A stretch of 32,000 nt of DNA from Candidatus Heimdallarchaeota archaeon (GTDB taxonomy: Archaea > Asgardarchaeota > Heimdallarchaeia > Heimdallarchaeales > Kariarchaeaceae), in assembly GCA_030149205.1 (NCBI GenBank), contig JASBSB010000006.1, positions 210,001 through 242,000 on the forward strand, read 5' to 3'. Position 1 is the first letter of the stretch. Every line of letters begins with the position of its first letter. The notes under the pieces are model-generated. The model did not search any database. It was given only the letters and a program-made list of their open reading frames with translations, and was not told the DNA's origin. This document shows, piece by piece, positions 1 through 32,000 of this stretch. Made by a program: the position numbers and the translations under genes.

Positions 1-1
1 T

Positions 2-298
2 TATGATAACGGGTATTTTGGACAGAAGATACCACCAAAAGACATCTGCATTCCTTGTTACCAAGCACAAAATACACCGAGTTTTAATCCTATTCTTTTG
101 CTAAGCACAATTTTAGGTCTCTCTGTGGCTCTTGTACCTTTTTTTCAATTTGGTGGTGATGGATTTTTGTATTATTTTTGGATATTGATGTCCTCGATAA
201 TACTTTTTCCTGTTATTATTATGTTTTCTTTGAAATTAACGATTTATAATTCTAAAAAGAAATACAAAACTACCTTGATTTATGGATCTGGAAGCTGA
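2..298 (+). CDS. Partial (5' end outside window) Cys-motif membrane-hairpin protein, paralog of 517..1095
   Basis: Frame is open from base 2 (YDNGYFGQKIPPKDICIPCYQAQNTPSFNP...), so the ORF-track TTG at 98 is probably not the start. CIPCY is followed by two hydrophobic segments and a basic tail. Confidence 0.75.
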   Translation, partial: YDNGYFGQKIPPKDICIPCYQAQNTPSFNPILLLSTILGLSVALVPFFQFGGDGFLYYFWILMSSIILFPVIIMFSLKLTIYNSKKKYKTTLIYGSGS

Positions 299-516
299 GA
301 AATAAAAGTAAATTGAGAGCTTTGGAAATTTTTCATATAAAGTTATTTTTCTTATTCCGTAGATTTAGTTTGATAAATCGAAAAAGGATGATATACAATT
401 TCGGAATGATTTATTTAACTTCGTACAGAAAAAAATGACAATAATTTTTTGATTTTTTGAGTAAACTCAGATATGTACTGAAAAAGATTTAATTAGTCAA
501 AGAGAGGATTGTATGT

Positions 517-1095
517 ATGAGCAACACGACAGTTTGTGCTTATCATCCAGACAGATATGCAGTCAATATCTGTGAACGTTGCAGAAGTCCAATCTGTGCA
601 AATGATCTCAGAGTATATCGAAAAACGAGAACAGAATGGGTGGGTGAAGTTGCAACTGAGAGTGTAGAAAGTTTTAATTATTGTCTCCCCTGTTTTGCTG
701 ACCAAACTACTCAGGATGTGAACCCTTCAGGAGTACTAATTATAGCTAGTGTAATTATTGTATTATTTCTAGCCTTTTTTCAAATTGCCTCAAGAGATTT
801 TGCCGGGTTTTTTATTTTGTTTGCTCTTGCTGCAGTTATTATCACTCTAGTGGGCTATTTAAACAAAAAAAGTAAAGCTGAAAAAGCTCAATCAGAACTT
901 ATGATGTTTCAACAGGGTCTTGAGAGCTATGACAAAGGCAGTAAAAGAAATTCAAATACACATTTAACCTCTAGCCATAATAAGTTGGAGATTAATTGCT
1001 TCCAGTGTGGACAGATTTTGCAAAAAGGAGATAGATTCTGTAACAACTGTGGAGATTCCACTGAAGATGAGAAAATGGTGTTTGGAGAATTCTAA
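517..1095 (+). CDS. B-box-like zinc finger + 2 TM helices + C-terminal zinc ribbon protein
   Basis: CAYHP...CERC...ICANDL (B-box-like), CLPC, two hydrophobic helices, and CFQCG-x8-FCNNCG zinc ribbon. Confidence 0.8.
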   Translation: MSNTTVCAYHPDRYAVNICERCRSPICANDLRVYRKTRTEWVGEVATESVESFNYCLPCFADQTTQDVNPSGVLIIASVIIVLFLAFFQIASRDFAGFFILFALAAVIITLVGYLNKKSKAEKAQSELMMFQQGLESYDKGSKRNSNTHLTSSHNKLEINCFQCGQILQKGDRFCNNCGDSTEDEKMVFGEF

Positions 1096-1324
1096 AATGA
1101 AACATTATTGTACTAACCTGGATTAAGGTACAATACATTGATTTGAAAGATCAATTTAGAAATTATATCCCTAGAAATTGAAAATTTTAGTTGTTTGTTC
1201 TAAAGAGATCCACGTTGATCTTCTCTATTTTATTTTGAAATAATAGATAACAACTGTGAAGAAGATGTGTTAATTTAACCTATTAAACTGCAAAAATTTT
1301 TAAAATGGAAGGAAATAGAGCCTC

Positions 1325-1891
1325 ATGTACTCAGGAGAGCTCGTAATTTTAAGACTACTTGATAAGACGTATATAGACTCAATGACTGCACAGATGAGAG
1401 AATATAACTCACTAAAATCAGTTGGGAGGGTCTTTCCAATATCAAGGAGTATTGAGGAAAATTTTGTTGAACACACCCTTAATCAGTACAAAAAGGGATC
1501 TGGTTATTATTTCGCAATGGTAAACAAAAACACCGATGAGCTTCTGGGTACCTGCTCATTAGACAATATCGATCCTAAGGATAGGAGAGGTGTCTTGGGA
1601 ATATTGATTTTTCAGGCAAAAAACCAAAACATGGGATATGGGACTGACGCCATGAAACTGTTATTATGGTTTGGTTTCACAGCGTTAAATCTTCACAGAA
1701 TTGAACTGACGGTTTTCGATTTTAATGAGATTGCTATCCATGTATATGAAAAAGTAGGATTTACAAAAGTTGGGAGAAAAAGAGAGGCATACTTTGTTGA
1801 TGGGGTGTATAATGATGTATTGGTTATGGATATATTAGAGGGAGAGTATTATTCAAACCATCCCAGAGGTAGTAAACCTCCATGGGAATGA
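1325..1891 (+). CDS. GNAT N-acetyltransferase, RimJ/RimL (SpeG-like) family
   Basis: LLGTCSL, acetyl-CoA motif NQNMGYGTDAM, LNLHRIEL, N-x-x-A-x-x-x-YEKVGF, and C-terminal YNDVLVM. Confidence 0.9.
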   Translation: MYSGELVILRLLDKTYIDSMTAQMREYNSLKSVGRVFPISRSIEENFVEHTLNQYKKGSGYYFAMVNKNTDELLGTCSLDNIDPKDRRGVLGILIFQAKNQNMGYGTDAMKLLLWFGFTALNLHRIELTVFDFNEIAIHVYEKVGFTKVGRKREAYFVDGVYNDVLVMDILEGEYYSNHPRGSKPPWE

Positions 1892-1972
1892 AATTAAGAA
1901 TTTACTTTTAAAAGACTCTAGAGTGAATAATTATAAATGAAGAATTTAGGGTAACACAGAGAAAGATTTGAG

Positions 1973-4900
1973 ATGGATATTGATGAGTTAGATTTAGATT
2001 TTCAGTTTAAAGAGATACTTAAGACTCATGGAATAGAATCACTTTTTCCTCCTCAAGCGGATGCTATTAGATCTGGACTTCTTGAAGGGAAAAATCATGT
2101 CGTAGCCATACCAACAGCAAGTGGTAAGACTCTAATTGCAATCTTAGCAATTGTAAATAGACTATTAAAATATCGAGGGAAAGCTGTATACCTGGCACCA
2201 TTACGAGCTTTAGCTTCAGAGAAATACGATGAGATTCGAGAATTTGTCACTCCTCTGGGATTATCTGTGGGAATCGCAACTGGTGACTTAGATTCTGAAA
2301 AGGAATGGGTGGGAAACAAAGATATTATAATAGCTACCAATGAGAAATTTGACTCATTCATTAGACAGAGAAAATTTTGGCTTAACGACATTGATATAAT
2401 AATTTCAGACGAAATACATGTGATCAATGATAATAAAAGAGGACCTGTTTTGGAGGTTGTACTATCACAGATCAAACAAAAACTCCCCACTTGTCAAATA
2501 ATTGCTCTTTCAGCAACAATAAGTAACTCCTCTGAGTTAGCTGAATGGTTGGGAGCTGAGTTAATTACATCTGAATGGCGACCGGTTAGTCTAAAGGAGG
2601 GTATCTGGGAGTCTGGAACCATTTATTTTGATGACAGAACAAAAACTGATGAGGGAAGACCTTCCTCAAGAACCCCATATGTGGATCTTGCGATCAATGG
2701 TGTAAATCAAGGTGGACAAAGTTTGGTGTTTTGTAACACCAGAAATAGTGTGATCCAAACAGCAAAAAAGATAGCAGAAAAATATTCTAAGTCTTTAAAT
2801 GAAGTTGAGAGGGAAAATCTTGAAGGACTAAAGAAATTGGTTCTTGCAACTGGTGAGAAAACTAAACTTAGTCAGGATCTGGCAGATTTAATCTCTCAAG
2901 GTGTAGCATTCCACCATGCAGGGTTGCATAATAAACATAGAAAGATAATTGAGAAGGCGTTTAAACAGAGGAAAATCAAGATTCTGACTGCTTCTCCCAC
3001 ACTTTGTCTTGACGGATCTACTGAAATTATGGTGGGGTTAAATTCGACAAGGCTAGACAGTACAGGTACTAAAACAACAACATTCTCGGTTCATGATAAC
3101 AGGATCGATTGTGAAAGTGGAGTGAATGTCCTAAGGAACTATAATGATCAATATATGCTGTCTATTTCAACTAAAGACGGAAGGACATTAACTGGAACAG
3201 GTAACCATAAAATTATGGTTCAACGTGGGTTAAGAAGACAATTAATACCTTTGAAAGATGTTAAGGAATCAGACCTTTTGATTTCGGCATTAAAGTTACC
3301 ATTTAAGCAGACCATTAATAGATTCTCCGAACTCACTAGTAGGAAGAATTTAAGTAAGTCAACAGGTTTTATTGACCTTTCACTTGACAATGAGCTTGGA
3401 TTTTTATTCGCAATATTTTACCTCTGTGAAATGCCCTATGATTTTAACGGATGCTTAGTAATTAGTGTAAAAAATCTCCCAACATTGAATAAATATTCAA
3501 AAGAAGTAGAGAATCTCTCTCAGAAATTTAAGAAGAGTATCCTTGAAGTAAAGAGGTCAAACGAGGAACTTACCTTCATTTTACATGGTTGGTTGGCTAA
3601 ATTCGTTATTGACACCCAGATAAAGGAAGGATTATTCCCTAGTAAGTTTCATCAAGCTCCTCCAGCTTTTCTTGTAAGTTTCACAAGGTATTTTTTACAA
3701 AGTGGTAACCCTTTAGAATACAGCATAAAAGTCAGAAATCATAAATTAGCAAAGAATTTGAGAAATTTATTCTTGCTTTTTGGTATCGTTCTAAGTGTTT
3801 CTAAGAATACAATAACTTTCAAAGAGTCAATAAGCACAGTATTATCAAAGATACAGCTCTCTAGTCTAACTGATAAGGGCGAGTTAGGGCAGATACCAAT
3901 ACTAAATATTTCTGAGACCCAGATACAAGAAATGGTCTACGATGTTCAAGTTCGAACACCTGAGAATAATTTTCTATTTCTTGCAAATGGATTTGTCGTT
4001 CATAATTCAGCTGGAGTTAATACACCAAGTAGGAGGGTAATCATTAGATCCTTACATAGATATACCTCAGGATTTGGAAATCAATATATCCCGGTATTGG
4101 AGTATAAGCAGATGGCTGGAAGAGCTGGGAGACCTAAATATGACGATTATGGGGAATCTATTCTCCTTGCCAAGAATGAGATGGAAAAAGATGAGCTAAT
4201 GAACAGGTATGTGACTGCTGAAACTGAAATGATATTCTCTAAACTAGGGTCAGAACCCTCGTTGAGAATGCATCTGTTGTCCTTTATAGTTTCAGGAGAT
4301 GTGTTTGACTTTGATTCCGCCTTGGATATGATATCAACAACATTTTATGGTTACCAAAATTCAGATCAGCTGTTTTTTATTGAAGAGACTGTAGAACGAA
4401 CCTTTAATGTTTTAACGGAGGCCAAGTTGATTTCAAGTACTGAGCCCTACACACCCACCCCATTTGGACGAAAGGTAAACGAGTTATATCTTGATCCACT
4501 TTCCGCACAAATAATCAAGGAGGGATTGCAGCAGGTTGGGAATAAATATTTATCAGATATTGTTTATTTCCACCTTCTTACGACTACCCCAAATGTACGA
4601 ACTTTTTATGTAAGGGAGAAAGAGATGGAGGAAGTAATTGGTTTGGTCGAAGAATGGAGCAATAAAATCATCACACCTGAAAGCTTAGATAGTGAGATCA
4701 GGTGGGATTTTCTATTACAAGAAATGAAAACCGCCCAGGTCTTAATCGAGTGGATAAATGAAACTAGTGAGTCAGATCTACTGGAAAGATATAATGTAAC
4801 CTCTGGAGATTTGTATAATATTATTAATACAATGGAATGGTTGTTAAGGTCCTCTGAGGAGATTTCAAAACTATTTAAGCTCAATAAACATGCAGAAAGG

Positions 4901-5215
4901 TTGAAGAAACTGAACAAACGTCTTAAGTACGGTATTTCTGAAGAACTAATCTCCTTGACAGAGATCCATCTTATTGGGAGAAAGCGTGCGAGAATTCTGT
5001 ACAACATGGGAATTAAATCAGTTAAAGACTTTATTACTCATCCTCGACCCTCCTTAGCCAAAGCATTAGGACCAAAGAACCTAGAAGCCATACTGAGAAC
5101 TTTGGACAATACCTCAATCTCAGATGACAATGTAGAGGAATTAATAGAGGAAGACTTTGATTTAGAGGAAGACACAGAAATCAATCAAAAGGGTTTAGAG
5201 TTCTTTTTTGGATGA
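1973..5215 (+). CDS. hel308: Ski2-like SF2 helicase Hel308/Hjm precursor containing one intein
   Basis: Q motif LFPPQ, Walker A PTASGKT, DEIH box, LSAT, FHHAGL, split motif V (SPTL|SAGVN), QMAGRAGRP, C-terminal helical and HhH region (IHLIGRKRARIL). Confidence 0.95.
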   Translation: MDIDELDLDFQFKEILKTHGIESLFPPQADAIRSGLLEGKNHVVAIPTASGKTLIAILAIVNRLLKYRGKAVYLAPLRALASEKYDEIREFVTPLGLSVGIATGDLDSEKEWVGNKDIIIATNEKFDSFIRQRKFWLNDIDIIISDEIHVINDNKRGPVLEVVLSQIKQKLPTCQIIALSATISNSSELAEWLGAELITSEWRPVSLKEGIWESGTIYFDDRTKTDEGRPSSRTPYVDLAINGVNQGGQSLVFCNTRNSVIQTAKKIAEKYSKSLNEVERENLEGLKKLVLATGEKTKLSQDLADLISQGVAFHHAGLHNKHRKIIEKAFKQRKIKILTASPTLCLDGSTEIMVGLNSTRLDSTGTKTTTFSVHDNRIDCESGVNVLRNYNDQYMLSISTKDGRTLTGTGNHKIMVQRGLRRQLIPLKDVKESDLLISALKLPFKQTINRFSELTSRKNLSKSTGFIDLSLDNELGFLFAIFYLCEMPYDFNGCLVISVKNLPTLNKYSKEVENLSQKFKKSILEVKRSNEELTFILHGWLAKFVIDTQIKEGLFPSKFHQAPPAFLVSFTRYFLQSGNPLEYSIKVRNHKLAKNLRNLFLLFGIVLSVSKNTITFKESISTVLSKIQLSSLTDKGELGQIPILNISETQIQEMVYDVQVRTPENNFLFLANGFVVHNSAGVNTPSRRVIIRSLHRYTSGFGNQYIPVLEYKQMAGRAGRPKYDDYGESILLAKNEMEKDELMNRYVTAETEMIFSKLGSEPSLRMHLLSFIVSGDVFDFDSALDMISTTFYGYQNSDQLFFIEETVERTFNVLTEAKLISSTEPYTPTPFGRKVNELYLDPLSAQIIKEGLQQVGNKYLSDIVYFHLLTTTPNVRTFYVREKEMEEVIGLVEEWSNKIITPESLDSEIRWDFLLQEMKTAQVLIEWINETSESDLLERYNVTSGDLYNIINTMEWLLRSSEEISKLFKLNKHAERLKKLNKRLKYGISEELISLTEIHLIGRKRARILYNMGIKSVKDFITHPRPSLAKALGPKNLEAILRTLDNTSISDDNVEELIEEDFDLEEDTEINQKGLEFFFG
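3005..4006 (+). mobile_element. Intein (334 aa, residues 345-678) in Hel308 motif V, with degenerate LAGLIDADG domain
   Basis: Block A CLDGSTEIMV, block B TGNH (TxxH), block F VYDVQV, block G VVHN followed by extein Ser. Removing it restores SPTL-SAGVNTP. Confidence 0.93.
5186..5209 (+). other. C-terminal PCNA-interacting (PIP) box of Hel308
   Basis: QKGLEFFF matches Q-x-x-L-x-x-F-F at the extreme C-terminus, after an acidic linker. Confidence 0.7.
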
Positions 5216-5278
5216 GAGCTGTTGGTATAGATATTTTGATTACGTAATATTTAAAACTCTAATGTTTATTTAAAATTA

Positions 5279-5470
5279 ATGAAATTTAAGCTGTTATTCG
5301 TTCCACTAGGTTTACTAGTGAGTAACCTGTTGTTATCTGTTAGTGCAGATCCTCATTCAGGGGCGAGTTCAGTTTCCTTTAATGCGGTTGTTCCTATAAT
5401 AACACTTGCTGTCCTTGGATTTGCATCGACAAAACTAATAAAAAGAGAACCAAAAGAACTAAACGAATAG
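5279..5470 (+). CDS. 63-aa microprotein: signal peptide + short linker + C-terminal TM anchor with basic tail
   Basis: MKFK + hydrophobic core + VSA|D cleavage-like site; second hydrophobic segment AVVPIITLAVLGFAS followed by KLIKRE. Fills the gap between two real genes. Confidence 0.65.
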   Translation: MKFKLLFVPLGLLVSNLLLSVSADPHSGASSVSFNAVVPIITLAVLGFASTKLIKREPKELNE

Positions 5471-5518
5471 AACTATATCTGATTCCTTTAGAAATAACTA
5501 TGAGCCAGAAACAATTAA

Positions 5519-6550
5519 GTGCCGAGGATATATTATTCCGACAAGGGATTAAAACACTTTATGGGTGAAAATCATCTTGAATCACCTACCAGATTAAAAG
5601 TGTTAAGAGATGCCTTTTCCAATCAATCAACACTTTCTGTGAAATGGAAAGAAGCTAGGGATGCCACTCAAACCGAGCTTGAAACAACTCATTCAATCAC
5701 ACATATTGAAGAAATAGAGGAATCTCAAAATCACCAGTTCACAGAATTCACCCCTGATACAATTGCAAATGAGTTTACATACGAAGCAGCTTTATCCGCA
5801 GCGGGTGGAACAATTCAAGCAGCTCTATATGCCTTTGAAAAAAAACAGATCACTTTTGCAATGCTTAGACCTCCAGGTCATCATGCAACACATTCTGCTG
5901 CAATGGGATTTTGTTTCTTTAATAATGTAGCAATTGCAGCTAACATTTTAAGAACCGAAAAAAATTTAGATAAAATTGTAATCCTAGACATCGATAATCA
6001 CCATGGAAACGGAACACAAAGTCTTTTTTACCAGACCCCTGAGGTATTATATATTAGTCTACACGCACACCCAGCCTTTGCCTATCCTGGTACGGGATTA
6101 TGTACAGAAACAGGAGATGGCCTAGGATCTGGATTTAATATAAATATCCCTCTAACTTATCACATTGATGACAAAAACTACCTTTTAGCCATAGATGAAA
6201 TAGTTCTTCCAATAATTAACATTTATGATCCTCAAATGATGTTGATCTCATTAGGTTTGGACGGTTTACAAAATGACCCCTATGGAGCGTTATCTCTCTC
6301 TCCAGATGGGTTTTATGAGATTGGTAATAAACTAACTCAACTAAATGTCGTCAAAAATGGAAGAGTATCAGTAGTTTTAGAGGGAGGGTATAATTATGAA
6401 GACATGGGAAGAGCTACGGTTAACTTTTTTGAGGGAATAGAAGGAGTAGAGAGGGTAATTTCTCAGGAAGAATCTGATATCGACCCCGAGTTTATACGAA
6501 TTCTCCGCAAGGTAAAAGGTATTCAACGGGGATATTGGATTGGATTATAA
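5519..6550 (+). CDS. Zn-dependent histone deacetylase family (HDAC/AcuC/APAH) protein
   Basis: RPPGHHA, GFCFFNN, DIDNHHGNGTQ, SLH, YPGTG, GLDG..DP and LEGGY are all intact; GTG start. Confidence 0.95.
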   Translation: MPRIYYSDKGLKHFMGENHLESPTRLKVLRDAFSNQSTLSVKWKEARDATQTELETTHSITHIEEIEESQNHQFTEFTPDTIANEFTYEAALSAAGGTIQAALYAFEKKQITFAMLRPPGHHATHSAAMGFCFFNNVAIAANILRTEKNLDKIVILDIDNHHGNGTQSLFYQTPEVLYISLHAHPAFAYPGTGLCTETGDGLGSGFNINIPLTYHIDDKNYLLAIDEIVLPIINIYDPQMMLISLGLDGLQNDPYGALSLSPDGFYEIGNKLTQLNVVKNGRVSVVLEGGYNYEDMGRATVNFFEGIEGVERVISQEESDIDPEFIRILRKVKGIQRGYWIGL

Positions 6551-6924
6551 TTGATCGTTTATTTAGATAAGGGGTTTCTAGCAAATTTTCAGAAGAGTTG
6601 ATGTGCGAAAATTTAATTCAAAAACACATCAGCTACAGCTAATTTGATTTGGATGCTTGCCAAACCAACCAAAACTTTTAAATAATCATTTTTTCCACAG
6701 GTGTTTGCTCAATTATGGTAACAAAACTGTCAATTTGTTGGAGAATTTCCCCATTTGCATTTTGGACAGTTAATTTTGAGCTGAGCTAATAAATCAAAAA
6801 TTTAAATTGAAAACCTAATGAGCTTAAAGACAGTTTTTTTTAATAAAAATTTTTAATATTTGGTTCCCTTTTTTTAAGAGCTGCTTATAGAACATAATCA
6901 ACTCCAACACTAATCACAAGAAAA

Positions 6925-8142
6925 ATGAAATTCAGAAGAGTTAATCTTACTTCAGTAGATGCCTACTACTTCCTTAGGTCAGACCAGATGAGTCTTATAT
7001 TGTTGCCAATAATTTTAAAATGGGAAAAGGCTAACCTAACCATATCCCAAATGCTACTTTTGCAGGGTATATTTGCAATAGCAATTACTTTGTTAGAGGT
7101 TCCAACCGGTGTAATTTCAGACAAATTGACAAGGACTTTGGTGTTGAAGGCAGGATACACCTTAGTCTTTCTTGGAACTATTTTGTACTGGGGAAGCAAC
7201 TCTTTCAGCGGATTCTTGATCGCTGAATTAATATTTGCACTAGCCCTTAGTCTAATCTCTGGAACTCTGAATGCTTATTTATTTGAGTACTTGGTCTCAG
7301 AACAAAAAGAAGCAAAAGCTAAATCAATTTTTAGTAAATCCTTAAGTCTGAGACTAGGAACAAGTGTCATAGGAATTTTGCTAGGAGGTTCCATCTATGA
7401 ATTGAATAATAACATCCCTTTTGCCATGGCAAGCATCATAGCATGGATGAAATTAAGCGTCACTTTCCTCATTCCAAAGGTAGAAAATTCAATTCAACAT
7501 AATGAAAACGCGGTTAGGAAAGGAGATAACCTGATAATCAAAGCAATACATGCAGTTGTCTATAATTCGAGGATATTGCAGGTGTTTCTTTTAACTCTAT
7601 TCATAATCGTTCCTTTTAAAATCCAGTTCTGGACCTACAAACCTCTCATGAGTGGATTTGGATTTAGTTTAGAATTAATTGGTCTCTTATTTGCTTTGTT
7701 GAACTGTGTGGCAATTCTATTTTCTTACCTGGCTAAAAAGATATCAATCAGTCCTCTAAATGTGTTTATTATCATTAGTTTAGGGATATTTGGTCTTTGG
7801 ATGTTAGCACTGTCGACTGAGTTTGGTCCACTTCTTATTGGAATGATAATAGCACAAGTGTTGAGAGGTGGGGTTCAACCAGTCTTACAGGTTGAATTGC
7901 AAAAAAGTCTGAGCAATGACATTAGAGCGACAGTAGCAAGTTTAATCTCGATGGTCTCAAATTTGGTTTTTGGAATGTTGACATTTGTTTATAATTTAAA
8001 CAATTTGAACATAGGCCAAGTAAATTGGTTGACTGCCTCCCTAACTATGCTTCTAGCTCTGTTATTTGGAATTCCTTCTCTAATGAGGATAATAGTTGAC
8101 AATAAGGTTGTTAAGGTTCAAAAACCCAAACCGTTAAGCTAA
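6925..8142 (+). CDS. MFS transporter
   Basis: About 12 hydrophobic segments; motif-A-like EVPTGVISDKLTR; RATVASL in the C-terminal half. Confidence 0.9.
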   Translation: MKFRRVNLTSVDAYYFLRSDQMSLILLPIILKWEKANLTISQMLLLQGIFAIAITLLEVPTGVISDKLTRTLVLKAGYTLVFLGTILYWGSNSFSGFLIAELIFALALSLISGTLNAYLFEYLVSEQKEAKAKSIFSKSLSLRLGTSVIGILLGGSIYELNNNIPFAMASIIAWMKLSVTFLIPKVENSIQHNENAVRKGDNLIIKAIHAVVYNSRILQVFLLTLFIIVPFKIQFWTYKPLMSGFGFSLELIGLLFALLNCVAILFSYLAKKISISPLNVFIIISLGIFGLWMLALSTEFGPLLIGMIIAQVLRGGVQPVLQVELQKSLSNDIRATVASLISMVSNLVFGMLTFVYNLNNLNIGQVNWLTASLTMLLALLFGIPSLMRIIVDNKVVKVQKPKPLS

Positions 8143-8606
8143 GGTATGTAAATTACAGAGTTTGGTTTTCCAAAAATAATTTGGATCTTTGGATCTCTCT
8201 TTTCTAACTTTCTAATGTATGCTCGAACAGTAGATTGTGGAACCTGCAAAAGTTTTGCAAGTTGGGTAGTTGTGAAAGGTTTATTTTCATGGTTTATTAA
8301 GAACTGGTGGATTTTTTCAATTATTAACCCTCTAACGGGTTCCTTCCCATCTACTGTCTCTTGTTTTGGAAGGTCTCCTCTTAAAATTGAGTCTACATAA
8401 TTAAATCTTTGTTCCTTCTTTAAATTTCTTATGCGGGGTATCTTTTCAACTAACATCGCATATAATTGAATCGCCTCTACAGTATATTGAGTTTGACTTA
8501 TCTCCATCATCTCAGCGTATCGCTTAACAGTATCTAGTGTTTCTGCAGACCATCTTTGAGAAATTGAGATTTTCTTAGATTTTGTTGGCAATTGAGAGGT
8601 ATTCAT
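8139..8606 (-). CDS. Putative transcription regulator: N-terminal ribbon-helix-helix-like + C-terminal winged HTH
   Basis: KISISQRWSAETLDTVKRYAEMMEISQTQYTVEAI follows the beta-alpha-alpha RHH pattern; FTTTQLAKLLQVPQSTVRAYIRKL is an HTH followed by a beta wing. Confidence 0.7.
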   Translation of the reverse strand: MNTSQLPTKSKKISISQRWSAETLDTVKRYAEMMEISQTQYTVEAIQLYAMLVEKIPRIRNLKKEQRFNYVDSILRGDLPKQETVDGKEPVRGLIIEKIHQFLINHENKPFTTTQLAKLLQVPQSTVRAYIRKLEKRDPKIQIIFGKPNSVIYIP

Positions 8607-8817
8607 AATGTGAGAATTTATGTTCTTTGGTCAAGATTCAATCTAGTAACAATGAGTCCCGGACCATCGATTAATTTAACCTTATTTACTACTTAAGTTA
8701 GGACAATTATTTTTTGTACATCAAAAATTCAAACTCTTATCAATTAGTTTTATCCAACCCTGCTCAAAAAAGATTTTTAACTCTAAATGCTGTTGAAACA
8801 AGAGGATAAACTCAGAT

Positions 8818-9993
8818 ATGCTGATAACCGATACTCTATCAAACGAAGATACAATTTTGCCTCAATTAAGAATAAACTTTGAATATCCAAATGACTGGTC
8901 TGAAAATATCATTACCTTACAAAAATTATATCTCGATAAACATGAGTTAAACTCTCCACCACGTGCGTTCAATGAGACTATTGAACTTTTGAAAAATTAT
9001 GCAAGGACTTCGTTGATGCTGGAAAATGAAAAGAGTATTGAGGCTTTGGTTTGGGCTAGTATTGGATTACTGGAGATATATCTGCTGGCACAAAACCCTC
9101 AAATTACAGAGCTCTTCTTAACCAAAATCGGTTCAGCCATTTTTATCAACCATCATGAATATGGTCGCTGTAAAACAGACCTTTTTTTTACGGAGAATCT
9201 CTGGTATGCCATCAAAAACAGGGTAGAATTTGAAACCGGTCAAGCACTCACTCCTCTTTCACCAGCGTTGAAGGTGGGATTAGTGAGTTCAATCGGAGCT
9301 CTACGTATTTCAATTCAAGTTGAACCTCTTTCTCCTGAAGGACCAACTATGAATATACGAAGGCTACCATCTAAACCAATTACCTTGGAATCATTGGTTT
9401 CTCAGGGTCAGCTTTCAAATAGAATTTCCGAATTATTAATGGATTCGCTAAATCAAAGAAAGAATATTATCATAGCAGGAGAACCCGCATCAGGAAAAAC
9501 CACCTTAGCTAATTCATTACTTTTAAATGTTGATCCAACATGGAGATTAATTGTTATTGAGGATGCCCGAGAACTGATAATAGACCATAACAACCATCCA
9601 TTAACAACCAGGTTCTCTATGCCAAGCGTTGGTGCGGATTCCCGATATTCTCAACGTGCCAATGAAATCGCCAGGCTACTACATAGATCCCCAGATTATG
9701 TGTTCTTGGGAGAGATTCAGAACAAAGATGACAGTCTAGCTACATTTGAAGGATTTGCAGCTGGTCTAAGAGGGATTGCAACAACTCACGGAAAAAACTT
9801 GGAATCTTTATTATCAAGATGGACAAACAGTCATGGAATGCCATACCAATTGCTCAGCTCAATTGACCTGATAGTTTTTACACGTAGAATTTTTCACGAT
9901 GGGAAGATTGATTTGAAAGCTGACAAAGTATATTGTCGAAAAGAAGGAATTAGGTTTGATGGATTTTCAGAGGTAATGGAACTTGGATCTTGA
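8818..9993 (+). CDS. Type II/IV secretion ATPase, CpaF/TadA/VirB11 family
   Basis: Walker A GEPASGKTT, Asp box IEDARE, Walker B PDYVFLGEI, His box ATTHG, and NIRR motif. Confidence 0.92.
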   Translation: MLITDTLSNEDTILPQLRINFEYPNDWSENIITLQKLYLDKHELNSPPRAFNETIELLKNYARTSLMLENEKSIEALVWASIGLLEIYLLAQNPQITELFLTKIGSAIFINHHEYGRCKTDLFFTENLWYAIKNRVEFETGQALTPLSPALKVGLVSSIGALRISIQVEPLSPEGPTMNIRRLPSKPITLESLVSQGQLSNRISELLMDSLNQRKNIIIAGEPASGKTTLANSLLLNVDPTWRLIVIEDARELIIDHNNHPLTTRFSMPSVGADSRYSQRANEIARLLHRSPDYVFLGEIQNKDDSLATFEGFAAGLRGIATTHGKNLESLLSRWTNSHGMPYQLLSSIDLIVFTRRIFHDGKIDLKADKVYCRKEGIRFDGFSEVMELGS

Positions 9994-11173
9994 TAAATAT
10001 TTTCAAGAGTTACCAAATTTGCCCCTAGAGGCGAGGATATTTTTGATCTCAAACATTAGTATAGTTTTGTTCACTGTAACTCTTTTCATTTTTACATCAA
10101 GCCAACTATTCCAGGAATTTAATAATTTCATATTGTTATTAAGTCTGACTTTACTTAGTTTTGGTTTATACATAGGAGTGATCCTTCATTTCGAGCAAAA
10201 AAGGTTAGAACTCGACAGAAAAAGATCTTCTTGGCTCCTAGGTCTTCTGCAAAGGGGAATTCTGTCAAAGGTGATGGTATCACCATCAAATATATGGTAT
10301 CTAGCCACAGTTACGAACCGAATTGACCTCACAAGTTTTAGAGCGAGTGAGCTAGGGATAGAAAAGGTTCAAATCCCTGATGTTGAGACTTTTCCCCCAG
10401 ATTTAGAGTTAGCTGAGCGAGAACTGACTAAAGTTGAGGAAAGATCCTCAATTTTATTGTCGATTGTTGTTTTCATTCCTATTATGTTTGCTTTATTAAA
10501 CATGTTTAGACGAACGGAGATTTATTTGGCTCTTTTGGAGGGTCAGGTGGCATTAATATTTGGAGCTTCACTTTTGTATTATTTCCGTCAGATGACCAAT
10601 TTATCCGGATGGGAGAAAACCGTTTCTAGATTAAATTTACTCAAAGATGATATCATCGTTTTAGGAAAGCGAAATTTGATAAATAAAACAGATATTTTTG
10701 AAAAACCAAGATCCTTAGAAATAGGAATGGAATTAAACAAACTGGAGGGGTCTCCAGCTCTAGAAACCCTTGCAACTATAATAAATATCGCAACAAGCCT
10801 ACCTAGGGAACTAAGAGAGAGGTTTATTGATAGAACTCTTGAAGATTTGAAAGATTTACCAAAGGAAGAAAAGTTAGTTGACATTCGTTGGAAGGCGTTT
10901 AGAGCAAGAGTCATCTTTATGATAACAACCGCAGTCGCTATTGTGGGGTTAATTTCTGGGATCAGTTCATTTATTGTCCCGAAGCTTGTGTTTGCCTCCT
11001 TACCTATAGGGTCAACGCCATATATAGAATTTATCATTTTTACTCTCTCAATAACACTTAGTGGGTTACTCGCTAGACTATGGTTCCAGTGGAAGGAAGT
11101 CATCAATTGGGTAATTGTTTGGAGCTTGGAATTTTGGATTTTTCGCTATTTTGCAATACTGATTCTTCAATAA
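9983..11173 (+). CDS. Polytopic membrane protein, probable divergent TadC/T2SS-F platform partner
   Basis: Overlaps the ATPase stop by 11 nt. Paired TM hairpins alternate with helical soluble domains. The family is assigned from context only. Confidence 0.6.
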   Translation: MDLDKYFQELPNLPLEARIFLISNISIVLFTVTLFIFTSSQLFQEFNNFILLLSLTLLSFGLYIGVILHFEQKRLELDRKRSSWLLGLLQRGILSKVMVSPSNIWYLATVTNRIDLTSFRASELGIEKVQIPDVETFPPDLELAERELTKVEERSSILLSIVVFIPIMFALLNMFRRTEIYLALLEGQVALIFGASLLYYFRQMTNLSGWEKTVSRLNLLKDDIIVLGKRNLINKTDIFEKPRSLEIGMELNKLEGSPALETLATIINIATSLPRELRERFIDRTLEDLKDLPKEEKLVDIRWKAFRARVIFMITTAVAIVGLISGISSFIVPKLVFASLPIGSTPYIEFIIFTLSITLSGLLARLWFQWKEVINWVIVWSLEFWIFRYFAILILQ

Positions 11174-11189
11174 ATTGGAGTCCAATTAA

Positions 11190-11621
11190 CTATAACACAG
11201 ATAACTCAATTTGGGAATACTTGTTATTGGCCAAACTCCAGCATTTTACAGCTGTTGTATTCGAATTTTGGTCAAGTTTCAATATAAGATAATAAAGATT
11301 GGGTACTGAATACAAGAGATCCGTTTTTGATGGAATTGCCTTCCCATTTGGGTGGGAATGGAATATCCCCATCAATTCCAGACCCAATGCCGTTTGTTTT
11401 TCTTCTATTGACAAAAGTTCAAATGGATCAATCAGATACTCAGTCCTAGGTGAAGTTGAGATGTTCTTTACAAATATGACTCGATCTACGATTAGACTGT
11501 CGTCAGGAAACGAAAAAACAAGAGCACACGATTCATTAGGTAGGTTTGTCTTAGATTTATTGACGAGTTGCCGAAATATATGTCTTGGGAGAACAATTAC
11601 TTTTTTTTCTCCATCTCCCAA
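11190..11621 (-). CDS. JAMM/MPN+ (Mov34) metallo-isopeptidase
   Basis: NESCAL (catalytic Glu) and GIFHSHP-x5-PS-x2-D JAMM motif. No upstream ATG; the only start is a TTG inside the GNAT gene. Confidence 0.9.
   Translation of the reverse strand: MGDGEKKVIVLPRHIFRQLVNKSKTNLPNESCALVFSFPDDSLIVDRVIFVKNISTSPRTEYLIDPFELLSIEEKQTALGLELMGIFHSHPNGKAIPSKTDLLYSVPNLYYLILKLDQNSNTTAVKCWSLANNKYSQIELSVL
11585..11621 (-). promoter_or_regulatory. Candidate -1 frameshift / translational-coupling element at the GNAT-JAMM junction
   Basis: Minus strand reads TTGGGAGA-TGGAG-AAAAAAAA-GTAATTGT-TCTCCCAA. The heptamer A_AAA_AAG (11606-11600) is in GNAT frame just before TAA. The 8-bp inverted repeat lies at 11614-11621 / 11585-11592. 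Confidence 0.45.
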
Positions 11622-12025
11622 CTCTTAACTTTGAATTTATTTGAGTTCCAAAATCTCATTCCACCTTCAGTGACAGCTCTAGCTGAAAGAGATTTATTAG
11701 GATAAAGTTCTTCAGCATACTTTACGAGTCTAGATGCTAAACCACTTCTTCGAAAGTCTAATCTGACATAAAGGGACTGCAAGTGTACTTTCTCTCCTTT
11801 TACATCAGTGTCCAAAATCCCGATTAGCTCATGGTCAGTAAAGGCTAGAATAACAGATGTTCCTTGACCATTATTGACCTTCTGATTAATTTCATCCCCA
11901 GAATTTCTTAAAAAATCAGGGACAGTTTCATCTTTGCTGGCAATTAGTGCAAAGTCATATATTGCTCCACTGTCTTCAGAGGTTGCAACTCTCAATGTAA
12001 TTTTCGAGGCATCTAATGGTTTCAT
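11597..12025 (-). CDS. GNAT N-acetyltransferase
   Basis: LYVRLDFRRSGLASRLV motif A; FW..NKF motif B-like end. Confidence 0.88.
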   Translation of the reverse strand: MKPLDASKITLRVATSEDSGAIYDFALIASKDETVPDFLRNSGDEINQKVNNGQGTSVILAFTDHELIGILDTDVKGEKVHLQSLYVRLDFRRSGLASRLVKYAEELYPNKSLSARAVTEGGMRFWNSNKFKVKSWEMEKKK

Positions 12026-12107
12026 ACAATATTAGTAACCTTAAGCTTTATTAGGTTTTATTCATTCTAACCTACAATTCTTCCCATTCAAGCCAAAATT
12101 TCATGCG

Positions 12108-13745
12108 TTAGACTACGTTTGTAATTTTTTTGATCACCAGATCATTACTTAGTACTTCTACTGCTTTGTTGAACCCATGTTCAGTTAATTGGTTTAAGAT
12201 ATCAAATATCTCCAAGACAAATTCAAGATCATCTGAATTCAACATTTCTTCAGCCATTTTTTGAATGGTACCTTCAACACCAAATTTTTTATAATACACT
12301 TGTTGAGACCGTCTCAACCATCTACCAAAGGCCTTGAATGCCTCCTCTGTGGTTCGAGCACCAGAGAATTCCAAGAAGTACTCATCTTTAATTGTGAAGT
12401 CTTGAGAGATCAATTCCAAATTTACATGCCAATCGTGTCTAACACTAGGAAGTTCAAGGATTTCCATAAAATACTCCTTCCAGGTTAGTTCTGGCTTTGG
12501 GTTTAACAAAGTTACAGGTGTGAAATTTCTGTTTTTATCAACAATTATCATTCGTATTCCCCAAAGACTACTTTCCTTAGGAGCAATAAGGAGGTCACTC
12601 ACCAATAATCTCTCCTTGATTTTCTGTATTGTATTACTAAGTAAAAGAACTATAGATGAACGGATTTTGGTTATCTGTTTTGTACGTAAGGCTTGATGAA
12701 TAGCCTCAGAGGGAAGCATGCTTAAAGAAAACATGAGTCGCTCGTCACCTTCCTGTAGGGTTCCATTAGTCCAGAATTCAAGATCAAATGTTTCATTAAG
12801 CACGATGTAAGGGCTTGGATTGCCTAATAACATAGTCCCAAGGTTTGTAATCTCTCCCCTTAACATGTCTTCTGAAAGTTGTCCAGTTAATCGCCACTCC
12901 ACATTACTTTCACGAAAAATATCTCCAAGTATTTCGACCATTACCCTGGTCATTTGTCCCTCTCGTTTCACATGATGTAATAATTTCTCAAAAAATAGCA
13001 TGACTTGTAATATTTTTTTACCCTTAATATCTGTAGATTCTACCAACTGTTCAAACAAAGCCACAACAGCTGGTTCTTTAGATTGACTTTCTTCTTCCTC
13101 CTCTTCAGAGGTAGTCTCTTGATCAAAGAGGTCTAGGGTCTCAATCTCTTTTAAATCATCAAAAGCTGCTAGGAGCTCATCCTCACTGATACCAAACTCA
13201 TTAAGAACATCATCCTCCTGTTTTGGGATCCCCTGTGAACCCAAAGTCTCTAATTCGGAAAATGGGTTAGTTTTATCCAAGATGTTGGGATCCTCCTCAA
13301 CCTTTACCTGAGAAAGTCTTTTGTTTCTTTGTTTTGGTGGTTCATGGACTTGCCACAGTGCCTCAACATCAACTTCTTCTTCAACTTTAACCAACTGATC
13401 GATCTGCTCATCAATTATGTCAATGATCCTAAAATATGACCAGAGATATGGTATATTCTTAAAAATATCTCGATATAATTTTAGATTCTCCTTTGCCTTG
13501 CTGACTGTTGTACTGAACAGAATTGGTTCTTGTTTCCACTCAGTGTATTCATCTAATTCTACAGACTTCTCCTTATGTTTCTTCCTTGGAAATGCTTCTC
13601 TACGCTTTTTCGCATCTGAAACATCAAAAAGCATGTACCAGGCAATTGGGAAAAAAGTGTTTGATGAAAAAGCAGGTAAAAACTTGTTTTCTTTACCTTT
13701 TTTTATCGCAGGGATAGGGTCTTCCCCAATGTAAAGAAAACTCAT
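12108..13745 (-). CDS. Hypothetical 545-aa acidic multidomain protein
   Basis: Long ORF with a TATA-like TTAATAA 22 nt upstream and a central acidic low-complexity region. No family recognised. Confidence 0.8.
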   Translation of the reverse strand: MSFLYIGEDPIPAIKKGKENKFLPAFSSNTFFPIAWYMLFDVSDAKKRREAFPRKKHKEKSVELDEYTEWKQEPILFSTTVSKAKENLKLYRDIFKNIPYLWSYFRIIDIIDEQIDQLVKVEEEVDVEALWQVHEPPKQRNKRLSQVKVEEDPNILDKTNPFSELETLGSQGIPKQEDDVLNEFGISEDELLAAFDDLKEIETLDLFDQETTSEEEEEESQSKEPAVVALFEQLVESTDIKGKKILQVMLFFEKLLHHVKREGQMTRVMVEILGDIFRESNVEWRLTGQLSEDMLRGEITNLGTMLLGNPSPYIVLNETFDLEFWTNGTLQEGDERLMFSLSMLPSEAIHQALRTKQITKIRSSIVLLLSNTIQKIKERLLVSDLLIAPKESSLWGIRMIIVDKNRNFTPVTLLNPKPELTWKEYFMEILELPSVRHDWHVNLELISQDFTIKDEYFLEFSGARTTEEAFKAFGRWLRRSQQVYYKKFGVEGTIQKMAEEMLNSDDLEFVLEIFDILNQLTEHGFNKAVEVLSNDLVIKKITNVV

Positions 13746-13794
13746 AATTTACTTACAACCTTTGTCTTATTAATTTTTGTCCAAGAGAAATGAT

Positions 13795-14661
13795 TTACAG
13801 CTCTTTTTTGCCTTCCCTCCAACTATAAAACCCTTGCCCAGATTTTCGACCTAGTTTGCCCTCTTGCACCATTTTCTTCAGAAGATGCGGAATATCAAAT
13901 GCTGGAGAAACAGACTTAGAATTGATGTATTCTGCTATACTTAACCGCGTATCTAAACCTACATAATCCGTTAGCTCTAAAGGTCCCATTGGGAATCCAT
14001 ATCCTAATACCATTGCTGTGTCAATGTCCTGCGGGGAAGCAACGCCTTGTTCTAGCATCCTAATTGCTTCCAATCCTAACACAACCCCCAGCCTAGAAGT
14101 TGCAAAGCCAGGTACGTCTTTTACTAAAATGGGAGATTTCCCAATTTCTTTCGCAAATTGCATAATTGAATTGATCAATGATTTTGAAGTGAATTTAGAG
14201 GGAATTACTTCAATTAGAGATTTTAAGATGGGAGGATTGAACCAATGCATACCTATAACATTATTGGGAACAGGCAAATCCTCTGTCAGATCAGTTATAG
14301 AAAGTGAAGAAGTGTTGGTTGCAATTGGTGTCGAGGGAAATGTTGATTGAAGTTCTCTAAATAAACTTCTTTTGAGAGAGAAAGATTCTGAGACTGCTTC
14401 AAGTATGATTTCTGGCTTTGAAGAACTTACATCTTCTATTTGTTTAATATAGGTAATTTTTGTTAGCAAATTCTGTAAATTTTCAACTTCACCCTTTAGT
14501 TCCAATCGATTTAACCTTTTTTCTATTTCAATTCTTGATAATTCTAATTGTTTGTCATTTATATCCATTAAAGACACATTTAGCCCCTTAATCAATAGAT
14601 TTAATGCGATTCCTCTACCCATTAAACCCCCTCCAATAATTAGACAATTTTCATATTGCAC
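13795..14661 (-). CDS. 3-hydroxyacyl-CoA (3-hydroxybutyryl-CoA) dehydrogenase
   Basis: GGGLMG Rossmann motif, EAVSE, ATNTSSL, GMHWFNP, PGFATSRL, GFPMGPL, GRKSGQGFY. Confidence 0.95.
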   Translation of the reverse strand: MQYENCLIIGGGLMGRGIALNLLIKGLNVSLMDINDKQLELSRIEIEKRLNRLELKGEVENLQNLLTKITYIKQIEDVSSSKPEIILEAVSESFSLKRSLFRELQSTFPSTPIATNTSSLSITDLTEDLPVPNNVIGMHWFNPPILKSLIEVIPSKFTSKSLINSIMQFAKEIGKSPILVKDVPGFATSRLGVVLGLEAIRMLEQGVASPQDIDTAMVLGYGFPMGPLELTDYVGLDTRLSIAEYINSKSVSPAFDIPHLLKKMVQEGKLGRKSGQGFYSWREGKKEL

Positions 14662-14799
14662 ATACTTCAGTTTTTGGACGGTTTTTATTTTGTTTCTAAC
14701 CTAAACATAACAAACGCCCATTAATTTATACATAGATTATTTTTCACAAACTTCACCGATGAGTTTATAATGTATAAAAGGTAATTTTAAGCTGATAAG

Positions 14800-15747
14800 A
14801 TGGTTAAACTGGATGAGTATATTATTGAATATAATTCACCAAGACAAAAAAAGAAAAAGGTCACCAATAAGCAGATAGTAGAAATAAAAAGTGCTGTGAA
14901 AACTGAAAATTTGCAGAAGCTCTATGAATTACTCTCAGTGGATATAGCTGTTGGACTGACCGATTTAGAGAGATTATCATCAAAGTTAAAACACCTTGCA
15001 CCGAGTAAAAAATTTGAATTGATTGATTCTTTTTTAAGCGGTGATAAATTGTTAGGAAAGCTAATCGCTGGGAAGTTAATGTTACAAACAAAATATTGGA
15101 GCGTATCTGAGAGCAGGTTTTGGGAGATACTACAAAACTTCTTTAATGATTCATTCTGGATGGTGAGAGAAATCGCTGCAGAGTGTTTAGCAGAGGCATG
15201 TATCTGCAACCATTCCTTATTAGAAAAATTTGGAGAGTTCATGGACAAAAAAAGTTTACAGGTAAGAATCGGAACCTCTAATTCGATTAAATATATGATT
15301 AAAGATCAAGAGATACTTCACGACCTTTTCCCAGTCCTTTTGAAATATTTAGATGACCCAAATTTAAATGTTAAAACAAATATTTCTATTTATGGAATTG
15401 GAACAAACGGGTTGAAACATAATCCAGATGATATTCTGAAATGGATTTCACAAATTAAAGCAAAGGTTGAAGATGAAAAAGCCCGTTCGAGCCTGCTTAA
15501 TGTTTTTACGACCCAATACGGTATTGAGTATCCAGAACAAGCTCTAGATCTGGTAGATGCCTTCCTTGATGATCCAAGAGATTTGGTAAGACGTACAAGA
15601 GAATCTGTGGTTCGTGCCTTGTATAATTCAAATTTTGACAGAATCCAAGCATGGTTTAACAGCCACCCTGAACACCCTGAAGCAATGGGGCATTGGGCGT
15701 CTATAGAAGCAGATTACATATCAAATCTAGATAAGGTAAATTTTTAA
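14800..15747 (+). CDS. HEAT-repeat protein (AlkC/AlkD DNA-alkylation-repair-like)
   Basis: Repeated L-x-D-x(3)-VR/VK HEAT units (NDSFWMVRE, DKKSLQVR, LDDPNLNVK, LDDPRDLVR). Confidence 0.7.
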   Translation: MVKLDEYIIEYNSPRQKKKKVTNKQIVEIKSAVKTENLQKLYELLSVDIAVGLTDLERLSSKLKHLAPSKKFELIDSFLSGDKLLGKLIAGKLMLQTKYWSVSESRFWEILQNFFNDSFWMVREIAAECLAEACICNHSLLEKFGEFMDKKSLQVRIGTSNSIKYMIKDQEILHDLFPVLLKYLDDPNLNVKTNISIYGIGTNGLKHNPDDILKWISQIKAKVEDEKARSSLLNVFTTQYGIEYPEQALDLVDAFLDDPRDLVRRTRESVVRALYNSNFDRIQAWFNSHPEHPEAMGHWASIEADYISNLDKVNF

Positions 15748-17004
15748 TTAATCAAAAGGTTTTAGAGGTTTTAATTCAGCTAATTGGTCTGAAAATGATT
15801 GCAACGGATCGAGTAAGTCCTTTTTATTAGAGGAGTGAATTTCATCTTCAGAATGATCGTTCTTTGTGTAAAACGGAACTACTTCAGGGGAGATCGATGA
15901 TAAGTTCATCTTATCGTTTTCTTTAATAATTTGCTTTTGCTTTTCTGCCTCTAAATTTAAAAAGGAGATTATTTTAGATACGAGAGTGTTATATTCCTTC
16001 AGTGTTTTTTTCTTATGCCAGAACTCTATCTCACGCTGTTGATGGTCAATATTTTTTAATTTAGACAGATATCCATCCATTTCCTTGTAGAACCTCCCAG
16101 ATTGTTTGGTAATTTTAAGAATTAGTTTCTTAAGGTTGGTTGCATTTTGGATGGAAGGATCAGACAATGTATCTTGCATAGCGATTAAAAATGAGTCCAA
16201 TATTGATTGAGACAATTTAGGAACTGGGATTTGGTTTACCCCAGAAATAACTTTAAGATTACTAAGGTACACAGTCAGATGAAGAAAATATTTATTCAAA
16301 TGTTCCATGAAAGTAGATCTAGATCCTTCGTCTCTTTCGGTGTTTTGTAGAAAATCAATAATTAAAAGCTCTGCATTAGCAAAGTTGTTGAATAAATCAA
16401 GGGTATCAGATTCCACAGCAAGAATAGTTTCATTAATATCACGAATTTGAGTTAATGTTTCTAATTGTCCGAACTTAGATATTGATAAACTTCTATTAAT
16501 TCCACCTGATCGTTTTGAAAGCAGGTTATTTAGACTTTGAAGCGTTTTGTATCGTATTGATGCCAATGCTGATTCAGCTTTGTTTACCAGTTCGTGGTTT
16601 AATCCTTGAACCTGATAACTTTGTTCAAGGTCTAATTGTTCCTCCCAAAAACGATTTATTTCTTCCAAGGTCAGAAAATCTTTCTGTCTTGAAACGTTAA
16701 GGATTGAAAAGGTTAGTTTCATAACATGGTTTTCTCTAGATCTCAGAGATTTGACTTTTGCAGATTCTCTATTGATTTCATCCCTTATTTGTTTAGACTT
16801 GATTTTTTCAGTTTCTCTCTTACTGGCTTTTGAACTTCGTGAATTATCTATTTTGATGTTAGTATCAATTTGTTTACCAGTTTGCTGTGATTGTTTTGAA
16901 CTAGTACTCCTTAACCCAGTTCCACAGAATCTGCAAAATTTTGCATTCCGTAAATTATTAGTCTGACAATTTGGACATGAAATAAAATCTGAACTATTAG
17001 CCAC
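15748..17004 (-). CDS. Zinc-ribbon + long alpha-helical domain protein
   Basis: N-terminal CPNC-x8-FCRFCG, Ser/Lys-rich linker, then about 280 aa of helical sequence. GTG start with TTATTAA 22 nt upstream. Confidence 0.8.
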   Translation of the reverse strand: MANSSDFISCPNCQTNNLRNAKFCRFCGTGLRSTSSKQSQQTGKQIDTNIKIDNSRSSKASKRETEKIKSKQIRDEINRESAKVKSLRSRENHVMKLTFSILNVSRQKDFLTLEEINRFWEEQLDLEQSYQVQGLNHELVNKAESALASIRYKTLQSLNNLLSKRSGGINRSLSISKFGQLETLTQIRDINETILAVESDTLDLFNNFANAELLIIDFLQNTERDEGSRSTFMEHLNKYFLHLTVYLSNLKVISGVNQIPVPKLSQSILDSFLIAMQDTLSDPSIQNATNLKKLILKITKQSGRFYKEMDGYLSKLKNIDHQQREIEFWHKKKTLKEYNTLVSKIISFLNLEAEKQKQIIKENDKMNLSSISPEVVPFYTKNDHSEDEIHSSNKKDLLDPLQSFSDQLAELKPLKPFD

Positions 17005-17113
17005 AAACTTAAATTTACCTACATGTTAATAAGGGTTAACACTTCAGAACAGAATTTATTCCAAAATTTCCTGAGAATCTTGTAGACTTTATAATCCTAA
17101 GAAGGATTCTATC

Positions 17114-18109
17114 TTGTTGAAAATAGGAATTATCGGGCTTGGATCTATAGGGAGTGTCCTTGCGGTGTATTTAGCTGAAAACAATCAAGTGACAGCAGTT
17201 CTAAAAGATGCTAAATCTGAATTGCATGATGTTTCAATTTATGGGGCGGATGAAAAATCTCAAAAAATAATGATAACCTCTTGGGCAGAACTTCATAATG
17301 ACAGAAATTTTATCGAAGGTTCACAGATAATTTTTGTGACGACACAATCCCAACACACAGAATTGGTGGCTGCAGAGCTTTCAACACTAATTCCAAGCAA
17401 CGTAACTGTCGTAAGTATGCAAAATGGGACAAAAAATTATCAGAAGTTAAGAAAGTATCTCCCACTAAACCCTGTGGTGCTAGGTAGCGTATGGTGGTCA
17501 GCAACAAAGGTAAACGAGTTTCTCACGTATTACCATAGAAAAGCAATAACATATTTAGGGAATCATTCCACCGACAATTTAGCAAAAAATAAACATGTAT
17601 CTGAAGTTTTTAATCAATTGAAGCTGAATTTTGAGGTAGAAATTTCTACCCCAATAGATAAAATCCTTTACCAGAAGTTAGCATTGAATGTTGTTGCGCC
17701 TTGCCTGGCTTTGATGAAACTCCCTTATCCAGAAGGGCTAAATGTGGATGCTATGAGAGAGCTCACAACCTTGGTGTTTTTTGAGGCGCTGAAGGTTTTA
17801 GATGCATGTGCAATTCCAACAAACTCTCCAGATTTACAAAGATTCAAAACTGGCTTGCTTCATCCAACTCTGAATCAAAGTAAACCAAGTCCACATAAGG
17901 TCTCTACACAGATTTCTATTGAGAAATATGGTGGAGAGGGAAGTAATGCTGGTGTTTTGATTGGCGAGATTATAGAATTAGCAGATAGTACCCGAGTGGA
18001 GGTGCCACATTTGAAGAGACTTTTGACGTATATAATTAAACTACAGAGAGACTACTCTCCTTTGACAGAGGAGGATGTTAATAGATTGATAAAGTCAGGG
18101 GAACTATGA
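17114..18109 (+). CDS. Ketopantoate reductase (PanE/ApbA) family oxidoreductase, divergent active site
   Basis: IGIIGLGSIG, SMQNG, KLALN (catalytic Lys). The C-terminal SMxQD..TE motif is altered. Confidence 0.8.
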   Translation: MLKIGIIGLGSIGSVLAVYLAENNQVTAVLKDAKSELHDVSIYGADEKSQKIMITSWAELHNDRNFIEGSQIIFVTTQSQHTELVAAELSTLIPSNVTVVSMQNGTKNYQKLRKYLPLNPVVLGSVWWSATKVNEFLTYYHRKAITYLGNHSTDNLAKNKHVSEVFNQLKLNFEVEISTPIDKILYQKLALNVVAPCLALMKLPYPEGLNVDAMRELTTLVFFEALKVLDACAIPTNSPDLQRFKTGLLHPTLNQSKPSPHKVSTQISIEKYGGEGSNAGVLIGEIIELADSTRVEVPHLKRLLTYIIKLQRDYSPLTEEDVNRLIKSGEL

Positions 18110-18174
18110 GTCATGAATTAATTGAGAATTCTATACCTCAATTATCCTCAGGTTTATATTAATTCAGGATAACA

Positions 18175-18903
18175 ATGGTACAGATTAAGATGGGTTTTCA
18201 GGTTACAAATCTTACAGATTTTATGGGGAATTCCATGAATACGTTAAAGAGAGCTGCAAAAGATCCTTTGGGATATCTTAAGAGCTGGCCTGCAAGGAGC
18301 TCCTTGTGGCCTTTAACATTTGGTATCATGTGTTGTGCACTTGAGATGATGGCTTCAGGTACTGGAAGATTTGATGGTGAGAGATTTGGTGTAATCTATC
18401 GACCATCACCCAGGCAGAGTGATGCAATTATTGTCAATGGACCAGTTTCACACAAACTTGCACCTAGATTAAGACTCTTGTGGGATCAGATACCAGAACC
18501 CAAATGGGCAATTGCTATGGGAGAATGTGCAACTTCAGGTGGTCCTTTTTGGGAGGCTTACAGTATAATCGGAGGCGCAGATGAAATTATCCCTATCGAT
18601 GTATATCTCCCAGGATGTCCTGTGCGTCCTGAAGCATTGTTTTTTGGGATTGGAAAACTTCAACAAAAAATTGATGCTGGAAAGAACTGGCAAAGACCAA
18701 TAGTTCCAGAATTTGTTGATGAAGAAGGTCAAAAGCTTGTTGACGGAATCGAAAACAAAGCTGGTTGGGAAAATATGCCTATTGAAGTGGTCGAATCTAT
18801 CCCTGCTCAAGGCCCATTGGCAACTACTGGAAGTATACAAGAATTTGATGAGTCCAGAAACAAATACCCTCATCCTGAACAAATCACTGAAGCGAGAAAT
18901 TAA
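18175..18903 (+). CDS. nuoB: NADH-quinone oxidoreductase subunit B-like Fe-S protein
   Basis: SLWPLTFGIMCCALEM, SPRQSD, GECATSGG, YLPGCPVRPE; all four Fe-S cluster N2 cysteines are present. Confidence 0.95.
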   Translation: MVQIKMGFQVTNLTDFMGNSMNTLKRAAKDPLGYLKSWPARSSLWPLTFGIMCCALEMMASGTGRFDGERFGVIYRPSPRQSDAIIVNGPVSHKLAPRLRLLWDQIPEPKWAIAMGECATSGGPFWEAYSIIGGADEIIPIDVYLPGCPVRPEALFFGIGKLQQKIDAGKNWQRPIVPEFVDEEGQKLVDGIENKAGWENMPIEVVESIPAQGPLATTGSIQEFDESRNKYPHPEQITEARN

Positions 18904-18933
18904 GTTTAAATAGATATTATTTAGCTATAATTA

Positions 18934-19899
18934 ATGACTTTTAATGTGGGAATCATTGGGGCTGGTACAATAGGAAAAAGGCTTGCAAAGGTTTTCAAGG
19001 AAAATAAAGAAGTAAACATCACACATATCTGTGACATAGCATTTGATAGGGCAAAAGAACTTTCAGAGACTGTTGGTGGGACTCCTTGCACTGATTTTAA
19101 AGAGATTATTGGTGATCCATCTGTTGATTTTGTTTATATTGGGGTTCCACCCGAACTCCACAATCCAATTGCGCTTGCTGCTATTGAGGGAGGAAAAGCT
19201 GTCATTTGTGAAAAACCGCTTGCTGGAACCAATCTCGAGGGTTTGGAAATGGTTAATGCTGCAAAATCTACTGAGAGTATCACAACAGTAAATTTACCCT
19301 TTAGGTTTTCGACCGGTTTCAACAGATTGAGAGAGCTGATTTCAAATGGTGAACTTGGCAAGATAAAATTTATAGAATTAAGATTTAGATTTCCTCAATG
19401 GCCAAGACCTTGGCAAAATGTCCAATGGCTCAGTTTAAAAGAGAATGGAGGGCCATTAAGAGAGGTAGGAACTCATTTTCTTTTTGCTTTGTTAGAACTC
19501 TTTGGAGATGCAGCAAGAGTCATGGGCTTTGTTGAATATCCAGATGATGTTCATTCAGAATCCAAAGCTTTAGGGTTAATCGAAATGGAAAACGGGGTTA
19601 AATGTACTTTAAGCTTGTTAACCCCTTCAGCTGAACCTGAAGAGAACAGTTTGACAGTCTATGGAGAGTCAAAAACAGTTAGATTTACCTCATGGTTTAG
19701 ATTGGAAGAGATTCGAACTTCTGAAACAATTGTTATTTCTGATGTTCGTAATTCATCCGAATCTGAGATGGTCAATGAGTTTGTTAAAAATTTCAATAAT
19801 AAAGTTGAATACAAGGGAGTTAGTTTTTTAGAAGCTTATAAAGCACTGAAAATGGTCAATGGTCTATTTGAATCCAATGGAAGTTGGATTGAGATGTGA
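18934..19899 (+). CDS. Gfo/Idh/MocA family oxidoreductase
   Basis: VGIIGAGTIG, VICEKP, NLPFRF, GGPLREVGTH. Confidence 0.92.
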   Translation: MTFNVGIIGAGTIGKRLAKVFKENKEVNITHICDIAFDRAKELSETVGGTPCTDFKEIIGDPSVDFVYIGVPPELHNPIALAAIEGGKAVICEKPLAGTNLEGLEMVNAAKSTESITTVNLPFRFSTGFNRLRELISNGELGKIKFIELRFRFPQWPRPWQNVQWLSLKENGGPLREVGTHFLFALLELFGDAARVMGFVEYPDDVHSESKALGLIEMENGVKCTLSLLTPSAEPEENSLTVYGESKTVRFTSWFRLEEIRTSETIVISDVRNSSESEMVNEFVKNFNNKVEYKGVSFLEAYKALKMVNGLFESNGSWIEM

Positions 19900-19972
19900 A
19901 TAAAAGTACCCCAATGAAGCTAAGTAACATTTATTATTCATTAAATCTAAGAAAAATTACAGAGGGCTGTGA

Positions 19973-21847
19973 ATGGAGATAGAAGAAGTCAACCCAATAG
20001 AAGTGATTGAACGTGACTCTATCTTATTCTTAGGGGAAATTTTTGGTTCCAGAATCTATTGGGCTCAATATTTTGACACAAAGCAAGACCTTAATGAAAA
20101 TGAGATTCGAAATCTGATGCTGGAAGCCCAAAGTCAGGTTTTTCATGGGCGACAGGAGGAAGGGAGTGCCAGAAAGTTTAGGGATGGAAAACTGCTATAT
20201 TTCTTGGACAAGGAGGATAACAAGACAAGAATTTATTGTCTTTTTACCAGGGCAGAAAGAGTTCCAAAATCTGTGAAAACTGCATTTAAACTGGTAATAG
20301 ACAGAGGAGGAGTATATTCAGCAAGAAGATTTTTCATCGAGGTACTTCAGTTGATTGATGACCCAGAATTACGTCAACAGGAGGAAAATGCGGCTATCCG
20401 AGATATCTCACAAATAGATTTTGATAACTCAATTGATGCAAATCTTATTGGAAAGATCCTACGATTAATTAAGAAATCGCACCAGGTTACACCTAACCTT
20501 TTGGACCAGATTCATCTTTGGGCATATGAAACCCTCCAACAGCTAGAGATCCAAGGAGTGGGGCATGACAACGATATTGCATTAGATGGTATCTACAAGG
20601 TAGCACAAACCTATAATTCACAAGAGGTCTTTCATCTCGGTTTGGAGTTATTTAAGAGAATCCTTCCACTTGCACTAAACAATGAAAGATTTGACTTATA
20701 CCTGACCGCACAGATTGAGATTGCTGCTATCTATTACAGGCATTTTCCTGAGTTTGGTCATTTGGTTATCAATTTACTGACAAATGAGAACGTTAGAAAG
20801 GAAATGTTCACTGAGATTTCACCAACAGATAAACAAAAATATTTCACGTTACTGGGAGAATCCTATCTATATACTGGTGACTTCAATAACGCTAAAGAAA
20901 ACTTCATATCGGCAACTAAGGTGTCTGGCGATATACTTGATCCTAGCTGGAATGCTGTAGCTCATAGCTTTTTAGGGAGAGATGCTGAGTCTGAATTTCA
21001 ATTGTCTGATGCTGTTCAGCATTACCTCACAGCAGCATCATTATCATTCAGTGCTGGCGATATCGGTACCTCAACAGAAAACAAGGACAGAGCCGGAAAA
21101 TGTCTGATACTTCAAGCAGAGTGGGAGACAAAGGCAGCAATGATTGCAAGAATGGATTCTAACAGGGACAAATCCAGTTATCTTGGTTGGCACAGTCTGA
21201 AACTGTTAATTGAGGGATTTTTACATTTAAACACTCCCTCAAGGTCAAAAATTCTGCCGATTGTTAGCGAAGTATTAGAATATTCTCGATATCTTCTGGA
21301 TATCCCGGGATACAAGAGACGTAATTTTGCCTTTATTAGGAAAGCTGAGAAGACTATTTTTGGGTTTATGAACAAACAACAGGATTTGAGTTTAGAAATT
21401 AATTCTTTGAATCGATTGTTAAATGAAATAAACAAAAATATCCCCATTGCCCCACCTACTATTTTAGTTATTACACCAGATGGGAGATTGATATTAAGTG
21501 GAACCTTCAGACGCACCGGTTGGAGTCCAACTGACCTACAGGACGTTATTTTCAGTGGGGTGTTGTCTGCGATAATGGCAGTGATTAGTGAGGTTTCTCA
21601 TGATACTTCAGTGCTGAGAACCATCGATGCAGGAGATACTAAAATTATCCTAGAACCATCAGAAACGGTGGTACTTGTATTTCTGATGGATAGAGAAATT
21701 CGTGAGATAAGACCACTGCTCAGATCATTAACCAAGGAGATAGAAGAGAGATTTAGTGATCAGCTTAAGTTTTGGGATGGAAATCAGATGATATCTGAAG
21801 AATTAAAGAATATTATTTCAAAGCGAGTTGTTCATTTAATAAGATAA
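19973..21847 (+). CDS. Asgard-type protein: putative N-terminal longin-like + TPR/alpha-solenoid + C-terminal longin domain
   Basis: C-terminus IFSGVLSAIMAVISEV...LRTIDAGDTKIILE...LTKEIEERFSDQLKFWDG matches the Asgard longin pattern as recalled. TPR-like units include YFTLLGESYLYTGDFNNAKENF. Confidence 0.75.
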   Translation: MEIEEVNPIEVIERDSILFLGEIFGSRIYWAQYFDTKQDLNENEIRNLMLEAQSQVFHGRQEEGSARKFRDGKLLYFLDKEDNKTRIYCLFTRAERVPKSVKTAFKLVIDRGGVYSARRFFIEVLQLIDDPELRQQEENAAIRDISQIDFDNSIDANLIGKILRLIKKSHQVTPNLLDQIHLWAYETLQQLEIQGVGHDNDIALDGIYKVAQTYNSQEVFHLGLELFKRILPLALNNERFDLYLTAQIEIAAIYYRHFPEFGHLVINLLTNENVRKEMFTEISPTDKQKYFTLLGESYLYTGDFNNAKENFISATKVSGDILDPSWNAVAHSFLGRDAESEFQLSDAVQHYLTAASLSFSAGDIGTSTENKDRAGKCLILQAEWETKAAMIARMDSNRDKSSYLGWHSLKLLIEGFLHLNTPSRSKILPIVSEVLEYSRYLLDIPGYKRRNFAFIRKAEKTIFGFMNKQQDLSLEINSLNRLLNEINKNIPIAPPTILVITPDGRLILSGTFRRTGWSPTDLQDVIFSGVLSAIMAVISEVSHDTSVLRTIDAGDTKIILEPSETVVLVFLMDREIREIRPLLRSLTKEIEERFSDQLKFWDGNQMISEELKNIISKRVVHLIR

Positions 21848-21998
21848 GTTTGTTAGTGTAATTATAATTGTTTCTCAATAATTAGAATCTCGTAAATTGA
21901 TATTTGTTGATTTATACCAGCATTTGAGGCTTAATATGTAATTGTGATTTAAAGTTATTAGCTTTTAATTCTTTATGTAATTATGATCTTATTTGAGA

Positions 21999-23135
21999 TT
22001 ATATGCATCTGTATACAGATTTTGGACCACTGTCATTGTATTCTTTTCTTCCTACCCATTGCTTATTGAAGGTTTTGAGTGAGGCAAGAATTGAACCACC
22101 GATCCAAACGGAGTATCTTCTTTCAGGGGGTGCTACGATTTTGATTTCAACAGTTTCTGGGACTAAGGAAGATAATTCCTTGTGTAGTCTCTCTTTTAAT
22201 CCAGGGAACATTGTTGAACCACCAGACAACACAATATTGCTGTATAAGTGAGGACGCACATCAACATCACAATTATTGATACCGTGATAGATTAGCTCAT
22301 GGATTGATTGTTCTTCACTTCCCATTTGACTGGGGTTGAAGAATAACTCAGGGGCTAAGAATCTCTCTTGTCCAATTGTGATTGTATCACCATCAGGCAT
22401 TACATAATTCTTCTCCATTCCAGAGACCTTATCAGCGAGAGCTAACTCTTTCTGGGGATCTAAGGCAACATAACAAAGTCTTTCCTTAATATCTCTAACA
22501 ATCTCTCTCTCTGCAGTTGAGGTGAGTGAATATCCTCTTTGTCTAAGTAATCTTCTGAGGTAGTCAGTGATGTCCCTTCCACCGATGTCAATCCTGTTGA
22601 TTGCATGTGTTAGAGCAAAACCCTCATAAACTGGCACTACGTGTGTAACACCATCACCTGAGTCCACAACAATACCAGTGGTTCTTCCTGATGCGTAAAG
22701 GGATAGAACTGCTTGCATAGAAATATACATTCTGGGTACGTTGAATGTTTCAAACATGATTTCAGCCATTTTCTCTCTGTTACTCAAAGCATTGAGTGGG
22801 GGTTCAGTTAGCAATACTGGGTAGTCAGTTGGGTTTACTCTAAGGTCATTGAAGAAGGTAAAGTTCCATATCTTTTCCATTGCATCCCAATTGTCGATTG
22901 CTCCATGTTCAATTGGGTAATGTAGTTTTAAAACACCTCTGAGGTTTAAAGCTTCATCTCCAATATAATAATCTCTTACGTAATGGTCAACGTCAGTCAT
23001 AATGGTAACATATTTTGGATACCCAACAAGTGTTGGAAACACACTTCTTGGTTGATCCTCTCCTGCGAATCCATTTTTTGACAGACCAGTACCATTGTCG
23101 ATAACTAATGCACGATTTCCCATTTCTTCGGCCAT
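21999..23135 (-). CDS. Actin, Lokiactin-type conserved Asgard actin (378 aa)
   Basis: [13 protein letters not shown] phosphate-1, DSGDGVTH phosphate-2, [18 protein letters not shown]. Start reassigned from TTG 23177 to ATG 23135 because of an SD 8 nt upstream. Confidence 0.97.
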
Positions 23136-23143
23136 TTTTGTTT

Positions 23144-23149
23144 TCACCT
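23144..23149 (-). promoter_or_regulatory. Shine-Dalgarno site of actin
   Basis: AGGTGA with an 8-nt spacer to ATG 23135. Confidence 0.7.
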
Positions 23150-23221
23150 TGGTTTGGATGCTCTCATCAGAGAACAATAGATGATTACATCATCTTTCCT
23201 ATCATAACATACAATCCCTAG

Positions 23222-23233
23222 TATTTAACCTTT
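23222..23233 (-). promoter_or_regulatory. BRE/TATA promoter of actin
   Basis: Minus strand AAAGG-TTAAATA, a canonical archaeal arrangement that predicts a 5' leader of about 63-65 nt. Confidence 0.6.
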
Positions 23234-23483
23234 ATGCAAAAATATGCCTTGCTATTTTCTTAGGTGAGTCCCTCAGTATTGAACAGAACCATATTGTTTA
23301 TATTGTACCTATATTTATAGATAAATAGCTAAATAAATTTTATTCTGGATTTCGATGTTATTATGGTTGCAAACACAGAAAATTCTCTGATTTGTGTGTT
23401 CATGCGCGACTTTTATCTCACAATGTTGGTCAAATGAAAAAATATTAATCTGGTTCAACCCCTTTTTGAAAGATTCAAGATAG

Positions 23484-23864
23484 CTAATTGATGCTCCGAA
23501 TTTCACATTGATTGAGTCTCAGAAATTGGGAAATCCTCCCTCTGTTCCTTGAAATTCCCATATAGATCGTTTCTGAAAGGAGAGATAGAATTGGTAAGGA
23601 AAAAAGCCTCTCTATTGCAGAGAATCCCACCCAAATATCACCTAACATCTTCAGGATCGCCTGTGACCCCCAGATTGTCTTATCTTCATAGTGAAGACAG
23701 ACAGAACTTGATAACTTGTGTTGCATGTTCATGGGAATTAATTTGTTTACAGAGTCAATATCCAGGCTTGAAACCCATGAATACTCAGAAAGATGGGGAG
23801 AGCAAAGAGCCACGAGTTTTGTACAAATACCACAATCTGAATCATAGATAACAGTATAACCCAT
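23484..23864 (-). CDS. DCC1-like thiol-disulfide oxidoreductase (DUF393)
   Basis: VIYDSDCGIC (DxxCxxC), GSQAI, Y..ISRNR. Confidence 0.88.
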   Translation of the reverse strand: MGYTVIYDSDCGICTKLVALCSPHLSEYSWVSSLDIDSVNKLIPMNMQHKLSSSVCLHYEDKTIWGSQAILKMLGDIWVGFSAIERLFSLPILSLLSETIYMGISRNRGRISQFLRLNQCEIRSIN

Positions 23865-23938
23865 TACATCTACTCTAGATACTCAGGAGATTTAAAGTGT
23901 GATATTTGGTTGTGTCCTCTGACCAAGTTTCATAGATA

Positions 23939-24511
23939 TTATGACTTATTTCTTTCATTATACTTGTAATAACTTTGACCGAGAAACTGAGCAATTCTAA
24001 GTACTTCTGGTTCTTTACCGACTTTTGTACTGTGTTTTATGAGCTCAACTGCATCAGATAACTGAATTCCCCAACATTGAATAAATCTATTCAGAGACTT
24101 TTCATAAGTTGGTTTCGGAAAGCTGGAAATTAATTTCCACTTTGAATCTCCATCAGGGACATTTTTAAGCAGGGCTTCCCTGATTTCTTCCAATTGAGGC
24201 TCTCTATCAATAATAACTATGATAGGTTTATTTAAGGTCTCATGTATCCTGTTTAAGTCCAGTACACCAAATCCCCCGATTGTTACCCCTTTCAACAAAA
24301 TAGCATGTATCTGTTGAAAATGAATTGAGTTTTGAATTAAGTCAATGAGGATTTTACTGGGATCAGAAGAATCAATCAATATCTTATCCTGCATTATTCC
24401 CTCCACATGACTTGCACCTTTCATGACCACGGCAAATATCCAAACCTCCTTATCTTCAAACAGTCGGAATCCACCATCATCAATCCCTACTATAGGTACC
24501 TGTTTTTTCAT
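23939..24511 (-). CDS. DUF99 / UPF0215 endonuclease V-like protein
   Basis: VGIDDGGF, LKGVTIGGFGVLD, KPIIVI, PEVLRIA. Starts 1 nt after the MFS stop. Confidence 0.88.
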   Translation of the reverse strand: MKKQVPIVGIDDGGFRLFEDKEVWIFAVVMKGASHVEGIMQDKILIDSSDPSKILIDLIQNSIHFQQIHAILLKGVTIGGFGVLDLNRIHETLNKPIIVIIDREPQLEEIREALLKNVPDGDSKWKLISSFPKPTYEKSLNRFIQCWGIQLSDAVELIKHSTKVGKEPEVLRIAQFLGQSYYKYNERNKS

Positions 24512-24512
24512 G

Positions 24513-25859
24513 TTAATCCATTACGAGTTCAACAGCTTCCAATGCATCACCATCGCCACTCTCCCCACTCTTTACAAACAACAGAAAGATAAAGGAGATG
24601 ATGATGAAAACAATTGAAAAAATGAAGAAATATGAGAGGTTAAAATCTAGGATGAAGCCAGCGGAAGCGGGTCCTAAAATAGCTGCTGCTGAGGCGAATG
24701 CATAATAGACACCAGTACCTGTTCCGTTATCCACAGCGTGTTCCCATACAACAACTATTGAATTAACGTTTACCAATCCCCATCCCATTGCAGCAACTGA
24801 GAACAGTATCTGAAAGCTTGTTCTCCAGTTAATAGTGAGACCAAACCATGAATTCAAATTAACGAAGATAGCACTAGTGATTGCAAAAAGAAAGATGATA
24901 AGACCAACCTTCATGGTAGGTATCCTCCCGTACTTTTGACCAATAAACCCCCCAATCAGGGTAAACACTACAAATATCACTGGAAACACAAAAATTATTC
25001 CTGCTGAGTCTGAGAGTGCTAAATCACTCAGGTCTTTTAATGGGACATTGGGGTGTTCAAGTGGTAAAAATACCTTCCAGATGTAAGTTGAAAAAAATGA
25101 CTCTATGGCATTCCAAGCAATAAACCAACTAAAAATTGCCAAAAGCATGAAGAGGAGAGATTTATCCTTTGTTCTAAACATCAATTTTGATTGTGTGACA
25201 AGCTGGTTAAACGCAGAATCGGTCTCTATTTCGATCTTTTTAGATTCGGTTTTTGGTTCTCTGATGAAAATCAGCATAATGACCAGAGAGATTAACATCA
25301 TAACCACTATTAAACCAAACGCATCTATTACTTTGCCTGCCTTAAACAAAGGTCTTACCACGAAAAGGGCGATAGCTCCATAGATTCCCCCCATCAGATT
25401 CACAATTCCATTACCTAGACTTCTCTTCTGGGAAGAAATAAAATCTGGCATCAACGAGACTGAAGGAGACCTGTATAAAGCCATGGAAAGGTTGAACAAT
25501 ACAATAACTAGTAGAAATACAAATATTGGGTAGACTAATGCGTTAGGAATTAAAATAAAGAAGAACGATGCAAAAACAATTCCAACAATAATGTATGGCA
25601 TCCTTTTCCCAAATCTTGTTCGAGTTCTGTCACTCAATGTACCTATATATGGCTGGACAAAAAAGGCAATAATGTTATCCCAAGTCATGATAAAGCCAGT
25701 CAAAAATAGAGGGACAGCGTATACATTTTGTAGAAACACCGGAACTGCAATATTGAATATTGACCATGTTAAAGATGTAGTGGCAAAGCCCAGACTAATA
25801 ATTGGAACAAACCACAGACTGTTTCTCCAACCTGTTTGCTGGTTGATTTCTTTAGTCAT
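24513..25859 (-). CDS. MFS transporter, GPH / SLC45-like sugar symporter
   Basis: GTLSDRTRTRFGKRMPYI, PSVSLMPD, and about 12 TM segments. Confidence 0.9.
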   Translation of the reverse strand: MTKEINQQTGWRNSLWFVPIISLGFATTSLTWSIFNIAVPVFLQNVYAVPLFLTGFIMTWDNIIAFFVQPYIGTLSDRTRTRFGKRMPYIIVGIVFASFFFILIPNALVYPIFVFLLVIVLFNLSMALYRSPSVSLMPDFISSQKRSLGNGIVNLMGGIYGAIALFVVRPLFKAGKVIDAFGLIVVMMLISLVIMLIFIREPKTESKKIEIETDSAFNQLVTQSKLMFRTKDKSLLFMLLAIFSWFIAWNAIESFFSTYIWKVFLPLEHPNVPLKDLSDLALSDSAGIIFVFPVIFVVFTLIGGFIGQKYGRIPTMKVGLIIFLFAITSAIFVNLNSWFGLTINWRTSFQILFSVAAMGWGLVNVNSIVVVWEHAVDNGTGTGVYYAFASAAAILGPASAGFILDFNLSYFFIFSIVFIIISFIFLLFVKSGESGDGDALEAVELVMD

Positions 25860-25980
25860 ACTCTGTCATCTTTATGTTGTTTTATAATCTATTTTACGTT
25901 TAGAGATATTATTTCTCTAATTCTTTCAATTCCTTCAATTATTAAGAAAAATTGATAACCTCTTATATTCATTTGATTTT

Positions 25981-26898
25981 ATGACTCAAAAAAAAATAGC
26001 GATCATCGGTGTAGCCCAGGATTTAGGTGCTTCGAGGAGAGGTGTGGACATGGGTCCATCTGCAATTAGATTAGCAAAGTTAAAATCTCGACTGACAGAT
26101 TTGGGTTTTGAGGTGAAAGATTATGGAAATATCCTCTGTCATGATTTCGAGCAACATGTCCCAACCCACATGATGGACAAAAAACCAAACTTACGATTTT
26201 TGCCTTATATAGTTGACACCTGTATACATCTAAGAGACCTTGTCCAAGAGGTGATTAAGGAAAACTACTTCCCATTGGTATTGGGAGGAGACCATTCTAT
26301 TACGATCGGGACACTTGCAGGACTGAAAAACCTAAATGAAGGTAAAACTGGACTTATTTGGGTGGATGCCCATGGAGATTTTAACACCCCTGAAACGACA
26401 CCTTCTGGAAACATCCACGGGATGCCATTTGCAGTTGCAACTGGAAGGGGAACAAAAGAGTTGCTCGAAATCGGCCCTAGCCCAACTGTTCTTGAGAGTA
26501 ATTCTGTCCTTTTTGGTGCTAGAGACCTTGATAAGAAGGAAGCTGAGCTATTAAAGTCCTCAGATGTTCATGTAATCACAATGTCAAGTATTGATAAGTT
26601 AGGCATTCATGAATGCAGTCGACAGGCAATTGAAACTGCAACCAAGGGAGTTGAACATCTTCATATTTCCTTTGACATTGATGCTATTGATCCATCAATC
26701 GCAAAAGGGACAGGAACTCCAGTGATTGGTGGACTGTCTTACAGGGAGGCTCATACATTTTTGGAGATGGTTGCAGAGACAAAGAAGTTGACTTCTCTGG
26801 ATATACTTGAGGTTAATCCTATCTTGGATGATTCAAACAAGACTGCTGAGTTAGCAGTGAGTTTGATCCTTTCGGCGTTGGGAAAGAAAATTCTTTAA
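25981..26898 (+). CDS. rocF: Arginase
   Basis: GGDHS, DAHGDFNTPETTPSGNIHGMP, SFDIDAIDP, GTGTPV.GG, EVNP. Confidence 0.95.
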   Translation: MTQKKIAIIGVAQDLGASRRGVDMGPSAIRLAKLKSRLTDLGFEVKDYGNILCHDFEQHVPTHMMDKKPNLRFLPYIVDTCIHLRDLVQEVIKENYFPLVLGGDHSITIGTLAGLKNLNEGKTGLIWVDAHGDFNTPETTPSGNIHGMPFAVATGRGTKELLEIGPSPTVLESNSVLFGARDLDKKEAELLKSSDVHVITMSSIDKLGIHECSRQAIETATKGVEHLHISFDIDAIDPSIAKGTGTPVIGGLSYREAHTFLEMVAETKKLTSLDILEVNPILDDSNKTAELAVSLILSALGKKIL

Positions 26899-27470
26899 CT
26901 GTGTCTCAATTCCTTAAAGGTAGTTATTAGTAATTCTTGAGTCTTTTCTAAAGATAGAATCATAGGACGTGATCTCCCAATAAGCTCAATAAAATTTAGC
27001 TCTCTGGGATATCTTGGAACTAAATGTGCATGAAAATGTTTGATTGATCCACCAGCAAACTGACCCTGATTCCACCCAAAATTCACAGAATCTGTTTTCA
27101 TTGCAGTTTTTAACAATTTTATGAGGAATTTTGATTCCTTAGCAAATTTTTCACTAAGTTGGTCAGTAAATTCCTCAAACCCCACTAAATGTTGAATTGG
27201 CGATATGAGAATATGTCCAGACGTGTATGGAAAAAGATTTAGAAATACTATAAATTCTGGTGTCCTATAGATCTCGTATCTTGGGACATCTTTATCCTCT
27301 GAAATTATTAAGCAAATGGTACAATCAGAGCTCCCCTGTTCTGAGTATGAAGCTCGATCTTTAAATTTCCCTTCTTTTTTAATGTAGTCCTTTTTATGTT
27401 CAATTAAGAAGGCATCCTGAAAGGGAGGTGCATCCGGGTCAAAGGTCACAAAGTCAAACTGTAGACACAA
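26895..27470 (-). CDS. HIT family nucleotide hydrolase (Ap4A hydrolase-like); real start may be GTG 27449
   Basis: CTIC, NLFPYTSGH, HFHAHLVPR histidine triad. TTTATAA at 27473-27479 fits a leaderless start at 27449. Confidence 0.92.
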   Translation of the reverse strand: MCLQFDFVTFDPDAPPFQDAFLIEHKKDYIKKEGKFKDRASYSEQGSSDCTICLIISEDKDVPRYEIYRTPEFIVFLNLFPYTSGHILISPIQHLVGFEEFTDQLSEKFAKESKFLIKLLKTAMKTDSVNFGWNQGQFAGGSIKHFHAHLVPRYPRELNFIELIGRSRPMILSLEKTQELLITTFKELRHS

Positions 27471-27638
27471 AATTATAAATACTTAGATAAAAAAACAAGG
27501 AGATTACTTCTTTATAGAAAAGAATACACTAATAAGAAAACTTTGCATTTTTCAAATATGTTGATAACAAGGATTGTTTTAAGAAATCAAATATTTAGTA
27601 TCTAAGTCCTTTAATATTATTTCAAATGAAATATCATA

Positions 27639-27929
27639 ATGACGAATAACCTCACTGGATATCACAGTCAGGCTCACTTCAAGGCTAATGACCTAGAACT
27701 GTATTATAATTTCCCAGTTCAAGATTCTAAATTCCATCCTTGTCATCATATTGAAAAATTATCCTGTTCTAAAGCTTCAAAACTTACACCAGAGGAATGT
27801 GAATCCAAGCAACATTGTCTCTTACTGAAATATAAAGAAAAATTATTTAGACCCTTAGGTATTCATGGTCCAACCCTAAAGGAGATAGATAATTTATTAA
27901 GAAATAAAACTCAAAAAAATTCTGAATAA
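27639..27929 (+). CDS. Small Cys/His-rich hypothetical protein
   Basis: ATG with TTTAATAT 21 nt upstream; C-x7-C-x10-C-x5-C with flanking His residues. Confidence 0.6.
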   Translation: MTNNLTGYHSQAHFKANDLELYYNFPVQDSKFHPCHHIEKLSCSKASKLTPEECESKQHCLLLKYKEKLFRPLGIHGPTLKEIDNLLRNKTQKNSE

Positions 27930-27979
27930 GAATAAGCCTAGTGGAATATTTTATCATTGATCATGAGTTCTAACGAATC

Positions 27980-28441
27980 ATGGTATCTTCAAAGTTCCCA
28001 CATATTTCCAAATCAGTTCAACTTTTAGGAAAGGTAACTCTGGAAGGCGATGTCTTCATTCAGGATAATGTAGTTTTAGCTGAGGATGCCTGTGTGATTA
28101 GTCAGTTAGGAAGATTAATTATTGAGGAAGGGGTGTACATAGGAGAACTGGCAAGAGTTGAAAATTTAAGTGAATTAAAGATGACAATTAAACAAAAGGT
28201 AATACTTGAGCCAAAAGTAGAGGTATACAACCTCATAGGAGAGGAAACCGTAATAGGTGAGGGAGCAAAAATATATGGTACTGTGGGTAAGGGTTGTTGG
28301 GTAAAACCTTATGAAATTTTGAATGCTGATACCTTTCTGCCAGATAATTCAGTTTTGGAAAATAAGAATATTAGATCTATAACTAACTTAGACAAGTCAC
28401 ATATGTCAACCATAAGAGAAAAATTGGAAAAATCAACGTAA
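27980..28441 (+). CDS. Left-handed beta-helix (hexapeptide repeat) protein, gamma-carbonic-anhydrase-like but lacking Zn ligands
   Basis: [LIV]-x hexapeptide periodicity, FPHI...GDV start and a C-terminal helix. No His at the three gamma-CA ligand positions. Confidence 0.85.
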   Translation: MVSSKFPHISKSVQLLGKVTLEGDVFIQDNVVLAEDACVISQLGRLIIEEGVYIGELARVENLSELKMTIKQKVILEPKVEVYNLIGEETVIGEGAKIYGTVGKGCWVKPYEILNADTFLPDNSVLENKNIRSITNLDKSHMSTIREKLEKST

Positions 28442-28494
28442 CTCAATCAGGGAATTATGAGAATAATTAAGACACCTAAATTTAATGTGAGTTA

Positions 28495-29952
28495 GTGATC
28501 AAATCGACCTCCCTTTTGCTTCAGAAATCTAATGGAGAAGTTCTACTCGTTAAGAGAAATCAAAAGTTAAAATCCTTCGCTGGGCTTTGGTCCTTTGTGG
28601 GGGGAAAAATCGAGGACAAACTTTCAAATGATTGGTCCGGGAATGAGGACATAGTTAAATTAAATCTACTACGTGAGGTTTATGAAGAATTAGGGATTTG
28701 TTTTGAGGGTAAGGTTTACCCAAGAGAAGACAGAAACAAAAAGGTTACTGAAATTTATTCCAAAGAATTCTTGGAAGAATTTTTACCAAAACTCAAATTT
28801 ATAGGTAGAAGGCAGACTCCCCCGTTTACAAAGAGGCAGTTCGACAATGCATATTTTCTTCTAACTGAGAAAGATTTTCCCCCACTTTCTGAAATTGAGG
28901 TAATAGTCGATGGCTCAGAAATTGTTGATTCTACCTGGATAAAAATCTCAGAAGCCATTGAACAATTCACAAAATTAGAATTAAATATCCCACCACCGAT
29001 TCTCAGAATATTAGAGGTGATGAATGAATTTCCGGAAAATTTTATTGAGGTTCTTATCCAAGACAGTGCTAAACCAGTTGGTATCCAGACACCCATCAAA
29101 TTTGCCCCAAATGTAGAACATATTCCTCTCAAATCAAAGACTGCACATCCATTCATTTGTACAAATTTTACGCTCTTCAGAGGTTCCAAACACACGGTTA
29201 TGGTCGATCCAGGGTGGATCGAAGAGGTGAATGAAGATGCACAAATCATACTTGAAACTATAAAGGATGAAGAGCCGTTTGTTGTAATCAGTCATCATCA
29301 CCACGATCATATTGATGGACTTAAATTCCTTGCAACAAAGTTTCCTAAGGCAACCGTTATAGCATCAGAATTTACTTTAAGTCAAATTACCACGAATTTA
29401 AATAAAATCGCCATGGAAGAAGGAATAATTAAATTGGGAAAGGGTTTGGAGGATAGAGATTGGCATTTAGAGATTGTATATACCCCAGGTCACACTATAG
29501 GTCACATAAGTGTATATGACCCACTAAATAAACTTCTAGTGGCAGGAGACCATATGGTTGGCATAGGTACAGCACTACTTGACCCTAGAACAGGGGATAT
29601 TGGCGATTATTTGAATACCATTGAAAAATTGAAAAAGTTAAATTTGCATCTAATTCTTCCAGCACATGGTCCAACAATTTATACTCCTTATGAAACCTTA
29701 GAGTTTTACAAGAAACACCGATTAGAGCGAGAAAATCAGATCATACTGCTTCTTAATGAGAGAGAATTCACTCCAAGTGAACTTGTGGATAAGATCTATG
29801 CAGGTTTAAACCCAAATTCGAAGAGATATGCAAGCTTTAACGTTCATCTACACCTCAAAAAGCTTCTTGATGAAGGCAGAGTTAAAGTAGTTAATGATGA
29901 ACAGATAACAATAGAAAACTTTGCAAATATAAGCTATAAATTGGCAGATTGA
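28495..29952 (+). CDS. NUDIX hydrolase (NUDT19-like) fused to LACTB2-like metallo-beta-lactamase fold with C-terminal wHTH
   Basis: REVYEELG Nudix box and TPPF..RQFD; SHHHHDH, TPGHTIGH, AGDH, PAHG, HRLERE. Confidence 0.9.
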   Translation: MIKSTSLLLQKSNGEVLLVKRNQKLKSFAGLWSFVGGKIEDKLSNDWSGNEDIVKLNLLREVYEELGICFEGKVYPREDRNKKVTEIYSKEFLEEFLPKLKFIGRRQTPPFTKRQFDNAYFLLTEKDFPPLSEIEVIVDGSEIVDSTWIKISEAIEQFTKLELNIPPPILRILEVMNEFPENFIEVLIQDSAKPVGIQTPIKFAPNVEHIPLKSKTAHPFICTNFTLFRGSKHTVMVDPGWIEEVNEDAQIILETIKDEEPFVVISHHHHDHIDGLKFLATKFPKATVIASEFTLSQITTNLNKIAMEEGIIKLGKGLEDRDWHLEIVYTPGHTIGHISVYDPLNKLLVAGDHMVGIGTALLDPRTGDIGDYLNTIEKLKKLNLHLILPAHGPTIYTPYETLEFYKKHRLERENQIILLLNEREFTPSELVDKIYAGLNPNSKRYASFNVHLHLKKLLDEGRVKVVNDEQITIENFANISYKLAD

Positions 29953-29991
29953 ATTATATCCTACCAAACTATACATAAAGAAAAATTAATA

Positions 29992-30456
29992 GTGGAGGGT
30001 ATGATTCAATTTTCAGAATTTTCAATACCTACGCATGAAGGAAAATTACTTACAGAAAAAGACACACTTGGAAAGCGAGTGGTACTGTTTTCATATCCAG
30101 AGGCATTTACCCCAGGTTGTACAGCTGAGGTATGCTCAATTAGAGATCAATTTGGAGAGATTTTGAAACACGAAGTACTTGTATTAGGTATTTCCAAAGA
30201 TTCTGTAGAAAAGATCAAACAATTTCATGATGAGTATAAGCTAAAATATACTCTCCTTTCGGATGAGAAATCTGATTTTATGGAAAGGTTAGATGTCTAC
30301 GGAGAGAAACTACTCTATGGAAAAAAGGTTATTGGAACCAAAAGAGAGATTATTTTTCTAGACGAAAAAGGAACTGAGGTAGATAGAATTAAGGGAGTCC
30401 GAACAAAATCAACGGCAGAGCAAATCTTAAAGAAGTTTGATAAGCTGGGATGGTAA
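29992..30456 (+). CDS. bcp: Peroxiredoxin, BCP/PrxQ type (start GTG 29992 or ATG 30001)
   Basis: YPEAFTPGCTAEVC (PxxxTxxC plus resolving Cys), GISKDS, conserved Arg in TKR. Confidence 0.92.
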   Translation: MEGMIQFSEFSIPTHEGKLLTEKDTLGKRVVLFSYPEAFTPGCTAEVCSIRDQFGEILKHEVLVLGISKDSVEKIKQFHDEYKLKYTLLSDEKSDFMERLDVYGEKLLYGKKVIGTKREIIFLDEKGTEVDRIKGVRTKSTAEQILKKFDKLGW

Positions 30457-31019
30457 ATCTGATGAAAATCTACACAAAATCGGGAGATACTGGAAATACA
30501 TCACTAGTCGGTGGTTCAAAAACCCCCAAAGATGATGAAAGAGTAGATGCCTATGGTGAAATTGATGAATTAAACTCATTCATAGGGTTAGTAGTAAGCA
30601 GAATTGAAGATAAACCTTTACTTGATGAGCTGAAAGACAAACTTACATTCATACAAAACCTTCTCTTTGAGGTGGGAACTGGTTTAGCAACTCCAACACT
30701 GACGGAGACAATCAAAAAAGAAGATATTGACACAATAGAGAAATGGATTGACACTTACAGTGAAACATTACCAGCTTTACAATCATTTATCCTTCCAGGC
30801 GGAAGTGAAGTCGCAGCAAGGTTTCATGTGCTCCGAACCATCACAAGAAGAGCAGAAAGGAGAATTGTAAAGTTAAACAATGACCAACCCATTTCCTCTC
30901 TTATGATTCCGTTTATTAACAGACTCTCAGATCTCTTCTTTGTGTTGGCTCGATACTCGAACTTTAGGTTGGGTTATAATGATGTAGTTTGGACAAGCCG
31001 TCAGAAGAAGGAATCATAG
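30450..31019 (+). CDS. pduO: ATP:cob(I)alamin adenosyltransferase, PduO/MMAB type (likely start ATG 30462)
   Basis: KIYTKSGDTG, AYGEIDELNS, FILPGG, RRAER, NRLSDLFF. Confidence 0.95.
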   Translation: MVNLMKIYTKSGDTGNTSLVGGSKTPKDDERVDAYGEIDELNSFIGLVVSRIEDKPLLDELKDKLTFIQNLLFEVGTGLATPTLTETIKKEDIDTIEKWIDTYSETLPALQSFILPGGSEVAARFHVLRTITRRAERRIVKLNNDQPISSLMIPFINRLSDLFFVLARYSNFRLGYNDVVWTSRQKKES

Positions 31020-31040
31020 CTTGGAAGGTTCAAACATATT

Positions 31041-31439
31041 CTATGAAGAGGGAAATAGAAATTTATAAGAACGAAGAGAAAATCCTCTTCTGATTGAAAA
31101 ATAAGCTGATGATAATTGTGTAAATCCTTTACGTGTCCAAAACAACAGCTCCGTGTCTTTGGATTTTGTTTCATTCACATCTCGGTATAGCTCACACATC
31201 TCTGAAGAATATTTAGAAAGTGGCATATAATCTTCAAAGTAGGCAGCTGTTCCCTTCAGAGTGTGAAATATTCTAAATATCGATTTGTATGCCTCAAGAA
31301 CCTTTTCACTGTCTCGTAAAAATCTCAGATTGCGCAAAGATTCAGAATAAAGATCCATCATGTCATTGAATTCTTGTAAAAACACACCATGAAATTCATC
31401 ATAGGATGGGTCATTTCTCGCAATCCAACTATCTTCCAC
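31041..31439 (-). CDS. Stand-alone histidine phosphotransfer (Hpt) domain protein
   Basis: All-helical sequence with IFRIFHTLKGTA, the HxxKG phospho-acceptor motif. Confidence 0.85.
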   Translation of the reverse strand: MEDSWIARNDPSYDEFHGVFLQEFNDMMDLYSESLRNLRFLRDSEKVLEAYKSIFRIFHTLKGTAAYFEDYMPLSKYSSEMCELYRDVNETKSKDTELLFWTRKGFTQLSSAYFSIRRGFSLRSYKFLFPSS

Positions 31440-31515
31440 AATTTGGTGTTAGAATTTACCTTTTTATCTCTTAGTCATGACTTTAAGAATATTGAATAGG
31501 TATTTGGGGATTATT

Positions 31516-31875
31516 TTAAGTTGTCCATTCCAAATCTGGAATCTGCTCATCGGGAGCTTTACCTGGGTCATCCCACGACTCATTTCTAACAAGCTTTAGT
31601 GGTTCAACAACCATGTCATGGTCACATAAAATTTGACATGAAAGACGGTATTGTCCAAGTCTATCAGTTTCGGTGAGCTTAGTTCGTTCTGCCACCGACA
31701 TCTTTTTGGGTTCTCCTTCATGAAATTTCACTCGACAGGTTGTACATTTTGCATGACCCCCACACCTGTGTGAGACATCAACACCTGCCCTTTCTATAGC
31801 TAATACCAACCTAGTATCAGAATCTACATCTATCACTTTATTTGATCCATCTACTTTGATAGTTATCTTTGGCAT
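31516..31875 (-). CDS. 2Fe-2S ferredoxin
   Basis: CGGHAKCTTC (C-x5-C-x2-C) and RLSCQ. Confidence 0.93.
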   Translation of the reverse strand: MPKITIKVDGSNKVIDVDSDTRLVLAIERAGVDVSHRCGGHAKCTTCRVKFHEGEPKKMSVAERTKLTETDRLGQYRLSCQILCDHDMVVEPLKLVRNESWDDPGKAPDEQIPDLEWTT

Positions 31876-31896
31876 AGGATGCGATAAAAGAAAGAG

Positions 31897-31910
31897 ATAT
31901 TTATTGCTTT
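31897..31910 (-). promoter_or_regulatory. BRE/TATA promoter of ferredoxin (leaderless)
   Basis: Minus strand AAAGC-AATAAATAT ending 22 nt before ATG 31875. Confidence 0.55.
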
Positions 31911-31941
31911 GCTCTGTTGAAAGTAACTGACACGTACCCCG

Positions 31942-32000
31942 TTAGCTTCCTGAGTTTTGAATACTTTCTACTGTCTTATCAATTACTTTATGCTGTAGAT
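31942..32000 (-). CDS. Possible 3' end of an upstream gene (...LQHKVIDKTVESIQNSGS*)
   Basis: The only minus frame open from the window edge to TAA 31942-31944; too short to verify. Confidence 0.3.
   Translation of the reverse strand, partial: LQHKVIDKTVESIQNSGS

Follow-up and report, generated by a model that had tools for sequence, protein, structure and literature searches.

In the window (the whole stretch of 32,000 nt analysed here), a GNAT acetyltransferase gene and a small JAMM gene, which overlap on the minus strand, probably encode two separate proteins and form an ordinary overlapping pair in which initiation of JAMM is coupled to translation of GNAT. The junction between them is not conserved, the slippery heptamer that marks it is ancestral and common, coupling is usual, JAMM is intact and its homologues stand alone; taken together, these points make a coupled pair the probable reading. 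We infer that the two genes are both co-transcribed and coupled. The original prediction had offered, as one of three readings, a regulated -1 frameshift producing a GNAT-JAMM fusion, and this option was not upheld: the heptamer predates the junction, nothing at the junction is conserved, no structure follows the heptamer, a tRNA-Lys(CUU) is present and no fusion protein was found in searches of weak power. Recoding lacks any comparative support in the sequences compared here.

The gene pair and its overlap

The GNAT frame ends with GAG AAA AAA AAG TAA at 11611-11597 (minus strand). The JAMM frame, which is -1 relative to GNAT, is open from 11627 only, and TTG 11621 is its only ATG, GTG or TTG codon ahead of the catalytic Glu (Table 1). 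All the sequence features described in the original prediction were borne out at their coordinates: the sequence carries the heptamer 11606-11600 abutting the GNAT stop, the open reading frames place JAMM exactly in the -1 frame with no ATG and only TTG 11621, and a perfect 8-bp inverted repeat pairs 11621-11614 with 11592-11585. In the JAMM frame, the 3′ arm of this repeat falls on the codons V-L-P; the L-P part is conserved widely.

Table 1. Features of the GNAT-JAMM junction (positions in the window)
Feature	Position	Strand	Description
GNAT acetyltransferase gene	11597..12025	-	142 aa, ATG start, TAA stop 11599-11597; from the open reading frame list and Pfam
JAMM/MPN+ (Prok-JAB) small gene	11190..11621	-	143 aa from TTG 11621; from Pfam, alignment and SNPs
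A8 run	11601..11608	-	with G 11600 gives the in-frame A_AAA_AAG 11606-11600, abutting the GNAT stop
TTG, sole canonical start for a complete JAMM	11619..11621	-	25-nt overlap with GNAT
Shine-Dalgarno-like GGGAGATGGAG	11609..11619	-	GGAG cores 11618-11615 and 11612-11609; GNAT codons W-E-M-E
GTA 11600-11598 and ATT 11597-11595	11595..11600	-	first JAMM-frame codons at the GNAT stop
Inverted repeat 3′ arm TCTCCCAA	11585..11592	-	pairs with TTGGGAGA 11621-11614; JAMM codons V-L-P

The GNAT translation matched PF13673, PF00583 and PF13508 in Pfam, with 34.2 and 32.5 bits for PF00583 and PF13673 (above the cut-offs), and features the acetyl-CoA loop R-R-S-G-L-A (pattern R/Q-x-x-G-x-G/A); it reached no equivalog in NCBIfam. 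JAMM matched PF14464 (Prok-JAB) with an E value of 4e-15 and 56 bits against a gathering cut-off of 25, and the domain starts at about residue 8-9 of the TTG-started protein, which is at the GNAT stop. The JAMM motif E, H-x-H, S-x-x-D is intact, with E30, H88, H90, S98 and D101 invariant in the alignment. Among PDB sequences, the protein matched the archaeal JAMM1 entries 5ld9/5lda (PfJAMM1, E value 1e-8) and AfJAMM. No known protein shares more than 37% identity with it, and the near-invariant Gly after the E-x-C motif is replaced by Ala. When strains at 95-99% identity were compared, six out of the eight SNPs were synonymous in the JAMM frame and in no other frame of the same strand (P about 0.02), and the remaining two changes were conservative. 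The GC content of JAMM is that of its neighbours. On these sequence features, JAMM looks functional.

An exhaustive HMMER search yielded 3686 JAMM homologues, nearly all of them stand-alone proteins of 130-150 aa, and in many of the 150 best of the 3686 the initial Met aligns with residues 8-9 of the TTG-started JAMM. The 10 longest of these 150 contained other domains or none, and no GNAT domain by Pfam. Word-based searches, which are weak, found no longer proteins with either the JAMM or the GNAT query, and a further one for JAMM relatives of near length returned only JAMM itself. The literature held nothing relevant on a GNAT-JAMM association or on frameshifting in Heimdallarchaeia.

On its other side, JAMM faces a convergent pair of genes (window 8818-11173, plus strand) across a 16-nt gap between gene ends. 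The first encodes a T2SSE/FlaI-like secretion ATPase (391 aa); the second, which overlaps it by 11 nt and has a TTG start, encodes a polytopic membrane protein (396 aa) that belongs to no family. The two form a pilus/archaellum-type assembly pair.

Origin of the junction and of the heptamer

The region 11000-12300 was compared with the Logan contigs (contigs, not raw reads) of four runs. A contig of 97.8 kb, with a depth of 75 and from the probable source run, is identical across the whole region with the A8 run ungapped, and a 166-nt contig from an unrelated study of a hydrothermal vent metagenome covers 11539-11704 with no mismatch and no gap; contigs from two strains at 95-99% identity stop short of the junction itself. 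Since the A8 run is ungapped in two data sets, a hidden in-frame fusion is very unlikely, and the homopolymer error that had been proposed as hiding a constitutive fusion is rejected at the contig level, at which a rare A9 variant would not show.

Both genes were present in 12 of the 40 related genomes searched, and in none of the 12 are GNAT and JAMM adjacent and co-directional. In two genomes of the same genus, G001 and G003, JAMM is followed by a 545-aa gene in the same direction and then by a convergent GNAT. In a third one, G002, GNAT is again convergent to the 545-aa gene, the small JAMM (~157 aa) lies on another contig, and two further, weaker PF14464 matches occur in longer frames. The remaining nine of the 12 have GNAT and JAMM on different contigs. 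None of 31 loci had a GNAT of this type near a JAMM homologue, and a metagenome scan for close JAMM relatives gave 18 loci, all of at most 40% identity and none beside such a GNAT. Because the two genes are never adjacent and co-directional in relatives, the junction is, as judged from these genomes, a rearrangement private to this lineage. A check of orthologous loci had been part of the original prediction; the heptamer, frame and junction as found here are not conserved in the 12 relatives, the outcome it had named as a refutation.

The tail of GNAT has a longer history than the junction. GNAT orthologues from the same genus and family (45-57% identity) end in W-x-M/L-x-K-K plus two residues, as in W-K-M-V-K-K-M-D, W-K-L-E-K-K-L-V and W-E-M-I-K-K-L-T. 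The GNAT of G002 reads GAA AAA AAG and thus has the same in-frame heptamer, beyond which there is only the convergent 545-aa gene on the opposite strand. The presence of these lysine codons in orthologues with no JAMM downstream indicates that the heptamer predates the junction. By this comparison, the A-run and heptamer most likely represent an inherited lysine-rich GNAT tail in an AT-rich genome rather than a recoding signal.

The frequency of such features in the genome (3.3 Mb, 35.5% GC) points the same way. A/T runs of 8 nt or longer number 490 and AAAAAAG words 1704, and a crude, ORF-based set of 2773 genes has 272 in-frame A_AAA_AAG sites and 6886 in-frame X_XXY_YYZ sites with Y = A or T. 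A slippery heptamer lies within the last ~8 codons of 5% of the crude genes, and at 20 of the slippery sites the -1 frame stays open for 100 codons or more. At 2.6% of gene ends there is a perfect inverted repeat, 8 bp or longer, with a loop of 3-30 nt. The features of the junction are not beyond chance for this genome. With slippery heptamers everywhere in an AT-rich genome, a heptamer and a -1 frame without conservation are no evidence of recoding.

As every genus genome contains a single small JAMM, the copy studied here is probably the orthologue of the G001 and G003 copies. Its identity to the genus orthologues is 29-37%, versus 48-57% for neighbouring genes. Between G001 and G003, JAMM has 49% identity and the neighbours 63-69%; JAMM being the fastest-evolving gene there as well, its divergence is a property of the family. 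In G001, JAMM starts with an ATG 3 nt past the stop of its upstream gene, and in G003 it overlaps the upstream gene by 8 or 35 nt, so that a close junction with the preceding gene is seen in these relatives as well.

The surrounding genes differ among these genomes as well. The 545-aa protein (window 12108-13745, minus strand) is acidic in its middle region and belongs to no family of Pfam or NCBIfam, and an Atlas feature search gave only low-score ARM/HEAT-like leads. Its gene adjoins GNAT in all four genus genomes, in two of which it immediately follows the small JAMM, and the protein is possibly a functional partner of JAMM and/or GNAT. A gene of the histone-deacetylase family (window 5519-6550, plus strand; L031:4159-5187) is 5 kb from GNAT here and directly beside it in G001, G003 and G002, a further sign of local rearrangement; the deacetylase-acetyltransferase neighbourhood may hint at the role of GNAT. 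In G002, contig C362 (L034:3693-6376) contains an operon of CysM (cysteine synthase), JAMM (~157 aa), a ThiS/MoaD-like protein (94 aa) and MoeB/rhodanese, which is of the Mec+/CysO type for sulfur-carrier cysteine synthesis. No such neighbours lie by the JAMM of the window.

Initiation of JAMM and rival readings

For a coupled pair of separate proteins, the probable course is as follows. A rearrangement in this lineage joined GNAT and JAMM in tight overlap, the two would share one transcript, and JAMM would be made as its own protein of ~136-143 residues. It would be initiated within the final 25 nt of GNAT, in dependence on ribosomes translating or finishing GNAT, and any frameshift product would be a minor, unselected by-product. 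JAMM may start in one of two ways: (i) at TTG 11621, the only canonical codon; (ii) at the near-cognate ATT 11597 or GTA 11600 at the GNAT stop, which would be served by a GGAG at the usual spacing of this genome.

No Shine-Dalgarno core was found in the 22 nt upstream of TTG 11621. Termination-reinitiation is local in Haloferax and E. coli, falling to near zero at ~20 nt, as tested for starts downstream of the stop (PMC10666635), so the TTG, 22 nt upstream of the stop, may reinitiate inefficiently. Under a first-start rule, this genome has 119 co-directional pairs with a 4-nt overlap and 31 with a 1-nt overlap; in 40 pairs an overlap of 7 nt or more is forced, and three pairs overlap by 25 nt. 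At canonical 4-nt-overlap junctions, 63% have GGAG, GAGG or GGTG at a spacer of 6-11 nt, compared with a 5% background, and the GGAG-to-start spacers of 150 reliable coupled starts have modes at 8 and 11 nt. Measured from the GGAG at 11612-11609, the spacer is 8 nt to GTA 11600 and 11 nt to ATT 11597. These two codons are placed as in a 4-nt overlap (GTAA) and a 1-nt overlap (TAATT), respectively, and both are non-canonical. GTA also aligns with Met1 of many homologues, residue 9 of the query corresponding to residue 2 in many of the 150 best. What counts against a coupled pair is precisely this configuration: the Shine-Dalgarno sequence is placed for GTA and ATT, which are poor or unproven archaeal initiators, and the TTG has none.

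Ten junctions of the genome combine a long -1-frame ORF with no nearby canonical start, and three of them have a correctly spaced Shine-Dalgarno sequence (P about 0.012). The second of the three (L055:1305-1344; contig C4:90204-90243) joins an upstream 369-aa ORF of no Pfam family, ending in ACA TAA, to an ABC-transporter ATPase in the -1 frame. Here GGAGG is followed after 8 nt by an ATA that overlaps the stop (ATAA). The sole canonical start, a TTG, is 40 nt further upstream and has no Shine-Dalgarno sequence, and the overlap contains an in-frame T_TTA_AAG. A start at the ATA would give an N-terminus of the length usual for ABC proteins, suggesting that TAA-stop junctions of this genome use near-cognate starts. 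The third junction (C8:134335) is ambiguous, having an ATG 69 nt downstream. The wider idea that Asgard coupled junctions with TAA stops reinitiate at near-cognate NTA or ATT codons is tentative, and we would sooner expect it to fail than to hold. For annotation, the point of use is how genes are started where a TAA stop precludes overlap with a canonical start codon.

The mechanics of frameshifting were assessed from RNA folding and tRNA genes. The 91-nt junction region folds no better than its shuffles (z -0.70). The hairpin of 46 nt by itself is moderately stable (-11.6 kcal/mol, z -2.88). No stimulatory structure lies 3′ of the heptamer: the 70 nt at 11599-11530 have -1.4 kcal/mol and z +1.48, less structured than shuffles, and the 100-nt stretch past the heptamer is likewise unremarkable (z -0.71). 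The 5′ arm of the inverted repeat is 8-15 nt upstream of the heptamer and therefore inside the footprint of a heptamer-bound ribosome, so the repeat cannot serve as a downstream stimulator. An Rfam search of 11000-12300 gave no match at E <= 1. Of the alternative of hairpin-gated coupling in the original prediction, the coupling survives as the favoured reading and the hairpin is statistically weak. The heptamer does lie in the zero frame of GNAT and inside the overlap, and tRNA-Lys is not a single species in this genome. A tRNA-Lys(CUU), cognate for AAG, is encoded at C4:469849-469924. A tRNA-Lys(UUU) with an intron just past the anticodon loop is encoded at C4:59647-59735 (minus strand); it was missed by ARAGORN, found by similarity and read by eye. 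With no more than 15-18 tRNAs detected by ARAGORN across 3.3 Mb, introns or unusual features are probably present in most tRNA genes of this genome.

Among the rival readings, a true A9 run, with a sequencing or assembly error concealing a constitutive in-frame fusion gene, would need only a single added A to join both frames, in a genome that is a metagenome assembly; as the two gap-free A8 contigs and the failure of the searches to find fusion homologues stand against it, it can practically be dismissed. A programmed -1 frameshift at A_AAA_AAG, or RNA-polymerase slippage adding one A, would yield a selected 278-aa fusion together with free GNAT. It draws on the in-frame heptamer directly before the stop with JAMM exactly at -1, the only A_AAA_AAG with an immediate stop in the 2773 crude genes, on an SD-like GGGAG 8 nt upstream of the heptamer, and on the want of a well-served canonical start for JAMM. 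In E. coli, an upstream SD-like motif, A_AAA_AAG and an adjacent stop each promote -1 shifting (PMC5009743), so some fusion product is possible. There is also archaeal precedent, in that fucA1, which specifies a split enzyme, is the only demonstrated archaeal -1 case (PMC8211752, PMC1616953) and A_AAA_AAR sites are predicted in archaeal Mg-chelatase genes (PMC5009743). However, the junction is confined to this lineage and the heptamer is older than it, the 70 nt past the site are less structured than shuffles, and the inverted repeat has its 5′ arm within the ribosome footprint. The SD spacing of 8 nt is below the dnaX optimum of 10-14 nt. Both tRNA-Lys(CUU) and tRNA-Lys(UUU) are present, whereas it was in E. 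coli that A_AAA_AAG was shown to be exceptionally shifty, a property tied there to a single tRNA-Lys reading both codons (PMC5009743). Moreover, the two globular domains of a fusion would be separated by just some three residues, the homologue searches (the 10 longest of the 150 best, and two word-based searches) give weak evidence against one, and A/T runs of 8 nt or more number 490 in the genome. We therefore regard a selected frameshift as quite improbable. If true, it would bring the cellular -1 frameshifts shown in Archaea to just two, and the fusion would join acetyltransferase and isopeptidase in a new bifunctional enzyme, within the lineage closest to eukaryotes.

The lineage-specific rearrangement allows two further readings. 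JAMM may have lost its start in a recent rearrangement and now be made at least partly as a GNAT-JAMM fusion, through a -1 slip of tRNA-Lys on the heptamer or polymerase slippage within the A8 run; this would be a newborn, lineage-specific recoding event uniting an acetyltransferase with an isopeptidase, and we give it little chance. Alternatively, JAMM was displaced by the recent rearrangement, lost its own start region and is an early-stage remnant, poorly translated or untranslated. Such a remnant would account for a lineage-specific junction at which the JAMM domain begins exactly at the GNAT stop, for the absence of a canonical JAMM start with a Shine-Dalgarno sequence, for JAMM being the most diverged gene of the neighbourhood (29-37% versus 48-57%), and for the Ala in place of the near-invariant Gly after E-x-C. 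It is unlikely all the same, because the frame is open over 143 codons despite the AT-rich genome with all catalytic residues intact, and the strain changes are six synonymous and two conservative. JAMM is also the fastest gene between G001 and G003 (49% versus 63-69%), and GAG GAG, the source of the SD cores, was chosen over the commoner GAA (GAG makes up 37% of Glu codons).

Comparison with known systems

The JAMM protein is like the archaeal desampylases HvJAMM1, PfJAMM1 (5ld9/5lda) and AfJAMM (1r5x) in its ~135-145 aa and its E / H-x-H / S-x-x-D motif, and unlike them in having no SAMP/ThiS-like or E1-like gene adjoining. Against the NCBIfam family desamp_Halo it scores 63.8 bits, under the equivalog cut-off of 130 bits.

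The junction shares with the E. coli dnaX and IS3-family cassettes an in-frame A_AAA_AAG, an upstream SD-like motif and a downstream ORF at -1. It differs from them in that it is without downstream structure, has its SD off the optimum, occurs with a tRNA-Lys(CUU) and is unconserved; in addition, JAMM forms a complete domain on its own, and its homologues are independent proteins. The fucA1 alpha-L-fucosidase gene of Saccharolobus solfataricus is comparable as an archaeal case with an A-rich heptamer (A_AAA_AAT in fucA1), ORFs in the 0 and -1 frames and a short overlap (40 nt in fucA1) (PMC1616953, PMC8211752). In fucA1, however, one enzyme is split into halves that are non-functional alone, whereas GNAT and JAMM are complete, unrelated and separate in all relatives.

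Coupled overlapping gene pairs (Huber et al. 2019, PMC6728339; PMC10666635) offer another comparison. The pair studied here departs from them in having GTA and ATT instead of ATG, GTG or TTG at the stop, and its only canonical start makes a 25-nt overlap, a rare class. In common with them, its genes are co-directional, the start region of the downstream gene lies inside the end of the upstream one, the Shine-Dalgarno sequence sits in the upstream coding sequence at modal spacing, and the stop/start geometry is that of 4-nt and 1-nt overlaps.
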